Origin: Bacteroidota bacterium
Lineage (GTDB): Bacteria; Bacteroidota; Bacteroidia; B-17B0; Aurantibacillaceae
Assembly: GCA_020403265.1 (NCBI GenBank)
Contig: JADBXZ010000091.1
Span: 9,189 to 73,188 of the forward strand
DNA: 64,000 nt
Direction of reading: 5' to 3'
Made by a program: the position numbers and the translations under genes
Notes under the pieces: generated by a model
What the model was told of the DNA's origin: nothing
Database searches by the model: none
What the model saw: the letters and a program-made list of their open reading frames with translations, nothing else
Shown here: one piece after another, positions 1 to 64,000 of the stretch
Layout: each line of letters starts with the position of its first letter
How positions within the stretch are numbered: the first letter of the stretch is position 1

Positions 1-2649
1 AACGGGGTTATCAGCGGAAGTTCAGGTTTACAATTTTCTGCTGGTCAATCCGGAGGTATTGGTACAATACTTTTAAATTCGCCAAACACATATGCAGGTA
101 ATACTATTTTCAACACTGGTAATGCCGGTTTAGTTTCTTTAGGCGTAAACAATGGTTTACCGGTAAATACAAATTTAACTATGGCATTTTCTTCAAGTAA
201 TGGAGGAATATTTAACTTAAACGGTTTTAATCAAATTATAGGTAATTTGGCAAATGGTATAGGTGGAGGTTCAATAACTAATAATAGCTCAACATCAAAC
301 AGTACCTTATCCATTACACAAACTACAATAGGTTCTTTTAATAGACCCATTACAGATGGCAGTGGAGGAATGAAACTGGGTATAATCAAAAATGGCTCCA
401 GTTTATTAACACTGAATGGTACAGGTTATACTTTTTCTGGCGGAATGTATCTTAACGCTGGCGAATTAAGATTTAATCCAAGTTCAAGTCCAGTTGCTTT
501 AGGGTCTTGTCCAATGGTTTTAAATGGCGGTGTTCTTGGCACATCTGGCATTACAGCTAGTTCGGTACTTAATTTTTCAACTTTAGATGTAGAAGGCACA
601 ACAACCATTAGTTTAGCGGCTTCGGCGCACACATTAAATTTTGCAAATAGCAATGGTGTTGCATGGACTAGCGGTACTGGTCAATTAGACATAATTGGTT
701 GGACAGGTACTTATACCACCATGCCTGGTTCAAGCGGTACCAATGGTAAAATTTTTGTTGGCAGCAGTGCCAGTGCTTTAACTGCTGCGCAACTTTCAAA
801 AATTCGTTTTTTTGACGGTGTAGATTATTACCGTGCTACCCTACTTAGCACAGGTGAATTGGTGCCAAATGGCAAGTTAACCAAGCTTTCAACAGCTTTT
901 TGTGCCTACACATCAACTAGCACTTCAGAGTTTATTTGGGCAGATAGTTTGGGTACACCAAGTACACAAAGTAATTGGCGTTATTTGTTTAAGTTGGTAA
1001 ATGGTGCCAGCACTTTTACTTGGCAAACTAACAACGAATGGCCAATTATGCAGTTTTATAATTTTCCCGGCTTAAGCATTAACACAACTTATACTGCTTC
1101 GGTTGCCTGGAGTGACGATAATGGTTCAACATTTAGCGCTTATGGCCCAACCTGTGCTATCAGCAGCCCTGTTAGTGGTACTACTAATATTTCTTCAGCC
1201 ACGTGTGGTTCTACTTTAACCAGTTTTAGTTCACCTATTTTTGCTGATGGCAACGGAGCCAGTCAGTATGAATTTCAATTAGTAAATAGTGCTTTGAGTT
1301 ACACACAAACCAAAGTAAACACTTCGCCTAATTGTAACTTAAGTATGTTTACCGGCATTACAAACAGCGCTACGTATAATATTAATGTGCGGGCATTTGT
1401 AATGGGTGTTTGGAGTCCTTACGGCCCAACCTGTACCATTACTGCACCAAATAGTGCAACTACTCAGTTATCGCCCGGTTCATGCGGATCTAGCCCTTCA
1501 AGTTTAACAAGTGGTATTTTTGCAAATTCGGTTACAGGAGCCAGTCAATACGAGTATCAGTTAACAAATAGTAGCTTAAGCTACACATCAAGCATTGTGC
1601 GTACTGCGCCAAACTTTAATTTATCTATGTTTAGTGGATTACAAAATAGCACAACTTATTCAGCACAGGTTAGGGTAAATATTGGCGGCAGTTGGGGCAG
1701 TTATGGAGCGGTTTGTACTTTAACAACACCGGCTATTCCAACCACTTCACTTTCTTCCGGTAGTTGTGGTTCTAGTCCTGCTACTTTTATAACAGGTATT
1801 TTTGCCAATGCTGTTACCGGTGCAACGCAATATGAGTATCGATTAATTAATAGTTCATTAAGTTACACGTCTAGTATTACAAGAGGTGGCAGTAACTTTA
1901 ACTTATCAATGTTTACAGGTTTACAAAATAGCACAACTTATACATCAGATGTAAGGGTTTTTGTTGGAGGAAGCTGGGGTAATTATGGTGCTGTGTGTAC
2001 GCTTACAACGCCCGGTATTCCCACAACATCATTATCAGCCGGCTCGTGTAATTCATTTCCAACATCCTATTATACCAGTGGTTTGTTTGTAAATCAGGTA
2101 CCAGGGGCTACACAGTATGAGTACACGTTATATAACACAGCTAATTCTTATACTTCAGTTATAACAAGAACGGCTTCTAATTTTAATTTAGGGATGTTTA
2201 GCCCATTACCAGCAGTATCAACAACGTATTCGGTTATTGTAAGAGTAAATCAGGGAACCGGATTTGGAACATACGGTGCGCTTTGTACGGTAACATCGCC
2301 TGGCACACAAGCAAAATTAGGAGGAGCTAATGAGGTTGAGTTTGCAGAAAACGCAAATGATCAATCCACTTTAAAAGTAGTTGGCGAATTAAACAATACG
2401 TTTATTGAAGCCTTAGTATTTCCTAACCCGGTAAAGGAGAGTTTCCAAATTGTACTAACTAATTATCAGGTAAATGAACCAATTACCATAAATGTGTTTG
2501 ATGCAATGGGTAGATTGATTGAGCGCAAAACAGATACTGCAGAATCGATTGGCGTTATGCACTTAGGAACAGAATATGCAAAAGGAATTTATAATGTTGT
2601 AATAGTGCAAGGTAATTCTGTAAAGAACATTAAAGTGGTGAAGGAATAA
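1..2649 (+). CDS. T9SS-exported surface protein (5'-partial): autotransporter-type beta-helix repeats, ~5 Cys-containing FN3-like repeats, type A CTD
   Basis: Frame 1 is open from base 1 (NGVISGSSG...NSPNTYAGNT...), so the listed Met at 181 is internal. Repeats start TT at 1180, 1459, 1741 and 2023. The C-terminus FPNPVKE...GIYNVVIVQG...KVVKE is a typical T9SS type A signal. Confidence 0.85.
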   Translation, partial: NGVISGSSGLQFSAGQSGGIGTILLNSPNTYAGNTIFNTGNAGLVSLGVNNGLPVNTNLTMAFSSSNGGIFNLNGFNQIIGNLANGIGGGSITNNSSTSNSTLSITQTTIGSFNRPITDGSGGMKLGIIKNGSSLLTLNGTGYTFSGGMYLNAGELRFNPSSSPVALGSCPMVLNGGVLGTSGITASSVLNFSTLDVEGTTTISLAASAHTLNFANSNGVAWTSGTGQLDIIGWTGTYTTMPGSSGTNGKIFVGSSASALTAAQLSKIRFFDGVDYYRATLLSTGELVPNGKLTKLSTAFCAYTSTSTSEFIWADSLGTPSTQSNWRYLFKLVNGASTFTWQTNNEWPIMQFYNFPGLSINTTYTASVAWSDDNGSTFSAYGPTCAISSPVSGTTNISSATCGSTLTSFSSPIFADGNGASQYEFQLVNSALSYTQTKVNTSPNCNLSMFTGITNSATYNINVRAFVMGVWSPYGPTCTITAPNSATTQLSPGSCGSSPSSLTSGIFANSVTGASQYEYQLTNSSLSYTSSIVRTAPNFNLSMFSGLQNSTTYSAQVRVNIGGSWGSYGAVCTLTTPAIPTTSLSSGSCGSSPATFITGIFANAVTGATQYEYRLINSSLSYTSSITRGGSNFNLSMFTGLQNSTTYTSDVRVFVGGSWGNYGAVCTLTTPGIPTTSLSAGSCNSFPTSYYTSGLFVNQVPGATQYEYTLYNTANSYTSVITRTASNFNLGMFSPLPAVSTTYSVIVRVNQGTGFGTYGALCTVTSPGTQAKLGGANEVEFAENANDQSTLKVVGELNNTFIEALVFPNPVKESFQIVLTNYQVNEPITINVFDAMGRLIERKTDTAESIGVMHLGTEYAKGIYNVVIVQGNSVKNIKVVKE

Positions 2650-2670
2650 TTTGCTAAATGTTTAGAAATA

Positions 2671-2703
2671 AAAAAGCCTGAAACGGAATGTTTCAGGCTT
2701 TTT
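2671..2703. terminator. Bidirectional intrinsic terminator
   Basis: AAAAAGCCTGAAAC-ggaat-GTTTCAGGCTTTTT perfect stem with A/T tails, between convergent genes. Confidence 0.85.
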
Positions 2704-2708
2704 TGTTT

Positions 2709-2805
2709 GTGGTTCTCGACTTCGCTCGAACTGACGTGGTTCTCGACTTCGCTCGAACTGACGTGGTTCTCGACTTCGCTCGAACTGACATGCGCTTGAA
2801 CGGAC
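2709..2805. repeat. Left REP-like tandem array: 3 x 27-nt GTGGTTCTCGACTTCGCTCGAACTGAC plus degenerate 16-nt ATGCGCTTGAACGGAC
   Basis: Identical units at 2709-2735, 2736-2762 and 2763-2789; degenerate unit at 2790-2805. Confidence 0.95.
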
Positions 2806-2814
2806 AATGTTTTT

Positions 2815-2837
2815 GTCACGTTGAGCGGAGTCGAAAC
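2815..2837. repeat. Inverted copy of the REP-like unit (GTCACGTTGAGCGGAGTCGAAAC)
   Basis: Reverse complement GTTTCGACTCCGCTCAACGTGAC resembles TTCTCGACTTCGCTCGAACTGAC and could pair with the third array unit. Confidence 0.75.
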
Positions 2838-2867
2838 GTAGACAAAAACAAAACCATGTCTAAGTTA

Positions 2868-3200
2868 TTATTCATTAACTGCTTTGTAATTTTTATGTGA
2901 GGTTTCATTTTTGCATTCTGCTTCTTTTTTGATTTTTTGCCAATCACTTTTAATTAGAGCCTCTTTTTTTGCTTGACTCCATTTTTTGATTTTCTTTTCC
3001 CATTCAATAGCTAAATTGAAATCTGTAAACTGTTCACTGTATTTCATTTCGACAGGGACTCTGCTATACGTATATGCATTTTTATTGGTTCCTTTATTGT
3101 GCTGCAATAAGCGCCTTTCCGGGTTGTTCGTAATACCTGTATAATAGGTTCCGTCTGCACATTTTAAAATGTAAACGTAAAGGTATTTAACGGGTTTCAT
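2868..3200 (-). CDS. GIY-YIG nuclease family protein (YhbQ/UPF0213-like), 110 aa
   Basis: YVYILKCADGTYYTGITNNPERRLLQH and AIEWEKKIKKWSQAKKEALI motifs. The likely start is ATG at 3200 (MKPVKY); the longer ORF-track start merely translates the upstream repeats. Confidence 0.9.
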   Translation of the reverse strand: MKPVKYLYVYILKCADGTYYTGITNNPERRLLQHNKGTNKNAYTYSRVPVEMKYSEQFTDFNLAIEWEKKIKKWSQAKKEALIKSDWQKIKKEAECKNETSHKNYKAVNE

Positions 3201-3220
3201 ATAGATAGATAAAGGTAAGG

Positions 3221-3348
3221 TTTTTTGTTTGTGGTTCTCGGTTTCGCTTGGATAGAAACAGTTCTCGACTACGCTCGAACTGACATGCGCTCGAACTGAC
3301 ATGCGCTCGAACTGACATGCGCTCGAACTGACAAACGTTCGAACGGAC
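3221..3348. repeat. Right REP-like tandem array: degenerate 27-mer, one 24-nt unit, 3 x 16-nt ATGCGCTCGAACTGAC, degenerate AAACGTTCGAACGGAC
   Basis: 3261-3284 GTTCTCGACTACGCTCGAACTGAC; 3285-3300, 3301-3316 and 3317-3332 identical; 3333-3348 degenerate. 3221-3240 is identical to 2699-2718. Confidence 0.95.
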
Positions 3349-3368
3349 AGAGTTGATCAAAAGGAAAA

Positions 3369-4148
3369 TTAGCTTTTTACTATTAACCGTTTAATGATGT
3401 TTTTGGCGTTTTGTAAAACAAGTTCTTTTAACCATTCAATTGGATGATTAGTCCAGCGTTGTGGGTGAAAGGTAAACATCACTTGCGGAGGGAAATTGTG
3501 ATGTTTAAGATCAGAAATGATTTGAGAGGTGCTATGATAACTTCGGTTGAGGAAGTCAGGATTGTTAATAGTATTGGCGTTCATGGCTTTATCGCGAACG
3601 CTTACTTTGTGTCCGTCCCAGCGACGGCCGGTGTCGGTTAAGTAAAAAACGGAATTAAAGTCTAAATCGAAATAAGGTTCTGCTAAAATTCCTAAGTCGT
3701 TATACTTGTATTTTTTCCAAATATCACGGTTGTCAAATTTACTCATGGGGCTACCATGCATACAAATGGTTTTAACAGTCACGTATTTTCTGAAATTTTC
3801 GAGATGAAATTTAAACTCGTTGTAAGCCTTTTCAACATTGCCTTTTGAAGTGTCCATGGTTTCGTAATGGTAACCAATTTCGTGCCCCATAGTTTGCATT
3901 TCTTTCATTAAATTTGCGTCAAAGCTTTGCGGGATGGTTCGGAAGTAATAGGTGCCTTTTATGCCCAATTCGTTTTGTATTTTAGCAAATGCATAAGAGT
4001 TTTGTTTTTTTGCATCCACGTCGTGGCGGAGGATAATGCATTTATTTTTTGGCGCTTTTACAAATTCAGCATAGGTTTGAAATTCGTAACCTTCCTTGAG
4101 GAGTGCTTTTAATAAATACTCATAGGATGTTATTGTAAAATCTTTCAT
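3369..4148 (-). CDS. Polysaccharide deacetylase-like protein
   Basis: ILRHDVD, HEIGYHYE and CMHGSP motifs of NodB/CE4-like proteins; terminal gene of the glycan locus. Confidence 0.75.
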   Translation of the reverse strand: MKDFTITSYEYLLKALLKEGYEFQTYAEFVKAPKNKCIILRHDVDAKKQNSYAFAKIQNELGIKGTYYFRTIPQSFDANLMKEMQTMGHEIGYHYETMDTSKGNVEKAYNEFKFHLENFRKYVTVKTICMHGSPMSKFDNRDIWKKYKYNDLGILAEPYFDLDFNSVFYLTDTGRRWDGHKVSVRDKAMNANTINNPDFLNRSYHSTSQIISDLKHHNFPPQVMFTFHPQRWTNHPIEWLKELVLQNAKNIIKRLIVKS

Positions 4149-5212
4149 TGAAAACGAAGTTGGTAATCAGGATTGTTTTTAAGAACATCACTACTAGCAG
4201 GATAATTTTCTAAGAACCAAACTAAAAAAGAGCTTAAGTCTATTTTATTTTTTAGGAAATGATTTCTTTTTACAAGGGTGTTGCCTTTTAAGTTGTTATC
4301 GGCCAAGAGTTCTTTCACTTTGTTCATCACACCAGAACCAGTTTTAAAATGATAAAGCAAGCCTGCTTTTTCCTGCTCATTAATAGTCCCGGAGTTCATT
4401 GAGTTGATGTAAATGGCGGGAGTGCCTAACATTGCACATTCAGAAGCCATTGTAGCGCCTTCACCAACAAATAAGGTTGCAAAGTGCATTACATGATGTA
4501 CTTTGGCCGGGTTAATTTTTAATTGAAATGGTTTGAGTTCGGTTGGTAATTCTTTTTCTGATGAAATGATCACCTTACCGAAGGTGTTTAAATAATTAAC
4601 CAATTCAATTTTCTCTTTTAAGTTTAATCCGCCTTCACCAACATCATGGCTGGCATTCCACGATATAAAACGTAAAAAGAAAAATTTAGTGTTTGAATTA
4701 AATCCAAGCTCATTTAATACAGAGTCATCTGCATTAAATCTTTTTGGGTGGAGGTAGGCCAGTTCGTGGAAGGCGTTATAAAAAACTTGTTTGCTTCCGT
4801 AGTTTTTATGAAAAGAAGTACTTGTTAAAACGTGTTTTGTAAATGGCAAGTATAATCTTACTTGTTCATTATTGCCGGTATCTTCTAAAGCAATGTTTAC
4901 TCTGCCTGTTAAAAAGGCTGCATGTGCCGCATAGGGCGAGCCATGACTTAAAAACAAATCCGGTTTAAATTTTAATGCCGTTTTAAGCATCAAAAAATCA
5001 AACTTCAGAAGTCCAATTATTTTACCAAGGGTACTTTGGTATTTTTTACCGAAGGACACAAATTCAAAACCTTCGTGTTTAAGTAATTCGATTTCAAATT
5101 CTTTTTCACGGCACGTGAATAGAATATGGTGATTTTTTTTTATGAATTCGTGCGCAAAATTCTTAAACAGATGCACGTGCCCTGGATGCCCAATGTCAAT
5201 TAAAAGTTTCAT
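4145..5212 (-). CDS. DUF354 family glycosyltransferase-like protein
   Basis: IDIGHPGHVHLFKN, EDTG, ELAYLHP and GEGATMASECAMLGTPAI motifs. Confidence 0.85.
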   Translation of the reverse strand: MKLLIDIGHPGHVHLFKNFAHEFIKKNHHILFTCREKEFEIELLKHEGFEFVSFGKKYQSTLGKIIGLLKFDFLMLKTALKFKPDLFLSHGSPYAAHAAFLTGRVNIALEDTGNNEQVRLYLPFTKHVLTSTSFHKNYGSKQVFYNAFHELAYLHPKRFNADDSVLNELGFNSNTKFFFLRFISWNASHDVGEGGLNLKEKIELVNYLNTFGKVIISSEKELPTELKPFQLKINPAKVHHVMHFATLFVGEGATMASECAMLGTPAIYINSMNSGTINEQEKAGLLYHFKTGSGVMNKVKELLADNNLKGNTLVKRNHFLKNKIDLSSFLVWFLENYPASSDVLKNNPDYQLRFQ

Positions 5213-6195
5213 TTTGTTTTTTTCAGAAAGGCAAGTGCTGATTTACCAATCGCATACAAGGCTTTATTATTGATTTTAACGAAACGCCCGTGTTCAACTA
5301 ATTCGCCCCCAAACTTGGCCTTGAAATCACGAACACCATAGTCTTCATCAGGCTTACCTGCCCCCATAAAATCAAATCGTTTAAGGTTGTTTTTGAAACC
5401 GTATTGAATAGCTGCGTATGTTGCCATTACGCTGGGACTTTGGTCTTTAAACTCAGCATCTAATCCGCAAATGTAAAATTCGTAAATGCTTTGGTTTTTA
5501 AGGATGGGACAAACTATCCCGCCGATAATTTTATCTTTAAATTTCACTAATAAAATTTTACCAAGATTACTTTCGTAAAATTTTTCAAAAAATGAAAGAG
5601 GCGGCAAAGGCTTTTTAATTTTTGATTTGTATAGAGCGTATAAAATTTGGTAGTATTTTTCTACTTCGTTAATAGACCTTACTTCCTCTAATTCAACCCC
5701 ACTGCTAAAAGCTTTTTTTATTTGACGTTTGCGGTTGCTATTAAAATTTTGTTGAGCGATTTGTTCACTTGAACAATCTAAATGAAAATTGAGGTACTTT
5801 TCGTACTGCCAACCATTCAATTCAAATACTTTTTTGTAACCACTGTAATCATAAAAATTTCTGGTTTCGATATAGATAACGCCTTTTAAGTTTTTACTTA
5901 TATTTTTTAATAGGTAATCGGCTGCTTCTTTATTTTCTGTAAATACAGGACCTCCATAGATAATAGCCCGCTTTGAAAAAAATCCTTTAATGCCTTTTTC
6001 TTTTTGAATGGTAACAAGGCAAAGGGCTTGAATGTTGTTTTGTTCGACAATTGAAAAAACATAGGCTTTGTAAGTTGCAAGGCTATTAATAAATTTATAA
6101 AACGCAGGACTTTGAAAAGGGCTATTAAACGGAGAATTTGATATAAAATTTTCCCAATCGTTTAAATCAAGTTGATGGTTAACTTTTAACTCCAT
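5209..6195 (-). CDS. FemAB/GNAT-family aminoacyltransferase-like protein
   Basis: PFQSP N-terminus, YIETRN, FDFMGAG...YGVRDFKAKFGGELV motif. Confidence 0.8.
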   Translation of the reverse strand: MELKVNHQLDLNDWENFISNSPFNSPFQSPAFYKFINSLATYKAYVFSIVEQNNIQALCLVTIQKEKGIKGFFSKRAIIYGGPVFTENKEAADYLLKNISKNLKGVIYIETRNFYDYSGYKKVFELNGWQYEKYLNFHLDCSSEQIAQQNFNSNRKRQIKKAFSSGVELEEVRSINEVEKYYQILYALYKSKIKKPLPPLSFFEKFYESNLGKILLVKFKDKIIGGIVCPILKNQSIYEFYICGLDAEFKDQSPSVMATYAAIQYGFKNNLKRFDFMGAGKPDEDYGVRDFKAKFGGELVEHGRFVKINNKALYAIGKSALAFLKKTK

Positions 6196-8282
6196 TAAAT
6201 ATCTTGATCTAAGGCTTCAAATATACCAGGTTTAAAACCGAAAATGAGTTTAGAAATTGATTTGCCTATTTTTGAAAACTTTTTTATGGTTGGGTAATAA
6301 GACGGGTAATCGTAAAAATAGTTGTTGGGTTGTTTAAATGCGTGTTCAAATTCAGTAGCTGAAAGATCTAATTTTTTAATGACGTATTCTATTTCCGTTT
6401 GAATATTTTGTTTATCATAAGGTAAATTTTCTAACAAGGCTAAACCGTCATCTCTTACAATTTCATTCGAGAGCACTTGGGCGGAATAGGTGATAATTCG
6501 CTTATCAATATTGAATTTTTTTGGTAGCCAATATGAAATAGCAAATTTTGTAAATATGTTTTCGTGATGATGTCCACCATAGTCTACCCAACCATATTGC
6601 GATTCTAATAATTGTTTGGCTTGCTTTTTTTCATAAGGAAGATAATAAAGAGGTCTAATAGCTTTTATTTTTTTAATTAATCCGTAATAACCCAATTGTG
6701 CCAAAGTGAGTTGCGGGTAGTTTTTTAATCGTTTCCGAGAGAATTTTTTTACAACATAGTTAAGTTGTTTCGAATCAGAATACGTCCAGGCCAAAGGTTG
6801 TTTTCCCTCAGATCTAAAATCTCCGCCATTTAACGCATACTTAACACCATATTGCGCTGCTGCTTTGTATAGTACCGATTTAATCGCAATGTCGGTAGGG
6901 CTATCAATCCAGGGTAACCCAGCTAGGATATAAGATTTTAAAACAGTTTTTACCTCTTCGTAATCAATGACAAATGTTTTAAGATCATAATTTAATTGTT
7001 GAGTCATTTTTTCAATATTACTCACCGCTATATTTGAGCCCCAGCCATTATCTAAATATACTGCAAGGACTCTTAATTTGTATTGATGCGCGATGTGAAG
7101 TAAGTAAGAACTATCCGTTCCGCCGCTAATACCAATGATGCAATCGTAAGCTTTGCTTCGTCCATCCGATTTCATTTTCTCTACAATCCTTTCCCAATCG
7201 TTCATTCCTTTTTCACCTCTTGGGTATTGTTTCATTAAAGACAATTGCATCTTTGCGTAATTGGATACGCCTTTGTCATCGAACTTAATGTTTGGGATGG
7301 TGGTGTCCCACAAACCGATGGAACAGCGTTGATAGTTTTTTGAATAATCTATTTTACGGCGAATGATTTTGGAATAAAGATCAATTATTCGTTCAGCTGT
7401 TTTTTCGCTGCTTAATTTTTGGATGTTTTCTCTGCCATTGCTTCTGGTTTTTTGTTTAAGGATTTGACTAATTTTTTCAGCAATTTCATCTGCCTTAAAG
7501 TTCACCAAAAAACTATTTTCGGTTCCGTTTATCACGTTGGCTACATCACCTACTTTTGTTGAGACAATTGGGCAATTACAAGCCATTGCTTCTTTAATAA
7601 CGTTTGGTGAGCCTTCATGATTGGAAGTAAGCAAAAGAAGATCGGCGGCATTGTAATGGTCTACCATTTGTAAAGTGTTTAAGCCTTTTAGAAAATGAAC
7701 CTCAATGCTAGGTATATGTTCTTTTACTTTATCGAGGGCTGCTTTAGCAAGTGCATAATTTTTTTCGGGTCGATTAGGATCAGATGCAAACAAAACATGG
7801 AACATCGATGAGGACCAGTTTAATTTTTCACGAGCCTCATCAATTAGTCGAGGTTTAAAGGTATTCAAGTCAACTCCGTTTGGAATTACAATTGCCTTTT
7901 GATTAGCTAACACATTGTACATTTCATCTGATTTTACAATCGTTTGACTCCAGAAAAATTTAGAGAGAAATCGGGTAAATAGAAAAATGAGTTTATTGGT
8001 TGAAAGCACATCACTGCCCATTAAGGAAACAACGATAGGTTTTGACGTAAAGGTTAAAGTTGCTACAATGCCGCTTAGTGAATAATGCGCATGAATTAAT
8101 TCCGGCTTCTCGGTTTGCATGAGTTTACGAAGCGGAATAATGTTTTTGAAGTAACCCTTTAAACCGGTACCTACAATGTTGTAAAAAACAACTTGAATAC
8201 CCTTCTCTTCTAATGATTGAGCCTGTCTTTGCGTAATATAGTCTACGCCATGATTGTAACTTCTAACAAATAAAACCTTCAT
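6195..8282 (-). CDS. Fusion of GT4 glycosyltransferase and N-acetyl-sugar amidotransferase (WbpG-like)
   Basis: N-terminal half IHAHYS, PNGVD, EGSPNVIKEAMAC; C-terminal half IIGISGGTDSSY and HHENIFTKF. The start at 8282 overlaps the upstream TGA (ATGA). Confidence 0.8.
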   Translation of the reverse strand: MKVLFVRSYNHGVDYITQRQAQSLEEKGIQVVFYNIVGTGLKGYFKNIIPLRKLMQTEKPELIHAHYSLSGIVATLTFTSKPIVVSLMGSDVLSTNKLIFLFTRFLSKFFWSQTIVKSDEMYNVLANQKAIVIPNGVDLNTFKPRLIDEAREKLNWSSSMFHVLFASDPNRPEKNYALAKAALDKVKEHIPSIEVHFLKGLNTLQMVDHYNAADLLLLTSNHEGSPNVIKEAMACNCPIVSTKVGDVANVINGTENSFLVNFKADEIAEKISQILKQKTRSNGRENIQKLSSEKTAERIIDLYSKIIRRKIDYSKNYQRCSIGLWDTTIPNIKFDDKGVSNYAKMQLSLMKQYPRGEKGMNDWERIVEKMKSDGRSKAYDCIIGISGGTDSSYLLHIAHQYKLRVLAVYLDNGWGSNIAVSNIEKMTQQLNYDLKTFVIDYEEVKTVLKSYILAGLPWIDSPTDIAIKSVLYKAAAQYGVKYALNGGDFRSEGKQPLAWTYSDSKQLNYVVKKFSRKRLKNYPQLTLAQLGYYGLIKKIKAIRPLYYLPYEKKQAKQLLESQYGWVDYGGHHHENIFTKFAISYWLPKKFNIDKRIITYSAQVLSNEIVRDDGLALLENLPYDKQNIQTEIEYVIKKLDLSATEFEHAFKQPNNYFYDYPSYYPTIKKFSKIGKSISKLIFGFKPGIFEALDQDI

Positions 8283-9301
8283 TTCAAAAACCAATTAATA
8301 GATTTCGCGTAGACGTTTTCAATTTCAAGTTTATCATTTACAAAAAGCCAAGAGTCTCCAGTCTTTTTATAATAGCCATTAGAATACGGTATACCCGCAG
8401 TGCCAAAATACACACTTTGGAATTCGATAATATAGAATTGTTTGCCATCATAAGCTACATCAAGTGATACATGCGGCACATTTAATTTTAAAAAAAACAT
8501 ATAGGCGAATTCAAACAAACCTTCCGGTGTATTGGCATTAGGTCCGTACAAATAATTATCATACCCACCGCCACTAGCTTTTATTCCTCTGCCTTTTTGA
8601 ATAGGCCGATTAAAGACATAAAGCATGTCTCCAAAAATATAAAGTTTCCAATCGTTTTTTAGATTTGGAATAAATTGTTGTACAATAAATTTACGTCTAT
8701 AAATATCTTCTTTTAAATAACCTTTATGCTTCTTACTTCTGAGGTAGTCTTTAAGATTTTCTTTGGGGTTCGATACCTTGTTGTTTTTTTTAATAATTTT
8801 TATTAATTCTTCTTCTGTATTAGCTAAAAAAACGCCAGTCCCGGAGGCACCTTCAGCGGTTTTAAATACACAAGGATAGCTTATATTATTTCTAAAACTT
8901 AAAAAGTCATTAAGCGATCCAAATGAAAAAGCACTTAACTGTTCGGATTCCTTAATTTCTTGCCTCATGAGTTCCATAAACACCTTGTTGTTGTTAGCTC
9001 TTAAGTGTTTGTAGGATGGTATGGTTTTTGCTCCAACTGTCTCCAATATTAATATAATGTCCTCAATAAATGATTTATAATAGTATCCAATGTCTTCTGA
9101 TGAGGTGTATAAAACAAATTGTCCTTTTAAAATATTTAAATTACTTGTGACCTCATGAAGTTTATGAAACTCTATTTCTAAGGCTAGCTCATTAAAATAC
9201 TTTTTTAGTTTTTCTTTATCCATGCCGCTGCGGTATGGTCTATCGAAATGCTTTGAGCCAAATTTGTTTTTGTAATCTGTTAATGCAATTATTTTGGTCA
9301 T
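8279..9301 (-). CDS. ATP-grasp (RimK-like) ligase
   Basis: VFKTAEGASGTGVFL, IVQQFIP, DWKLYIFG and IIEFQ motifs. Confidence 0.75.
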   Translation of the reverse strand: MTKIIALTDYKNKFGSKHFDRPYRSGMDKEKLKKYFNELALEIEFHKLHEVTSNLNILKGQFVLYTSSEDIGYYYKSFIEDIILILETVGAKTIPSYKHLRANNNKVFMELMRQEIKESEQLSAFSFGSLNDFLSFRNNISYPCVFKTAEGASGTGVFLANTEEELIKIIKKNNKVSNPKENLKDYLRSKKHKGYLKEDIYRRKFIVQQFIPNLKNDWKLYIFGDMLYVFNRPIQKGRGIKASGGGYDNYLYGPNANTPEGLFEFAYMFFLKLNVPHVSLDVAYDGKQFYIIEFQSVYFGTAGIPYSNGYYKKTGDSWLFVNDKLEIENVYAKSINWFLK

Positions 9302-11019
9302 GCGGAATTACTTTTTATTTCACTTTTTAATTGATTTAATTGTGAAGATAGGGCAGCAGACATTAATATATTATCGCGTTGTTTTTCATTCATGTATGGC
9401 TTTAAAGAGGGTATTTGCGACACTATTTTAGCAGTATTAAACAGCGCATTGTAATTGGAATTGAGCAATGAGTTTAGGAAGCTTGACTTATCTCCTGAAA
9501 TGATACTCAGATTATCCAAGTTTTCTTTTCTTACTTTTCGTTTTAACTTTTTGAGGGCAAATGCACCGATGAGTTTAGTAAGATATAATTTATTAATTAT
9601 ATCAATAGGCCGGTATCCTTTTCCGGTTTTTTGATAAAGTATTGTTGAATTTGTTTTTTTGATGATGTGCGCATATACAACCTGACCATTCATTCGTTTA
9701 TATGGATTTTTGGTTAAAAAATCCGCATTTGCACCGGCAAAGTTTGTTTTAAGAAGCTCGTTAATAAATTCATAATCTAAAAACGGTGTCCTCACAATTA
9801 AATATTCTTGTTGCGCCACAATCCATTGACCAAATAATTTCCGAAAGATTTCTTCAAAAACAAACACATACATTTTTTGGTTTTTGGTTAACTGTTTAGG
9901 AAGGTTGTTTTTATAATTGATTAATTCTAGTATCAGTTCATTTATTTCATTTTCAAATTCGTGTTTGTGAATGAATTCAAAACCAACGTATTTTAGAAGA
10001 TAGTTCCGAATTGTAACTTCATCGTCGGTATTAAAAAGAAAAAGAAGTGCTTCTGAACTAACTGCTCCTTCAATATGTAAAGCTCTGAAAAGTTCGCTGC
10101 CAAAATAACCGGCTAATAAATAATTAGATTCTTTGGCTAGTTTTTTTGAGGCATAAGAAACGTGGGAATAGATGAAACCGTTGCCTCCAACGCTTGATTG
10201 GTTGAAATCTATAGCGCTTTGAATGTAATCTTTTTCAAGATAAGATGCATTTCCTAAATTTAAACTTTGATAGGGTATATTTAATTCTATTGCATTTTTT
10301 TCAGGAATACTTACATCATCGTTTTCTGGTTTACCAAACGAAAATGTTTTAAATTGTATGTTATAATATAAGCCACAACTCACTATAGTTCTACCGTCGA
10401 AGCCACCGGTAAAAGCAACATGAGTTGTAGAATCCGGGAAATAGGATTTACTTGTTTTAATGAAGAGATCAGCCAATTCGTTTTCACTAAGTTTTACGTT
10501 TGAAGGCTCAAATAAGGCGGAAGTATCATAAACTTTGTTTTCATGAATCGCAGTAAAATTAATACTGAGAGATGTATTAGCAGGTAAAAGGGAAATTTCT
10601 TTAAAAAACGTGCGATTGAAGAAACCATAATTAAAGAGCAGACACTCGAGAATAAATTTTTTATCGACAGTTAATTCTTTTTGATAGGCTTTAATAATAT
10701 GATTAAAATTACTTGAAACTATGGTATAGCCGCTAAGGAAATAAATTGGAAGAATGTTAAGAAATGAACTGTAGATTTCTAAGGAATCTTTTGTTTGACG
10801 AATGAGGTAAAAATGACCTTTGAAGGATTTTAAATTACTTGATTGAAAGTTTTCTAATAATTGTTTATTGGAGATAAAATCCCCTGAGATATAATAAGTA
10901 GTATTCTCAAAAGTAACTTGTTCCGGTTCGGAATCAAAGGTGATAAAGTACCCGTTAGGTAGTTGGAATGTAAAGTCTTTCTGAGGTAGCAGATTTTTAT
11001 AAAGAATAAAATGGTTCAT
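9298..11019 (-). CDS. Asparagine synthase-related amide ligase
   Basis: PP-loop-like AFTGGFDGRT, LAGYFGSELFR and VRTPFLD motifs; no N-terminal Cys. Confidence 0.7.
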   Translation of the reverse strand: MNHFILYKNLLPQKDFTFQLPNGYFITFDSEPEQVTFENTTYYISGDFISNKQLLENFQSSNLKSFKGHFYLIRQTKDSLEIYSSFLNILPIYFLSGYTIVSSNFNHIIKAYQKELTVDKKFILECLLFNYGFFNRTFFKEISLLPANTSLSINFTAIHENKVYDTSALFEPSNVKLSENELADLFIKTSKSYFPDSTTHVAFTGGFDGRTIVSCGLYYNIQFKTFSFGKPENDDVSIPEKNAIELNIPYQSLNLGNASYLEKDYIQSAIDFNQSSVGGNGFIYSHVSYASKKLAKESNYLLAGYFGSELFRALHIEGAVSSEALLFLFNTDDEVTIRNYLLKYVGFEFIHKHEFENEINELILELINYKNNLPKQLTKNQKMYVFVFEEIFRKLFGQWIVAQQEYLIVRTPFLDYEFINELLKTNFAGANADFLTKNPYKRMNGQVVYAHIIKKTNSTILYQKTGKGYRPIDIINKLYLTKLIGAFALKKLKRKVRKENLDNLSIISGDKSSFLNSLLNSNYNALFNTAKIVSQIPSLKPYMNEKQRDNILMSAALSSQLNQLKSEIKSNSA

Positions 11020-12434
11020 TACACTAAGCCACGAATGCTAAGTTTAAATATGTTCCAGCTGAGAATAGCGATGGTGATTACAAAAAGATATATTTCCCAA
11101 AACTTTAATTTTTTTTTATGTTGCCAATCTAAACCAATCGGAATAAAGAAAATTAAGAAGGGGAGAGCAAGCAATTGAAAACGATCTTGAAACGAAACCC
11201 CAGACAATGCAAGTATCATAATATAGCCAACAGCAAATGAGAAAATGTAAGCCATGTTCCTGGCTCTGTTTTTTAAAGCGCAATACATCCCCGTAAAAAC
11301 AAAAAAATACATCGCGTTCCGCACAATTTCATTTTGATAGTGCATGTAAATACCAAATTGATTCTCGTCGAAATTTATTAACGAAGGGAAAGGCGTAATT
11401 ATTGAACCTAATAAAATAAACGGTGCAATTAAAGCTTGTTTGTAGGAAACACCTCGTTGAATAGCGGAATTGGTTAATTCATTTGAAAAGGCTGTTGAAC
11501 CTTGATTGCTTAGTTCATAAATTTTTTCAAGCATATTAAATTTTCTCAAAACAAAAAATATCCCAATAGAAATTAAGATAAATGAAAAGCGAATTAGAAA
11601 CTTATTTTTTTTTGCAACACTGAAATAGAAAAAAAAGTGAATGGCGGCTGCAATAATGATAAGAGGAATTAAAAACAATCTAAAATAGTAAAGCGGAATT
11701 AATGAAACGAGCAATAGGCCTACAAATTTTATTCCTTTTTCGGGTTGATGTGTAATTTTTAGTATGTAGTAGCTGGAATTAACAATTAAGAAAATCAGAA
11801 TGGTTTCTTTTAAATACATGGCCGAAAACCATAATAGAGGAGGAAAAAGCATGAATAAAATAGCAGCCTGCCTAGCTTTTTTTTCTGAATAAATCAGCGT
11901 AGCAATTTGATAAACTCGAATGGCAGTTATTGAACCAAAAACAGCATTTAGCAATTTAATGAGAATAATTGAGGGTCCCAGGTAATAATAAACGACCCCT
12001 AAATAAATTGAAAAACCATAATCCGTTTCGTTTTTCCAATAACCAGAAAGTGCTGTAAAAACGTTTCTACCTTCCTTTAAAGTTTTAGATACTAATTCAC
12101 CTGAATAATGATAGTTCCAACCATCTGCAGCTCCAATCTCCATCGGTAAATTGTAAGGGTCGTAAAAATAGGTTAAACAATAAACACCTATTATTGCGAT
12201 TATTCGGTAAATTAAGCTATGTAAAAAAAGTTTTTGCCTAAATCCAGCACTGGATTCCCATTTTCTAAAGTAAGAAGTTAAACTAAAGTAAAACCAAAAA
12301 ATAATAGTTACACCCATAACCAAAACTGGTATTTCCATAATATAATTGGGGAACAGAAGTAGGTGGATTATAATAATAAGGACAGAAAAAATTAAGGCTC
12401 TTGAATTATATTTATTTCCCCAATTAACGTTCAT
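11019..12434 (-). CDS. Polysaccharide polymerase (Wzy-like) multi-pass membrane protein
   Basis: About 10-11 hydrophobic segments, LKET and DRFQ motifs, located among glycosyltransferases. Confidence 0.6.
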   Translation of the reverse strand: MNVNWGNKYNSRALIFSVLIIIIHLLLFPNYIMEIPVLVMGVTIIFWFYFSLTSYFRKWESSAGFRQKLFLHSLIYRIIAIIGVYCLTYFYDPYNLPMEIGAADGWNYHYSGELVSKTLKEGRNVFTALSGYWKNETDYGFSIYLGVVYYYLGPSIILIKLLNAVFGSITAIRVYQIATLIYSEKKARQAAILFMLFPPLLWFSAMYLKETILIFLIVNSSYYILKITHQPEKGIKFVGLLLVSLIPLYYFRLFLIPLIIIAAAIHFFFYFSVAKKNKFLIRFSFILISIGIFFVLRKFNMLEKIYELSNQGSTAFSNELTNSAIQRGVSYKQALIAPFILLGSIITPFPSLINFDENQFGIYMHYQNEIVRNAMYFFVFTGMYCALKNRARNMAYIFSFAVGYIMILALSGVSFQDRFQLLALPFLIFFIPIGLDWQHKKKLKFWEIYLFVITIAILSWNIFKLSIRGLV

Positions 12435-13512
12435 ATAAATTAATATATTGTTGAGAAATTGATTCTATATTGTAATTTTCATGAAAGGATTTAAAAGCGC
12501 ATTCTTTCATTTTGTTTTTTTGATGTTGATCTAACTTTATCCATTGAGAAATGCAATTTTCAAACGACACCATTTCGAAATCTTGAGCAATAAAGCCATT
12601 ATAACCATTTTGAACAACATCTTTCATTCCACCTGCCGGCGTAGTGATTACTGGTACACCCAAAGATAATGCTTCCAGTGCAACAATAGGCATGCCTTCT
12701 TGAGATGACGATATTAATAGAGCATCGGCCTGAGAAAGATAGTCAGCGGCATTTATAACGGAGCCTGCAAGGTGTAAATTATCTGCGCCAACTTCAATTA
12801 TTTTCAAGTATTCATTCTCATTTATTTTTTCCCCAATTAAAACGCAATTCACATTTTGGGACACTGCCTTTAGAGACTTTAAAGTATGAGCTAATAAGGA
12901 AAAGTTTTTATAATATGTCAAATTACCAATCGCCAAAAACCGAGGACCATCTGTAATCCCAAATTTATTCCAGAGTGAACTAACCTCTTCTGCCTTACGC
13001 AGCGTTTGATATATCTTGATTCCATTGTTAACGTGACTGAATTTTAGTTTCGCGTATGTAAAAACAAACCTGTCATAGATGGATTTGGATATGCAAACGT
13101 GATTTATTTTATTATTTGCAAACCTAACGCTATTTAAAATGTTGAATATTGGCCGCCAAACATCAAAATTACTATGAATTGTATGAATAAACTTTATTTT
13201 ATTTAGAAAGAAGGAGCTTATATACACATAATAAAATGGATTGTGCAGGTGAACATGAACGACTGATGGCTGCAATAATTTTAAATGTTTAATGAGGTAA
13301 AAGAGTTGTTTTAAAGAATATTTTTTTTGCCATTTGAGCTGATGTATTCGAATACTTTTAGCGATTTTTGGCATGAGAGAATTATTTACAGATGTAGAAT
13401 TTAGTATGATAATTTCTACAGTGCACTTAAGAGCTTGTTCATTAGCCAGTTGTACACAAAAATTTTCTGCGCCTCCAATGTTTAAGGTAGAAATAACATG
13501 AACAATTTTCAA
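12424..13512 (-). CDS. GT4 glycosyltransferase
   Basis: GGAE N-terminal motif; EGMPIVALEALSLGVPVI (EX7E). Confidence 0.9.
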   Translation of the reverse strand: MKIVHVISTLNIGGAENFCVQLANEQALKCTVEIIILNSTSVNNSLMPKIAKSIRIHQLKWQKKYSLKQLFYLIKHLKLLQPSVVHVHLHNPFYYVYISSFFLNKIKFIHTIHSNFDVWRPIFNILNSVRFANNKINHVCISKSIYDRFVFTYAKLKFSHVNNGIKIYQTLRKAEEVSSLWNKFGITDGPRFLAIGNLTYYKNFSLLAHTLKSLKAVSQNVNCVLIGEKINENEYLKIIEVGADNLHLAGSVINAADYLSQADALLISSSQEGMPIVALEALSLGVPVITTPAGGMKDVVQNGYNGFIAQDFEMVSFENCISQWIKLDQHQKNKMKECAFKSFHENYNIESISQQYINLYER

Positions 13513-14375
13513 GTATTGGAAAGTATTTGATGGATTAGTTTGTCGCTTATAACAGAGTCAATTTTCCTTGCAAATAGACGATCGCTTTGCAGAATTTTCT
13601 GATAATCTAAAATAGTTAATGTTTTTGGCGGCCCATTAGTATTCCAATCGATATAACGAAACGGTTGGTTAATTAGTTTTCCTTCCAATCGTGGTGAATT
13701 GTAAACAACGGTTTGAATATATTGTTCATCTGAAGCCCATACTCGTTTAAAGAATATGTAAAGCAATTTATTGTTTGTATAGGATTGCAAAACTTCAACA
13801 ACTGCTTCTTGCGTTAAAGCCCACCATTGACTGCCGAAGTAGGGATCATAACCAGCTGGGAATTTTCTTTTCAGGTTTATAATTTTAAGAAAGACATGAA
13901 GAATTTTGTGAAAGTACTTTTTTAAATATCGGTTGCAATTTTGTAATTCATCTTGAAACCATGGATAAATTATTTTCGGTAGTCCTTCATTTTGCAATGA
14001 AAGGTTAGGTATTTTTATACCTTCTATCACACTATGTTGTATCGTTTTTAGTTTTTTTTCTATAATGAAGTTGCTATAAACTGGAAAACATGACCCACTC
14101 ATATTGATATAGTAATCAAATGTATATTCGCTTTCGAAAGCCAGTTGCATAAGATGAATTGTTGCTTCAATAACTTTGAAGCCTGCCCAACCTGCTTTAA
14201 ATCTTTTTTTTGCAAATATTACATTTACCTTAGTTTTAATATCATCTGGAACAGTAAAAGACACACCTTTTTTGAAATGGATGAAAAAAGCATTTTTCCC
14301 GTTGTCTAAGAGACGGACAAGATTAAATACATCAAGTGGTTTATTATAAACAATAAACAAGTAAGCAATTTTCAT
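13509..14375 (-). CDS. GT14 beta-1,6-N-acetylglucosaminyltransferase-like protein
   Basis: MKIAYLFIV, WAGF, SGSCFP, GSQWWALT, DEQYIQT and FARK motifs. Confidence 0.85.
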   Translation of the reverse strand: MKIAYLFIVYNKPLDVFNLVRLLDNGKNAFFIHFKKGVSFTVPDDIKTKVNVIFAKKRFKAGWAGFKVIEATIHLMQLAFESEYTFDYYINMSGSCFPVYSNFIIEKKLKTIQHSVIEGIKIPNLSLQNEGLPKIIYPWFQDELQNCNRYLKKYFHKILHVFLKIINLKRKFPAGYDPYFGSQWWALTQEAVVEVLQSYTNNKLLYIFFKRVWASDEQYIQTVVYNSPRLEGKLINQPFRYIDWNTNGPPKTLTILDYQKILQSDRLFARKIDSVISDKLIHQILSNT

Positions 14376-15202
14376 TGTTTCCTTAGTAGTTTTTTTATTA
14401 TATATTTTTTGATATCGTTTATACCAACAAGGCTTTTTAATTGCAACGCTAATTCAATAATGCTGACTCTAAATTCATTATCGTATTTATAATCAAAGGC
14501 TTTGTTTAAATCCATAATATTATTAATTCTGAATGCAATGGCTTTTTCATATGTCAAACTACTCCACATGCCACCTTTATGGGAGCGATAGGAACTCATT
14601 ACTTCGTTGAGGTATCTTACTTTCCCTTTTTCGGCCATTAAAATATTCATATACCAGTCTGTTGATTTAAGCATCAACATTTTACTAAAATCTTTCTCAG
14701 TGAAAATATTTTTAAATACTATAGATGCTGATGGGATAAAATTAGATTTTAACAGATCAGTTAAATAAAAATCTTTTTCAGTTTCTATTTCCGTATATTT
14801 ATTATAAGTGTTTTTAGTTTCATTATAAATGAAGGCATTGTGAAAGCAACAGGAGTATTCAGGATGTTGATTTAAAAAATCAACTTGTTTTTGTAGTTTA
14901 TTTTCATCTGTCCAAAAATCATCACCTTCACAAATGGCAATATATTTTCCTTTACAATTTTTTAGAACATTTAGCTCATTTTTAATTGCCCCTAAATTAT
15001 TTTTATTTGCGATTAATTTAATTTTATCTGGATAAAGCGTTTGATATTTTTCAATAATTTTTAATGTACCATCAGAGGAGCAATCTTCTCCAATAATTAA
15101 TTCGTAGTTAAAATTAGCTTTCTGATTAAGAACCCCTTTAATTGTGTCTTCAATATAGTCTTGGTGATTAAAAGTTATGCAACAAATACTAACTAATATC
15201 AT
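14372..15202 (-). CDS. GT2 glycosyltransferase
   Basis: VSICCITFNH, GEDCSSDGT and ICEGDDFWTDENKLQKQ motifs. Confidence 0.9.
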   Translation of the reverse strand: MILVSICCITFNHQDYIEDTIKGVLNQKANFNYELIIGEDCSSDGTLKIIEKYQTLYPDKIKLIANKNNLGAIKNELNVLKNCKGKYIAICEGDDFWTDENKLQKQVDFLNQHPEYSCCFHNAFIYNETKNTYNKYTEIETEKDFYLTDLLKSNFIPSASIVFKNIFTEKDFSKMLMLKSTDWYMNILMAEKGKVRYLNEVMSSYRSHKGGMWSSLTYEKAIAFRINNIMDLNKAFDYKYDNEFRVSIIELALQLKSLVGINDIKKYIIKKLLRKQ

Positions 15203-15203
15203 T

Positions 15204-15872
15204 TTATTCGCTTTTAGTACTGTAAATAAATATTTTCAAATAAGTATCCTTATTAAATTTATAAGTTAACTCATTTATTCTTTTAAAACAATTAGACTTA
15301 TCAAATATCTCACTACAAACAGGATGGTTATAAATAATAGTTAATTCTCTGGGATTTTTCTTTAGTGAATCTTCCAAGTTTACTAATACCTCCTTAACAA
15401 CGTTACACGGAAAAGGATTGAATAAATAAACGTAGTTAAAACCCGTGTAATCTGTATATTTTCCTGCATCTTCATTTATAACTTCAGCGTGCTTTATTTT
15501 CAATAGTTTTAAATTTTTTGTTGCAATAACACACAATGCTCTTGATAATTCAACACCTACAACTTTTTTAAATTGATATTTTGAAAATTGTACAAGTGCA
15601 TGACCTTTTCCACATCCTAAGTCTATAATTGAATCGTTTTCATTAATTTTCAATTGATTTAAAAGAAAACTCAAGCTATTAAAGTTTTGCATTGCTTCAT
15701 GTCCGTTTGCTCTTGCTTCTTCAATCCCCAATTGATTATAATTAAAATCAGGTTTAAAGTCTAAACCTCTATAATTATGATATAGTAACCGCATTCTTTT
15801 AACTATACTTTCATTTGGGTTCATTATTAAAAACATAACCCTTTGAAAAAACTTCTTTTTCTTATGCTGCAT
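15204..15872 (-). CDS. Class I SAM-dependent methyltransferase
   Basis: IDLGCGKG, GVELS and YLFNPF motifs. Confidence 0.85.
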   Translation of the reverse strand: MQHKKKKFFQRVMFLIMNPNESIVKRMRLLYHNYRGLDFKPDFNYNQLGIEEARANGHEAMQNFNSLSFLLNQLKINENDSIIDLGCGKGHALVQFSKYQFKKVVGVELSRALCVIATKNLKLLKIKHAEVINEDAGKYTDYTGFNYVYLFNPFPCNVVKEVLVNLEDSLKKNPRELTIIYNHPVCSEIFDKSNCFKRINELTYKFNKDTYLKIFIYSTKSE

Positions 15873-15878
15873 TGTTAA

Positions 15879-16961
15879 TCATGATTTATTTTCTTTTAGA
15901 GTATCTTGAACGAGTTTCATGGACGTAAGTGCTTTGTGATAAAAGTAAGATGAAAATAAAGTATTTCCTTTAATTACAGTCTGATATAAGTACTGCCTTC
16001 CGGTACTGAATTGTCGTTTATAAAGATCATCACCCCAGCCTTCTGACTGATCAGAATACTTACTCTCATATGAATCTTTCAAACTACATTCAAGAGATAA
16101 TATTCCTACAGAATACTGTTTATAATTTCGATCAAACGAAGCATCTAGACAGTATTTTTTATTTTTGTAAATGATATTTAATCGATAAGCGACTTTCTTA
16201 TCATTTAAACAAACATAGATTATCTTGCCAGAAAACTGTTTTACTAAATTCAAAATCATCTGTCGTTTGATTGGATTTAAATATATATTGTCTTTATTAT
16301 CGACCAGCTTAGAATTTGACATTTCTTCTATATGCCTTAAGTCCTCTTCTTCATACTGCTTGACAATAAAATCGATTTTTAATCCATCATTTATAATTTT
16401 ATTTTTACATGTTCTTAAATTTTGTTTATGGCTAGCTGAATATGATTTAGAATACTCTATATAATTAGTGCTATTTGAAATTTCAAATTCATAAAGTTTA
16501 TTATACATGTAAGCACTTGAAATTAATAAACTTAACAAATTAGTCTCGGTGCCAATTTGTTGCAAAAAAATTATATCATACTTTTCTTTTTTATTGATAT
16601 AACTCAAAACGTAATTAAATTCTTCTTTAGATATTTTCTCTGAAATAATATCACAAAAATCTGCCAAGTATTCTTGACAAATAAATTCAATACGTTTATA
16701 TTTAATAAACATTTTATTTTTTTGTCTCATTAGCCAGGGGAAAACAGCCTTTAGTTCATTTTTAAAATATAAAAAAACAACAAATAAACTTAAGTCGCTA
16801 TTATTTTTTTTCGAGTTCCAAGCAATCTTTATAAAGTCATAAGTATTAAATATCTCAGTAACCCCTAGCTTTCTTTCAAAATTTTTCCACTCCAATTCAT
16901 AGTCTATAAAAACACTACTGTTCTTGAATATCTTGATGCTATAGTCTAATCTATTTTGCAT
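15879..16961 (-). CDS. GNAT-family (CelD/BcsL-like) acyltransferase
   Basis: YSVGILSL...GWGDDLYKRQF C-terminal pattern; position in the glycan locus. Confidence 0.6.
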   Translation of the reverse strand: MQNRLDYSIKIFKNSSVFIDYELEWKNFERKLGVTEIFNTYDFIKIAWNSKKNNSDLSLFVVFLYFKNELKAVFPWLMRQKNKMFIKYKRIEFICQEYLADFCDIISEKISKEEFNYVLSYINKKEKYDIIFLQQIGTETNLLSLLISSAYMYNKLYEFEISNSTNYIEYSKSYSASHKQNLRTCKNKIINDGLKIDFIVKQYEEEDLRHIEEMSNSKLVDNKDNIYLNPIKRQMILNLVKQFSGKIIYVCLNDKKVAYRLNIIYKNKKYCLDASFDRNYKQYSVGILSLECSLKDSYESKYSDQSEGWGDDLYKRQFSTGRQYLYQTVIKGNTLFSSYFYHKALTSMKLVQDTLKENKS

Positions 16962-16964
16962 TAC

Positions 16965-17687
16965 CTAAAATAGAGTATATTGATTAAGATATTTTGCAGA
17001 AGATATGCCGTTGAACATTAATACATCAATCACAGATAGATTGTTTAAGAATTTTTGGCCAAATTGTTGGTATGTAAAATCGTCCTTTTTTATAAAACTT
17101 AAATGAATGCCTTGCTTTAAAAAATCTTCTTTTGAATATAAATCCAATCCTCCAATCGGATTTATATAGTGATTACCATTTAATTTTTTACACAAATAGA
17201 CAACTCTTTGACTTGATTCAAGCTTATATTCATTATTGTTATCAATCTCTGAACTAATTAATATTGGTGTTTTAATATTTAGATAATTGTTAATTTTGAC
17301 AATTGAATTTTCTAAATATTTAAACAAGTTTTTATCTTCAAATAAGATTATCTCTTTAAAAAGTGATAAAACCTCATCATAAAATGGCGCTTTCTTGTAC
17401 GCTTCAGAAAATTTATTTAAGATTTTTATTCGTTCTTTTTCGAAATCAATAGAGATATATCTATCCTTTATATTTAAATAATCAGAATCCTTTTTTAACG
17501 GTATTGTAATAAGATGTTCATAATCATTCAGCAAGATACGGTTTCGGTTTATCCACCCTTTTTTAGTATACTTTATATTATCATATATTACAAATTTATC
17601 AACAGCATTAATCAGTTGAAAATATCCAAAGTAAGGGATAAAATATGGCTGCATTATTCCAATTTTAGTATTTAAATCCTTACCCAT
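16965..17687 (-). CDS. wbqC: WbqC family protein (putative glycine transferase)
   Basis: IMQPYFIPYFGYFQLINAVDKFVIYD, WINRNRI, YINPIGG and LSVIDVLMFNG motifs. Confidence 0.9.
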   Translation of the reverse strand: MGKDLNTKIGIMQPYFIPYFGYFQLINAVDKFVIYDNIKYTKKGWINRNRILLNDYEHLITIPLKKDSDYLNIKDRYISIDFEKERIKILNKFSEAYKKAPFYDEVLSLFKEIILFEDKNLFKYLENSIVKINNYLNIKTPILISSEIDNNNEYKLESSQRVVYLCKKLNGNHYINPIGGLDLYSKEDFLKQGIHLSFIKKDDFTYQQFGQKFLNNLSVIDVLMFNGISSAKYLNQYTLF

Positions 17688-18577
17688 TTATTAGGACCAT
17701 TGTAGTTTTCATATTCTAACTGGAACTTAATATTACTAAACCAATTTGTTGGATACGTAATTAATTTATCTTCACTACTTAACCAGGCCGCCCACCAACT
17801 AAATGTACTATTAGCCATTATAAAGTGTTTACAAGAACGCATCAATTCTAAATCCAAATAGTCTTTTGAACCATTATTGTTATTTACAAATATCACTTTA
17901 TCATTAACTAATAAATTATTTAATAGTTCCTTTGCTCCTGCTCTATCATCTGAAAAAACATAAAATACCGGGTTATTAACTTTTGATTTAACGAACTCGA
18001 TCGCTTTTTCATAATACTCTTTGTCTAAAATGGTAAATAACTCTTTATGCAATAGATAATCCCCTCTCCTAACGTGTATACCAATAGAATTTTTGTTAAT
18101 TATTTCGTTCTTTAATGAGTAATTGTCCAAATCTAATTCTTCATTAATTTCAAAATCATTCTTAAATCTATCATAATTTAACTCGAAATACTTTTGATCG
18201 CCCCAATACCCATCCAAATAAATAAACTCGAGTTTATCAATGTTTTGTTTAACCAAATCATACCTGGCTTCATTTACAACAAAATCATTTTTAGAATAAT
18301 AACCCATTCTCTTTTTTAAAAAATTACTTACTTTATTACCCGAAAACCATCCTTTTGATAACCGTAATATTTTGTCTAATTCATTATCATCAAGGACTTC
18401 CTGATTAATTTTATACTTATCTAATCTATACATAGATTTGCCAGCAACAGACTCTTGCTTTTTAATTTGACTTAAATCAAGTTTTAACTCTCTGTCTAGC
18501 GATAAGGATAAGCTTTTTGCAAAAGCATATTGAAACAATTGATTACCTAGTCCGCTATGTATTTTTACAATTATCAC
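17672..18577 (-). CDS. GT11 alpha-1,2-fucosyltransferase family
   Basis: GLGNQLFQYA, IHVRRGDY, VFSDD and ANSTFSWWAAWL motifs. Confidence 0.9.
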   Translation of the reverse strand: MIIVKIHSGLGNQLFQYAFAKSLSLSLDRELKLDLSQIKKQESVAGKSMYRLDKYKINQEVLDDNELDKILRLSKGWFSGNKVSNFLKKRMGYYSKNDFVVNEARYDLVKQNIDKLEFIYLDGYWGDQKYFELNYDRFKNDFEINEELDLDNYSLKNEIINKNSIGIHVRRGDYLLHKELFTILDKEYYEKAIEFVKSKVNNPVFYVFSDDRAGAKELLNNLLVNDKVIFVNNNNGSKDYLDLELMRSCKHFIMANSTFSWWAAWLSSEDKLITYPTNWFSNIKFQLEYENYNGPNKWVRI

Positions 18578-18580
18578 TAC

Positions 18581-20023
18581 TTACTTTTTTTTAAGTTTTG
18601 TATTCACAAAAACTAAAATTTGTTCTTTATCTCTTTTAGTAATAAGAAAATAAAAAACCACTAAGGATAGAATATAAAAAAACAAACGGTAATAAATCCT
18701 TGTATTCACAAAAAACACTGATCCTAACATTAATACTAAACCAATAAATATTATTAGTAAGGAATATTTATTAAAATATACTTTTTCTTTTAAATACAAG
18801 TACAGTGAAAGAACAAATGTTTGCTCAATACTGGTTATAATTAACGTATAACCTAGAATTTTAATGCCGTATTTTTTTAAGAAAAAATAAGGAATTGTGA
18901 TGACCAAAGAATATGCTATTAAAGTAACAATAGTATAAATTTTAAATCGCTCAAGTCCTACTATATTTGCTTGTATACCTAATTGAATATTTAGTAAATA
19001 CTGTGCGATAATAAACACATATAGTATAGGCCCCAACTGCAAGAATTTTTTACTATAAAGTGTGTGAATAACTGTATCAGAAAACAAAATCCCTGGTACA
19101 AATAAAAGTATGGACGATAGCACAATTACCTTAATGTAGTCATTTAGTCTCTTATTTCTTTCATCTACACTAATCGTTTCTGAAGCTTTAGCATTAAACA
19201 TAAATTGCATTGACGTTCCTACTAAAGCAAGGTAGTTCGTAAAGGTGCTGGCCGCTCTATATAGCCCTAATGAGAGCATATCTAGAAATCGGACAACAAT
19301 AATTCGCTGTAAATGAATGCTTATTAAATTAAAAATTCCTATGAATAAATTTAAACTTCCAAAATGCATCACTTTTTTGTATAATTCATTTTTAAAATCA
19401 GGCCATGCAATCTTTGGCCTATTTTCATTGCTTTTATATAAGAAAATGAACAGTCCGAAGAACGCAATCACCAAAACATTAATAAAGAAACCAGTTAAAC
19501 CAAATAATAAAACTAAAACTACAGCACTTATTACGTCAAACAACCTTAGAACAATTTTTCTATAGATAGTTTCGTTGACCATTAACATGCCTTGGAAATA
19601 CGCTTGCATAATTGAATTCAAACTAGTTCCTAGAAAAGATGCCGCAAAAAGAGCATAATATTGAAAGCTAACATCTCTATCAATAAAAGTATTAATAATG
19701 AAATCAGAAAAAATGAAAAACACAGAAATAAAAAAAAGGCTGGTAAATAATGTTATCGAAAAAGCAAAATTTAATATTTGCCTAACTTCATTTTGTTTAT
19801 CACGACTACGATAATCTGATACATATCTCATGACAGGTGTGCTTAACCAACCACCGGCAAATATCAGAAAAAACCCGAAGAAAGAATCTAAAATAGAAAA
19901 CAAACCATAACCCTCCGGACCAACTGTTACGGCTAAGTATTTATTTTTTAAAACGCCAACAATAATCAGTGCAATTTCAGTCGAGCCAATTTTAACAGTA
20001 CTTTTTAGTAAATCTTTCATCAA
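18581..20023 (-). CDS. wzx: Oligosaccharide flippase (Wzx)
   Basis: About 12-14 hydrophobic segments, GPEGYG motif after the first helix, and locus context. Confidence 0.75.
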   Translation of the reverse strand: MMKDLLKSTVKIGSTEIALIIVGVLKNKYLAVTVGPEGYGLFSILDSFFGFFLIFAGGWLSTPVMRYVSDYRSRDKQNEVRQILNFAFSITLFTSLFFISVFFIFSDFIINTFIDRDVSFQYYALFAASFLGTSLNSIMQAYFQGMLMVNETIYRKIVLRLFDVISAVVLVLLFGLTGFFINVLVIAFFGLFIFLYKSNENRPKIAWPDFKNELYKKVMHFGSLNLFIGIFNLISIHLQRIIVVRFLDMLSLGLYRAASTFTNYLALVGTSMQFMFNAKASETISVDERNKRLNDYIKVIVLSSILLFVPGILFSDTVIHTLYSKKFLQLGPILYVFIIAQYLLNIQLGIQANIVGLERFKIYTIVTLIAYSLVITIPYFFLKKYGIKILGYTLIITSIEQTFVLSLYLYLKEKVYFNKYSLLIIFIGLVLMLGSVFFVNTRIYYRLFFYILSLVVFYFLITKRDKEQILVFVNTKLKKK

Positions 20024-20033
20024 AGAGGGATCT

Positions 20034-21098
20034 TTAAAACTTTATCAATTTGATAATTCTCTCAATCGATTCCATCTCTAGCCCAACATATAACGGTAGG
20101 CATAATGCTCTCTTAGAAACGCTTTCACTTATAGGCATGGAATTACCATTTACGTAATTAACAGTATTAAGAGAAGGGTAAAAATAACGTCGTGGTGTAA
20201 TATCGTTGTCGTTTAAATTCTTCTCTGCCCTCAGCAAATCTTCTTCAGTCTCAAATACCACTGGGAAATAACTGTAATTCCATTCGGCACCTTCCCGAAT
20301 TTTTAAGTGCTTTATATTTTTCAACTCTGTCTTGTAAAAATTCACAATTTTTTTCCGTTCACTTATAACATCTTCCAAATGAGGAAGCACTGCCAGTCCC
20401 ATCGCCGCCTGCAATTCTGAAATTTTTCCGTTTATACCCAAGCCATGAAAATCCAGGGTACCATTATGCCCGAAATTATGGCTATAAAACAACTGGTGAT
20501 TTAACTCGTTGTCGTTACAAAACATAGCTCCACCCTCTCCGGTATGAAACAATTTAGTGGCATGAAAGCTACAAGTGCTGACGTCACCGAAATTGAATAT
20601 ACTTTGATTTTTGTATTTAACCCCGAAAGCATGCGCAGCATCATAAATTACTTTTAAATCATATTTATTAGCAATTAGTTCGATTTTTTCAATATTACAT
20701 GGATTACCGTAAACATGCGTAGCAAGTATGGCTGTGGTTTTATTAGTAACTGCTGCCTCAATTTTCGTTTCATCTATTGTTAAATATTCAGGATCAATAT
20801 CTACGAAAACAGGAAAGCAATTTTCCCAAATTATAGAAGAGGTGGTTGCAATATAGGAAAATGGAGTCGTAATAATTTCGCCTTGTTTCCCTAAAATTTT
20901 TAATGCAATTTGTAGCGGAATAGTTCCATTTGTTGTAAGAATAATATTTTTGATATTTAAATATGATTTGAGTTTAGCTTCTAAATCCAAAACGAGTGGT
21001 CCGCGGTTAGTAACCCAATTTGTATCCCATATCTTTTTTAATAATTCTATGTATTCTTCTTTTGGTGGTAAATATGATTTTGTTACGTTAATTTTCAT
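20034..21098 (-). CDS. DegT/DnrJ/EryC1/StrS sugar aminotransferase (VioA-like)
   Basis: TPFSYIATTSS, THVYGNPC, YDAAHAFG and SFHATKLFHTGEGG motifs. Confidence 0.9.
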   Translation of the reverse strand: MKINVTKSYLPPKEEYIELLKKIWDTNWVTNRGPLVLDLEAKLKSYLNIKNIILTTNGTIPLQIALKILGKQGEIITTPFSYIATTSSIIWENCFPVFVDIDPEYLTIDETKIEAAVTNKTTAILATHVYGNPCNIEKIELIANKYDLKVIYDAAHAFGVKYKNQSIFNFGDVSTCSFHATKLFHTGEGGAMFCNDNELNHQLFYSHNFGHNGTLDFHGLGINGKISELQAAMGLAVLPHLEDVISERKKIVNFYKTELKNIKHLKIREGAEWNYSYFPVVFETEEDLLRAEKNLNDNDITPRRYFYPSLNTVNYVNGNSMPISESVSKRALCLPLYVGLEMESIERIIKLIKF

Positions 21099-22036
21099 TT
21101 GATATTTGATTTAAGAATCTCATTAATTTTTAAGGATAATTTCTTTGCACCTATAAAATTAAGGTGGTTCACATCTCTAAAATCATTATTAGTAAAGGTA
21201 GAGTCTGATTGAAAATTATAAAACAAAATTTTATCTTCCGTAATTAATCTATTTAAAGCAATGATATTGGAGTCTAATATTACACTTGGTATAGAGTTGT
21301 AGTAATATTGTGATGTAGGCGGCTGAATTAAAAATAGTTTTATTCCATATTGCTTCAGCAACGTATATAGATTTTTAATATATTTTTCATTCGAATTATT
21401 GTGTAAATCAGTTTCGGTCAGATGAATTTTAACGGTTTCTTTCCCCATACTAGAATTTACTAAGCTCTCGTTGGCATCATCCTCACCGTATTCCCATCCT
21501 AACGAATCTATTTTATGAATATTAGACAATGATTTTTCAAATTTATTTCTCATGAAGACGGACTGGACAATTGTTCTAACGTCATAAATGCCACATTTAA
21601 ATTTCCAAGTGAATGAATATTCTCCAGATTCTGGAATTATATGCCAATAATGGTAATAAAACTTCTCTCTCCACTTTTCAATGTTCTTTGAATACGATGA
21701 CTTTAGCATTAATGGCCCAATAGATAATACTACCGTTTTAAGTTTTGGTAATTTAGTTAAGTTACTTTCAATTAATTTACAACTGTTGTATATAGTTTGT
21801 GATGAGTTCGACAAGTTAAAGCTAGAGAAGGAGGAAATATATTTAGGCGCTATACCAAGTTGACTTTCAGATGCTCCAATAAAAATTATATCTATTTTTG
21901 GTTCGCATTTTGTAAAGTTGTTTTTAATTTTAGAATATGAAGTTGGATACTTATTTAATATTATTTCTGCAAAAGAGAAGAAAATTACTAAAGGTAAAAT
22001 AAGCATACTAATTTTGAATAAAACTTGCTTAACCAT
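21095..22036 (-). CDS. SGNH/DltD-AlgJ-like partner of the MBOAT acyltransferase
   Basis: N-terminal anchor, FIGASES (GxS) and DVNHLN (DxxH) motifs; directly downstream of the MBOAT gene. Confidence 0.7.
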   Translation of the reverse strand: MVKQVLFKISMLILPLVIFFSFAEIILNKYPTSYSKIKNNFTKCEPKIDIIFIGASESQLGIAPKYISSFSSFNLSNSSQTIYNSCKLIESNLTKLPKLKTVVLSIGPLMLKSSYSKNIEKWREKFYYHYWHIIPESGEYSFTWKFKCGIYDVRTIVQSVFMRNKFEKSLSNIHKIDSLGWEYGEDDANESLVNSSMGKETVKIHLTETDLHNNSNEKYIKNLYTLLKQYGIKLFLIQPPTSQYYYNSIPSVILDSNIIALNRLITEDKILFYNFQSDSTFTNNDFRDVNHLNFIGAKKLSLKINEILKSNIK

Positions 22037-23476
22037 TCAGAATTGAAAGTAAATGAAGTTTCTGTTTTCAAAAACTCCAAAAAAAACTATTGATAGTACG
22101 AGTGCGTAGTATAACCCCCACCTTATTATTTTATTACTCATTAGGTAATTTAAAAAATAACGACGTTGATTTATTAAGTATTGTCCTATTTGTAAGCATA
22201 TTATTATGCTAATAGAAAAAATTAATTGCTTTTTATTTAGTCCAATGTTCTGTACTACAGCTTCATTTTTTCTGATGCTATCAAATAAATCATCAATTCC
22301 ATAAGCCATTTTTTTTATTACTATAATTGCGCACTCTAGATTTGGCGCTCTAAAAAAAATCCAGGTAAAAGAAATTAGCATAAAGGTTATAAAAATATTA
22401 ACCAGATTAAATTTACTAAACCAATTAAATCCTACTTTATTTTTAATAACTCCTCCAATTAGAAAGATTCCATTTAAGCCACCCCAAGCTATAAATGTCC
22501 AATTCGCTCCATGCCACAAACCACTTAAAATGAAGACCACCAATAAATTGAAACAATTTCTTAATAAAGTTACTTTATTACCCCCTAAACTAATGTATAA
22601 ATAATCTTTAAACCAGGTAGATAAAGAGATGTGCCAACGTTTCCAAAACTCGGAAATATTTTTAGAAGCATATGGTCTGTTAAAATTTATCATAAGTTTA
22701 AAGCCCATAACTTTTGCACAACCAATAGCCATGTCTGAATAACCAGAAAAATCACAGTAAATTTGAAAAGTAAAAAATATGATAGCAATGATTAAACTTA
22801 AACTATTATAGTTTTCTGGCGCAGCGTAAACTGTATCAACTGCTATTGCTAAACGATCAGCAACAACCACTTTTTTAAATAAGCCCCAAGCCATTAATTT
22901 TAACCCACTTGTTACTAAGAAATAATCAAACTTATGCTCTTCTCGAAATTGGTGTAATAGGTTTTGAGGTCTTTCTATTGGACCTGCTACTAATTGAGGG
23001 TAAAACATCACGTAAAGTGAATAAATTCCAAAATGTTTTTCAGCTTTTTGGTTACCTCTATAAACTTCAATCGTGTAGCTCATTGCCTGAAATGTATGAA
23101 AAGAAAGACCAATTGGTAAAATGATATTTATATATGGTAATTTGTTTTCAAGACCAATTTGATTCAAAAACGGATTTATATTGTCGATAAAAAAGTTGTA
23201 ATACTTAAAAACCACTAGTATTCCTATATTGGCAATTAAACTAATTAGAAGTAATGCTTTTCTTCTTTTCCCTGAAGTGCTTTCTATAAAAATTCCGGCA
23301 AAATAATCAATTACAATTGTGCCAGCTAAAATGAGAATATAAATGGGTATGAAGGCCATATAGAAATAGCAACTGGCAGTTAATAACCAAACCCATCTAT
23401 GTTTAAATTTCAAACAAAAGTACACCGAGGTTACTAAGATGAAGAAGACTAGAAAATGAAGGGAATTGAAAAGCAA
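22037..23476 (-). CDS. MBOAT O-acyltransferase (AlgI/DltB family)
   Basis: LPIGLSFHTFQ, FYPQLVAGPIER, YCDFSGYSD, FWKRWHISLSTWF and SGLWHGA motifs; TTG start. Confidence 0.92.
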   Translation of the reverse strand: MLFNSLHFLVFFILVTSVYFCLKFKHRWVWLLTASCYFYMAFIPIYILILAGTIVIDYFAGIFIESTSGKRRKALLLISLIANIGILVVFKYYNFFIDNINPFLNQIGLENKLPYINIILPIGLSFHTFQAMSYTIEVYRGNQKAEKHFGIYSLYVMFYPQLVAGPIERPQNLLHQFREEHKFDYFLVTSGLKLMAWGLFKKVVVADRLAIAVDTVYAAPENYNSLSLIIAIIFFTFQIYCDFSGYSDMAIGCAKVMGFKLMINFNRPYASKNISEFWKRWHISLSTWFKDYLYISLGGNKVTLLRNCFNLLVVFILSGLWHGANWTFIAWGGLNGIFLIGGVIKNKVGFNWFSKFNLVNIFITFMLISFTWIFFRAPNLECAIIVIKKMAYGIDDLFDSIRKNEAVVQNIGLNKKQLIFSISIIICLQIGQYLINQRRYFLNYLMSNKIIRWGLYYALVLSIVFFGVFENRNFIYFQF

Positions 23477-23505
23477 ATGATTTAAATTATTGAGGTTAAG
23501 CTTAT

Positions 23506-25734
23506 TTACTTAATGTATTTTATTCCAATATAATATTCACAACGTGGTTTATAGTCCTCATTGATAGGAAATTTGGCGTTTAATTTGAGGATTTGTTCTC
23601 TACTTAATTGTGAAGTCTCCATACTATCAATTTCCAATAATTCATTTTCCAACATTGGAAGTTTGGAATAGAGATTTTTTTTTAGCGCTATATTGGGTAC
23701 AATAGAACTTTCGGAAGCAATACAGAAAAACCCATATTGTTTCACGTTTGAAAACACAGAGGCGATTGTTTTTGGAATAACTCTATATTCATCCATCCAA
23801 ATCATACAATTGCCATTTAACTTTAGATGTTCTTTAATTAACTGGAAAAACTCTTTTGAATATAGATTGTTGCTATATGCTGAGGTAGAAAGTAATGGAT
23901 CTATTAAAATTAAATCGTAATATTCATTTGATTTATAAAGAAACTTTCTGCCATCTTCAATATTTGTGGAGATATGTTTTGACTTTAACATCACATTTAG
24001 GTAATCAATTTGGTTTAAATTATCTAAGAGAGATTTACTTAATTCGACTAGAGTAATTGCAGGTACTGGATTATGCAGTAGGATTGTTTCTGTTATCGAA
24101 CCAGTTCCATAGCCAATAATTAGGACATTTTTCAATTCTTTGCAGGAAGCCAGCGCCTCAATCGCTTCATAATAAAAAAATGCTGTTGGTCTTCCACCAT
24201 GTGATAATCCGTTGATGTATGTTCTTAACTTTTCTTGATTGTGAAAAGTTACAATTACACCATCAATAGTTTCAGTAAAAATTATTTTATCATTAACATC
24301 AAAAACATATTTCGGATGGATTACTTTATAAAGTTCGGACTTTTTTGGATAACTAGAAGTAATAAAAACTACTAATAAGATTAAATAACCCAGTTTTGCA
24401 ATCGGTTTAAACATAGTTCTTTTACTTTTAATGAATAGTAAAAAAAACAAGCCGACAATAGATAATAGCAATAAGGTATTTTCGGTGCCTATATAATTAA
24501 GAAACACAAAGCCGGTTACCAGTCCTCCGCTTACGTTACCTAATACGCTGAAGAAATACACTTTACCTACTGCTTGACCGTCGTTTTGATTGCTAAATGC
24601 AATTGACGTGATTAAAGGAAAACTTGCACCCATCAGTATTGAAGGGATGGATATAAAAATTATAGGCCAAATAAATATGTCTAATAAATTATAAAGACTG
24701 GTAACAAAGGCCTTTATGGAATTAGTTGATATACTTAAACTTGGATGTAGCATTTGTGTGAAGCTTAGTTTTTGAAGTTGGCTAATGATATTTTCTTTTT
24801 TTAATAGTAAATAAAGAAATGCCATAGAAAGTATTACAAAAATTGCAATACAAAATTGAAAAAAGTAGAATAAATTCTTTTTGTTAATGCGGTTGTTTTG
24901 ACTTAATTTCTTTTTCATCAAAAAGCTACCAATCGCTATTCCTAGAAGGAATATAAATAATACAGAGGAAAATGAGTAGGCTGAAGCCTTGAATAGAACG
25001 CCCATTAGTCTAAACCATACTATTTCGTAGCTTATAGATATAAATCCCGTAATAAAAACAATCAGGAACACAGTACTTTTTATTGAAAATTGTTTTATGT
25101 TATTTATTTCAGTATTAATGTTTTTGTCGTCAATTGTTAAATATGATTTTCTTTTTAAAAAAAGAATAAGAGCAATTAAAAAATTGATTCCGGCAGCAAT
25201 GTACACACTGGTATCTATGCCTAAGAATGAAATAAGTACAAAACTACTGATTATTGTCCCAAAAGCTGCGCCTAAAGTATTAATGTAGTACAGAAAGCTA
25301 ACACTAAACATAAAGTTTTGCTCGATCGAATTGAAAATTTTTGTTAGTAATGGCAAAGTTAGCCCCATTAGAATGGTTGGTATACATAAAAAAATAAACA
25401 TAAACAGAAAAGACATGTAGTAGTTTGCTCCAGCTGTTTTTTTCCCTAGATATTCCAAAAATAAAATACTGAGTAACCCAAAAAACCCAATTAGTAATTC
25501 TATTGTATAGTAAAGCTTAACTTTATTTTTAACTTTCTCACTTAAATTTCCTCCAATAATAGCACCTATGCCTAAGCCTAACATATAAACACTTACGATT
25601 AGTGTGGTTGAAATATGTTCAACACTATAGTATAGTGTGAGGATTCTCTGCCAACAAACTTGATAAATTAGACTTGAGAATCCTGATAAGAAAAACACAA
25701 TAATGAATAGGTTACTATTTGATTTTATTTTCAC
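23506..25734 (-). CDS. Fused multi-pass membrane / spermidine synthase-like protein
   Basis: About 13 TM segments (SGFSSLIYQVCW, PTILMG, GFISISYE), followed by IIGYGTG, VELS, EDGR, ILIDP SAM-binding-like motifs; GTG start. Confidence 0.85.
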   Translation of the reverse strand: MKIKSNSNLFIIVFFLSGFSSLIYQVCWQRILTLYYSVEHISTTLIVSVYMLGLGIGAIIGGNLSEKVKNKVKLYYTIELLIGFFGLLSILFLEYLGKKTAGANYYMSFLFMFIFLCIPTILMGLTLPLLTKIFNSIEQNFMFSVSFLYYINTLGAAFGTIISSFVLISFLGIDTSVYIAAGINFLIALILFLKRKSYLTIDDKNINTEINNIKQFSIKSTVFLIVFITGFISISYEIVWFRLMGVLFKASAYSFSSVLFIFLLGIAIGSFLMKKKLSQNNRINKKNLFYFFQFCIAIFVILSMAFLYLLLKKENIISQLQKLSFTQMLHPSLSISTNSIKAFVTSLYNLLDIFIWPIIFISIPSILMGASFPLITSIAFSNQNDGQAVGKVYFFSVLGNVSGGLVTGFVFLNYIGTENTLLLLSIVGLFFLLFIKSKRTMFKPIAKLGYLILLVVFITSSYPKKSELYKVIHPKYVFDVNDKIIFTETIDGVIVTFHNQEKLRTYINGLSHGGRPTAFFYYEAIEALASCKELKNVLIIGYGTGSITETILLHNPVPAITLVELSKSLLDNLNQIDYLNVMLKSKHISTNIEDGRKFLYKSNEYYDLILIDPLLSTSAYSNNLYSKEFFQLIKEHLKLNGNCMIWMDEYRVIPKTIASVFSNVKQYGFFCIASESSIVPNIALKKNLYSKLPMLENELLEIDSMETSQLSREQILKLNAKFPINEDYKPRCEYYIGIKYIK

Positions 25735-25919
25735 TAAACTTAATTTTTTATGTTTTGGCTAATAATTTTTAATATTTGAATTTTTTGTAACTTATTAAAT
25801 TATTGTTGAAAATAACTAATTTACAGTATGTCTTTTTTAAATTCTGAATTGTTTTTAGTTTTTGAAATTAATTTGACGTAAAGTTTTCAGTTAAGTTTTT
25901 TATATCATTAAATATTATC

Positions 25920-26324
25920 TTAAATTTTCCCAATACCATTCCACAGCTTCTCCGCCGCGGCGGATAATCCTTTCTCTAAATTATGAGACGCCACATAGTC
26001 ATACATTGTTTTTGCTTTATCAATACTTGCCAACGAATGCGGAATGTCGCCCTTTTTCTCCGGACCGTGAATGATTTCAATGTTTGCTATTTGTGGGGCA
26101 TGCTTTGCTAAATATGCTTTAAGTAAACTCAACAGTTGATTTAAATCAGTGCGTTCTCCAACCGCCGTATTGAAGACTTCACCAATAGCTTTTGGGTTAG
26201 TAGTTGCCAAAGCCAGTTTGTTCATTTGCAATACATTGTCGATGTAAGTAAAGTCGCGGCTATTGGTGCCGTTGCCATTGATCACCGGACTTTCGTGTTT
26301 CATGAGTTTCATGCAAAATTTCGG
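25920..26324 (-). pseudogene. 3' partial duplicate of the wbpP-like epimerase gene
   Basis: 25930-26324 matches 27409-27792 with roughly 20 substitutions (manual count). It lacks the N-terminal ~190 aa and has a frameshifting palindrome insertion. Confidence 0.9.
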
Positions 26325-27383
26325 TTAAAGCGTTTCAATTTGTTTTTTAAGTTGATCTTTACTTGGTAAGTATAATTTGTATTCTTTTGCAAATATTTGA
26401 TGATTGTTTTTAGGCAATGTTATTTCAACAACCGTTTTATTTTCCTCTTTACAAAGTATAATACCTATTGTTGGGTTTTCGTTATTAGTTTTTACGAAGC
26501 GGTCATAATAATTCACATACATTTGCATCTGTCCAATATCTTGATGTGTAAGTTTTCCGATCTTAAGGTCAAGTAAAACAAAGCAGTTCAATAATCTGTT
26601 ATAAAATACCAGATCCACATAAAAATGGTCTCCTTCAAACGAAAATCTTTTTTGTCGTCCCGCAAATAAGAATCCTTTCCCCATTTCGAGCATAAAATGT
26701 TCAAGTTTATCTATAATAGCTTTTTCCAGATCTCTTTCGGTATAGTGTGGCCGTTCCTGTAAATCAAGAAATTCCAGCACCAAATGATCTTTTAAGGCAT
26801 CAGTAGGTTTCTGAATGATCTGGCCCTTTTTAGATAATTGTTTTACTTTTTGTTTATTCTTGCTCAAAATAAGGCGTTCATACAAAGATGAGCTGTACTG
26901 TCTTTGCAATTCTCTTACACTCCAATTGTTTTCTGTTGCTTCAATTTCATAAAAATTTCGTTCCTCTTCATTTTCAATTTTCAGTAACGTGGTATAATGT
27001 GACCAAGAAAGCGAAAATAGTAGTTCAGATTTCCGCGACAAGGATGCGGATTTTGGTGTGTTTTTTTGAGCTGAAGATTTCCGCGACGCTGTTGCGGAAA
27101 TTCGTGTTCGGTAATTCAGATAGAATTTTCTGAATCGTTCAAGATTATCAACAGAGAAGCCTCTCCCAAAATCTTTTGTTAGCTTATTACTAATTAGTTT
27201 AAGTGTAAAAGATGCATAACTTGCCCTGGCTTTATTTTTCTGTTCATCTTCTAAAATAAATTTTCCGATTTGGAAATACGTTAACAACATGGTGGTGTTA
27301 ATATTTTGAACTACTTGTTTTTTAGTTAACTCAACAAGTGATTTGATGTTTGAATAAAGAATATGTTCTTTTTTAGATTTCAA
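26325..27383 (-). CDS. yhcG: YhcG / DUF1016 PD-(D/E)XK nuclease family protein
   Basis: LSWSHY, WSVRELQRQ, KDHLVLEFL, GKGFLFAGRQ, DLVFYNRLL...DLK and GQMQMYVNYYD motifs; TTG start. Confidence 0.9.
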   Translation of the reverse strand: MKSKKEHILYSNIKSLVELTKKQVVQNINTTMLLTYFQIGKFILEDEQKNKARASYASFTLKLISNKLTKDFGRGFSVDNLERFRKFYLNYRTRISATASRKSSAQKNTPKSASLSRKSELLFSLSWSHYTTLLKIENEEERNFYEIEATENNWSVRELQRQYSSSLYERLILSKNKQKVKQLSKKGQIIQKPTDALKDHLVLEFLDLQERPHYTERDLEKAIIDKLEHFMLEMGKGFLFAGRQKRFSFEGDHFYVDLVFYNRLLNCFVLLDLKIGKLTHQDIGQMQMYVNYYDRFVKTNNENPTIGIILCKEENKTVVEITLPKNNHQIFAKEYKLYLPSKDQLKKQIETL

Positions 27384-27393
27384 AAATTCCTTT

Positions 27394-28371
27394 TTACTTT
27401 AAGTTATGCCAATACCATTCCACAGCTTCTTTCAATCCTTTCTCCAAATTATGAGACGGTGCAAAACCAAGCATTGTTTTTGCTTTATCAATACTTGCCA
27501 ACGAATGCGGAATGTCGCCCTTTCTCTCCGGACCGTGAATGATTTCAATGTTTGCTATTTGTGGGGCATGCTTTGCTAAAAATGCTTTAAGTAAACTCAA
27601 CAGTTGATTTAAATCAGTGCGTTCTCCCACCGCCGTATTGAAGACTTCACCAATAGCTTTTGGGTTAGTAGTTGCCAAAGCCAGTTCGTTCATTTGCAAT
27701 ACATTGTCAATGTAGGTAAAGTCGCGGCTATTGGTGCCGTCGCCATTGATCACCGGACTTTCATGTTTCATCAATTGCATGCAAAATTTCGGAATGGCTG
27801 CAGCGTATGCTCCGTTAGGGTCTTGGCGGCGGCCATATACATTAAAGTAACGTAAGCCGATGCACTCCAGGCCGTAGTTCAAGCCAAACACATGGGCGTA
27901 TAATTCGTTCACGTATTTGGTAACGGCGTAAGGGGAGAGGGGTTTGCCAATTTTATCTTCCACCTTTGGAAGTGTTTCACTATCGCCGTACGTGCTACTG
28001 CTGGCGGCGTATACAAAGCGTTTCACATTCGCATCACGTGATGCAACCAACATATTTAAAAATCCGTCGATGTTGACACTGTTGGTAGTGATAGGATCAT
28101 TGATGCTGCGGGGTACAGACCCGAGGGCTGCTTGGTGTAAAATGTAGTCTACATCTTGGCATGCTTTTTTGCAGGTGTCGAGATCGCGGATATCGCCTTC
28201 AATGAGTTTGAAGTTTTTATGGTCTTTTAGGTGCGCGATGTTTTCTCGTTTGCCGGTTGCGAAATTGTCGAGACAGGTGATGTAGTTATTTTTGGCAATA
28301 AAATAATCTACGAGGTTGCTTCCGATGAAGCCCGCACCTCCTGTGATTAATATTTTTTTGTTCGTGAGCAT
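27394..28371 (-). CDS. wbpP: UDP-N-acetylglucosamine 4-epimerase (WbpP/TviC-like SDR)
   Basis: TGGAGFIGSNL, HQAALGSVPRSI, SSSTYGD, YAVTK and YFNVYGRRQDPNGAYAA motifs. Confidence 0.85.
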   Translation of the reverse strand: MLTNKKILITGGAGFIGSNLVDYFIAKNNYITCLDNFATGKRENIAHLKDHKNFKLIEGDIRDLDTCKKACQDVDYILHQAALGSVPRSINDPITTNSVNIDGFLNMLVASRDANVKRFVYAASSSTYGDSETLPKVEDKIGKPLSPYAVTKYVNELYAHVFGLNYGLECIGLRYFNVYGRRQDPNGAYAAAIPKFCMQLMKHESPVINGDGTNSRDFTYIDNVLQMNELALATTNPKAIGEVFNTAVGERTDLNQLLSLLKAFLAKHAPQIANIEIIHGPERKGDIPHSLASIDKAKTMLGFAPSHNLEKGLKEAVEWYWHNLK

Positions 28372-28723
28372 TTTTATTTTCTTCTTACTTTTTTCTTAGT
28401 CAAAAAAGTAAGCAAAAAGACAAGCCCATGCGATTCTGCGCACTTGCACCTCGCCTAGCATGCATGGGCAGGCCTGCGCACGCGGTTTCAAAAGGTAGAT
28501 TTTGGTTCATATAAAGTTGATGCTTCGTGCCAGTCTCTGAGTTATTCGATAGGTGTGTGGAGAAGTTATCAAGACACGTTATGCGATTGTTCTTCGCGAT
28601 AAAATAGTCGCATAAACTGGAGCTATTGCCTGCCTGCTGGCTAGGCAGGAATCCTGCACCTCCTGTGATTAATATTTTTTTGTTCGTGATCATTTTTATT
28701 TTCTTCTTACTTTTTTCTTAGTC
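28334..28723. repeat. 68-bp direct repeat (28334-28401 and 28656-28723) covering the leader and first codons of wbpP
   Basis: 67/68 identical by direct comparison. Confidence 0.95.
28556..28693 (-). pseudogene. 5' partial duplicate of the wbpP-like gene with an in-frame palindromic insertion
   Basis: MITNKKILITGGAGF-LPSQQAG-NSSSLCDYFIAKNNRITCLDNFST, after which similarity ends. Confidence 0.85.
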
Positions 28724-29143
28724 TCTTTGGCTTCTTTTTTTGCTGACCGGCAGGTGCTCAGAACAAAGGCCAAAAGAAGCAAGTCTATAAGAAAGTAAGA
28801 ATGTTTTAAAATTAACTTATGAATTTAGTAAGCTATTGTTTCGAATTAAAAGATCGATTGAAACAGATGATCTTCTTCTTTATTCAAACAATCGGATGCT
28901 TGAGTTGTTATTTTAATGTGAATTAGCCTAATAATTATAGTTGGTTGTTGAGCAAAAAAAGAGCTTCTAAACCTTACTGAGAAAGTGGATTCATCTAAAA
29001 TTTTAAATACCTGTGAATCAAATCTTTTCAGAACTACACATAAAGAGTATCTCTTGTTTTTTTCACGGCTTCGCCACACTCAGTCACATTAAAATTTGCA
29101 ACTAAAGCCATTTTAGCGACGGTTAAGTTACTAATTTTAGGCG

Positions 29144-30439
29144 TTAGATAGACAATAACTGTCGATTAATTTTGGACTTGATTAACAACACCGTTGTGAG
29201 TAATTTGGAGGGATTAATTAAAAATATACCGGTTAAGGGTGCATGAAAAACCCCGCTTAAAATCCCCGCCATCGCAACAATGGTAAAGTTACTCACCGGT
29301 ATGTCAGTAATGCCAATAAGGCTTAAAAAGAAAGAAAAGATAAAGCCCAAGTAAGCGCCTACGAAAAGTGAAGGTGCAAAACTACCGCCATTACCGCCAC
29401 TTCCAAGTGTAATGGCAACGGCAAAAGATTTTAAAAGCATGGTAACTGTAATAAAGCAAAGTAAAATCCATTTACCATGGATGTAAGGTTGTATGAGGCT
29501 GTTACCAAACAATACAGAGGTGTTTAATTCTGCCAACGCTTTAATGCTTTCATAACCTTCGCCAAAAAGGGAAGGGAAAACAGCGTAAAGTAATGCCAAA
29601 CATAAGCCGCCTAATAACCATCTGTTTACGGATGATTTAATTTTTGTAAATCTGGACTCAATTTTATCAAAGAAATGAATATAGTATAAAGAAACGAGTC
29701 CGGCTAATAAACCTAACAAGAGATAAAATGGGGTATTATGGTAATCAAAAGGCTGTTTTAATTTAAAGAACAACAGACTTGTTTCGTTTAAAATTATTTT
29801 TGATAGCAAGGCGCCAGAGGCTGCGGCAATTAATAGAGGTATAAATGCACTAATTGAAATATCGACTAAAATGACTTCCAATGCAAACAACACACCGGCA
29901 ATTGGGGCATTAAAGGCACCGGCAATACCACCCGCAGCGCCGGCGGCCAGCAAAAGGGTTCGTTCTTTGTAGCTTAATTTATAAGTTCTGGCAAAATTGG
30001 AACCGATGGCACTACCGGTGCTTACGATTGGTGATTCTAAACCGGCAGAACCTCCAAAACCAACTGTAAATGCGCTTGTTAAAACATGCGAGTACATCTG
30101 GTAAAATGGCAAAAAACTACTTTTTTTGGCTATGGCAAAGAGAATGGCAGAATTACCCCTTTGCAATTGGTCCTTAAAAAAATACTTAATAATCAGAATT
30201 GTAATGCCAATACCAAAAATAGGTAAGGCTAAATAAAGGTATTTAAAATCAAATTTTAAAAAATAACCCTCAACTATGTATTCGCGAATAAAAAACACAA
30301 AAAGTTTAAGTACAACTGCCGCAATACCTGCACTAACACCAACCAGGATACTTGAAAAAATCAGAAATTGTTTATCGTTGGTTTTCTCATGAATCCAATT
30401 GATGCTTTTTTCGATGTAATTTATTTTTTTAAGATTCAT
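29144..30439 (-). pseudogene. CLC voltage-gated chloride channel family, C-terminally truncated
   Basis: GSAGLESP, GAAGGIAGAFNAP, GGSFAPSLFVG and HAPLTGIFLI motifs. Family similarity stops at ~29216 and no CBS domains follow. Confidence 0.75.
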
Positions 30440-30561
30440 ATTTCAATTACGGATTCAGTCTGATGAAAACGTTGAATTTAAATGGGTGAGGTGAGCACTA
30501 AAGTTAGTGTTTTTTTTAGTATTAGCCGTTTTAATATTTCAAGTTGAAGCTGGAAAAATTG

Positions 30562-30569
30562 TAATTTTG
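30562..30569 (+). promoter_or_regulatory. Bacteroidota -7 promoter box TAATTTTG
   Basis: Matches TAnnTTTG, 4 nt before ATG 30574. Confidence 0.55.
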
Positions 30570-30573
30570 ATTG

Positions 30574-31800
30574 ATGCTCACATTTTTTGCGATAATAATT
30601 TCTATTTCGGCCGTTTTGGGGTACATTAATCACAAATGGCTTAAACTACCAAACACAATAGGCGTTATGTTTATTAGTGTTGTGTTGGGCATTGTTTTAA
30701 GATTGTTTGAAACCCTTTACCCGGGTTACACTTCACCATTAAGGGCATTTTTGGAAGGATATGATTTTAGCGCCTTTGTTCTCGATTTTATTCTCTGCTT
30801 TTTATTGTTTGCAGGTTCCTTGCATGTAAATATTGGTCAGTTAAAAGGAGCAAGGGCAACTGTATTTTCATATGCTACAATTGGGGTTATCATTTCAACC
30901 ATCCTCATAGGATTATTGAGTAAACTGGTGATAGGTTTGTTTGGGTATGAAGTTAGTTTAATTTCTTGTTTTTTATTTGGCGCTTTAATTTCACCAACAG
31001 ACCCGATTGCTGTTATTGGGATTCTCTCACAATACAAAATCCCACAAAAATTGAAGACAGAGATTATTGGCGAATCACTTTTTAATGATGGTGTTGGTGT
31101 TGTTGTATTTTCAGTCATTTTCTCTTTAATTACCGGGGGTGACCACTCATTTACCGCAACAAATATCACTAAGATTTTTGCGATTGAAGTTTTAGGCGGA
31201 CTAGCTATTGGTTTAATGATAGGGTATGCAGGTTATTGGTTAATGAAAACAATTGATCATTATCAAACAGAAATAATGATTACACTTGCAGTAGTAACCG
31301 GCGGGTATTCTGCTGCATCTTACTTTCACGCATCGGGTCCCTTAGCTATGGTAGTTGCCGGTTTATTAATTGGCAATAAAGGGAAGGAACATGCGATGTC
31401 TGATATAACTACCGAATACGTAGATAAATTTTGGGAACTCATTGATGAAATATGCAACACTATTTTATTCGTATTGATGGGGCTGGAAATATTTTTAGTT
31501 CCTTTTGATTTAGGATACATCCTTGTCGGTACTTTATTAATTGTAGTTGCCTTGGCAGCACGTTACATTTCTTTATTACCTGCTTTCTTTTTATTTAACC
31601 GAAATGAAAAACGAAAAGGTTTAAATCTCGCTGTGTTAACATGGGGCGGATTAAGGGGTGGCATTTCCATTGCGTTAGCTTTATCATTAACTAATAAAAT
31701 TGAGGGGAGCAGTTTATTTATCGTAAGCACGTATTGCATAGTACTATTTTCGATTATGGTGCAAGGCTTGAGTATTAAAAAGTTGCTTGCCAAGTATTAA
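30574..31800 (+). CDS. Na+/H+ antiporter, CPA1 (NhaP) family
   Basis: LPNTIG, FGALISPTDPIAV, GESLFNDG and WGGLRGGISIALAL motifs. Confidence 0.9.
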   Translation: MLTFFAIIISISAVLGYINHKWLKLPNTIGVMFISVVLGIVLRLFETLYPGYTSPLRAFLEGYDFSAFVLDFILCFLLFAGSLHVNIGQLKGARATVFSYATIGVIISTILIGLLSKLVIGLFGYEVSLISCFLFGALISPTDPIAVIGILSQYKIPQKLKTEIIGESLFNDGVGVVVFSVIFSLITGGDHSFTATNITKIFAIEVLGGLAIGLMIGYAGYWLMKTIDHYQTEIMITLAVVTGGYSAASYFHASGPLAMVVAGLLIGNKGKEHAMSDITTEYVDKFWELIDEICNTILFVLMGLEIFLVPFDLGYILVGTLLIVVALAARYISLLPAFFLFNRNEKRKGLNLAVLTWGGLRGGISIALALSLTNKIEGSSLFIVSTYCIVLFSIMVQGLSIKKLLAKY

Positions 31801-31903
31801 AATTGCTGTTTAGGTTTTTCAAAAGCAATTAGGATTATTTTTTTGGAAGTAAAAAAACAGAGATCAAATGTTCGCATTTGCTCTCATTTTCTCTCTGTTT
31901 ATG

Positions 31904-31985
31904 TACAGGTGAAGGGACTCGAACCCCCACGCCTTTCGGCACCAGATCCTAAGTCTGGCGCGGCTGCCAATTACGCCACACCTGC
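31904..31985 (-). tRNA. tRNA-Leu (anticodon TAG)
   Basis: GCAGGTG...CACCTGT-A acceptor stem, CCAGA-CTTAGGA-TCTGG anticodon arm, long variable arm, GGTTCGAGTCC T-loop. CCA is not encoded. Confidence 0.97.
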
Positions 31986-32020
31986 AAGGGACGTCAAAAT
32001 TAAGCAATAATTCCGGATTT

Positions 32021-34873
32021 TCAAATTTTATTACAAATAATATTGTAGGCGCAAAAGTTACAAATTTCAGTATCAGTCGTTTGTACAAAGGTTGTATTAT
32101 AACTTAACAATTCCTGAATTCTTGTAATTAATGCTGCTTCAAATGCTTCAAAAAAAGCTGCGCTAAATACAAATGGTTTACGGTTTTGTTTTAAATATTG
32201 AGCAGCATCTTTTTTACTTTTAAAGGCAATAATGCAAGGTTTGATTTGTTCAGGCGCGTATAAATTGGTTTTATATAGCAACCAACTGTAAACAATTAAC
32301 TGAAATTGTTTATGGTATTTAGTGTTGATAAACAAATCAGAGAACTCTGAATCTATTTCAAATTTATCCGAATCATTAACGGAATTTTTGTAATCGCTTA
32401 TTTCAATGTCAGCTCCTTTTTTCTCAATCCGATCAATAGTTCCTTTTACCCAAACTTTATAATTGTTACCATTAACAGAAATATCCAAAGAGCTCTCAAG
32501 CGTGTATTCTAATCCCAATAAGGTAATAGACTGATTTTGCTCGAGTGATTTTATGCAATTAATTACATCTCTTTCAATCTGTGAAATAACATGTGATTTA
32601 ACCACTTCTTTTTGAAGTAAATTTTTTCCATATAATTCCTTCTGATCAAAAAACTGTTGAAAGGAGGCGTTGACTTGTTTATCAACCTCATTCTTTAATT
32701 GTTTGACGACCTCTGCTTTTAAAATTTGATTTACCAGAGGTCTGTACAAATTCTCTAATGTTAAATGCAGAATCTGGCCTTGAGTATTACTTTCGGCATA
32801 TTCTTCTAACTGTTCCGGCTCTTTAAGTTTTGCGCCGTACCTGAAAAAGAACTTCAAACTACAATCAGAAAATGTGTTTAGTGCAGAAGCTGAAAGCCCT
32901 CCGTATTGGTCAGAAGAAGTTATTTTTTTCAGAATTGGTTGAACCGTAACTTCATTTTTTGGAATGCTGATGTTGTTTTGTAATTGGGATGGCGCCTCTT
33001 TATACTCTGCAACTTTTTCGCTAAGCCGGATACTTTGATTGTAAGTTGGTAACTCAATGAGGAGTTGCGTTAAAAATCTGCTTTTTTCTCCTTTTCCAAA
33101 GGTATCGGTTACACTGTCGTAGGTTATGCAAATTTGTTGTGCACGTTGTAACAATCTGTAAAAATGATAAGCATAAATGGCTGCCTTTTCGGTATAAAGT
33201 GGTAAACCAAACGCCCTTTTTAAATCATTTGGCAAAAAGGAATTGCTGTTTTTTGAAGCAGGTAAAATACCTTCGTTCACATTTACAAATATTACATATT
33301 TAAAATCCAAGGTTCTGGTTTCTAAAACACCCATTAATTGCAGCCCTTTTAGCGGTTCGCCTATAAATGGAACAGACCCGGATCCGATAATTTGCTGGAA
33401 TAATTGTTTGTAGGATGAAAGATCGTTGAAGTAGTTTTCTGCACTCACAATTTCAGCCATCCGATTAAGATGTTTTTTTATTACTGTTAAATACTGTAAC
33501 TCTAAAACTGTTAGGGCATTTTGTGTATGTAAAGTGAGTTGTTCAATTAACTCATCTATTAAAGAACACAACGTTAAATTAAAATCTGCTACAGTTTGAT
33601 GAACAGAAATAAATGGATTAATGAACTTGAATGAGTCTTCAAATAAGGCTTGTAGATTTGATTTACTTAAGAAAGCGATGTTCCGTAATTTTAAATTTTG
33701 TAATACCTGAGGTATCTTAAGCGATTTACTTTTAAGATGAAGGTAATTTGCAAATAAAGGGTGAAGCAGCAAGTCGTTTAAATCTTTATGGTAAATTCGG
33801 CCCTTGTATTTTTGTTGTTTTAAGCCAATTTGTAATTTGATGAGTTGTTCTAACAAATTAAAAGCAGAAGTAAATTTAATAGGGTATTCCATGGTAATAT
33901 TCACGTGTTCAACCCCGGCCGGTAACTGATTTAAAACAGGCCATAATAATTTTTCATTAGCCAGTACAATGGCTACGTCCTTTAAATTGACACCGGCGCT
34001 TAGTAAACTCTGCACTTCTTGTTTAACAACCTGCGCTTGTCCTATTTGCTTTGGTACTGAAATTAGTTTAATGTTTTTAGTTGTTTTAAAATGTTCACCA
34101 ATTTCTATATGTTTAAATGAGCCAAATAACTTTTGATTTTGTCTTAAAAACAAACCGGCTTCGTGACTTTGGTTATTGAAATAGTATGCGTCTGCATCCC
34201 ACAACAACTCTGCTTTACCAATGTTTTGCAAGTGTTTCAGAATTTTTAGTTCTGCAGCGTTTAACGCATTAAACCCGCAAAAAATGAATTGACGATACTT
34301 ATTGGGCAGGCCGGAGCCATTTAATTTAGTTACTGCAGTTTTATAGGCTAAACCTTGATAAGCCCAGCCATTTGTGATAAGAAAATCTGTAAAATGTACA
34401 TAAATTTTACCAAGACTTTGCATGAAATGCAGGTAATTTAATTGCATTTCGCTTAACGCTGTTTCACCTAAACTCCAATTCTCAATTTCCTTAATGTGTT
34501 GTAAATTGTCGTAAAGTTGTTTGCTATCGGCCAAATAACGATCAATCTCATTAAAGTCCTGCAAAATCAAATGCCCCCATTTTAAAAAGGAATCAAAGGG
34601 CTCTGCGCCATCGCCGTAGCAAATTTTATAACTTTCGTACAAATGACAAACCAAATCAATGTCGTTTAAAATGGAGAGTTCGCTCAGTTCTTCGATGAGT
34701 TGTTCGGCAGTTAAAATTGTTGGCAGCCAGGTGGTTTCTTGATAGACATTAGCCAAATGTTGCTTAAAAAAAAGTGCACCGCGTTTACTTGGCAATACCA
34801 CGCAATAAGCATCGAGTGGTTTTTCAAGATGGTTGAAAAAATAGTCGGCTACTTCTTTAAGAAACGGTTTCAT
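32021..34873 (-). CDS. PD-(D/E)XK nuclease, AddB/RexB-like subunit
   Basis: VVLPSKRG, QLMGVLETRTLDF, SASAL..DC, KGTIDRIE..SDYK and terminal CNFCAYNIIC motifs; ATG at 34873 preferred as start. Confidence 0.85.
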   Translation of the reverse strand: MKPFLKEVADYFFNHLEKPLDAYCVVLPSKRGALFFKQHLANVYQETTWLPTILTAEQLIEELSELSILNDIDLVCHLYESYKICYGDGAEPFDSFLKWGHLILQDFNEIDRYLADSKQLYDNLQHIKEIENWSLGETALSEMQLNYLHFMQSLGKIYVHFTDFLITNGWAYQGLAYKTAVTKLNGSGLPNKYRQFIFCGFNALNAAELKILKHLQNIGKAELLWDADAYYFNNQSHEAGLFLRQNQKLFGSFKHIEIGEHFKTTKNIKLISVPKQIGQAQVVKQEVQSLLSAGVNLKDVAIVLANEKLLWPVLNQLPAGVEHVNITMEYPIKFTSAFNLLEQLIKLQIGLKQQKYKGRIYHKDLNDLLLHPLFANYLHLKSKSLKIPQVLQNLKLRNIAFLSKSNLQALFEDSFKFINPFISVHQTVADFNLTLCSLIDELIEQLTLHTQNALTVLELQYLTVIKKHLNRMAEIVSAENYFNDLSSYKQLFQQIIGSGSVPFIGEPLKGLQLMGVLETRTLDFKYVIFVNVNEGILPASKNSNSFLPNDLKRAFGLPLYTEKAAIYAYHFYRLLQRAQQICITYDSVTDTFGKGEKSRFLTQLLIELPTYNQSIRLSEKVAEYKEAPSQLQNNISIPKNEVTVQPILKKITSSDQYGGLSASALNTFSDCSLKFFFRYGAKLKEPEQLEEYAESNTQGQILHLTLENLYRPLVNQILKAEVVKQLKNEVDKQVNASFQQFFDQKELYGKNLLQKEVVKSHVISQIERDVINCIKSLEQNQSITLLGLEYTLESSLDISVNGNNYKVWVKGTIDRIEKKGADIEISDYKNSVNDSDKFEIDSEFSDLFINTKYHKQFQLIVYSWLLYKTNLYAPEQIKPCIIAFKSKKDAAQYLKQNRKPFVFSAAFFEAFEAALITRIQELLSYNTTFVQTTDTEICNFCAYNIICNKI

Positions 34874-34904
34874 GTCTGTCAAATGTAAGTATATTTAAGG
34901 CAAA

Positions 34905-35126
34905 ATGGAGTTTCCTTTGTTTCGAAAATATCCCAATGAAAAAAGTTATTTCAGGATAGAAAGTCCAACGGAATTACTTGAATTAAAATTGGTCGGGCAA
35001 GTTTGGATAAAATATACTGTTAAAGCCACTCAATACCCCGAGATAGTAATGATAAGAGATTTAATGACTGAAGGTTTAGTAATTACGGAGGAAGAGTTTA
35101 ATATTGTGCTGAGCAAGGTGTTATAA
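34905..35126 (+). CDS. Small hypothetical protein
   Basis: 73-aa ORF with ATG start and natural-looking composition, divergent from the AddB-like gene. Confidence 0.6.
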   Translation: MEFPLFRKYPNEKSYFRIESPTELLELKLVGQVWIKYTVKATQYPEIVMIRDLMTEGLVITEEEFNIVLSKVL

Positions 35127-35909
35127 GCCAAGATCTCTTTTACGTTTCACTTTAATTTCACGCATATTAAACCACTCGTTTAATAGCGAAAAGGCAAGGG
35201 CAAAATAAACGTAATTTTTGTTTAAATGTAGGTGTTGATCATCCGGTTTACCACAATTATAAACATCAAGCCCACCTTCTATCAATAAAACGAAACCAAT
35301 TAATAATAAAAAACTAAGTGCAATTGTTTTAATGCCCGGATTTTTATTGATGAAATCTGCAACGCGGCCACTGAATAAAATCATTAACAACATACTGATA
35401 ACCACAGCCAGAATCATCACGAGTACATGGCCACTAACGCCAACCGCGGCAAGTATACTATCAAAACTAAAAACAAAATCAATTATAATAATTTGTAAGA
35501 TAATTGCGCCAAAGGTGTTTTTACCTTCATTTTTATTTTCTATTTCGTCGTGATCACTTGTTATTTTTTCATGAATTTCTTTAATGGTTTTATAAATTAA
35601 AAAAACGCCACCAAATATCAGAATCAATGCTTTCCCGCTAATACCAAATGAACCAATTGTAAAAAGCGCATCTTTAAGTCCTGCAATCCAGCCAATAAAA
35701 AACAGAAGTATTGTGCGCACAACAAGAGCCAAGACTAAGCCGATTGTTCGCGCTTTATTTTGTTTGATTTTAGGTAGTTTGTTAACGGCAATTGAAATGA
35801 AAATGATATTGTCAATTCCTAAAATAATCTCTAAAATAGATAAGGTCAGTAAGCCAATTAAACCGTTAAGAGATAAAAGCACGTCTAATTCGACTGAAAA
35901 ATTTTGCAT
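35121..35909 (-). CDS. TerC family membrane protein
   Basis: LEIILGIDNIIFISI and DFVFSFDSILAAVG motifs. Confidence 0.92.
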   Translation of the reverse strand: MQNFSVELDVLLSLNGLIGLLTLSILEIILGIDNIIFISIAVNKLPKIKQNKARTIGLVLALVVRTILLFFIGWIAGLKDALFTIGSFGISGKALILIFGGVFLIYKTIKEIHEKITSDHDEIENKNEGKNTFGAIILQIIIIDFVFSFDSILAAVGVSGHVLVMILAVVISMLLMILFSGRVADFINKNPGIKTIALSFLLLIGFVLLIEGGLDVYNCGKPDDQHLHLNKNYVYFALAFSLLNEWFNMREIKVKRKRDLGL

Positions 35910-36043
35910 TTAGAAGGTATAAAGCGCAAATGTAGTAAATTTAGGAGGAGTATGCAAATTTTAAATGAATTGAAAATCAGTACTTTAAGATGTGTTTAAC
36001 AAATTTATAGTATTATGTATCACATAGTACCAAATAAAACATA

Positions 36044-36051
36044 TATATTTG
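36044..36051 (+). promoter_or_regulatory. Bacteroidota -7 promoter box TATATTTG
   Basis: Matches TAnnTTTG upstream of the three-gene PadR/PspC unit. Confidence 0.55.
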
Positions 36052-36094
36052 CATCACCAATTATTAAGTAATACAAACCACTAAGAATAAAAAA

Positions 36095-36415
36095 ATGAAA
36101 ACACTAAAAAAAATAAGTCTGGCTATTTTGTTTTGTGCCGGCACCATGGTTAGCAATGCCATGGTAAAAACACCAAATTCTATTTCAACAGAAATTCAAG
36201 AGAACATTAAACTTGAAAAACAAGTTGTAACTAAAAATGAACGCGTAGAAGTTTTGTTTACAACCAATCAAAATGGTGATGTCAATTTTGTAATGGTTAA
36301 ATCGGACAACAAAGCTTTGAAAGATGAAATTGAGAAGCAATTTTCAAATTTCAATTTTAAAACCTTAAAGAGTGAAACAGTTCACAGTATTATTTTAAAC
36401 ATTAAATTAATTTAA
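36095..36415 (+). CDS. Secreted hypothetical protein
   Basis: Signal peptide MKTLKKISLAILFCAGTMVSNA; first gene of the PadR-PspC operon. Confidence 0.7.
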   Translation: MKTLKKISLAILFCAGTMVSNAMVKTPNSISTEIQENIKLEKQVVTKNERVEVLFTTNQNGDVNFVMVKSDNKALKDEIEKQFSNFNFKTLKSETVHSIILNIKLI

Positions 36416-36418
36416 CGA

Positions 36419-36766
36419 ATGGAGGCAATTTCAACAGACAACACAAAAGCTCAAATGCGAAAAGGCGTTTTGGAGCTTTGCATACTTTCTATTTTAATGG
36501 AAGGGGATGCATATCCTACAGAAATTATTGATAAGCTAAAAGATACCAAATTGGTCGTAGTTGAGGGAACGCTTTATCCGTTACTGACCCGTTTAAAAAA
36601 TACTGGTTTATTAACCTATCGTTGGGAAGAAAGCACCAGTGGGCCGCCCCGAAAATATTATAAGCTTACCGAAACGGGCGAGCAATATTTGAAAGAATTG
36701 CAACAAAGTTGGAAAGAGCTGGTAGATGCAGTAAATAAAACAATTGAAAGAGGAATAAATAAATAA
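36419..36766 (+). CDS. PadR family transcriptional regulator
   Basis: QMRKGVLELCIL, EGTLYPLLTRL and GPPRKYYKLT motifs. Confidence 0.95.
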   Translation: MEAISTDNTKAQMRKGVLELCILSILMEGDAYPTEIIDKLKDTKLVVVEGTLYPLLTRLKNTGLLTYRWEESTSGPPRKYYKLTETGEQYLKELQQSWKELVDAVNKTIERGINK

Positions 36767-36776
36767 AACAGATCGT

Positions 36777-38555
36777 ATGAATAAAACAGTAACAATTAAC
36801 ATCAGTGGCATTATTTTTCACATTGAAGAAGATGCTTACAGTAGCCTGAGCAATTATTTAAACAAAATCAAATCAAAGTTTAATGCTAGCGAAGGTGGCA
36901 ATGAGATATTGGCTGATATTGAAGCTCGTATCGCAGAATTATTATCCCAAAAAATCAACCAAGGGAAGCAAGTAATCGTTTTAAATGACGTGAACCTTGT
37001 AATGGATACCTTAGGAAAACCGGAAGATTTTGCGGATGATGATAATGCTTCAAAATCTACAAACACTGCAAGTGAGGCTGAATCAATGCAGGATAACAAA
37101 CGCAGATTATTCAGAAATCCTGATGACAAAATGATTGGGGGTGTTTGTAGTGGCATTGCTGCCTACCTCGACGTGGATTTGGTATGGATTCGTTTGGCAA
37201 TGTTCCTTCTGATATTTTTTGGTGGCTTAAGTTTGTGGGTTTACATTATTCTTTGGATAGTAACGCCGGAAGCTAAAACCACAGCTGATAAATTAGCAAT
37301 GAAAGGCAAACCTGTAACAATAGATAACATTAGCGAATCAGTAAAAAACGAATTTGAAAGTTTAGGAACTAAATACGGGAAAGGATCCGGGGCACGCAAA
37401 ATGTCTGACAACCTTGCCAGAGGAGCCAGTAATGCTGCTAACACAGTTGGTAACATTATAGTTAGAGCTATAGGCTTGTTTATAGTTTTTGTTGCCGGTT
37501 CAATGTTAATAGGCTATTTGTCTACAATCTTTGGATTTTCTGTTGCAGGCAATAGCGAAGATTTTAATAACTGGAAGAATGCCATTTTTACAACAGGGTC
37601 TGATTATAGTTTAGCAGTACTAGCCTTCATTTTAGTAGCAGGCATTCCAATTTTCATGCTCATGTATTTAGGCATTAAATTGTTGTTAAACATTAAATAC
37701 AAGAACAAGTGGCTAAATATTGGGCTTGGTGTGGTTTGGTTTATTGGTTTTTGCTTAGGCATTAGTGTAGCTTTTAAAACAGTTAAACAATTTTCTGAAT
37801 CGAGTAAGGTAAAAGAGGTTGTTCAATTAGCTAATGTTGGGGATACTCTAATTGTGAAGGCCAATAGCTCTGATAACATTCTAAAAAACTTTAATTTTAC
37901 GAATAGCGTAGAGGTTGAACAACGATTAAGTAAAGGCAAAAACGATTATGTGTTTGGCATTACCGGGAATCAATTAACCGTTATTGGTAATGTGGATGTG
38001 GATATTGTTGAAGCGAATACTGATAGTATTGAAGTAGTTGTATATTATAACTCACAAGGTGAAAGCAAACAAATCGCGAACAATAATGCAAAAAACATTC
38101 AATTTCAACTAAAACAAATCGGTAATGAGTTAATATTGGATCAGATTTTCACAGTAAAAGCCGGCGAGAAATTCAGAGCACAAGATGTTGATGTGAAAAT
38201 AAAATTACCAAAAGGAAAAGTTATTGTGTTAGACAAAAGCTTGAGAGGTTTGTTGGATAACGTGGATAATGTTACCAATACTTGGGATGGCGATATGATT
38301 AATCGTAGATGGTATATGGGAGAGAAGGGACTAAGGTGTATTGATTGTGCAGGCATTGACACAGATGATGAAGGTGATTACGACGAGCGCAACGAAAACG
38401 GAAAATTAATTATTAATGGTAAAGAAATTAAAATTGATGATAAAAATACCAGCGTAAAAATTGATAAGGATGGTATAAAAGTAAAGGATAACGATGCAGA
38501 TGTGAAAATAGACAAACACGGCATTAACATTACCACCAAGGAAGAAAAAAAATAG
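36777..38555 (+). CDS. PspC domain-containing membrane protein
   Basis: MNKTVTINISG, RRLFRNPDDKMIGGVCSGIAAY and YIILWIVTPEA motifs, followed by TM helices and a periplasmic domain. Confidence 0.9.
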   Translation: MNKTVTINISGIIFHIEEDAYSSLSNYLNKIKSKFNASEGGNEILADIEARIAELLSQKINQGKQVIVLNDVNLVMDTLGKPEDFADDDNASKSTNTASEAESMQDNKRRLFRNPDDKMIGGVCSGIAAYLDVDLVWIRLAMFLLIFFGGLSLWVYIILWIVTPEAKTTADKLAMKGKPVTIDNISESVKNEFESLGTKYGKGSGARKMSDNLARGASNAANTVGNIIVRAIGLFIVFVAGSMLIGYLSTIFGFSVAGNSEDFNNWKNAIFTTGSDYSLAVLAFILVAGIPIFMLMYLGIKLLLNIKYKNKWLNIGLGVVWFIGFCLGISVAFKTVKQFSESSKVKEVVQLANVGDTLIVKANSSDNILKNFNFTNSVEVEQRLSKGKNDYVFGITGNQLTVIGNVDVDIVEANTDSIEVVVYYNSQGESKQIANNNAKNIQFQLKQIGNELILDQIFTVKAGEKFRAQDVDVKIKLPKGKVIVLDKSLRGLLDNVDNVTNTWDGDMINRRWYMGEKGLRCIDCAGIDTDDEGDYDERNENGKLIINGKEIKIDDKNTSVKIDKDGIKVKDNDADVKIDKHGINITTKEEKK

Positions 38556-38598
38556 CAGAGATTAGCAAATAGTTAATTTGTTTTAGTCTGGATTTAAG

Positions 38599-38629
38599 TA
38601 AGCCAACAGATTTTAAATCTGTTGGCTTA
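38599..38629. terminator. Bidirectional hairpin terminator
   Basis: TAAGCCAACAGATT-tta-AATCTGTTGGCTTA 14-bp stem between convergent genes. Confidence 0.8.
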
Positions 38630-39685
38630 TTTTTGTATCACTAATTTTTTGGTCGTCGTTTTGGAGCGATTAGGACTCCAGATTAAATAAAGACCGGCAG
38701 CAAATTCTTCTTTGGGTAAAACAAAAAAAGTATTTGTACCTGTTGAAATACGTTTAATTACAGCGCCTTGTATTGATGCAATAATTAATTCCTGAATAGC
38801 CCTATTTTTTAAGTGGATAAAAACTTCCTTTTCTGTTTGACTTATGTTGAAATCATCCATTGATTGCCTTTGAAAAAAAACAGAAATGATTTTACTGATT
38901 TCTTTTGTGCCGTCCGAATTAATAGTTACAAGCCTATAATAATTATTACCTTTTATTGGAGCGTCATCCAAAGCCTGATAAATTAAGTTAGAATTACCTG
39001 CAGTGGAGGCGATACTTTCAATCTGTTTTATAGAGAACCAGTTCTCAGCATCGTTACTTCTTTCAATTAAATAATGACTCACGTCTCTTTCACTTTCTAT
39101 TAACCATTTTAGAGCAATGCCTTCTTCTGTATGCGTAGCATAAAAATCACTTAAGGTGATTGGCAGTACGGAGCTGCAAGCAGGTCCACAGGTGCCGGAT
39201 AAAGTTATAGTCCAAGTAGCAATCTCATCTCTTCTATCGGCTGTTAATTGGATAGTTAAATTGCCACCTGTTTTTGTAAATGTACAGACTAAATTTGCAT
39301 TACTAGCCCCAGTAACATTATATGGTAAACCTGTTGAGGTTCCTCCAATGCCAGTAACTGTTAAGTTATCGCCTGCATCTGCACCAGAGGAGGTACAAAC
39401 ACCCCTAACCCTAAATTCTACAGTACCAGTAGCAACACAACCTGCCGGTAAATTGAATGTTGTAGAAATTACTTGTGAGGCACATGAGCCGGTAATACCG
39501 GTTCCATTACATTGCGGGGTTCCAAAAAAATTATATGCGGTTAAATTGCATCCTGCAAGACAGCCACTTGGACATAGCGAACCTAAGCTCATACCTCCAT
39601 TAAGAGTACATCCAGAGACCGAAATTTGTGAAAAGCCTACTAAGTTGAATGAAAAAAAGATCAAGAATAGGTAAACCTTTTTCAA
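38627..39685 (-). CDS. T9SS-exported protein with Cys-rich N-terminal domain
   Basis: Signal peptide, 11 Cys in ~150 aa, LPITLSDF Ig-like module, CTD-like tail (AAGLYLI...KKLVIQK); TTG start. Confidence 0.75.
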   Translation of the reverse strand: MKKVYLFLIFFSFNLVGFSQISVSGCTLNGGMSLGSLCPSGCLAGCNLTAYNFFGTPQCNGTGITGSCASQVISTTFNLPAGCVATGTVEFRVRGVCTSSGADAGDNLTVTGIGGTSTGLPYNVTGASNANLVCTFTKTGGNLTIQLTADRRDEIATWTITLSGTCGPACSSVLPITLSDFYATHTEEGIALKWLIESERDVSHYLIERSNDAENWFSIKQIESIASTAGNSNLIYQALDDAPIKGNNYYRLVTINSDGTKEISKIISVFFQRQSMDDFNISQTEKEVFIHLKNRAIQELIIASIQGAVIKRISTGTNTFFVLPKEEFAAGLYLIWSPNRSKTTTKKLVIQK

Positions 39686-39845
39686 AACTTAATCAATTTA
39701 ATTTACGGTTAAATGGTTTCGGGAGCCACCCTGTAGGATATCATTTAACACACCCAACAAAAATATACACTATTTTCTTAAAAATGCTAAACTAAAAATT
39801 AAGAAATAGTTAAAACAATCGATTTTTAACACTTTAACTTCATAT

Positions 39846-40217
39846 TTAGAGCGATTTTTTCAATTTTTTATCCTTATAGGCAATGGCCTCATCTAAAATC
39901 GCCCTTAGTTCTTGTAAGTTTAAATCTTTATTAACCTCAATTGTGTACTGTTTAACTAAGGTACGGCCTTTAAATTCTAGCTTATTGTTTTTTAAAAATT
40001 TGCCGTCAATAAAACCAATGTAAGATCTTTTGGTTTTTGCGTGGAAGGTAATATAACAAAGCCACTTATTTTTATAAAAGTAAAATGGAACGTTGAATTT
40101 AAGGTGTTCAGTTATTTCTTTGTGATAATTTTTTAAATAATCTCTCAAGTATAAAAAACATTGTTGCTCTGCTTCTGGCAAATTTAAGAAGTAATTATTA
40201 AGTGAATTTTCAACCAT
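39846..40217 (-). CDS. DUF1801 (YdhG-like) protein
   Basis: EHLKFNVPFY, YIGFIDG and L.FKGRTLVK patterns. Confidence 0.75.
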   Translation of the reverse strand: MVENSLNNYFLNLPEAEQQCFLYLRDYLKNYHKEITEHLKFNVPFYFYKNKWLCYITFHAKTKRSYIGFIDGKFLKNNKLEFKGRTLVKQYTIEVNKDLNLQELRAILDEAIAYKDKKLKKSL

Positions 40218-41298
40218 TGGTTAATACGCTATTAAAAGCACTGAAGTATCGTGCGTTGTTTGCATACGTTGAATAATTATTTTGTACAGTTTGTAAACCA
40301 AGTTTTCCTATCTTTTCTCGCAGATTTTCATCTTCAATAAGTTTACTTAAAACAGATATCCATTCTTGTTCTGTTTTACATAAAAAACCATTCACGCCAT
40401 CTTTTATAATGTCTTTATTCACGCCAACCGGGCTCATTACTGTTGGAATTGCACAAGCCATATAGGTGAGACCTTTTAATCCACATTTACCTCTTGTCCA
40501 TTCGTTGTCCGGTAAGGGCATGATGCCAATATCAAAGTTATTCAACAATTTATTTTCTTCTTCCGCAGACCAAATTTGGCAATCAATATCTAGGTCAGGA
40601 TGCTGGTACTTAGATTGAGAAATGATACCGATGCGGAGCTTTGGGCCGTATACTTGCTTCAGTTTTTTTAATACAGGAATAATGGTTTCAAAATGAACCA
40701 AAGTACTGACACTTCCGCTCCAACCAATCGTTATAATGTTTTTGTTTTTTACGCTTGGAATGGGATATAAAATCGAAGTGTCAACCGTTGTTGGAATTAC
40801 AATTGTGTTTACATTTGTTTTATTGGCTTCAGCTTGCAAATAGTCATTACCGGCAATCACTAAATGCGCATTGGCTATGTTAGAATAAAACTTATCAGCT
40901 CCTTTTAAAAAACCAAAGAATTTATTTTGTGGGCTTGCATCGTTAAGCCAGATACTGTCATCAAAATCAAAAATAATCTTGCAACGACTCTTATATGCCT
41001 TACGCTCAAAATAAGAAGTTCCGAAAAAGTGAGCTTCTCGTTGTATAAAAACAATGTCGAAATCATTGAACCTTCTACAGTCGGCCAACCTCATAAAAAT
41101 GGTTTTAATCAGGATGAGTACTTTTGAGAGTAAACGTCCTTGTGAATAAAAAACCTTATCGTCTTTTTCGTTTAACAAATAGGACCAAGTAAAATTAAAA
41201 CCATTTTTGGTTAGAAAACTTAAATACTGTTCAAATCTGTATCTCTGGCTTGGAGAACGATTAGGGCGGTGAGCGCAAAGAATAAGAACTTTCGGCAT
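40210..41298 (-). CDS. GT4 glycosyltransferase
   Basis: PSQRYR, FDFDDSIW, DIGIMPL..NEWTRGKCGLKGLTYMA motifs. Confidence 0.9.
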   Translation of the reverse strand: MPKVLILCAHRPNRSPSQRYRFEQYLSFLTKNGFNFTWSYLLNEKDDKVFYSQGRLLSKVLILIKTIFMRLADCRRFNDFDIVFIQREAHFFGTSYFERKAYKSRCKIIFDFDDSIWLNDASPQNKFFGFLKGADKFYSNIANAHLVIAGNDYLQAEANKTNVNTIVIPTTVDTSILYPIPSVKNKNIITIGWSGSVSTLVHFETIIPVLKKLKQVYGPKLRIGIISQSKYQHPDLDIDCQIWSAEEENKLLNNFDIGIMPLPDNEWTRGKCGLKGLTYMACAIPTVMSPVGVNKDIIKDGVNGFLCKTEQEWISVLSKLIEDENLREKIGKLGLQTVQNNYSTYANNARYFSAFNSVLTNG

Positions 41299-43919
41299 TA
41301 GCTACCAAATTTAAAACCTAAATTTGATTTAGTAGAGGTATGATGGGTAACCAAGTGTTGTACATCTGAAATGGTTAAGCTACCTAAATCAGATGCCTTT
41401 CGCTGGTCAGCAGGCAAAGAAGCTAATCGAAGATTTTGTTTCATGATCACATCACCAATAATTTGTCTTACAGTGCGGGCATTTCCAAAAAATTTATCTC
41501 TGCTTGTATACAAGTCGTTGAGGTAATTTTTTAAGTAGGTTTCTGTTGTTGCATCCGCCGTAATACCTTCTTTTTGTAACAATGCTTTTGCTATTAACCA
41601 TAATTGTTCAGGTTGGTAATCTTCAAAAGCAAAAGTTTTATCAAAACGTGATTTAAAACCGGGATTACTTTCGATGAATTCGTGCATGTTTTGAGGATAA
41701 CCCGCCACAATGATTCCAAATTTACCGCGTTGGTCTTCCATGCGTTTCAAAATAACTTGAATGGCTTCTTGCCCAAAACCATCATTACCTCCTTTACTTG
41801 CTAGGGCGTATGCTTCATCAATAAATAAAATACCACCCATGGCATCTTCAATTCTATCAGCGGTTTTAATAGCGGTTTGTCCTGTGTAACCTGCAACCAA
41901 TCCTTCTCTGTCAACTTCAACAACATGTCCTCTCTCTAGTAATCCTAGGGCTTTGTATATCTTTGCAATAATACGTGCAAGGGTTGTTTTTCCGGTGCCG
42001 GGATTGCCTGTGAAAACAGAGTGCAACGAAAATTTGTTAACCACATCTTTACCAACTTCGTTATAAAAACGGATTAGTTTAACAAGTTCATTAATGTCTT
42101 GTTTAATCTTATCCATGCCTATCAATTCATTTAATTCACCTAGGGCTTCATTAAGCTGTTTATCGTTGATGGTTAATTTTAGTTTTTTCTTTTGTTCAGC
42201 TAAAAACACACTTTGAATATCTTCAATAGTAATGGTTGATAATTCTTCTTTGGTTAGTTCGTTCAAATTTGCTGATTTCATCAGGCGGAGCCCCATGTCG
42301 TGTTTAGCTTCTTCCACAACAGCATGAACAAATCGGGCATTTCCAAAATGATCATCTCTTTTGCGGTAGGCTTCCGTTAAATGTTCTTTTAAGTAATGAT
42401 CTGCATCCGTTGTAAAAGTTATTTGTTTGTTTTTAGCAGCAAACAATGCAATTTGATATAGTTCTTCCGGCAAGTAATCTTCAAATTCGAAATACTGTGA
42501 AAAACGTGATTTTAAACCCGGATTACTTTCGATGAATTTTTTCATTTGTTTAGGATAACCGGCACCAATAATGGCAATATCGCCCGGACCATCACTCATT
42601 TCTTTCAGTAAAATTTCAACTACTTCTTTTCCAAAATCTTTGCTATCGTCATCTGCACGGGCAAGGGCATATGCTTCATCAATAAATAAAATACCGCCTC
42701 TGGCACTGTCTATTGCTTTTTTGGTTTTAGGTGCAGTTTGTCCAATGTATTCACCAACCAAAGCCACACGATCAACTTCTACTACATGGCCTTTTGTGAG
42801 GAGTCCCATTTTCTGATAAATTTTACCAAGCATTTTCACCACTGTTGTTTTTCCTGTACCGGGGTTGCCTGTAAAAATACTGTGTAATGAAATTTTGTTT
42901 TTATCCTCAAATCCTTTTTCATTACGCAGTTTGGTGAAGTTTAAATAGGTAATATTTTCTCTGATAGATTTTTTAACTCCATCTAAACCTATTAAGGCAT
43001 CCAATTCCTGAAGTAACTCTTCTAATGTTTTTGAGTTTTCGGTATCGTTATTGCTTGAGGTATTTGTATTGGTATTTACTCCTGCGGCCAAGGCTTCTTC
43101 AAAATTAGTAATTAACTGTGTTTCACCTTCCACCTCTTCGTTAGTACAAGTGAAGGAAGTTGCGCCGATTAAAACATCATTAAAAACAATTTCAACAAGA
43201 TATTTATCATCGGTCCAAATCCCCGGTGTGTTGCTTCCCCAGGCGCGGTTGAAAGTGTAGGTTGTATCTTTTTTATTAGCATCCATGTAGCCTGTCTCTT
43301 GTATGGAAGCCTTTTGCAAACCAGCATCATCATGAAAGTTTAAAAAGAATTCAAAATGAAATTCAGAGTTAGTTAATACCTTGTAAGATATTTCTGCCCA
43401 AACATATTGTGCTGTTTTTTTGTTAAACGTTTTAAGGTATTTTTTATTGGTTTGATTCCAACCATCATAATCGCCGTTATATAATTTTATACCTGTAATG
43501 GCCAGATAAGGATTGTAAGAATTTGTGACTAAACCTACGTCATTAATGAAAAAATTTGATTCGCCTATTTTAACCCCATCAATAAATGCTTCCCAATAAT
43601 AATCGCCTTTTTGCCAGAAACCGCCTTTGTTTTCAACGCCCCAGCCATCTCTTAAGAAAAAAACATTTTCTTCTTTTTTCACATCAATGTGCAGCTCTCT
43701 GTCGCAAATTAATTTTTTATCATTTTTATTATAGCACTTTAAATTAACTTTGCCTTTCCAATCTTCTTCATCAAAAAGTTTATTATATAAAGCTAGTTCA
43801 ACTCTTACATAGTCAACCTCATCTTTATCAAATGCAATTCTATAACGTTTTGCATTATTAGCCATCCATTCGTTGTTACAAAAGGTTAGTAATGATTTAA
43901 ATTTAAATCTCTTTTCCAT
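41298..43919 (-). CDS. Tandem AAA+ ATPase, SpoVK/CbbX/CfxQ family, with N-terminal beta-rich domain
   Basis: Two copies of FTGNPGTGKTT, ILFIDEAY and SNPG.KSRF. Confidence 0.9.
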   Translation of the reverse strand: MEKRFKFKSLLTFCNNEWMANNAKRYRIAFDKDEVDYVRVELALYNKLFDEEDWKGKVNLKCYNKNDKKLICDRELHIDVKKEENVFFLRDGWGVENKGGFWQKGDYYWEAFIDGVKIGESNFFINDVGLVTNSYNPYLAITGIKLYNGDYDGWNQTNKKYLKTFNKKTAQYVWAEISYKVLTNSEFHFEFFLNFHDDAGLQKASIQETGYMDANKKDTTYTFNRAWGSNTPGIWTDDKYLVEIVFNDVLIGATSFTCTNEEVEGETQLITNFEEALAAGVNTNTNTSSNNDTENSKTLEELLQELDALIGLDGVKKSIRENITYLNFTKLRNEKGFEDKNKISLHSIFTGNPGTGKTTVVKMLGKIYQKMGLLTKGHVVEVDRVALVGEYIGQTAPKTKKAIDSARGGILFIDEAYALARADDDSKDFGKEVVEILLKEMSDGPGDIAIIGAGYPKQMKKFIESNPGLKSRFSQYFEFEDYLPEELYQIALFAAKNKQITFTTDADHYLKEHLTEAYRKRDDHFGNARFVHAVVEEAKHDMGLRLMKSANLNELTKEELSTITIEDIQSVFLAEQKKKLKLTINDKQLNEALGELNELIGMDKIKQDINELVKLIRFYNEVGKDVVNKFSLHSVFTGNPGTGKTTLARIIAKIYKALGLLERGHVVEVDREGLVAGYTGQTAIKTADRIEDAMGGILFIDEAYALASKGGNDGFGQEAIQVILKRMEDQRGKFGIIVAGYPQNMHEFIESNPGFKSRFDKTFAFEDYQPEQLWLIAKALLQKEGITADATTETYLKNYLNDLYTSRDKFFGNARTVRQIIGDVIMKQNLRLASLPADQRKASDLGSLTISDVQHLVTHHTSTKSNLGFKFGS

Positions 43920-44013
43920 CTTCTTGATATTAATAACTAAAAATATTGAAAAAAATTAATATCGGAAACAAAAAGCGCTAAAATCCTGTTAAAATCTGTG
44001 TTATTTTTGCAAC

Positions 44014-44598
44014 ATGAATTCTTTAAAATTTGACATTGTTGAAATACTTAAAGTTACAATGGTGTTGTTTGCTGTGATAGATATAATTGGGTCAATACCG
44101 GTAATCATTAATTTAAAGCAGAAAACCGGCTACCTTAATGCCGCAAAGGCCAGCTGGGTTTCTTTCGGCATCATGATCGTATTTTTATTTTTAGGGCAGT
44201 CTATTTTAGATATCATAGGGATTGAAATTGGTCATTTTGCAATTGCCGGTTCAATTTTGATTTTTATAGTTGCTATGGAAATGATCTTAGGTATTCAAAT
44301 TAGTAAAGATACTTTACCTGCTACTGCAAGCGTTGTACCTCTTGCATTCCCTTTAATTGCCGGCACAGGCACTTTAACTACTTTACTATCTATTCGAGCC
44401 GAATATAATTTACTATCAATTATCATCGCTATTATTATTAATGTTTTGATTGTTTATGTTGTATTAAAATATTTATATAAAATTGAAAAGCTTCTAGGTG
44501 CAGGGGGTATTGCAATTTTGAAAAAAGTTTTTGGAATAATATTATTAGCACTTTCAATTAAATTATTTAGTAAATACACCGGCATACCTCATGTATAG
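44014..44598 (+). CDS. MarC family membrane protein
   Basis: LFAVIDIIGSIP and VPLAFPLIAGTGT motifs; TATTTTTG box at 44002-44009. Confidence 0.9.
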   Translation: MNSLKFDIVEILKVTMVLFAVIDIIGSIPVIINLKQKTGYLNAAKASWVSFGIMIVFLFLGQSILDIIGIEIGHFAIAGSILIFIVAMEMILGIQISKDTLPATASVVPLAFPLIAGTGTLTTLLSIRAEYNLLSIIIAIIINVLIVYVVLKYLYKIEKLLGAGGIAILKKVFGIILLALSIKLFSKYTGIPHV

Positions 44599-44962
44599 GC
44601 ATTTGGCAACAATAGGGCTTTTGATCGCTTCTAACACCTTTATGACGATTGCTTGGTATGGACATCTTAAGTTTAAAGATATATCCTGGTTAAAAAATGC
44701 AGGAATGCTGTCAACAGTTTTTATTAGTTGGGGAATAGCCTTAATGGAGTATATGTTAATGGTACCGGCCAATAGAATTGGCGCCGCGAGTCACGGTGGA
44801 CCTTTTAGTATGTGGCAGTTAAAATTAATTCAAGAGGCAATATCAATTAGTGTTTTTGTTATTTTCACACTCGTTTTTTTCAAAACAGAATCATTGAAGT
44901 GGAATCATTTTGTAGGATTTTTATTTTTAATTGGAGCCGTTTATTTTTTCTTTAAAAGATAA
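44591..44962 (+). CDS. DMT family protein (DUF486)
   Basis: SNTFMTIAWYGHLK, SWGIA..EY..MVPANRIG and QLKLIQE motifs. Confidence 0.9.
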   Translation: MYRHLATIGLLIASNTFMTIAWYGHLKFKDISWLKNAGMLSTVFISWGIALMEYMLMVPANRIGAASHGGPFSMWQLKLIQEAISISVFVIFTLVFFKTESLKWNHFVGFLFLIGAVYFFFKR

Positions 44963-44969
44963 TACTTGC

Positions 44970-45326
44970 TTATTTTTTTTGATTAAGTTTTTCCAGCACC
45001 TGCTCATAAAGAGTTTTATAATCCTCAGGGTGCTTGCTGTAATAATACAAAGTAGAATCAAAGCGCTCTTTGCTCACATTATGGCTTATCAACGCATTAA
45101 AATTATATACTGAATCGAATTTTGCTGCACTGTAATTTTGAACATTTTGATTTAAAGCACTTTCTGTTAAGGCCATTTCGCATAAAATAGATGCCATGGT
45201 ATCTTCTTCAACTATGTATTGCGCAGAAATTGTATTTAACCCTCCTTCGTTGTTTTTGATACATCCGGCATAAAAAATTGAAACTAATGCCAAGAATTTA
45301 AGGAAGATAATATTCGCCTTTTTCAT
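44970..45326 (-). CDS. DUF4296-like lipoprotein
   Basis: Lipobox-like YAGC; MASILCEM and FDSTLYYYSKHP..Y..LYEQV patterns. Confidence 0.7.
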   Translation of the reverse strand: MKKANIIFLKFLALVSIFYAGCIKNNEGGLNTISAQYIVEEDTMASILCEMALTESALNQNVQNYSAAKFDSVYNFNALISHNVSKERFDSTLYYYSKHPEDYKTLYEQVLEKLNQKK

Positions 45327-46020
45327 TAATTTTTATAGGTTTTAATTGCTTTTCTTTTTCAAAAAAATTGCCACATAAGAATAAGTTATTCCAAAAACGA
45401 ATTAAGGATTGATCTTTGTTCCTTAAATTTTCACTTAGTTTGTTTTTGTCAGTAAACTTAAATGGAAAAACATCTATGTTTATTAAATTACCATTCGCTT
45501 GAGCTTCAATACATAAAGTGTATAACTGTTCTATAGGATCGTCTTGGATAGGAATACAGCCGATAGTAACACATTTACCATGAATCATAATGTCTCCGCC
45601 TAGCGGAGGTTTGTTCAAATAAACATCTGCTTTATTTGGATAGTTAACTTTAAGGGATAGATGATAGCTGCTGTTAGGATTAAAAGCAGAGATTGTATAG
45701 AAACCTTCAGGCACTTGGCCATCTCCTTCTTTTTTTTTAGGGCCTAATTCACCACTACTACTACAAATAGGAAATACTTTGAATAAAGCGTAGGTTTTTT
45801 CCTTTTTACTTCTGAGCCAAATTTCTAATTGACCTTCTTGCTTAAAAGCCCTCAAATAAACAAAAAAATTCGTTGTATCGATTTTAAGTTGATTAATTTC
45901 TTTTTTAAGTCCTGACCAATGCTTTTGGTACGCTGTTTTAACCCTGTTGTTTTTTAGCTGCAGTTGTTTAAAAGATTGAGCGCTTAAGGAGGCATAAAGC
46001 AAAACAGAAATAACTAACAC
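45298..46020 (-). CDS. L,D-transpeptidase family protein (YafK/DpaA-like)
   Basis: LGPKKKEGDGQVPEGFY, YHLSLKVNYPN and GGDIMIHGKCVTIGC motifs; GTG start. Confidence 0.88.
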   Translation of the reverse strand: MLVISVLLYASLSAQSFKQLQLKNNRVKTAYQKHWSGLKKEINQLKIDTTNFFVYLRAFKQEGQLEIWLRSKKEKTYALFKVFPICSSSGELGPKKKEGDGQVPEGFYTISAFNPNSSYHLSLKVNYPNKADVYLNKPPLGGDIMIHGKCVTIGCIPIQDDPIEQLYTLCIEAQANGNLINIDVFPFKFTDKNKLSENLRNKDQSLIRFWNNLFLCGNFFEKEKQLKPIKINEKGEYYLP

Positions 46021-46097
46021 TAAATATTTAATAACCTTTTTAATAATTTTTCAAATTTAAACAAATCAACCTTAAATTTAGATTCAATTAAAGGTAC

Positions 46098-46382
46098 ATG
46101 ATAATTTTAAAGGTCATAAAAAATAAGTATTTTTTAACGATCATTGCGGTCTTTATCTGGATACTATTTTTTGACAAAAATGATTTTTTCACACAAATTG
46201 ATTTGATTAACAAGTGTAAAGAATTAAAAAAAGAAAAAAATTATTATCTAAGCGAAATCCAAAGCGATAGCACGCAAATCAGTCAATTAAAGACCAACCT
46301 AAATGAGCTGGAAACCTTTGCAAGAGAAAAATACCTTATGAAGGCAGACAACGAGGATGTGTTTGTAATAGTTGCTAAATAA
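46098..46382 (+). CDS. Septum formation initiator (FtsB/DivIC family)
   Basis: N-terminal TM, coiled coil, LETFAREKYLMKADNEDVF motif. Confidence 0.88.
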   Translation: MIILKVIKNKYFLTIIAVFIWILFFDKNDFFTQIDLINKCKELKKEKNYYLSEIQSDSTQISQLKTNLNELETFAREKYLMKADNEDVFVIVAK

Positions 46383-46383
46383 G

Positions 46384-46686
46384 TTAGTCAATTATTTGAA
46401 GCAATGTTCTAAATGCCGCATATTTATCTTTATATTTAGCCGCATGTTCAGCTTGCAATTGTGGAGCAAAATGTTTGTTGTATCTTTCGATATCTTCCAT
46501 TTCCAAAAAAGTGTATTGTATTGAGTAGGTATGTCCTTCATCCTCAACATACAAAACTTTAACTAAACGGTTATCAATAAAACAACCTGTTTTCATTACA
46601 TCAGGGATGTGTGTTTGTCTCATCCAATTTAACCAATCGGTATGAACATCGTCGGAAATATTGACTGTTACATTATAAATAAACAT
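46384..46686 (-). CDS. DUF4286 family protein
   Basis: MFIYNVTVNI..WL.WM...HIPDV..TG and TYSIQY motifs; ATG at 46686 preferred as start. Confidence 0.85.
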   Translation of the reverse strand: MFIYNVTVNISDDVHTDWLNWMRQTHIPDVMKTGCFIDNRLVKVLYVEDEGHTYSIQYTFLEMEDIERYNKHFAPQLQAEHAAKYKDKYAAFRTLLQIID

Positions 46687-46781
46687 CACCATAAAGATAA
46701 GTTTAATTTTTAAACTCACTTAAAATTTGCTACTTTTTTAAGCCAAATACTAATTAAGTAGTATCTTTAGAGCTTAAAATT

Positions 46782-47981
46782 ATGCCAGTTATTTCATCAA
46801 AAGCTAATAAGATGCCAGCGTCTCCAATTCGTAAATTGGTGCCATTTGCTGAAGCCGCAAAAAAGCGTGGAACAAAAATTTACCATTTAAATATTGGACA
46901 GCCGGATATTGAAACCCCAACAACATTTATTAATGCTGTAAAAAATGCGGATGTTAAAGTATTAGAATATAGTCATAGTGCCGGTAATGAAAGCTACAGA
47001 AAAAAACTGTGTGGTTATTATAAGGAGCATCAAATTCATTTAGACGCATCTGAAATTATAATTACTTGCGGAGGAAGTGAGGCTATTGAAATTGCAATGA
47101 TGACCTGCTTTAATCCCGGAGATGAAATTATTATACCAGAACCATTTTATGCTAACTATAACGGATTTAGCATGGCTGCTGATGTAAAAGTTGTTCCGAT
47201 CAGAAGTTATATTGATAGTGGTTTTGCTTTACCCCCAATTTCAGAATTTGAAAAGGTGATTTCGAGTAAAACAAAAGGGATTATGATTTGTAATCCGGGC
47301 AATCCAACAGGCTATCTATACACAAGAGAGGAGCTTGAGGCGCTTAAGGAACTTGTTAAAAAACACGATTTGTATTTGTTGAGTGATGAAGTTTATAGAG
47401 AGTTTTGTTACGATGGTAAAGATTATATAAGTGTAATGCATTTAGAAGGTATTGAACAAAATGTTGTTTTGCTCGATTCAATCAGTAAACGTTATAGTGC
47501 TTGTGGTGCAAGAATTGGCGCTATGATTTCTAAAAATAAAGAAGTAATGCAAGCGGCTTTAAAATTTGCACAGGCAAGATTGAGTCCGCCCAGCTATGGG
47601 CAAATTGGTGCTGAGGCTGCTTTGGATACACCAAAGAGTTATTTTGAGGAGGTAAAAAACGAATATGTAGCCAGAAGAAATTTTGTTATTGATGCTCTTA
47701 ATAAAATCCAAGGGGTATTTTGTCCAAAACCAAGCGGTGCATTTTACTGTATAGCAAAATTACCTATTGACAATGCCGATAAATTTTGCCAATGGTTATT
47801 AGAAGAATTTAGTTACAATCAACAAACAGTAATGCTTGCTCCTGCAACCGGATTTTATTCTACACCCGGAGCCGGACTTAACGAAGTGCGGATTGCCTAT
47901 ATTTTGAATTTACAAGACTTGAATAATGCAATGCTGTGTTTGGCAGAAGCTTTGAAGGTTTATCCCGGTAAAACAAATTAA
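46782..47981 (+). CDS. PLP-dependent aminotransferase class I/II (aspartate aminotransferase-like)
   Basis: LNIGQPD, PFYANY, NPGNPTG, DEVY and SISKRYSACGARIG motifs. Confidence 0.92.
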   Translation: MPVISSKANKMPASPIRKLVPFAEAAKKRGTKIYHLNIGQPDIETPTTFINAVKNADVKVLEYSHSAGNESYRKKLCGYYKEHQIHLDASEIIITCGGSEAIEIAMMTCFNPGDEIIIPEPFYANYNGFSMAADVKVVPIRSYIDSGFALPPISEFEKVISSKTKGIMICNPGNPTGYLYTREELEALKELVKKHDLYLLSDEVYREFCYDGKDYISVMHLEGIEQNVVLLDSISKRYSACGARIGAMISKNKEVMQAALKFAQARLSPPSYGQIGAEAALDTPKSYFEEVKNEYVARRNFVIDALNKIQGVFCPKPSGAFYCIAKLPIDNADKFCQWLLEEFSYNQQTVMLAPATGFYSTPGAGLNEVRIAYILNLQDLNNAMLCLAEALKVYPGKTN

Positions 47982-48622
47982 TGAAATGTAACTTTTTTAT
48001 ATTCCTATTAGTAATTTTTGTTGCTTGCACCAATCAAACTCCAGTTAATAACGACAAAGTATCAGAAATAACGGACAGTCTTTCAACTATAAAACAAGAT
48101 AGTGTTTTACCTGCATCACAATTTACAACTTATAGTGATTCAGCTGGTGTAATTGGCATATTTGAGGTTCCTGAAATGTTAGTTTTTACCATTTTGGATT
48201 CTTGTAGTTTTAAGGATGCGCCATTTGTGATGTCAAGAGATTATGCAATTTTACAAACTGAAATCAAAGAATGCGGTGCTGAAATTGGAGGCGCTCCTGG
48301 TTGTATTTCATATAACAATGACACGTCAAATTACGTGTTTGAATGCGTTATACCAATAAAAAGTGTAGCTAAGAAAAATCCTAAACGATCAAAAATGGTA
48401 GCTTTAAGTGCAGGTGAAATGGCAATTTATAATTATTATGGCACTTATAATTACTTATATCGTGGGTATGCCAATTTAAGAGCTTATATAAAACAACAAC
48501 ATCTCCAAACTAACGGGCCAATGAGAGAATTTTACGTAACCGATGCCATGTTAGAAAAGAATCCAAATAAATGGCTAACACGAATAATGATACCTGTAAA
48601 AAAGAAAACAACTAATACCTAA
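47981..48622 (+). CDS. GyrI-like domain lipoprotein
   Basis: Lipobox FVAC; YYGTY..LYRGY..L..YI and GPMREFYVTD patterns. Confidence 0.75.
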   Translation: MKCNFFIFLLVIFVACTNQTPVNNDKVSEITDSLSTIKQDSVLPASQFTTYSDSAGVIGIFEVPEMLVFTILDSCSFKDAPFVMSRDYAILQTEIKECGAEIGGAPGCISYNNDTSNYVFECVIPIKSVAKKNPKRSKMVALSAGEMAIYNYYGTYNYLYRGYANLRAYIKQQHLQTNGPMREFYVTDAMLEKNPNKWLTRIMIPVKKKTTNT

Positions 48623-48625
48623 ATT

Positions 48626-50023
48626 ATGCAATACAGAATTGAAAAAGACACTATGGGCGAGGTGCAAGTACCTGCCAATGTATACTGGGGAGCTCAAACA
48701 GAGCGCAGTAGAAACAATTTTAAAATTGGTCCTGAAGGAAGTATGCCAAAAGAAATTATTTATGCTTTTGGTTACTTGAAAAAAGCTGCTGCCATAGCTA
48801 ATCATGAACTAGGTGTATTAGCAAAAGACAAAGCAGAGTTAATTGCTAAAGTTTGTGATGAAGTAATCGCTAAAAAATTAGATGATCAGTTTCCTTTGGT
48901 GATTTGGCAAACAGGCTCTGGCACACAAAGTAATATGAATGCCAATGAGGTGATTGCATATCGTGCACACGTTTTAAATGGTGGTTCATTAAGTGATGAG
49001 AAAAAAGTTCTTCATCCGAATGATGATGTAAATAAATCTCAATCTTCAAACGATACTTATCCAACCGCTATGCACATTGCAGCATATAAGCAAGTAGTTG
49101 AAATAACTATTCCCGGAATGATGGGCTTACGCGAGAGCTTAAATAAAAAAGCTAAAGCATTTGAATCAATTATCAAAACCGGCCGTACTCATTTTATGGA
49201 TGCAACTCCTCTTTCACTGGGACAAGAGTTTAGTGGTTATGTTCAACAAATCGATATGAGTGTTAGGGCCTTGAATAATGCATTAGAAGCCGTTAAAGAA
49301 TTAGCATTAGGCGGAACAGCTGTTGGCACAGGATTGAATACACCAAAAGGTTATGATGTTTTGGTTGCAAAGAAAATCGCTGAATTAACGGGCTTACCTT
49401 TTGTAACAGCGCCAAATAAATTTGAGGCACTTGCTGCTCATGATGCCATGGTTGAGTTAAGTGGTGCATTAAAAAGAAGTGCGGTTGCGCTATTTAAAAT
49501 AGCTAATGATATTAGAATGTTGTCATCAGGACCTCGTTGCGGAATCGGTGAAATAATCATCCCGGATAACGAACCAGGTTCTTCAATTATGCCGGGGAAG
49601 GTAAATCCAACACAGCCTGAGGCTTTAACCATGGTTTGCGCTCAAGTAATTGGAAATGATGTTGCCGCTACTATTGGTGGAACAATGGGACATTTTGAAC
49701 TTAACGTATTTAAACCGGTTATTGCAGCAAATGTTCTTCAATCTGCAAGATTAATTGGTGATGCTTGCGTTTCATTTACAGAAAAATGTGCTGATGGAAT
49801 TGAAGCAAATTTACCTGAGATCAAAAAACACTTGGAAAATTCTTTGATGTTGGTAACAGCTTTAAATCCACATATTGGTTACGAAAACGCTGCGAAAATT
49901 GCTAAAACCGCACATAAAGGTAACAAAACATTACGCGAGGCATCTGTTGAGCTTGGGTTATTAACCAGCGAACAGTTTAGTGAATGGGTAAAACCAGAAG
50001 ACATGATCGGCAGTTTGAAATAA
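48626..50023 (+). CDS. fumC: Fumarate hydratase class II
   Basis: [24 protein letters not shown] and [13 protein letters not shown] signature. Confidence 0.97.
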
Positions 50024-50047
50024 TAATTCAAGAAGTAGTATTGACTG

Positions 50048-50088
50048 AAATAAAAAACCCCGGCAATGTTTGCTGGGGTTTTTTATTT
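50048..50088. terminator. Bidirectional terminator
   Basis: AAATAAAAAACCCCGGCA-atgtt-TGCTGGGGTTTTTTATTT between convergent genes. Confidence 0.85.
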
Positions 50089-50102
50089 TAATAAAATTGG
50101 TT

Positions 50103-50630
50103 TTAAGCTTCCGGTTTTTTAATTTCTTTCATGTTTTTAGCGCTATCAAACATTTTTTGGATAGCTTCCTTACCAAAAGGCTCTGCTTCTGTACTTTTTA
50201 CATCTTCTATTGAATAATCGATATTGCCAATTTTATGGTTGATTAAAAAGTGGAATTCAGGTTTTGTAATTTCACTTTCCCACATTATAGCGTTAGGTTC
50301 TTCAACAGAAAAAGCTTTTAGTTTATTAACGTCATCTCCTTTGAGATCAGCTTTCTTCATTTCAATATCAGCTGCTTGCTCATTAATTGAAATCGCAAAG
50401 TTAGTTCCTACTGAAATGTCCAATGCGCCCGATTGTTGTTCAACTACAGTAAGTTTTGCTTTTGTAGTATCCGGCACAAAAATGGCAAATTGTTTTCCAT
50501 AACGCGTAAGATCTAAAGTGTTCATTCCTTCAGGAGCCACGATAGGTTCTTGTTCACTACCTTTATTTCCGCAAGCCACAAAAAATAAAGCTGTCCCGAC
50601 AACAGTAATTATTGAAAGTAATTTTTTCAT
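50103..50630 (-). CDS. Hypothetical lipoprotein
   Basis: Signal peptide II ending FVAC; 175 aa. Confidence 0.75.
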   Translation of the reverse strand: MKKLLSIITVVGTALFFVACGNKGSEQEPIVAPEGMNTLDLTRYGKQFAIFVPDTTKAKLTVVEQQSGALDISVGTNFAISINEQAADIEMKKADLKGDDVNKLKAFSVEEPNAIMWESEITKPEFHFLINHKIGNIDYSIEDVKSTEAEPFGKEAIQKMFDSAKNMKEIKKPEA

Positions 50631-50710
50631 ATTGATTAATTTAATTATTATGAATGTAAATGTAATTTATTTTTTTATCTATTATTATAATTTTTTTAGA
50701 GTAACAATAA

Positions 50711-50740
50711 AAAAGCCTTGTTATAGTTAACAAGGCTTTT
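50711..50740. terminator. Perfect 13-bp hairpin (possible second terminator)
   Basis: AAAAGCCTTGTTA-tagt-TAACAAGGCTTTT. Confidence 0.6.
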
Positions 50741-50756
50741 AATAAAGGTGATATAA

Positions 50757-50785
50757 CAAAAAACCCCCGTTAAGCGGGGGTCTTT
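50757..50785 (-). terminator. Intrinsic terminator of the histone-like gene
   Basis: Minus strand reads AAAGACCCCCG-cttaa-CGGGGGTTTTTT directly after the TAA TAA stops. Confidence 0.85.
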
Positions 50786-50786
50786 A

Positions 50787-50939
50787 TTACTTCTTTTTAG
50801 CTGCTTTTTTAGCTGCTTTTTTAGGAGCTGCTTTTTTAGCTGCTTTTTTAGGAGCTGCTTTTTTAGCTGTTTTCTTAGCTGCTTTTTTAGGAGCTGCTTT
50901 TTTTGCTGTAGCTTTTTTAGCTGTTGCTTTTTTTGCCAT
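50787..50939 (-). CDS. 50-aa histone H1-like Lys/Ala/Pro-rich protein (absent from the ORF track)
   Basis: Hand translation gives MAKKATAKKATAKKAAPKKAAKKTAKKAAPKKAAKKAAPKKAAKKAAKKK, with an A-rich leader, a double stop and a terminator. Confidence 0.85.
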   Translation of the reverse strand: MAKKATAKKATAKKAAPKKAAKKTAKKAAPKKAAKKAAPKKAAKKAAKKK

Positions 50940-51170
50940 GTTTTTTGTTTTTGAGATTTGTTGATACGAAGTAAATAAATTTTTTAGTCTTATCTAATTA
51001 TTAGGGAGTTATTTTTTCAACAACAAAATGTTGAAATTGTTAATTAAGGAATTTAGCTTCTTATTTCTTTTTTACAAACTGCTATTTAATTAATTTATAT
51101 TTCTTTTTAACACCCTGAACGCCTTTATTTATAAGCATTTTGGAGCATCACTAGTTTGGCGTAAGACAAA

Positions 51171-52790
51171 CTATTTCTTTAAAACAACTTCTTCTTCAAT
51201 TTCCCAATCAGAAATCACTTTTAATTCTTTCGGAAAAATTTCGACTCTTTCAGGTTGTTGTTGCTGTAAAAAATGTCCGGTCGACCATTCTTTGTTCTCG
51301 TCATCATCAAAAATAATTCTCAGTTTATACGTTCCTGGAGTTATATTTTGGAATAGAACGCTTTTGTTATTGCTTTCGCTTAAAGTAAAGAATACGCTGG
51401 TTTCAGCCACAACCTTATTTGATGAGCTAATTAACTGTAATGTGTAATTTTGTTTTTTGTTGAATAATAAATTAAGTTTAATTTGACCTAAACTACTAAT
51501 TGATTGCAATTTAAACATTGCATTTAAAGAATCATTAAACATTCCATTTCTACTTTTAAAAATTGCAGTATCTCCTTTTATAACATATTCTTTTTCCGGA
51601 TCAAAATTTGCACTTATTTCTAAGGTAATCGGGTCTTTAAACCTATACTGATACGCAATTGGCAATTTAAGGCTATCTTTTTTCTGATAAATTATTAGTT
51701 TTGGTATCAAACATTGATTTGTGTCAATTGCTTGAGGAAACAAAATTTGAAGTTTAATTCCAACTTTAAGCAATTGATTGCTTGTATTTGTTGATATAGG
51801 AAATTTAATCTGCTTTTTAGATAAACCGGTTGTAACTAAGCGAATAGTATCATGAAAAAGTGTTTTTTCATCAGTGATTTTTAATTTTAACGAGTCTTGA
51901 TTTGGCCAGAAATAAACATAAATAGAATCTGATTTGGACTTACCGAGACCAGAGATTAAATTAACTGAATTAAGTGCTGTAATTTTTGGTGATACAGGTT
52001 TGTTGAAAATTAATAACGCTTTACCATAACCAAGTATCTGAGATTTTTTAAGGAAAGTTTTACGCGGAGCTTCATAAAAAGAGTAAAGGGTTTCAATAGA
52101 ATCAAGTGCGGGTTTTAGAGGACCCAGTTTAAAGGCTATTTTTTCCTGTTCAGCATCATAGATTAAATTTTTGTTTTTGTCATTAAATGCTACAAGTTTA
52201 AAGCTACTATCAGGCAAAAAGGCAAATTTAAACCGTCCATTAGAATTAGTTTTACAATAATAGTTTGGCTCTTTTTTATAAATTGTACTGTCTGAAAAGT
52301 ATCGCGTGGAATATAGTCCAACTATCATATCGCTTTCTGGTTCTTTAAATAATGCATCTAAAATTTCACCTTGTTGAGTTAAACTATCTAAATAATTACC
52401 GGTAGAAAAAATGAATTCATATTTTTCAAGAGGGTTACCTTCATGCATATCTACGATTGAATTTCCAAAAAAAAGTCGATATGTTGTGTTTTTTACTAAC
52501 TCCTCTTTATTAAAATTTATTATTAGTGATTTTCCAATACTTTGAACTGTTGGTTTTGTTTTTAAAGTAGGAGAGATAATGAATTGGTTGGAAAGATCTT
52601 TTAACTGAATAAATTCATCAAACTTTATTGTAATGTTATCTCCGTAAAAGTTAACTGTTTTATTACTTGGAATACTATTCACAACTTTCGGGGCAGTTGT
52701 ATCACGTTTACCGCCGGTTAGAGGTACAACTTGTGCGCAGCCAACAAATAGTAGGCTAAAGAGAGTGATGTAAAAACTAAATCGCCACAT
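51171..52790 (-). CDS. Ig-like (Big_5-type) domain lipoprotein
   Basis: Lipobox FVGCAQ, TGGKRDTTAPKV, FDEFIQL and IVDMHEGNP motifs; ATG at 52790 preferred as start. Confidence 0.8.
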   Translation of the reverse strand: MWRFSFYITLFSLLFVGCAQVVPLTGGKRDTTAPKVVNSIPSNKTVNFYGDNITIKFDEFIQLKDLSNQFIISPTLKTKPTVQSIGKSLIINFNKEELVKNTTYRLFFGNSIVDMHEGNPLEKYEFIFSTGNYLDSLTQQGEILDALFKEPESDMIVGLYSTRYFSDSTIYKKEPNYYCKTNSNGRFKFAFLPDSSFKLVAFNDKNKNLIYDAEQEKIAFKLGPLKPALDSIETLYSFYEAPRKTFLKKSQILGYGKALLIFNKPVSPKITALNSVNLISGLGKSKSDSIYVYFWPNQDSLKLKITDEKTLFHDTIRLVTTGLSKKQIKFPISTNTSNQLLKVGIKLQILFPQAIDTNQCLIPKLIIYQKKDSLKLPIAYQYRFKDPITLEISANFDPEKEYVIKGDTAIFKSRNGMFNDSLNAMFKLQSISSLGQIKLNLLFNKKQNYTLQLISSSNKVVAETSVFFTLSESNNKSVLFQNITPGTYKLRIIFDDDENKEWSTGHFLQQQQPERVEIFPKELKVISDWEIEEEVVLKK

Positions 52791-52847
52791 TTTCTGTAAA
52801 AATAACCACAATATTTTATTAAAGCGTATATTTATATAGCACAAATT

Positions 52848-53861
52848 TTGTTACAGCATTATTTACAAATATTCAAAAAACTTAGCGTTCCTAAACTTTT
52901 AAATTTTATTGGGTTATGGATTGGTTTTCATCTATCTAAGTTGTTGAAAAGACCTGTATTAATAGGGTTACCATTTTCATTAAGCATTGAGCCAACAACA
53001 AGTTGTAATTTAAGATGTCCGCAATGTCCAAGTGGGTTGAGATCTTTTACTCGTCCTATCGGTATGTTAAGTATTGTTGAATTTGAGAAAAAAATACAAC
53101 AGTTTAAAAGCCATTTGATTAGTATAATGTTTTATTTTCAAGGCGAACCCTTTTTAAATCCGGATTTCCTGAAGATGGTTAAAATGGCCAGTAAATTTCG
53201 GATATACACTATTACCAGCACCAATGCACATTATATAACGGAGATAGTTGCCAAAGAAATTGTTGAGAGTGGTCTAAATAAACTAATAATATCTATTGAC
53301 GGCAGCACTCAAGAAACTTATCAAGATTATCGAGTTGGCGGCAACGTGGAGAAGGTTCTTGAAGGAACAAGATTGATTGTAAAAGAAAAGAACAAAACAA
53401 AATCAACTCATTTATGGATTGTATGGCAATTTGTAGTTTTTAAGACAAACGAGCACCAGATACCCGAAATTAAGAGGCTGGCTGAGGAGTATGGTGTAGA
53501 TGAACTAACTATCAAAACGGCTCAAATTTACGATTTTAAGCAAGCACATCATTTAATTCCCGAAAATTCAAGCTATTCAAGATATATTTTAAGAAACGGG
53601 AAATATCAAATTAGGAATAAGTTGCTTAATCAATGTTGGCGGATGTGGACCAGCTGTGTCATTACATGGGATGGTAAAATTGTACCATGTTGCTTTGATA
53701 AGGATGCAAAATATCAAATTGGTAAACTTGGCATTTCAAATTTTAAATCGATTTGGAGAAGCGAACCTTATCAAAATTTCAGACGTTCATTGTTAAGAAG
53801 CAGAAAAGAAATCGATATTTGTACAAACTGTTCGGAAGGCACAAAAATATGGGCTGATTAA
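52848..53861 (+). CDS. Radical SAM / SPASM domain protein
   Basis: CNLRCPQC motif, FYFQGEPFLN, and SPASM Cys pattern CWRMW..C...PCCFD...CTNC. Confidence 0.92.
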   Translation: MLQHYLQIFKKLSVPKLLNFIGLWIGFHLSKLLKRPVLIGLPFSLSIEPTTSCNLRCPQCPSGLRSFTRPIGMLSIVEFEKKIQQFKSHLISIMFYFQGEPFLNPDFLKMVKMASKFRIYTITSTNAHYITEIVAKEIVESGLNKLIISIDGSTQETYQDYRVGGNVEKVLEGTRLIVKEKNKTKSTHLWIVWQFVVFKTNEHQIPEIKRLAEEYGVDELTIKTAQIYDFKQAHHLIPENSSYSRYILRNGKYQIRNKLLNQCWRMWTSCVITWDGKIVPCCFDKDAKYQIGKLGISNFKSIWRSEPYQNFRRSLLRSRKEIDICTNCSEGTKIWAD

Positions 53862-53864
53862 TTT

Positions 53865-54272
53865 ATGGGTAAAAAAACATTCTTTATTTTATTTATTATG
53901 TGTGGCTTATGGTTTAAATCAGTCGCACAAAGAAGTCAGTTTGTTGATAGTTTGTTTTTTGAAAAGCCAACACCAAAAACACGCATTTTTGTAAAACCAA
54001 AATATAAATATAATCCAATTGGTTATTTGGGAACCGGTGCATTATTTATTTATCAAAATGTTATAAGTGAACAAATTCAAGCTACTTGTGCCTATCATTA
54101 CAGCTGTAGTGAATTTACCAAACTTTGTATCAGGGATTATGGATTTCTAAAAGGTACATTTATTGGGTTACACCAGATAATGAGTTGCCTGCCATTTGTT
54201 AAGTACGATACACATCCTTTATACCTTAACTCAAACGACTTGATTATTAATGAACATTATCTTAAAAAATAA
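53865..54272 (+). CDS. YidD-like membrane protein insertion efficiency factor with N-terminal extension
   Basis: YQNVISEQ...CAYHYSCSEF...G..KG...I.SC matches the YidD 3-Cys pattern. Confidence 0.65.
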   Translation: MGKKTFFILFIMCGLWFKSVAQRSQFVDSLFFEKPTPKTRIFVKPKYKYNPIGYLGTGALFIYQNVISEQIQATCAYHYSCSEFTKLCIRDYGFLKGTFIGLHQIMSCLPFVKYDTHPLYLNSNDLIINEHYLKK

Positions 54273-55038
54273 TCTTGTTGCCATTCTTTTTGTAGTTTTT
54301 AAGTCTCAGTTAATTGGACAAGTAAATGCGGCATTTGTAAATCATTTAAAAATGCATGGTTTAGTGAAGGAATACGATCTCTATATTAAAGCAGTTAAAA
54401 CAACTGAAGACAGTATCAATTTGTTAAGGTTAGATTATTTTATTGCGGTTAATAAACCAGATTCAGTTTATAATCTACAAAAACGAAGAATATCGGAATT
54501 AACCAAAGACACAATTTTACGTTGTGAATTATCTAAATATTGGCTTAGGCACGACGAGCATAGGCATTTTACTAATTGGTTTGATAGTGTTTTGGTGAGT
54601 CCGATTTGCAATTGCGATAGAGAAATATTAAAAGTATTTAAGAGAGGCCAATTAAAATCTAAAATCGACAGTGCAAAAATGGATTTCTACATGGACTCTT
54701 ACCAACCTTTAGTTAAAAGTAATGCCAAAAAGCCACTTAAAGCCGCATTGCTTTCAACAATCGTTCCGGGTTTAGGGCGTTGGTACATTGGGAGACCTAA
54801 GTTATTTTTAATAAATTTTTTAGCTATTACAGGTTATGGTATACAAACAGCTGAAGCAATCAGAAAAGTTGGAATTAAAAATCCATATTCTATTTTCATG
54901 ATGAGTTTTGGCGGAATGTTTTATCTTTCCAATATTTACGGTACATACAACGAGACTAAAATGATACGAAAAGAAAAAAGGCACATCTATTTCCATGAGG
55001 CACAAGTATTTTATAACGATTATTTTAGTTTCAACTAA
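54250..55038 (+). CDS. Hypothetical protein with C-terminal TM2-like membrane segment
   Basis: Signal peptide; KKPLKAALLSTIVPGLGRWYIG motif followed by TM helices. Confidence 0.65.
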   Translation: MNIILKNNLVAILFVVFKSQLIGQVNAAFVNHLKMHGLVKEYDLYIKAVKTTEDSINLLRLDYFIAVNKPDSVYNLQKRRISELTKDTILRCELSKYWLRHDEHRHFTNWFDSVLVSPICNCDREILKVFKRGQLKSKIDSAKMDFYMDSYQPLVKSNAKKPLKAALLSTIVPGLGRWYIGRPKLFLINFLAITGYGIQTAEAIRKVGIKNPYSIFMMSFGGMFYLSNIYGTYNETKMIRKEKRHIYFHEAQVFYNDYFSFN

Positions 55039-55819
55039 TTTTATTTTAAAAAGTCAATCTGCTAAATCAGATAGCTTACTTTTATTTGAAAAACTGGTTT
55101 TTAACGCAAAGTCAAAAATAACAAGTGATAGTTTATTACATGAGAAACTTAATTTTGCAATTAGAAATGCTGATTTAGTTAGTGCTTACAACACTTATTT
55201 AAGGTTAGAGAAAGGTGGATACAGGGTTTACAACAAAAATTATTATTGGAATTCTGCATTGCTTTGTTTGGATAATTTTAATTTTTCATCTGCTATTCAA
55301 AATTACAAGCTTTATAGACTAAATTTTGATAGTCTCAGCATTCATTCCAATTTACTTGGGTATTTAGTGCATGTTAATTATGATTCAATTATAGCCAAAA
55401 AGTACTACAAAAAAATGATTGAGCTAGATTCCACTTTAAGTTGTATGAGTTGCTTTTATGACCTATTGAATAAAAAAGTTAAGAGCGGTACTGGTTACAT
55501 GATTTCCAGCGGAGTTATACCCGGTAGCGGCTTAGTTGCAATTGGCAAACCTTTAAAGGGAATAGCGAGTATTGTTTTAATTGGTGGGATGTCTTATGGT
55601 GTTTATTCTCTTATCCAGTCAAACATGTACATTAATGCAATTAATTGGTCATTAAACTTAGGCATGAAGTTTTATTTAGGGCAAATTAAATTAACCAAAA
55701 AAGAATTTGATAAAAAGCAAAACAAAAAGAGAAGCATTTTAAATAAAAAGTGTAAAGCAAATTATTTGGAGGTATTAACCAAGTATAATTTAACTTATAA
55801 GGTAAGTTCCTTGCCTTGA
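54995..55819 (+). CDS. Hypothetical protein with C-terminal TM2-like membrane segment
   Basis: Signal peptide; SGVIPGSGLVAIGKPLKG motif followed by TM helices; parallels the preceding ORF. Confidence 0.6.
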   Translation: MRHKYFITIILVSTNFILKSQSAKSDSLLLFEKLVFNAKSKITSDSLLHEKLNFAIRNADLVSAYNTYLRLEKGGYRVYNKNYYWNSALLCLDNFNFSSAIQNYKLYRLNFDSLSIHSNLLGYLVHVNYDSIIAKKYYKKMIELDSTLSCMSCFYDLLNKKVKSGTGYMISSGVIPGSGLVAIGKPLKGIASIVLIGGMSYGVYSLIQSNMYINAINWSLNLGMKFYLGQIKLTKKEFDKKQNKKRSILNKKCKANYLEVLTKYNLTYKVSSLP

Positions 55820-57201
55820 TAGAAATCAAGTACCTTTAATTTAAAGATGTAATCGTATTTTGCTTGAATCAAGTTACTTTCAGCTACAAAAACACGACTT
55901 TTTGCTGAGTTAAAATCAAATGTGCTTAGTGCACCAGCATTAAATTTTTGTTCGGCAAACTTAAAACTCTCCTTTGCGGCACTCAGGCTGATGGTGTTTG
56001 CTGTATATTTATTCAGTGCAGCTTTAGCATTGGTGTAGGCTTGAACAATGGTTTTGTATAAGTTTTGTTTACTTAAATCACTTGAAAGCTTGGAGTTTAA
56101 TGCACTAATTTTTGCATTTTGGATTGCGGTATGGGTTTGTAGCCCGTTAAATACAGGGATATTAATATTGATTCCTATGCTCTTATTAACATTATCTTTA
56201 AATTGAGAGGAAAAACTTTTATCTCTAAAAACTGGTTCAGCAGATGGTGCTATAACAAAGTCGCCGCTGGTTGTTACGCCAATAGTTTGGGTGCCGGTGT
56301 TAATACCTGCCAATTCTTTAGCGAGACCTGAATAACCAGTACCGATACTTCCGCTTAAATTAATACTAGGGCTTATTCTTCCTTTAGCTGAAGCTAGATT
56401 TTTCTCAGCACTTAAAACCTGGTAATTGGCGCTTTTGATGTTAGGTTGAGTTTTTACAGCATTTTCGTAAATGGTGTTAATATTCGTTGATAAGCTGGAA
56501 TTAGCATCAATTTCTAAATTGGGTAAATTTATTTTGAAGTTGGTTACGCTGTCTAGATTCATAAGCTGAATTAAATTAAGTTCAGCCAATTGATAATTAT
56601 TTTTACTTCCAACCAAATTAGATTCATCGTTAGCCACTTGTGCTAATAAATCAAATTCAAAACTTTTTGCTAAGCTGCCGGCTTCTACCAATTTTTTCGT
56701 CCGCTCTAATTGTTCTTTACTGATGTTTACTTGATTTTCCGATATTTTAACTAACTCGTCTGCGAATGCCAGGTTAATATAAGCATTTGCAACGGCTAAA
56801 GAGATGTCGTTTTGGGTTTGCTTTAAATTTTCAATAGAGCTTAGGTAATTGTATTGATTAGCCTTTATATTATTATATTGACTTAAGCCGTTCCATAATA
56901 AAAAATTAGTGCTACCATAAAAGTTTTGCGACAATACCATGGTGTTAGCGAAAGTATTTGTAAATCGATCTATGGTTTGCCCAAAATTATAAGTATGAGC
57001 TGCGCCTAAATTAACGCTCGGGAGTACATTGGCTTTGCTTTGCAAAGTATTGTTTTTATTAACTTCAGCAGTAAGTTGTTGCTGTTTGAGAGATATGTTA
57101 TGATTTAAAGCATACTTCACACACTGCTGTAAATCCCAACCGTTCTGACAATGAGCTATAAAAGGGATACAAAAAAGAAATATTAAAGAGGTTTTAAACA
57201 T
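55795..57201 (-). CDS. TolC family outer membrane efflux protein
   Basis: WDLQQCVKYALNHN, LPSVNL and FNAGALSTFDF...YDYIFKLKVLDFYQG motifs. Confidence 0.9.
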   Translation of the reverse strand: MFKTSLIFLFCIPFIAHCQNGWDLQQCVKYALNHNISLKQQQLTAEVNKNNTLQSKANVLPSVNLGAAHTYNFGQTIDRFTNTFANTMVLSQNFYGSTNFLLWNGLSQYNNIKANQYNYLSSIENLKQTQNDISLAVANAYINLAFADELVKISENQVNISKEQLERTKKLVEAGSLAKSFEFDLLAQVANDESNLVGSKNNYQLAELNLIQLMNLDSVTNFKINLPNLEIDANSSLSTNINTIYENAVKTQPNIKSANYQVLSAEKNLASAKGRISPSINLSGSIGTGYSGLAKELAGINTGTQTIGVTTSGDFVIAPSAEPVFRDKSFSSQFKDNVNKSIGININIPVFNGLQTHTAIQNAKISALNSKLSSDLSKQNLYKTIVQAYTNAKAALNKYTANTISLSAAKESFKFAEQKFNAGALSTFDFNSAKSRVFVAESNLIQAKYDYIFKLKVLDFYQGKELTL

Positions 57202-58291
57202 GATTTAATTTTTTGCGTTTTTTAGTTTTTCGGATCCTTAAAACAATGAAAAGAAAGATGAGAGAACAAAGTACAGTTGTAAATAAACTAATTGTAGCCA
57301 TATAAAAGTAAACTGATAAAAAGGTTATGGAAACATTTAGTAAAGTGAAAATGTAAATAATTATAACGGTTCTGGAATGAGTATAGCCACAATCTAACAG
57401 CATATGGTGAATGTGATTTCTATCTGCGGCAAAGGGAGATTGGCCTTTGATAGCCCTGATAATAAATACCCGTAAGGTATCCAATAATGGGTAAGATAAA
57501 GCTGAAATGGTTATAACTGGCTTATTGCAGAAAACAAAAATACCACTTAAGTCTTGCACAGGGAATTCAATAAGTTTGAATGCAATTACGCTAATAAACA
57601 TTCCGATAATTAATGAACCGCTGTCTCCCATAAATATTTTGGCCGGGGAAAAATTAAAAATTAAAAAGCCCCCTAAGGCGCCAGCTAATGCAAAAGAAAG
57701 CGCAGCATATGGGTAATAGTTTGCGAAAATAAACCAAATACCAAACACACAGCTTGCCAGAAAACCAATACCCGCAGCTAAACCATCAACACCATCTATT
57801 AAATTAAAAGCATTAACAACTACCACATAGGTAAAAATTGAAAGAAAAACGCTACCCCAATAAGGGATTTCATTCACACCAAAGATGCCATGTAAACCGG
57901 TTATTCGTAAGTTGCCCATCAAAACCAAAATTAAAGCAACAACAATATGTGCAAATAATTTTTTAACAGGTGCGGTTCCAATGATGTCATCTTTTACACC
58001 AACAAAGAATAAAATTAAACTACATGCGACAATTAGTTGAAATTCTTTAACTGATTGAAAAATGGCATCACTATAAACTAAATTGTCAATGTTATACCAT
58101 AAAGAAAAAGAAAACAAAGTGCCAGCGTAAATAATAATGCCGCCAATAGTTGGTACAGATCTTTTATGGATTTTTCTTTCTTCTGAAGGACTATCAATAA
58201 GTCGTTTTAATATTGCAACTTTTATGAGTGCAGGTGTTGCATATAATACTACAACAAACGAAGTCAAAAACACAAGTATTAATAGTAACAT
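57194..58291 (-). CDS. Undecaprenyl-phosphate GlcNAc-1-phosphate transferase (WecA/MraY-like)
   Basis: RKIH..VPTIGG, NAFNLIDGVDGLA, FMGDSGS and ADRNHIHH motifs. Confidence 0.9.
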   Translation of the reverse strand: MLLLILVFLTSFVVVLYATPALIKVAILKRLIDSPSEERKIHKRSVPTIGGIIIYAGTLFSFSLWYNIDNLVYSDAIFQSVKEFQLIVACSLILFFVGVKDDIIGTAPVKKLFAHIVVALILVLMGNLRITGLHGIFGVNEIPYWGSVFLSIFTYVVVVNAFNLIDGVDGLAAGIGFLASCVFGIWFIFANYYPYAALSFALAGALGGFLIFNFSPAKIFMGDSGSLIIGMFISVIAFKLIEFPVQDLSGIFVFCNKPVITISALSYPLLDTLRVFIIRAIKGQSPFAADRNHIHHMLLDCGYTHSRTVIIIYIFTLLNVSITFLSVYFYMATISLFTTVLCSLIFLFIVLRIRKTKKRKKLNHV

Positions 58292-59865
58292 TAAAAGTCG
58301 GTGTAAAAGTTAAACAAACTACTTCTGAAGCTAAGATACACATAATTAGTGTATTGATTGTTAATTAATTCACTTGAATAACTGTTATGTCGATAGTTTA
58401 AACCTAGGGCAACATTCAAGTTATATGCCGGATTGATAACATAACCAATTTTAATATTGGTATTTTGAACAAGTTGTTGCTTTCCTCCTATAGATAATTG
58501 CGTTAGATTGTTTAATTTTAAAGTTGCTATGAATCTTTTATTCTTATAATCCATCAAGGCTATTAATTCTGAGCCATTAAACGGAGTATAGGCTAAAGGT
58601 TGATTGTAATTTGTATAAGCATTATATCCCATTTGCTTATTGAAAGGTAAGATAATAGTATCAGCTATATTTTTTCCTACCGTACCCTTATATGTTTTTG
58701 GATTTACGAAATTGTATTCAGCAGTAAAACTTAAATTATGAATATTGAATAAATCATAAACATTTAAGCCAACTTGTAATCCACCATGCTGAGTGTTAAG
58801 ATTGTTCAAGACATATTGACTATAAATATTAATTTTTGATGATAGTTTAATTTTTAATTCTGCGCCACTTAAAATTGTGTGTTTGTTGGAAGTTCCAAAG
58901 TAGGCAGTATTAAACAAAATAATTGGATTATAAAATTCCCAAGTTAAATTTTGCTGATTGCGATCGCCTCCCGGTTGCCAAATTAATCCTTGGAAAATAC
59001 CAACATTTATTCGCTTATTTAAATTATAACTTAAATATTGAAAAGATGCACCCTTCTTTTGATACAAGCGTTCGGCATTAGGAGTTGGTTTTTTTGAGGC
59101 AGAATCAAGATTCATTAAAGAGGCATAAATAGTTGTGTATTGTAATCTGCCTTTTAGCCATTGTTGTGTAAACCGAATAAACGGATAATTAAATGAATTA
59201 TCGCTTAAGAATAAACTTCGGTAGCCATGTCCTATTTTATGTTTCCCGTTGCCAAATTGTAAATTGGTGTTTTTTGTTGTTTGAATACTTACAAAGCCGC
59301 TTGAATAGGCAAAGTCATAACCGTTGGTTTTGAAACTTTTCCACCTGCCTTGACCAGGTATGACTTGAGATGCAATAGCATAATCATTCAGATAATTTGG
59401 TAATTGTGCTTGATTTTCTGCAAAAAGACTTTCAAAATAAACATTTTTCCCAATTTGACCACTTCCAATAAATCCACGCGTATTTGTAAAAAGTCTGTTA
59501 ACGGAGCTTGTTGCTGTGTTAGCACCGGTTTCAATACCAATTATCGGATCCAATCTAATTTTAAAATCATAATTGGCAGGTTCCACACGAACAACATGCT
59601 TTATAAAAAAAGCATCTAATGCAGGATCGTCAACAATGTATTTAAACACCCTAAAAGTATCTTCCACAAAAACATATTTTTGGTTAAAATAGGGGATGTA
59701 AGGTTTTACTGCGGCGTGAATAGAAGAATCTGGCACTGCCAGATGTTTTTGCGTTAGCTTATCAAAAAAGTACTCAGTTGGTAAGGTGTAATACTGTGCT
59801 TTAATTTGTTGAGAAAGTAAACTAAGAAAAAGAAATAAAACCAGATATTGTTGTTTTTTCAACAT
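58291..59865 (-). CDS. RemB-like / Wzi-like outer membrane beta-barrel protein
   Basis: FIGSGQIG, QFGNGKHKIGHGYRSLFLSD and terminal YTDF; upstream of the WecA-like gene. Confidence 0.7.
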   Translation of the reverse strand: MLKKQQYLVLFLFLSLLSQQIKAQYYTLPTEYFFDKLTQKHLAVPDSSIHAAVKPYIPYFNQKYVFVEDTFRVFKYIVDDPALDAFFIKHVVRVEPANYDFKIRLDPIIGIETGANTATSSVNRLFTNTRGFIGSGQIGKNVYFESLFAENQAQLPNYLNDYAIASQVIPGQGRWKSFKTNGYDFAYSSGFVSIQTTKNTNLQFGNGKHKIGHGYRSLFLSDNSFNYPFIRFTQQWLKGRLQYTTIYASLMNLDSASKKPTPNAERLYQKKGASFQYLSYNLNKRINVGIFQGLIWQPGGDRNQQNLTWEFYNPIILFNTAYFGTSNKHTILSGAELKIKLSSKINIYSQYVLNNLNTQHGGLQVGLNVYDLFNIHNLSFTAEYNFVNPKTYKGTVGKNIADTIILPFNKQMGYNAYTNYNQPLAYTPFNGSELIALMDYKNKRFIATLKLNNLTQLSIGGKQQLVQNTNIKIGYVINPAYNLNVALGLNYRHNSYSSELINNQYTNYVYLSFRSSLFNFYTDF

Positions 59866-59869
59866 TAAT

Positions 59870-60811
59870 TTACCAAACTTTTATATTCGTTTTATTTTTA
59901 AAGTCTTCATACACCATGGCTATTCCTTCTTTAAGTTCTATTTTATGGTGCCAGCCTAAACTGTGTAAAAAGCTCACATCCATTAGTTTTCTTGGCGTTC
60001 CATCAGGCTTAGAAAGATCATTTTTTATTTCACCATTATATCCAATAACTTCTTTTATTAGACGGGCAAGGTCATTAATGCTGATGTCAGAACCGCAACC
60101 AATGTTTACATGCTTATTGCCGCTGTAGTTTAACATCAAGTGTACACAAGCATCGCCCAAATCATCAGCGTGTAAAAATTCTCTTAGCGGTTTACCGCTT
60201 CCCCACATTTCAACAAATGGTGATCCTGATTCTTTGGCCTCATGAAATTTTCTGATTAATGCAGGTAAAACATGGGAATTATTAAGATTATAGTTGTCGT
60301 TAGGGCCATACATATTGGTTGGCATCACACTTATAAAATCGCAACCATATTGTCTATTGTAATTTTCTACCATTTTGATGCCTGTAATTTTAGCAATGGC
60401 ATATGGTTCGTTTGTTTCTTCTAATGAACCTGACAACAAGTAATCTTCTTTTAATGGTTGGGGAGCCAATTTGGGATAAATGCAGGAAGATCCTAAAAAC
60501 ATTAATTTTTTTGTTTTATTCAAATAAGCGTTGTGTATTACGTTGTTTTGAATCATTAAGTTGTCGTACAAGAATTCAGCTCTATAAGTGTTGTTTGCAT
60601 GAATGCCTCCAACTTTCGCAGCTGCTAAAAAAACGTACTCCGGTTGTTCTTCCTTAAAGAAACTTTCAACGGCTTGTGCATTTCTTAGATCTAAATCACT
60701 GCTTGTTTTTAAAATAAAATTGGAATAACCTCTTTTTTCTAGATTTCTCAGAATAGCAGAACCAACCATGCCTTTATGACCGGCTACATATATTTTAGAA
60801 TTTAAATTCAT
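59870..60811 (-). CDS. fcl: GDP-L-fucose synthase
   Basis: [33 protein letters not shown] and KPDGTPRK motifs. Confidence 0.96.
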
Positions 60812-60857
60812 TTTCGATTGAATTATGGGATGCTAGAAAGATTTTGGATGTATGTAA

Positions 60858-61946
60858 TTATTCTTTATAGTTTAATACTTTATGTCCACCTTCCAATAAG
60901 TATTTATCTCGTTTAAATAATTCCAAATCGGCAGCTACCATTTCTTTGCAAAGTTCTTGAACTGTGTACGTTGGAACCCAGCCTAACTTTTCTTTGGCTT
61001 TGGTAGCATCTCCTACCAACAAATCTACTTCTGCGGGGCGATAATATTTTGGATCAATTTCAATTAAGGTTTTACCAGTTGCACTATCAATTCCTTTTTC
61101 ATTTTCTGCTTTTCCTTCCCATTTTATAGACACACCAACTTCTTTAAATGCCATGTTGATGAATTCTCTTACTGTAATTTTGATACCTGTTGCCAACACA
61201 AAGTCATCCGCTTCAGTTTGTTGTAACATACGCCACATTCCTTCAACATAATCTTTTGCATGTCCCCAATCGCGCTCACTATCAATGTTACCCATGTATA
61301 ATTTTTCTTGCAACCCCAAACTAATTTTTGCAACCGCTCTGGTAATTTTTCTGGTCACAAATGTTTCGCCGCGTAAAGGACTTTCATGATTAAATAAAAT
61401 GCCATTACATGCATACATGCCATAGCTTTCGCGGTAATTTTTTGTAATCCAATAACCATATAACTTAGCAACGCCATAAGGACTTCTTGGGTAAAAAGGT
61501 GTTGTTTCTTTTTGTGGAATTTCTTGAACAAGGCCATATAATTCACTTGTTGAGGCTTGATAAAATCTCGTTTTTTTCTCCAAGCCTAAAATGCGAATGG
61601 CTTCTAGTATTCTTAAGGTACCAATGGCATCAGCATTGGCAGTATATTCCGGGGTTTCAAAACTTACCTTCACATGACTCTGTGCAGCAAGGTTGTAAAT
61701 TTCATCTGGTTGTACTTCCTGAACAATTCTAATCAAATTGGTACTGTCTGTTAAATCACCATAATGCAGTTTAAAATTAACATGTTTCTCGTGTTGGTCT
61801 TGATAAAGATGATCAATTCTATCCGTATTAAATAAGCTGCTGCGACGCTTTAACCCATGAACAACATAGCCTTTACTTAAAAGCAATTCAGAGAGGTAAG
61901 CGCCATCCTGACCGGTAACGCCTGTAACTAATGCAACTTTTCCCAT
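60858..61946 (-). CDS. gmd: GDP-mannose 4,6-dehydratase
   Basis: [40 protein letters not shown] and [17 protein letters not shown] motifs. Confidence 0.97.
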
Positions 61947-62041
61947 AATATAAATTACAATATTACGAAAAATTAACTTTTTACAGGTAATATAAAGGGT
62001 TTAAAACATGTTTATTTTATCAGTATATTTACTTCTTAATT

Positions 62042-62299
62042 ATGATGACAACTTTTTCAAAAAAGAATTATCAACTATTAATAGCCGGAACTGTAATTGT
62101 TTTGTTGGGCTATTTATTAATGATAGGTGGTGGCAGCAAAGACCCTAATGTGTTTAATGGCGAAGAGCTGTTTAGCTTCCAAAGAATTACCTTGGCGCCA
62201 ATGGTTTGCCTGGCTGGTTTTATTCTAATTATTGTTGCTGTTATGTGGCGCCCAAAATCTAAGAATGAAGACACAGCCAATGGAAACCAATCAAAATAA
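62042..62299 (+). CDS. DUF3098 domain membrane protein
   Basis: FSKKNY, GGGSKDPNVFN..FS..RITLAP motifs. Confidence 0.88.
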   Translation: MMTTFSKKNYQLLIAGTVIVLLGYLLMIGGGSKDPNVFNGEELFSFQRITLAPMVCLAGFILIIVAVMWRPKSKNEDTANGNQSK

Positions 62300-62687
62300 T
62301 ATACAAAAGAAGAAAAGTAAGTTAAAGAAGTTTGTATTTATTTCTTTAACTGTTCTAATTGTTGGCTGGTTTATTTACTTTTTTATTTGTGGCATGACTT
62401 ATAGCGAAGGAACCAGAAGTGGGGTGTTAACAAAGGTGAGTAAGAAGGGGTATGTTTTCAAAACATTTGAAGGTGAGTTAAATGTTGGTGGCTTGAACCA
62501 GGGTGATGGAACGATAATGCCAGCCAGTATTTTTAAATTTTCTGTAGAAGGCGAAGCTATTTATAATCAACTGGAAAAGGAACAAGGTAAAAAAGTTATT
62601 CTGCATTACAAGGAGCGAATTAAATCTTTTTTTTGGCAAGGAGAAACCAATTATTTCGTGCAAAAGGTCACCTTTGTTGAGCGTTAG
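62280..62687 (+). CDS. Conserved hypothetical single-pass membrane protein
   Basis: TM helix, then YSEGTRSGVLTKVSKKG..FKTFEGEL and W.GETNYFV; ATG at 62280 preferred as start. Confidence 0.75.
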   Translation: METNQNNIQKKKSKLKKFVFISLTVLIVGWFIYFFICGMTYSEGTRSGVLTKVSKKGYVFKTFEGELNVGGLNQGDGTIMPASIFKFSVEGEAIYNQLEKEQGKKVILHYKERIKSFFWQGETNYFVQKVTFVER

Positions 62688-62690
62688 GCC

Positions 62691-63521
62691 TTAGTTTAGT
62701 AATTCAATTTCAAAATAGTAAGGCCACATTTTTCCGGTTACTAAAAATGTGTTGGTTTGTGAGTTGTAAGCAATGCCATTTGTTTCCAACGAATACGGAT
62801 AACGTTTTTGAGCTTCTTGTAAAAGGGGATTTAGATCAATCCGTCCAACAACATCGCCGGTTTCAGCATTAATTTTTAAAATCTCGTTTTTCATGTAAAT
62901 GTTGGCGTAAATAAATCCGTTTACATACTCTAATTCATTCACATAATCAATAGCTACATTGTATTCATTCACGTCAATTGTCTTCGTGATGGTGAAGGTT
63001 TGCGGATTAAGAAAGGTGATGATGTTGGTTCCATCACTCATAATCAAATCTTTTCCATTGGTTGTTAAGCCCCAGCCCTCATTGCTTAGATAAGAAAATT
63101 GGCCTTTTGGTTCAAAGTTATTAGCATTATAAATAAAGCCAATTTTGTTTTTATAGGTTAACTGAAACAATTGATTGTTTAAGATACAGGCACCTTCACC
63201 GAAATATTTATTTCTATCAATTTCTGTTTTTTTGGTGAATTTGCCGCTGGTTAAATCTACTATACCAATTAATGATTTGGTTTGAGGTAAATTATCAGGA
63301 GAACCGGTACTTTCAAATAATTGCTGTTCATGAAAAAACAAGCCTTCCGTAAATAAACTTGTGTCATGAGACAATTTTTTAATAACGTTATAACGAATAG
63401 CAGGAGCTTTTTTGACCGTCTCAACCGGATGTTCAACCGGTAATTCCGGAGATTTTGGATCATTATCACAACCAATAAAGAGTAACAAAGCCGTGAATCC
63501 TAAAAATAATCTAAGTTTCAT
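62691..63521 (-). CDS. Glutaminyl-peptide cyclotransferase (beta-propeller type), lipoprotein
   Basis: HDTSLFTEGL, YFGEG, QLTYK, EGWGLT, NELEY and NGIAY motifs; ATG at 63521 preferred because the listed TTG lies inside a TATCTTTG box. Confidence 0.92.
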   Translation of the reverse strand: MKLRLFLGFTALLLFIGCDNDPKSPELPVEHPVETVKKAPAIRYNVIKKLSHDTSLFTEGLFFHEQQLFESTGSPDNLPQTKSLIGIVDLTSGKFTKKTEIDRNKYFGEGACILNNQLFQLTYKNKIGFIYNANNFEPKGQFSYLSNEGWGLTTNGKDLIMSDGTNIITFLNPQTFTITKTIDVNEYNVAIDYVNELEYVNGFIYANIYMKNEILKINAETGDVVGRIDLNPLLQEAQKRYPYSLETNGIAYNSQTNTFLVTGKMWPYYFEIELLN

Positions 63522-63551
63522 AACAATCAAAGATATTAAAATTGTTTAAGC

Positions 63552-63581
63552 AAAAAAAACCCTCCGCATAGGGAGGGCTTT
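63552..63581 (-). terminator. Intrinsic terminator after tig
   Basis: CCCTCC-gcatag-GGAGGG stem with a T-run on the minus strand. Confidence 0.7.
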
Positions 63582-63585
63582 CATT

Positions 63586-64000
63586 TTAATTATTTTTAAA
63601 GAAGTCGTCGTAACTTACTTCGTTGGCTGTTAAGGTACAATTTAGTTTAACCAACTCTAATACTTTTTTAGAGTATAAGTTTTCAAATATACGTTGTGCC
63701 TCTTTTTCACGACTTAACAAATCTTTAGCAATTTTGTCTACCTCTGCTTCATCAGGCTGCTGACCATATTTAGCGTATTCAGAGCGGATAAACAGTTTAG
63801 CCTCTTCAATAGCCTCGTCGTTGGATACTTTTATTTCATTGTCCTTAATGATTTTGTTCTCAATCAGTCGCCATTGCATGGCTTTTGTATAATTTGGATA
63901 ATCTTTTTCTAATTCTTCTTCAGTAATAGGCTTCTCATTTACAACTTTTAACCAACGCTTTAAGAATGAATCCGGTAGTTGAAGTTTAAGAGACTCAACT
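63586..64000 (-). CDS. tig: Trigger factor, C-terminal part (5'-partial)
   Basis: The frame is open to the window end: VESLKLQLPDSFLKRWL...EKDYPNY.KAMQWRLIENKI, typical of Bacteroidota trigger factor. Confidence 0.88.
   Translation of the reverse strand, partial: VESLKLQLPDSFLKRWLKVVNEKPITEEELEKDYPNYTKAMQWRLIENKIIKDNEIKVSNDEAIEEAKLFIRSEYAKYGQQPDEAEVDKIAKDLLSREKEAQRIFENLYSKKVLELVKLNCTLTANEVSYDDFFKNN

Follow-up and report, generated by a model that had tools for sequence, protein, structure and literature searches.

A small GIY-YIG nuclease gene embedded in GTCA-tagged hairpin repeats: a probable Bacteroidota version of the Ssn-type nuclease-repeat pairing

Small nucleases and the tagged hairpins around their genes

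The closest described counterpart of the locus reported here is that of the Ssn proteins, small GIY-YIG nucleases that cut single-stranded DNA (ssDNA) beside GTC-tagged hairpins flanking their own genes (Chenal et al. 2025, Nat Commun 16:2388; PMC11893778). Ssn proteins of the cd10448 group (GIY-YIG_unchar_3) were purified from four sources, three species of Neisseria plus Wolbachia pipientis; all four cut ssDNA but not double-stranded DNA, with cleavage upstream of oriented hairpins that start with CGTCA; in addition, the N. meningitidis enzyme did not bind RNA, and the substitutions Y6A, Y17A and E64A in SsnA abolished cutting (PMC11893778). In that work, a protein counted as Ssn if blastp aligned at least 75% of the query with SsnA of N. 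meningitidis at an E-value below 1e-10, and the associated repeats were defined by the SRM pattern HGTCWYN(0-2)YYVSBRHN(0-5)WNVSBRGN(0-2)RNCYNB (PMC11893778). The analogy with insertion sequences (IS) and with REP-RAYT systems was already drawn by the same authors (PMC11893778).

The REPtron, in which REP or REPIN repeats are paired with a RAYT (TnpA-REP) protein, resembles the present locus in several respects: a small nuclease gene lies between inverted, extragenic, tetranucleotide-tagged hairpins, doublets without a gene are dispersed through the genome, and inheritance is long-lived and mostly vertical. The two differ in their chemistry, which is GIY-YIG hydrolysis here and involves a covalent HUH/Tyr intermediate in RAYT, and in their tag, GTCA here and GTAG there. 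A further class, the CGTC-tagged REPs, comprises short palindromic repeats that also occur in Bacteroidetes and that had no assigned transposase in 2013, as the initial annotation of this DNA had stated, accurately for that date (Di Nocera et al., BMC Genomics 14:522; PMC3733652); GIY-YIG nucleases are absent from the text of that paper. Homing endonucleases of the I-TevI type join the nuclease domain to a DNA-binding domain and are encoded in introns or inteins or stand free in phages; the protein studied here has no second domain, and its gene is chromosomal and intergenic.

The locus described below was found in a window of 64,000 nucleotides, the whole stretch of DNA that was analysed. We favour the reading, with a probability of about 0.6, that it represents, in Bacteroidota, a version of the pairing between nuclease and hairpin repeats known from Ssn. 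The initial annotation had proposed that the GIY-YIG gene and its repeats form a REPtron-like pair; the pairing is indeed specific and recurrent, but the idea is not new, having been published for Ssn (PMC11893778). The present case is a sister lineage with a hairpin type that escapes the published search pattern; the concept itself is already in print.

The locus and its hairpin units

The nuclease gene is enclosed by units of one repeat family, between a terminator-like hairpin and a deacetylase-like gene (Table 1). The hairpin lies 3' of a convergent gene (1-2649) encoding a T9SS-tailed surface protein, with a Por_Secre_tail domain in its ORF. The gene, a lead-in and core repeats on either side of it, the degenerate end units (ending at 2805 and 3348), the terminator and the deacetylase side had all been placed correctly by the initial annotation. 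Its description of arrays in the same orientation on both sides also stands, while the hairpin nature of the units and the inverted unit at 2815-2838 had been overlooked.

Table 1. Coordinates of the nuclease gene, the repeat units and the neighbouring elements in the window
Feature	Coordinates	Strand	Details
Terminator-like hairpin, bidirectional	2666-2708		Inverted repeat I1, 19-nt arms, 95% complementary
20-nt direct repeat TTTTTTGTTTGTGGTTCTCG, copy 1	2699-2718		
Three identical complete 27-nt hairpin units GTCAGTTCGAGCGAAGTCGAGAACCAC	2709-2789	minus	TRF 3.0 copies, 100% matches, score 162
Degenerate 16-nt 5' half-unit (GTCCGTTCAAGCG + CAT)	2790-2805	minus	
Extended stem TGTTTTTGTC/GACAAAAACA around inverted unit	2808-2850	plus	Inverted repeat I8
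Inverted complete unit GTCACGTTGAGCGGAGTCGAAACG	2815-2838	plus	Stem CGTT/AACG
GIY-YIG nuclease gene	2868-3200	minus	110 aa, single domain, PF01541 match
20-nt direct repeat, copy 2	3221-3240		Runs on into relic of the 3' part of a unit
Relic of unit 3' part GCGAAACCGAGAACCAC	3231-3247	minus	Element as a whole 3221-3247
Complete forward unit GTCAGTTCGAGCGTAGTCGAGAAC	3261-3284	minus	Ends 60 nt upstream of nuclease start codon
Three 16-nt 5' half-units (GTCAGTTCGAGCG + CAT)	3285-3332	minus	
One degenerate half-unit	3333-3348	minus	
Deacetylase-like gene	3369-4148		

The 27-nt units, which lie downstream of the nuclease gene and share its orientation, read GTCA GTTC GAGCGAAGTCGA GAAC CAC on the coding strand, and consist of the tag GTCA, the stem GTTC/GAAC, the loop GAGCGAAGTCGA and the linker CAC; three copies are present here and two in a second assembly. 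The inverted unit, the fifth complete one at the locus, is located 29 nt past the nuclease stop codon, with its tag pointing away from the gene, and its surroundings (2808-2850) fold as DNA at -7.1 kcal/mol (z = -2.78). On the upstream side, the tag of the complete forward unit also points away from the gene, and 16-nt half-units, which are without the 3' stem arm, are stacked 5' of it (TRF 4.9 copies at 3272-3349, score 128); such partial-unit stacking is present in other loci as well. The core CGCTCGAACTGAC, found three times to the left of the gene and four times to the right, has only one further exact copy in the genome (7 of 8 here). Even when two mismatches are allowed, the 4.25-Mb genome contains the 20-nt direct repeat nowhere but in the two places given in Table 1. 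Copy 1, overlapped by the T-run of the terminator hairpin, reads on the coding strand as CGAGAACCAC + AAACAAAAAA, the 3' end of the 27-nt unit followed by spacer. The direct repeat, part of a unit with its spacer, looks like a duplication scar rather than a target-site duplication.

The initial annotation had named absence of the motif elsewhere in the genome as a ground against its proposal. A genome-wide exact census at first seemed to provide this ground, both the 27-nt unit and the annotation's 22-mer being nearly private to the locus, but the apparent refutation is lifted by the relaxed family pattern GTCANNNNGAGCGNAGTCGA, which gave 61 copies in the genome against 0 for the reversed control pattern. 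In members of the family, a T-GTCA tag is followed by a stem of 4 bp that covaries and by a 12-nt loop, GAGCGNAGTCGA, that is invariant. For statistics on tag and stem, 438 units were collected by the 12-mer anchor only: GTCA is present in 83% of them and the GTC core in approximately 90%, preceded by T in 321 units (73%) and by C in only 41 (9%). The start given by the initial annotation, (C/T)GTCAG, is mostly found in the form TGTCA; the family has the GTC core of the CGTC-tagged REPs but seldom their first base. Each of the four stem positions can pair in 87-93% of the 438 units (39-72% would be expected), and the covariation score of a hand-thinned subset of 70 units is 0.717, versus 0.236 in shuffles (0 of 500 reach the observed value) and at most 0.147 in slid controls; the stem therefore covaries.

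The units are mostly extragenic, 15 of the 61 lying inside ORFs of at least 120 aa in a genome with 85% ORF coverage (p=2e-26), and the family is REP-like in the general sense of short, extragenic, palindromic and multi-copy. As free DNA the hairpins are weak (-1.5 to -7 kcal/mol), the majority being no better than shuffles. Comparison with Rfam matched the units to no described RNA family, giving sub-threshold matches only, all of them on the terminator hairpin. The genome also holds at least nine near-identical, dispersed doublets of ~125 bp, each with two convergent units and bearing 13-nt terminal inverted repeats of its own.

The units resemble the NTS hairpins of Ssn systems in that a single-stranded GTCA tag stands immediately 5' of the stem, and in that the repeats are oriented, lie on both sides of the gene, and are dispersed, extragenic and clustered. 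The logic of the hairpin is reversed, however: an NTS has a conserved stem of 7-8 bp and a small loop tolerant of change, whereas the present units combine a short stem of free sequence with an invariant 12-nt loop.

The nuclease and its place among GIY-YIG proteins

The 110-aa ORF matches PF01541 with E=6e-18, its score of 65.3 bits lying above the curated cut-off (22.6), while no NCBIfam model matches the protein. In an alignment to SsnA, Y10, Y20 and E68 correspond to the catalytic Y6, Y17 and E64, the reference employed being a 94-aa, NTS-flanked ortholog from Neisseria sp. that carries Y6/Y17/E64, rather than the N. meningitidis protein itself. All 18 members of the clade have Y10, Y20, H34 and E68, and at least 90% of them have R30. 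As read from its residues, the protein is a GIY-YIG nuclease with no further domain and with its active site preserved, similar to Ssn in its single domain of ~100 aa and in its Tyr/Tyr/Glu triad. An AlphaFold model (pLDDT 88.5) places elements at E7-13, E19-24, H27-36, E51-58 and H61-72, the predicted arrangement being the beta-beta-alpha-beta-alpha core of the GIY-YIG fold; the C-terminal tail, ECKNETSHKNY, is modelled with low confidence (pLDDT 50-73). The dN/dS ratio versus the closest homolog is 0.10, showing that the gene is under purifying selection. A second paralog, on contig C78 of the same genome, is 50% identical to the window protein.

The best matches to the protein among PDB entries, in sequence (E ~1e-12) as well as in fold, are found in the UPF0213/YhbQ family (cd10456), which is related to Slx1. 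Foldseek ranks the UPF0213 structures 1ZG2 (BH0048) and 1YWL (EF2693) at the top, followed by Slx1, and GIY-YIG domains of UvrC are also found. Shared with UPF0213 are the 10-residue spacing between the two tyrosines and a central G..(A)YT..RRP segment. The window protein itself has SRVP at the place where its relatives have RRP. Unlike UPF0213, the window clade has a C-terminal helix of the form KKWSRKKKEALI..W..L, in common with Ssn instead; furthermore, the UPF0213-type genes compared (L152 and L155 from Neisseria, and L263) have no flanking units, whereas genes of the window type do.

With respect to Ssn, the protein has the expected size (one domain, 110 aa, below 150 aa), and two-sided, oriented hairpins with a 5' GTC tag are present at the locus. 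The match to the Neisseria SsnA ortholog reaches 31% identity with E=9e-9, above the published E-value limit (in a single pairwise comparison; the match would be weaker against a proteome), and the SRM pattern has 3 matches genome-wide versus 1-2 expected, none of them near either gene of the window type. The protein scores 47-51 bits to UPF0213 versus 28-35 bits to SsnA. In a maximum-likelihood tree of 58 proteins, a branch of length 0.94 with support 100/98 separates the NTS-flanked proteins from UPF0213 and the window clade, and the latter is sister to the UPF0213 clade (99/90), not inside it; the deep forks of this tree are soft, since the alignment comprises only 107 columns. These comparisons place the protein, at the level of sequence, outside the clade of NTS/SRM-flanked Ssn proteins and beside UPF0213. 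Because it is nearer to UPF0213 and falls outside both the BLAST and the SRM definitions, an Ssn mechanism is ascribed to it by analogy, and as those are the operational tests of the published work, the locus is to be regarded as a variant of the Ssn-type pairing, not as Ssn by definition.

Gene and repeats across Bacteroidota

The lineage of the window protein comprises at least 578 loci in a Bacteroidota-wide scan. At 80 homologous Bacteroidota loci, units were found within 350 nt of the gene in 69 and on both sides in 48, whereas a general lack of flanking repeats in homologs would have spoken against the proposal of the initial annotation; there are 5.0 units per kb close to the gene and 0.27 per kb at 350-1500 nt, and the second paralog is likewise embedded in unit arrays. 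Across 61 genomes, the gene and the repeats are associated (Fisher OR 8.3, p=5e-4; Spearman rho 0.54, p=6e-6). In addition, the association is specific: none of nine loci with small GIY-YIG genes of other types has a unit within 1.5 kb, though their genomes hold 33-89 units, which rules out these other types as partners of the GTCA units. RAYT as the mobiliser of the units is ruled out as well, the genome's own Y1_Tnp/RAYT-like gene (C111:2324-2878) being flanked by a distinct REP, GCACGAATCCTTTCGTG. A chance local tandem duplication with no tie to the gene could be imagined, given that the lead-in of 20 nt and the 27-nt unit in its exact form are confined to the locus, but the recurrence of the family beside homologs in many genera, and beside the second paralog, already refutes it and leaves it a negligible probability.

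The arrangement of the units is also recurrent. The nearest upstream unit is in forward orientation in 65 of 78 homologous cases (p=2e-9), at a fairly fixed distance from the start codon (median 37 nt), and a reverse unit recurs just past the stop codon (median 13.5 nt). The commonest layout, in 37 of 96 loci, has the tags outward, [GTCA-hairpin]-gene-[hairpin-TGAC]. Tags face inward at ssnA loci of Neisseria, are mixed at other NTS-type loci, and are mostly outward at window-type loci, differences that rule out a fixed cassette polarity in common with Neisseria. The initial annotation had suggested a test for co-variation of protein and flanking repeat. The type of tail and the type of loop do co-vary: tails of the form ECxNE..H are accompanied by the short loop in 63 of 70 loci and by the long loop in none, while for L[SA]KKKF tails the loop is long and split in 8 loci and short in none, a correlation that draws on few subclades and is not phylogenetically independent. 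This additional, loop-associated tail distinguishes the window lineage from Ssn.

In the Ssn-type reading that we prefer, the units around the gene are probable ssDNA recognition sites of the nuclease, whose gene would sit among them in the layout with tags outward. Such a site would consist of the single-stranded (T)GTCA tag with, directly after it, a short stem of free sequence and the invariant loop which that stem closes; by analogy with SsnA, the enzyme may bind the unit in its folded state, on only one of the two strands, and cut near the tag, and the loop is probably read by the C-terminal tail, ECKNETSHKNY. The arrays would have grown through tandem duplication in place, either of whole 27-nt units or of 16-nt 5' half-units, and the enzyme could have had some part in the spreading of the repeats. 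Against this reading stand the weakness of the hairpins as free DNA, the closer affinity of the protein to UPF0213, the low confidence with which the tail is modelled, the SRVP of the window protein, and genomes that have units but no small GIY-YIG gene. A bolder version of this scheme, which we consider doubtful, takes the large lineage to stand apart from the Ssn clade, as a sister of UPF0213/YhbQ, and to supply the GTC-tagged, REP-like hairpins of Bacteroidota with the cognate enzyme they lack: a swappable tail would read the 12-nt loop, leaving the stem free, pairs of tail and loop would represent orthogonal ssDNA specificities, and the half-unit stacks would have been left by cutting and repair that recurred at one fixed position of the unit, in which case the enzyme would be responsible both for array growth and for the spread of the repeats.

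The evidence for mobility is mixed. In line with the candidate mobile element of the initial annotation, it has to be asked whether the cassette is actively mobile in the manner of a REPtron or an IS, with the GIY-YIG enzyme as the transposase both of the cassette and of the gene-less doublets. The patchiness of the gene, with 0-5 copies among 37 congeneric genomes, agrees with this, as do the tags-outward layout, the extragenic position of the units, and cassette-limited identity between loci in unrelated contexts (96% over 432 bp for L185/L186 and 85% over 458 bp for L183/L184); on the other hand, the identical protein is found in the same context in 24 of 24 metagenome contigs, closely related species of Flavobacterium, Tamlana and Algoriphagus keep the cassette in synteny, and the two paralogs of the genome are only 50% identical. 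The initial annotation had counted synteny and vertical inheritance against its proposal, and the gene, patchy as it is, is indeed syntenic in several pairs of close species. Dispersed doublets would also be expected of such an element, but their own terminal inverted repeats mean that an ordinary transposase could move them, and strand-transfer chemistry is not known for a hydrolytic GIY-YIG nuclease. Homologs of the deacetylase in four of 40 relatives (51-64% identity) stand without the cassette, which would suit insertion; as they are found in these four only and are followed by other genes, they do not represent a clean pre-insertion allele, and neither an empty site (among these homologs and the 24 metagenome contigs) nor a target-site duplication was found. 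We therefore consider active transposition unlikely, and at present the cassette acts like a resident that seldom moves, not like an active transposon.

The hairpins could also have a plain structural or regulatory function, for instance as REP-like elements that stabilise mRNA 3' ends or act as terminators; slippage or another enzyme would then have spread them, with the GIY-YIG gene as a selfish passenger that lands in or near them, or is controlled by them, and does not propagate them. Several genomes with tens of units and no small GIY-YIG gene, among them G047 with 22 units and G017 with 33, would be accommodated in this manner. Ssn systems, too, are patchy among related genomes, some of which have repeats without the gene. 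The location of the units, often at gene ends or adjoining terminators, and the nearly constant distance of the forward unit from the start codon, would suit a regulatory site; the loop and the tag are nevertheless kept as sequence, with fixed polarity, for which a mere RNA or DNA hairpin would have no need. The co-variation of tail and loop, the absence of an Rfam match for the units, and the lack of RNA binding by SsnA in the published case (PMC11893778) point in the same direction, and make a passenger gene decidedly improbable.

The Ssn-type reading carries consequences for enzymology and for annotation. To our knowledge, Ssn nucleases are the first site-specific nucleases that cut ssDNA only, and they are wanted as tools. 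If the sister lineage works like Ssn, it would represent a very large, uncatalogued reservoir of specificities, invisible to the published pattern, and, as the C-terminal tail tracks the loop type, would suggest a simple specificity module. The GTC-tagged, REP-like repeats of Bacteroidota, long without an enzyme of their own, would also gain a candidate partner. With regard to gene calls, a 144-aa ORF from 3302 is the upstream array read in frame, homologs giving it no support. The arrays account for many contig breaks, for spurious small ORFs (with VSSSEVEN and LDFARTD peptides) and for N-terminally over-extended GIY-YIG gene calls.

Anatomy of the cassette and of its hairpin repeats

The small GIY-YIG gene lies between the terminator hairpin that ends a T9SS-tailed surface protein gene and, on the other side, the final gene of a glycan locus, and is embedded in repeats whose positions are collected in the table. 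All of the features listed in the initial annotation were recovered, and its account of motifs and arrays holds; what it missed was the hairpin nature of the repeat and the inverted unit that follows the stop codon. On the coding strand, the 27-nt unit reads GTCA GTTC GAGCGAAGTCGA GAAC CAC, in which two complementary 4-nt arms enclose a 12-nt loop, preceded by the tag and followed by a linker; the 16-nt units correspond to the 5' half alone (GTCAGTTCGAGCG followed by CAT), stacked before the complete unit. The core layout is [GTCA-hairpin]-gene-[hairpin-TGAC], with additional units of the same sense outside. In the 20-nt "lead-in" found on both sides, the 3' terminus of a unit is joined to the spacer AAACAAAAAA. 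A unit relic extends from its second copy, and this direct repeat looks like a duplication or recombination scar, and not a target-site duplication.

Features of the window locus and dispersed doublets of the host genome (C, contigs of the host genome)
Feature	Position	Strand	Remark
GIY-YIG domain ORF, 110 aa	2868-3200	minus	PF01541, E=6e-18
20-mer TTTTTTGTTTGTGGTTCTCG	2699-2718 and 3221-3240		only 2 copies in the 4.25-Mb draft genome
13-mer CGCTCGAACTGAC	3 left and 4 right of the gene		7 of 8 genome copies
Perfect 3 x 27-nt array	2709-2789		Tandem Repeats Finder
16-nt array	3272-3349		Tandem Repeats Finder
Complete unit	3261-3284		ends 60 nt upstream of the GIY-YIG start codon
Fifth complete unit	2815-2838		opposite orientation; 29 nt past the stop codon; arm CGTT/AACG, within a longer stem
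Unit relic	3231-3247		runs on from the second 20-mer copy
Doublet copies, all outside the window	C42:251, C45:117326, C68:38445, C77:50231, C86:119142, C89:167584, C111:197, C116:23, C130:930

Through the upstream array (3201-3302, minus strand) the reading frame of the GIY-YIG gene stays open, generating a 144-aa ORF with an ATG at 3302; homologs and the JGI gene call begin at 3200 and do not support this start. The spurious ORFs 2589-2819 and 2688-2900 likewise consist of peptides encoded by the arrays, among them VSSSEVEN and LDFARTD.

A genome-wide count yielded 61 copies of the family pattern GTCANNNNGAGCGNAGTCGA in the host genome, although the exact unit is almost private to the window locus; the pattern was found in 34 of 61 related genomes, and read backwards, as a control, it had zero copies in any of the genomes. 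Using the 12-mer as sole anchor, with tag and stem not presupposed, 438 distinct units were gathered; 83% of them have a GTCA at a distance of exactly 4 nt on the upstream side of the 12-mer, the preceding base being T in 73% and C in 9%. The four stem positions are paired in 87-93% of units, versus 39-72% expected from column composition, and pairing at the tag positions is not above expectation. In a subset of 70 units, thinned by hand and displaying up to six pair types per stem position, the covariation score is 0.717, versus 0.236 for shuffles (0/500 reaching the observed value) and at most 0.147 for slid controls. Since the hairpins are weak as free DNA (-1.5 to -7 kcal/mol), the conservation of a sequence-specific loop and tag, together with the pairing of a stem of any sequence, is characteristic of a site recognized by a protein rather than of a hairpin that serves as a stable structure. 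Placement is extragenic, with 15 of 61 units lying within long ORFs versus an ORF coverage of 85% (p=2e-26), and a comparison with Rfam gave no family match. Outside the window, one GTCA hairpin unit (C117:125020-125031) is found in frame inside a 328-aa ORF, adding the peptide SSRAESRDE; the apparent neighbors of this ORF, a candidate cas1 by eye, are a Y1-like gene and cas2.

Half-units of the 5' kind, comprising the tag, the 5' arm and the first part of the loop, are stacked in tandem (periods of 15-27 nt) immediately before a complete unit that shares their arm; such stacks occur at window 3285-3348, at the retrieved loci L003, L006, L178 and L183, and at C78:88000-89150 of the host genome; in 43 of 53 stacked partial units the arm is that of the next unit. 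Such stacks could arise from slippage at the hairpin or from repeated cutting and repair.

Association of the nuclease gene with the repeat family

A second paralog of the host genome (C78:88499-88795, 50% identity) is embedded in arrays of the same family with other stems (CCCT, GGCT), and units accompany the closest homologs among 30 loci that were retrieved in related genomes, with stems that vary between these homologous loci yet always compensate. A scan of species-representative genomes revealed at least 578 loci encoding relatives, the matches listed including Flavobacterium, Algoriphagus, Draconibacterium, Pedobacter, Dyadobacter, Chitinophagaceae and others. The flanking repeats on which the original proposal depended recur in these homologs: in the best 80 of the at least 578 loci, a unit lies within 350 nt of the gene in 69 and on both sides in 48, and unit density is 5.0/kb near the gene versus 0.27/kb at 350-1500 nt, that of the host genome as a whole being ~0.014/kb. 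In 65 of 78 loci (p=2e-9) the unit nearest on the upstream side is oriented like the gene, its median distance from the start codon being 37 nt, and a reverse unit is frequent after the stop codon (median 13.5 nt). Over 61 genomes, unit count follows the presence of a close homolog (Fisher OR 8.3, p=5e-4; Spearman rho 0.54, p=6e-6).

The association between gene and repeat is both general and specific. Nine small GIY-YIG genes of other types, UPF0213-type and Ssn-type, from three related genomes that harbor 33-89 units and lack a close homolog (within the set L263-L278), have no unit within 1.5 kb. Outside the window, the host genome also encodes a Y1/RAYT-like protein (C111:2324-2878; Y1_Tnp, PF01797, E=4e-7). 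Its gene has a different REP on either side, GCACGAATCCTTTCGTG, present in 7-10 genome copies, 4-5 of which adjoin this gene; the two constitute a separate REPtron-like pair.

Relationship to the Ssn and UPF0213 families

Di Nocera et al. 2013 (PMC3733652) described REPs tagged with CGTC, some of them in Bacteroidetes, which "apparently lack a dedicated transposase", in agreement with the initial annotation. SsnA, a 94-aa protein of the GIY-YIG type from Neisseria meningitidis, binds a hairpin repeat, NTS (CGTCATTCCCGCGMAVGCGGGAATCYRG), as single-stranded DNA only and cuts upstream of it, with Y6, Y17 and E64 being required; such motifs lie near 71% of homolog genes, on both sides in 42%, and the NTS-ssnA-NTS layout has been likened to insertion sequences and REP/RAYT (Chenal et al. 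2025, PMC11893778). The central idea of the earlier reading, that a small GIY-YIG nuclease may nick and spread REP-like repeats, is therefore already published; its pairing of nuclease and repeat is sound.

Recovered Neisseria SsnA orthologs (94 aa, with Y6/Y17/E64 as in the published mutants, and NTS-flanked) served as reference. Catalytic residues, a GTCA tag right before the stem and a gene embedded in its repeats are common to Ssn and the window locus, a strong functional resemblance. The window protein is 31% identical to one Neisseria SsnA ortholog, with a pairwise E=9e-9 that is weaker than the published 1e-10 criterion, and scores higher against a Neisseria UPF0213-type protein (2e-13); values against the UPF0213 structures 1YWL and 1ZG2 are ~1e-12, and Foldseek ranks UPF0213 structures first, then Slx1. 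In a 58-protein tree, a 100/98 branch parts the NTS-flanked proteins from UPF0213 (99/90) and the window clade (94/70), and the published repeat pattern, SRM, has no match at the window locus. Since the locus falls outside Ssn by three operational features (BLAST criterion, tree clade and SRM pattern) and yet resembles it in function, we regard it as an Ssn-like variant outside the family, and not a member. At Neisseria ssnA loci (L171-L173, L176) the GTCA tags of the nearest NTS units face the gene, whereas in the Bacteroidota lineage of the window protein they mostly face away; other NTS-type loci display mixed orientations.

A GIY-YIG domain of the same broad group is found in frame in a 907-aa helicase/HsdR-like ORF of genome G033 (L023, G033:C10:42805-46083), just before the DECH box, where it appears to have been inserted, frame intact, into a gene for a restriction enzyme or helicase. 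The other small GIY-YIG genes of the host genome, all outside the window (C45:272885-273110, minus; C118:272-487, plus; C22:3-80, minus), are of a different kind: each has a tRNA gene on one side and a partial duplicate of that tRNA on the other, the C45 gene being bracketed by truncated and full tRNA-Ser-like copies.

Residence, mobility and recognition

The reading that we favor, with a probability of about 0.6, is that of a nuclease-hairpin pair of Ssn-like type that belongs to a sister lineage and stays resident, in which the enzyme would recognize the tagged hairpin on single-stranded DNA and arrays would grow through local duplication. An actively transposing REPtron-like element, close to the mobile element initially proposed, seems unlikely, although several observations speak for movement: gene copy number among congeners ranges from 0 to 5, near-identical cassettes lie in unrelated contexts (L185/L186, 96% over 432 bp; L183/L184, 85% over 458 bp), and in four relatives no cassette accompanies the deacetylase homolog. 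In addition, the host genome contains at least nine scattered, nearly identical doublets of ~125 bp, each made of two convergent units and set in unrelated flanks. Their build is REPIN/MITE-like, with outer 13-nt terminal inverted repeats ATACCATTTATAA and units (stems GACT, CCCT) 9 nt apart, and because these terminal repeats are their own, they might have been moved by an ordinary transposase.

Other observations speak against present transposition: in all 24 metagenome contigs that were read, the identical protein occurs in the same context, several pairs of close species keep the locus in synteny, and, at 50% identity, the two host paralogs are old. The one contig compared in detail, from JGI metagenome 3300044647 (L262), is identical to window 2550-3450 but for the 27-nt array, with 2 copies versus 3. 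Units also outlive the gene, as they persist in two related genomes that have no small GIY-YIG gene (G047, 100% complete, 22 units; G017, 33 units). Less probable still is a passenger gene among unrelated REP-like elements. A dN/dS of 0.10 versus the closest homolog indicates purifying selection on the GIY-YIG gene.

Regarding the resident pair, the concept itself is known, and what goes beyond the published description is a distinct recognition architecture, the half-unit stacks and a suggestive co-variation of protein tail and loop type. Of 70 loci whose protein has the C-terminus (S/A)EC(K/R/Q)NE(T/S).H.KNY, 63 have the short 12-nt loop and none the long form. Where the protein ends in L(S/A)KKKF, the loop is split into GAGT(A), an inner hairpin of 20-30 nt and (T)ATCGA in 8 loci and is short in none. 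The correlation (p=8e-9), which concerns the co-variation that the initial annotation proposed to examine, rests on a handful of subclades, and its loci do not amount to independent events. Within the AlphaFold model, confidence is lowest for the tail (pLDDT 50-73, versus 94-97 in the core).

What the first reader, a model, noticed from the sequence alone, without database searches (positions are those of the whole stretch)
25930..27792. yhcG/DUF1016 nuclease gene bracketed by a ~390-bp duplication of its host gene's 3' end
Seen: in minus-strand order, intact wbpP, 10 nt, yhcG, then a second copy of the last ~130 codons of wbpP (25930-26324 vs 27409-27792, about 20 substitutions by hand count). 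The duplicate begins at the base immediately after the yhcG stop codon (26325-26327). No transposase, integrase or terminal inverted repeat is present. Known: YhcG is a predicted PD-(D/E)XK nuclease, often found on mobile DNA, with no clear function. Inference: the nuclease gene travels with a homology arm of its target, entering as a circle by single crossover or homing-like cut-and-repair, which restores the host gene and leaves a long target duplication. The repeats would also let it loop out again.
Basis: partly seen in the sequence, partly recalled or inferred. Interest (0 to 1): 0.68.

Follow-up and report, generated by a model that had tools for sequence, protein, structure and literature searches.

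The report
Nuclease gene inserted with duplicated gene end
A single candidate phage-defence nuclease gene sits just behind a sugar-epimerase gene and is followed by a decaying spare copy of that gene's last 400 bases; this is a clear but old and fixed example of the known, still unexplained "insertion with long target duplication", not an element caught moving.

Summary
On the minus strand an intact wbpP-like epimerase gene (28371..27394) is followed after 10 nt by yhcG (27383..26325). The base after the yhcG stop begins a 405-nt copy of the wbpP 3' end (26324..25920). That copy has 26 mismatches and an 11-nt insertion that shifts the frame.

Independent contigs from many metagenomes carry both junctions, so it is not a mis-assembly.

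The layout recurs:
- A congener has wbpP-yhcG with a 57-nt repeat.
- A sister lineage has AbiE, an AAA_14/DUF4143 gene and yhcG stacked between wbpP and its spare end, with nested repeats.
- 6 of 65 distant DUF1016 genes are bracketed in the same way, at unrelated targets.
- Fic, Mrr and GmrSD genes in this genome are bracketed too.

This matches "insertion with long target duplication" (Nobusato 2000; Furuta 2010).

- All 18 conspecific contigs read carry the insert, and no empty site was found.
- The repeats are 9-18% diverged.
- The cargo is not always a nuclease, and the targets are diverse.

I read yhcG as a promoterless defence-type passenger, long fixed and since reshuffled by homologous recombination.

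The parts
27394..28371 (-). Intact wbpP-like NAD-dependent UDP-sugar 4-epimerase gene (325 aa), the target or host gene. GC is 44% against a genome GC of 34%.
   Evidence: orthologues at 54-87% aa identity in 45 of 76 genus genomes
27399..27792 (-). Repeat copy 1 (I): the last ~130 codons of the intact wbpP.
27384..27393 (-). 10-nt spacer between the wbpP stop and the yhcG TTG start (AAAGGAATTT). No terminator-like site was predicted on the minus strand in 25500-29200.
26325..27383 (-). yhcG: a DUF1016_N + YhcG_C PD-(D/E)XK nuclease, 352 aa, PADLOC candidate PDC-S02. Columns D257 and D272-x-K274 are invariant in the alignment, and I read them as the D...(D/E)xK motif. The gene is under purifying selection (pN 0.074, pS 0.62 against L053).
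25920..26324 (-). Repeat copy 2 (F): a displaced, decaying copy of wbpP codons ~194-325. It starts at the base after the yhcG stop. Four derived replacements (Q>K, D>N, E>K, R>K), a scrambled LGFAP region and a frameshift.
25951..25964 (.). Perfect 14-nt palindrome TCCGCCGCGGCGGA. It accounts for the net 11-nt insertion that frameshifts copy F. The genome holds 7 copies.
28649..28723 (-). Upstream duplicate of the wbpP leader and first 15 codons (96% to 28327-28401). It continues into a more diverged remnant of codons 16-36 and ~170 nt of GC-rich filler (remnant ORF 28400-28693).
   Evidence: similar 5' remnants in G062 and G074
27200..29400 (.). A ~2.2-kb tract in which this strain differs by ~5% (115 mismatches) from conspecific contigs that are otherwise ~99.9% identical. 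This is a homologous-recombination import covering the wbpP upstream region, all of wbpP and the first bases of yhcG.
27027..27107 (.). Two related hairpin-forming palindromes inside the yhcG coding sequence (TTTCCGC...GCGGAAA). They lie at the same place in the G062 gene.
   Evidence: D6; D4

Best explanation
A promoterless, ORF-sized cassette encoding a DUF1016/YhcG PD-(D/E)XK nuclease (a candidate anti-phage gene, PDC-S02) entered 10 nt behind the stop codon of wbpP. This site is the seam between conserved genes and a variable O-antigen-type gene cluster.

The entry was a recombinase-free event that duplicated the last ~400 nt of wbpP, i.e. an 'insertion with long target duplication'. The upstream copy keeps wbpP whole and places yhcG in the wbpP transcription unit. 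The downstream copy is a pseudogene fragment that is decaying.

The event is old and fixed in this species. Since then the locus has changed by ordinary homologous recombination, such as the 2.2-kb allele replacement across wbpP. In a sister lineage, further cassettes (AbiE, AAA_14/DUF4143) landed at the same site, each with its own duplicated wbpP end.

Shown here: the anatomy, recurrence, age, fixation, independence from cargo type, and the recombination tract.

Inferred: that the duplication arose during insertion, by fill-in of widely staggered breaks or by a template switch back to an upstream position. Also inferred: co-transcription with wbpP, a defence role for YhcG, and that the nuclease is a passenger rather than the agent.
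For: 1. Anatomy.
2. Same site in other lineages. G062 has wbpP, 6 nt, yhcG (78% aa), 9 nt, then a 57-nt repeat that ends at the wbpP stop, with the next gene's ATG 4 nt later. L053 and G098 have wbpP, AbiEi/AbiEii, PDC-S01, yhcG (88% aa) and a 434-nt wbpP fragment. A nested 156-nt repeat brackets PDC-S01, and extra wbpP-end copies follow each cassette.
3. Family-wide survey: 6 of 65 testable DUF1016 genes from many phyla are bracketed by 32-890-nt repeats. Among neighbouring ORFs 4 of 120 are bracketed, and those 4 are Fic, AAA_14/DUF4143, an AlbA_2-like ATPase and ORF6N. Targets are unrelated genes.
4. Same genome: unique two-copy repeats also bracket Fic, Mrr_cat and GmrSD genes.
5. Age and fixation: about 18 changes plus an indel on the fragment branch and about 10 on the intact branch. 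All conspecific contigs carry the insert. Copy identity is 81.6% in most strains.
6. No recombinase gene and no inverted repeats.
7. Literature: RM genes of types I-IV inserted with 30-420-bp target duplications and no other mobile-element genes; no insertion mechanism is given in the passages read (PMC2853133).
Against: - No same-species empty site exists in the data. That the repeat was single-copy before insertion therefore rests on other species (G089, G074, G091, G021).
- The left junction (wbpP stop plus 6-21 nt, then yhcG) is shared by three lineages whose yhcG and wbpP are saturated at synonymous sites. Yet each lineage's repeats are only 5-11% diverged and cluster within genomes. A single ancient insertion does not explain that without gene conversion or re-seeding. 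Independent insertions would imply site preference.
- The tight 3' boundary (repeat starts 0-14 nt after the stop in 7 of the 12 cases where this distance was measured) is not explained by any proposed mechanism.
- The enrichment over all neighbouring ORFs is weak if the four defence-like controls are kept (Fisher one-sided p = 0.09).
Confidence: 0.6

Rival explanations
1. Capture scar of allelic exchange. A donor fragment carrying its own wbpP plus yhcG was integrated into the resident wbpP by homology-facilitated illegitimate recombination during DNA uptake. The resident gene's 5' stub (28400-28723) and 3' stub (25920-26324) would be what remains. The intact wbpP would then be the foreign copy, and both duplications would date from one event.
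For: - Both a 5' and a 3' remnant flank the wbpP-yhcG block here and in G062.
- wbpP and the 5' remnant are GC-rich (44-47%) against a 34% genome.
- A 2.2-kb recombination tract spans exactly this block in the population.
- Homology between sister genomes ends at the fragment.
Against: - G074 has a 5' remnant but showed no yhcG behind wbpP.
- Past its first 75 nt the 5' remnant is far more diverged (~75%) than the 3' fragment (91%), so one event is unlikely.
- The model does not explain single-gene brackets at unrelated, non-seam targets.
Confidence: 0.2
2. One reading: yhcG is a self-mobilising element. Its nuclease cuts naive wbpP alleles (homing), or the gene excises through its repeats as a ~1.47-kb circle carrying a wbpP arm and re-enters by single crossover. 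Each round would regenerate the repeats.
For: - Closely related yhcG genes (78-88% aa) sit at the same left junction in three lineages, with young, lineage-specific repeats and different right junctions.
- Contig L143 reads wbpP end, yhcG, hybrid repeat, yhcG, as expected from unequal crossover.
- The gene encodes an apparently intact nuclease.
Against: - No presence/absence polymorphism in any of the conspecific contigs read.
- The repeats are 9-18% diverged, so there has been no recent cycle.
- Targets elsewhere are unrelated genes, and an arm cannot explain arrival at a new target.
- The same bracketing occurs around Fic, ORF6N and AbiE cargo that have no recognised nuclease domain.
- L143's hybrid repeat carries another strain's variants and lies in a repeat longer than the assembler's word size, so it may be an assembly path error.
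- Homing does not duplicate the target.
Confidence: 0.12
3. Assembly artefact: two strains' wbpP alleles were joined around yhcG.
For: The genome is a 138-contig draft with 2.3% contamination, and the population holds several wbpP alleles.
Against: - An independent unitig matches both junctions with each copy's own variants.
- Metagenome contigs of 24-273 kb from different samples have the same order of genes.
- The fragment carries decay mutations seen in no intact allele.
Confidence: 0.01

Closest known systems
Insertion with long target duplication of restriction-modification genes (Nobusato et al. 2000, Gene, as cited in Furuta, Abe & Kobayashi 2010, NAR, PMC2853133)
   Same: - The insert has no transposase or integrase.
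- It is flanked by long direct repeats of variable length (30-420 bp there; 32-890 nt in the loci read here).
- The repeats are host sequence that often overlaps a gene end.
- The cargo is a restriction-type nuclease; type IV solitary enzymes are included in their tables.
- The passages read name no insertion mechanism.
   Different: - The cargo is a solitary DUF1016 nuclease, which the passages read do not list.
- There is no methyltransferase partner.
- No conspecific empty site is available.
- The same gene boundary was used repeatedly in a sister lineage, producing a stacked array with nested repeats.
- The insert is ORF-tight: 10 nt of leader and 0 nt of trailer.
C-terminal displacement and orphan arrays at Rhs / CDI / T6SS effector-immunity loci, attributed to homology-facilitated illegitimate recombination (from my own knowledge and earlier scan notes; no paper read here)
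   Same: - A full-length gene is followed by inserted gene(s) and then a displaced 3' fragment of the same gene.
- Arrays of such fragments build up (L053).
- No recombinase is needed.
   Different: - There the incoming module brings a new functional 3' end (a toxin tip) plus an immunity gene.
- Here the two 3' ends encode the same enzyme end, and the cargo is unrelated to the host gene.
Free-standing homing endonuclease genes (for example phage T4 seg/mob genes)
   Same: A lone nuclease gene lies between conserved genes, with no recombinase.
   Different: - Homing leaves no target duplication.
- It depends on cleavage of the empty allele and shows presence/absence polymorphism.
- None of these was found here.
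Integron gene cassettes
   Same: - Promoterless, ORF-tight cassettes are stacked behind a fixed site and expressed from upstream.
- A repeated sequence separates the cassettes in the L053 array.
   Different: - There is no integrase and no attC.
- The repeated spacer is a copy of the host gene end, with lengths from 35 to 434 nt.

Membership tests
Insertion with long target duplication (criteria of Furuta et al. 2010) | The insert is flanked by direct repeats longer than 30 bp. | tested here: met
   394/405-nt repeat at 90.9% identity
Insertion with long target duplication (criteria of Furuta et al. 2010) | The repeat aligns to a single-copy sequence in a related genome that lacks the insert (the empty site). 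| tested here: inconclusive
   Other species (G089, G074, G091, G021) have one wbpP 3' end followed directly by other genes. No conspecific empty site was found among the contigs read.
Insertion with long target duplication (criteria of Furuta et al. 2010) | No other mobility genes, insert under 20 kb, and repeats not part of a dispersed family. | tested here: met
   The insert is 1,069 nt and holds one ORF. The repeat has 2 copies in the genome.
Insertion with long target duplication (criteria of Furuta et al. 2010) | The cargo contains restriction and modification gene homologues. | tested here: not met
   The cargo is a solitary PD-(D/E)XK nuclease without a methyltransferase. Their tables do include solitary type IV enzymes, so the class fits loosely.
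DUF1016 / YhcG family (Pfam PF17761 + PF06250) | Both domains score above the Pfam gathering cut-offs. | tested here: met
   130.8 and 189.6 bits against cut-offs of 32.8 and 32.5
DUF1016 / YhcG family (Pfam PF17761 + PF06250) | PD-(D/E)XK catalytic motif is intact. | tested here: met
   D257 and D272-L-K274 are invariant in 12 homologues. Their assignment as the catalytic motif is my reading of the alignment. No solved homologue was available for confirmation.
PADLOC phage-defence candidate PDC-S02 | Match to the PDC-S02 profile HMMs. | tested here: met
   E 5.3e-135
PADLOC phage-defence candidate PDC-S02 | Protects against phage. | not testable with these tools
   I found no experimental test of PDC-S02 among the 10 papers listed, judged from titles and abstract openings only.
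Homing endonuclease gene | Presence/absence polymorphism among close relatives. | tested here: not met
   All conspecific contigs read carry yhcG 10 nt after wbpP.
Homing endonuclease gene | Insertion without target duplication. | tested here: not met
   ~400-nt duplication
Homing endonuclease gene | The enzyme cleaves the empty allele near the insertion point. | not testable with these tools
   Needs biochemistry.
Integrase-mediated island that restores the target gene's 3' end | A tyrosine or serine recombinase gene in the element. | tested here: not met
   yhcG is the only ORF between the repeats. The neighbours are CLC, wbpP, MFS/spermidine-synthase-like and MBOAT genes.
Campbell-type integration of a circle carrying a homology arm | Circular or tandem-amplified forms exist. 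| tested here: inconclusive
   Contig L143 reads as a tandem unit but may be an assembly path error. Read mapping was not possible.

The most novel reading that the evidence does not exclude
Copies of a conserved gene's end may act as recombinase-free 'sockets'. An unknown insertion process would place promoterless, ORF-tight defence cassettes (DUF1016, AAA_14/DUF4143, AbiE, Fic, Mrr, GmrSD) at gene boundaries with long, variable target duplications. The duplicated ends would then serve as portable homology arms. Those arms would let cassettes stack, integron-like, and travel between strains whose downstream O-antigen clusters differ. YhcG-type nucleases might supply the widely staggered breaks.
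Probability: 0.13. Interest if true: 0.8.

Novelty: new member of a known kind. Interest (0 to 1): 0.42.

Why it matters
DUF1016/YhcG (PDC-S02) and AAA_14/DUF4143 (PDC-S01) are PADLOC defence candidates. DUF1016 homologues at 51-67% identity occur in many bacterial phyla and in an archaeon. How such lone genes enter chromosomes without a recombinase is not known.

This locus gives a well-bounded case:
- the insert is one ORF with 10 nt of leader and no trailer;
- there is population data;
- a sister lineage used the same gene boundary several times, leaving nested duplications.

That makes the 25-year-old 'long target duplication' puzzle testable in a tractable Bacteroidota locus.

It also shows a practical consequence. 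The spare gene end sits at the seam where O-antigen-type clusters are swapped, so defence cassettes and surface-polysaccharide variation are physically coupled.

For this window alone the result is sobering. The insert is old, fixed and shows no sign of current movement.

Tried and rejected
1. Megablast of the 3.5-kb region against plasmids found nothing.
2. A PDB sequence search with YhcG found no hit.
3. An exact look-up of this strain's WbpP protein found nothing on record, so no empty allele could be found that way.
5. dN/dS dating of yhcG against wbpP between lineages failed because synonymous sites are saturated in both. This only shows that the association is old.
6. I first read the identical ~150-nt core of the two repeat copies as fragment-to-gene conversion in this strain. 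I rejected this after one search showed that the strain differs from its population over a 2.2-kb tract spanning all of wbpP, which indicates allele replacement.
7. The 51-nt 'flanking repeat' of L054 is a dispersed GC-rich REP-like sequence, not a target duplication.
8. L143 as proof of tandem amplification: not accepted. Its hybrid repeat carries variants of another strain's allele, and the shared core exceeds the assembler's word length.
9. A shared TTTTGCA motif just after the yhcG stop in G000, G062 and L053 might mean one ancestral right junction. It is too weak and post hoc to use.
10. The 5' remnant filler (28402-28648) is not a repeat family in this genome.
Full report
**Observation.** On the minus strand the window holds three features in a row.
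- An intact 325-aa NAD-dependent epimerase gene of the WbpP type lies at 28371..27394.
- A 10-nt spacer follows.
- A 352-aa ORF lies at 27383..26325.

Immediately after that ORF's TAA comes a second copy of the last ~130 codons of the epimerase gene (26324..25920). Pfam assigns the middle ORF to DUF1016_N + YhcG_C and the flanking gene to Epimerase / GDP_Man_Dehyd.

The two copies align over 405 columns at 90.9% identity, with 26 mismatches and one 11-nt insertion in the distal copy. A 300-nt gapless core is 95% identical. The repeat has exactly two copies in the 4.25-Mb genome. No recombinase ORF and no flanking inverted repeat is present.

The 30 nt upstream of wbpP plus its first 45 nt recur about 320 nt further upstream (28649-28723 against 28327-28401, 96%). 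This copy continues into a much more diverged stub of codons 16-36.

**Not an assembly artefact.** A Logan unitig (L138) matches window 27501-26189 with one mismatch. It carries the intact-type sequence upstream of yhcG and the fragment-type sequence downstream. Eighteen JGI/ENA metagenome contigs of up to 273 kb were also read. All those that extend far enough show the same gene order: Na/H exchanger, CLC channel, wbpP, yhcG, fragment, spermidine-synthase-like gene, MBOAT.

**The gene.** YhcG here matches PADLOC candidate PDC-S02 (E 5e-135). Columns D257 and D272-x-K274 are invariant in the alignment, and I read them as the PD-(D/E)XK motif. The gene is under purifying selection (pN 0.074 against pS 0.62 versus its 88%-identical relative). 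Its GC content (32%) is typical of the genome (34%), whereas wbpP is 44%. No terminator-like site was predicted on the minus strand anywhere in 25500-29200, so co-transcription with wbpP is a reasonable inference. No solved structure is related by sequence. I found no experimental test of PDC-S02 among the ten papers listed, judged from their titles and abstract openings only.

**Recurrence at the same site.**
- In congener G062, wbpP (74% aa identity) is followed after 6 nt by yhcG (78%). After 9 nt comes a 57-nt copy (95%) of the wbpP end, which stops at the stop codon. The ATG of the next gene lies 4 nt later. There the duplication gives yhcG and the downstream gene the same upstream context.
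- In an activated-sludge contig (L053, yhcG 88%) and in genome G098, the space between wbpP and a 434-nt wbpP fragment holds AbiEi/AbiEii, an AAA_14/DUF4143 gene (PDC-S01) and yhcG.
- In that array a 156-nt repeat brackets the PDC-S01 gene. Copies of the wbpP end plus its native downstream sequence follow each cassette. A decayed wbpP end lies just upstream of yhcG, with alignment score 42 against a maximum of 39 in 200 shuffles.
- So the boundary behind wbpP has been used several times, by unrelated cargo.
- Homology between L053 and G098, L157 or L159 stops at or within 55 nt of the end of the fragment. Beyond that point the sequences no longer match. In L157 the genes there are of O-antigen type: glycosyltransferase, DegT, Wzx-like, Wzy.
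- The fragment therefore marks the seam of a variable polysaccharide locus.

**Recurrence across the family and across cargo.**
- Of 80 DUF1016 loci from one-per-species genomes, 65 had enough flank to test. They are 51-67% identical to the query and come from many bacterial phyla and Methanoregula.
- Six of the 65 are bracketed by direct repeats of 32-890 nt. A seventh lies on a short contig.
- Among 120 neighbouring ORFs of similar size, four are bracketed. These four are a Fic protein, an AAA_14/DUF4143 ATPase, an AlbA_2-like ATPase and an ORF6N protein (identified by motifs in the printed sequences).
- Taken at face value the enrichment is weak (one-sided Fisher p = 0.09). If those four are counted as the same class of lone accessory genes, no ordinary neighbour ORF is bracketed (0 of 116). 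That exclusion is post hoc.
- The duplicated targets are unrelated: hsdM, a type IIG methyltransferase, a ThiH-like radical-SAM gene, radC, DoxX and a dehydratase.
- The downstream repeat starts 0, 0, 1, 9, 9 or 14 nt after the stop codon in six cases. This tight boundary is striking and unexplained.
- In this same genome, unique two-copy repeats also bracket a Fic gene (64 nt), an Mrr_cat endonuclease gene (134 nt) and a GmrSD gene (86 nt).
- The process is therefore neither specific to wbpP nor specific to YhcG.

**Age and population state.**
- Polarising the differences with 13 outgroup sequences gives about 18 substitutions plus the 11-nt insertion on the fragment branch. These include four replacements at otherwise invariant residues. 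About 10 substitutions fall on the intact branch.
- Conspecific contigs are ~99.9% identical to the window outside a ~2.2-kb tract (about 27200-29400), which carries 115 of ~121 mismatches.
- In that tract most strains carry a different wbpP allele, so their intact and fragment copies are only 81.6% identical.
- This is ordinary homologous replacement of the wbpP region. Its right end lies inside yhcG, so the donor also carried yhcG.
- Every conspecific contig read that reaches this position has yhcG 10 nt behind wbpP, and no empty site was seen.
- One 2-kb contig (L143) reads as wbpP end, yhcG, hybrid repeat, yhcG. That is what unequal crossover would produce. However, its hybrid carries another strain's variants and spans a shared core longer than an assembler word, so I treat it as inconclusive.

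**An unresolved tension.**
- The yhcG and wbpP genes of G000, L053/G098 and G062 are saturated at synonymous sites.
- The left junction (wbpP stop, 6-21 nt, yhcG) is the same in all three.
- Yet each genome's repeat copies cluster with each other (93%, 89% and 95% identity) and not across genomes (69-74%). The right junctions also differ.
- Either related cassettes entered the same boundary independently, or one ancient insertion has had its fragment repeatedly renewed by recombination with functional wbpP ends. Cluster swapping at this seam would make that likely.
- I could not decide between the two.

**Mechanism.** The best-supported reading is the class described by Kobayashi's group for restriction-modification genes. 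That class covers inserts without mobility genes, flanked by long and variable duplications of host sequence, found for types I-IV. The passages I read name no insertion mechanism (PMC2853133).
- I favour an illegitimate, recombinase-free event that creates the duplication at insertion, either by fill-in of widely staggered breaks or by a replication template switch that returns upstream.
- Survival would then depend on the adjacent gene remaining intact.
- These steps are inferred, not shown.
- The nuclease is most simply a passenger, because non-nuclease cargo shows the same bracket.
- A rival is capture of a donor wbpP+yhcG segment inside the resident wbpP by homology-facilitated illegitimate recombination, which would also explain the 5' stub. 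But G074 has a 5' stub and showed no yhcG behind wbpP, and the 5' stub is much older than the 3' fragment.
It lacks its key signatures here: there is no polymorphism, no target specificity across the family, and a duplication is present where homing leaves none.

**Earlier notes of this scan.** One search lists 34 similar DUF1016 observations in at least 32 genomes, and one search lists a stacked array at a polysaccharide seam. I used these as leads only.

**Verdict.** This is a real, well-bounded, old and fixed example of a known but mechanistically open kind of insertion, with a solitary DUF1016 nuclease as cargo. Interest is moderate. Its main value is as a clean test locus, together with the nested array in the sister lineage. 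It is not evidence of an active homing element.

Noticed in passing
window 28327-28401 and 28649-28723 (remnant ORF 28400-28693): The wbpP leader and first 15 codons are duplicated ~320 nt upstream (96%). The copy continues into a more diverged stub of codons 16-36 and ~170 nt of GC-rich (47%) filler that occurs nowhere else in the genome. Similar 5' stubs lie upstream of wbpP in G062 (113 nt, 71%) and in G074, which showed no yhcG behind wbpP.
   Followed up: partly
window 25951-25964: The 11-nt net insertion that frameshifts the dead wbpP copy is the perfect palindrome TCCGCCGCGGCGGA. The genome holds 7 copies, far more than chance (about 5e-4 expected by my own estimate) for a 34% GC genome. 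The palindrome is present in the fragment of all 8 conspecific contigs checked, and one copy is present in contig L054.
   Followed up: partly
window 27027-27107: Two related hairpin palindromes (TTTCCGC...GCGGAAA) lie 48 nt apart inside the yhcG coding sequence, between the two Pfam domains. G062's gene has them at the same place with the same spacing (L048 7346-7414).
   Followed up: no
window 27200-29400: This strain differs from otherwise ~99.9%-identical metagenome contigs by a 2.2-kb, ~5%-diverged recombination tract covering wbpP and its upstream region. The C-terminal variable part of WbpP exists as at least three deeply different alleles in one species.
   Followed up: yes
window 27394-28371: wbpP has 44% GC (GC3 48%) in a 34% GC genome, while the inserted yhcG (32%) is compositionally native-like. 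This is the opposite of what one expects for host and insert.
   Followed up: no
G000 contigs outside the window: C90:6524-7916, C62:77006-79668, C86:78915-83360, C44:7417-14018, C98:2952-5756: Unique two-copy direct repeats of 64-364 nt bracket a Fic gene, an Mrr_cat endonuclease gene, a GmrSD gene, a DUF6544 gene (part of a multi-repeat stretch on C44) and an ECF sigma factor gene. This genome has about 30 such unique repeat pairs.
   Followed up: partly
L053:1528-6600 (and G098, L057:5088-10026): A defence islet (AbiEi/AbiEii, PDC-S01, PDC-S02) sits between wbpP and its 434-nt spare end. It has a nested 156-nt repeat around PDC-S01, a GC-rich REP-like element next to each wbpP-end copy, and one more, older wbpP fragment at 6615-6746.
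   Followed up: partly
L107:4990-7887 (Paludibacter MAG): A DUF1016 gene is bracketed by an 890-nt repeat at 98.8% identity, and the second copy starts 1 nt after the stop codon. This is the youngest-looking case seen and a good candidate for finding an empty site. An AAA_14/DUF4143 gene 1.6 kb downstream has its own 148-nt bracket.
   Followed up: no
L143:1-2050: A metagenome contig reads wbpP end, yhcG, hybrid (fragment-type then intact-type) repeat, then yhcG again. It is either a tandem amplification by unequal crossover or an assembly path error.
   Followed up: partly
L054:1560-3821: In one assembly an 80%-identical yhcG lies upstream of an intact wbpP (reverse order), among REP-like GC-rich repeats. 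A possible decayed wbpP end lies just before its start codon.
   Followed up: partly
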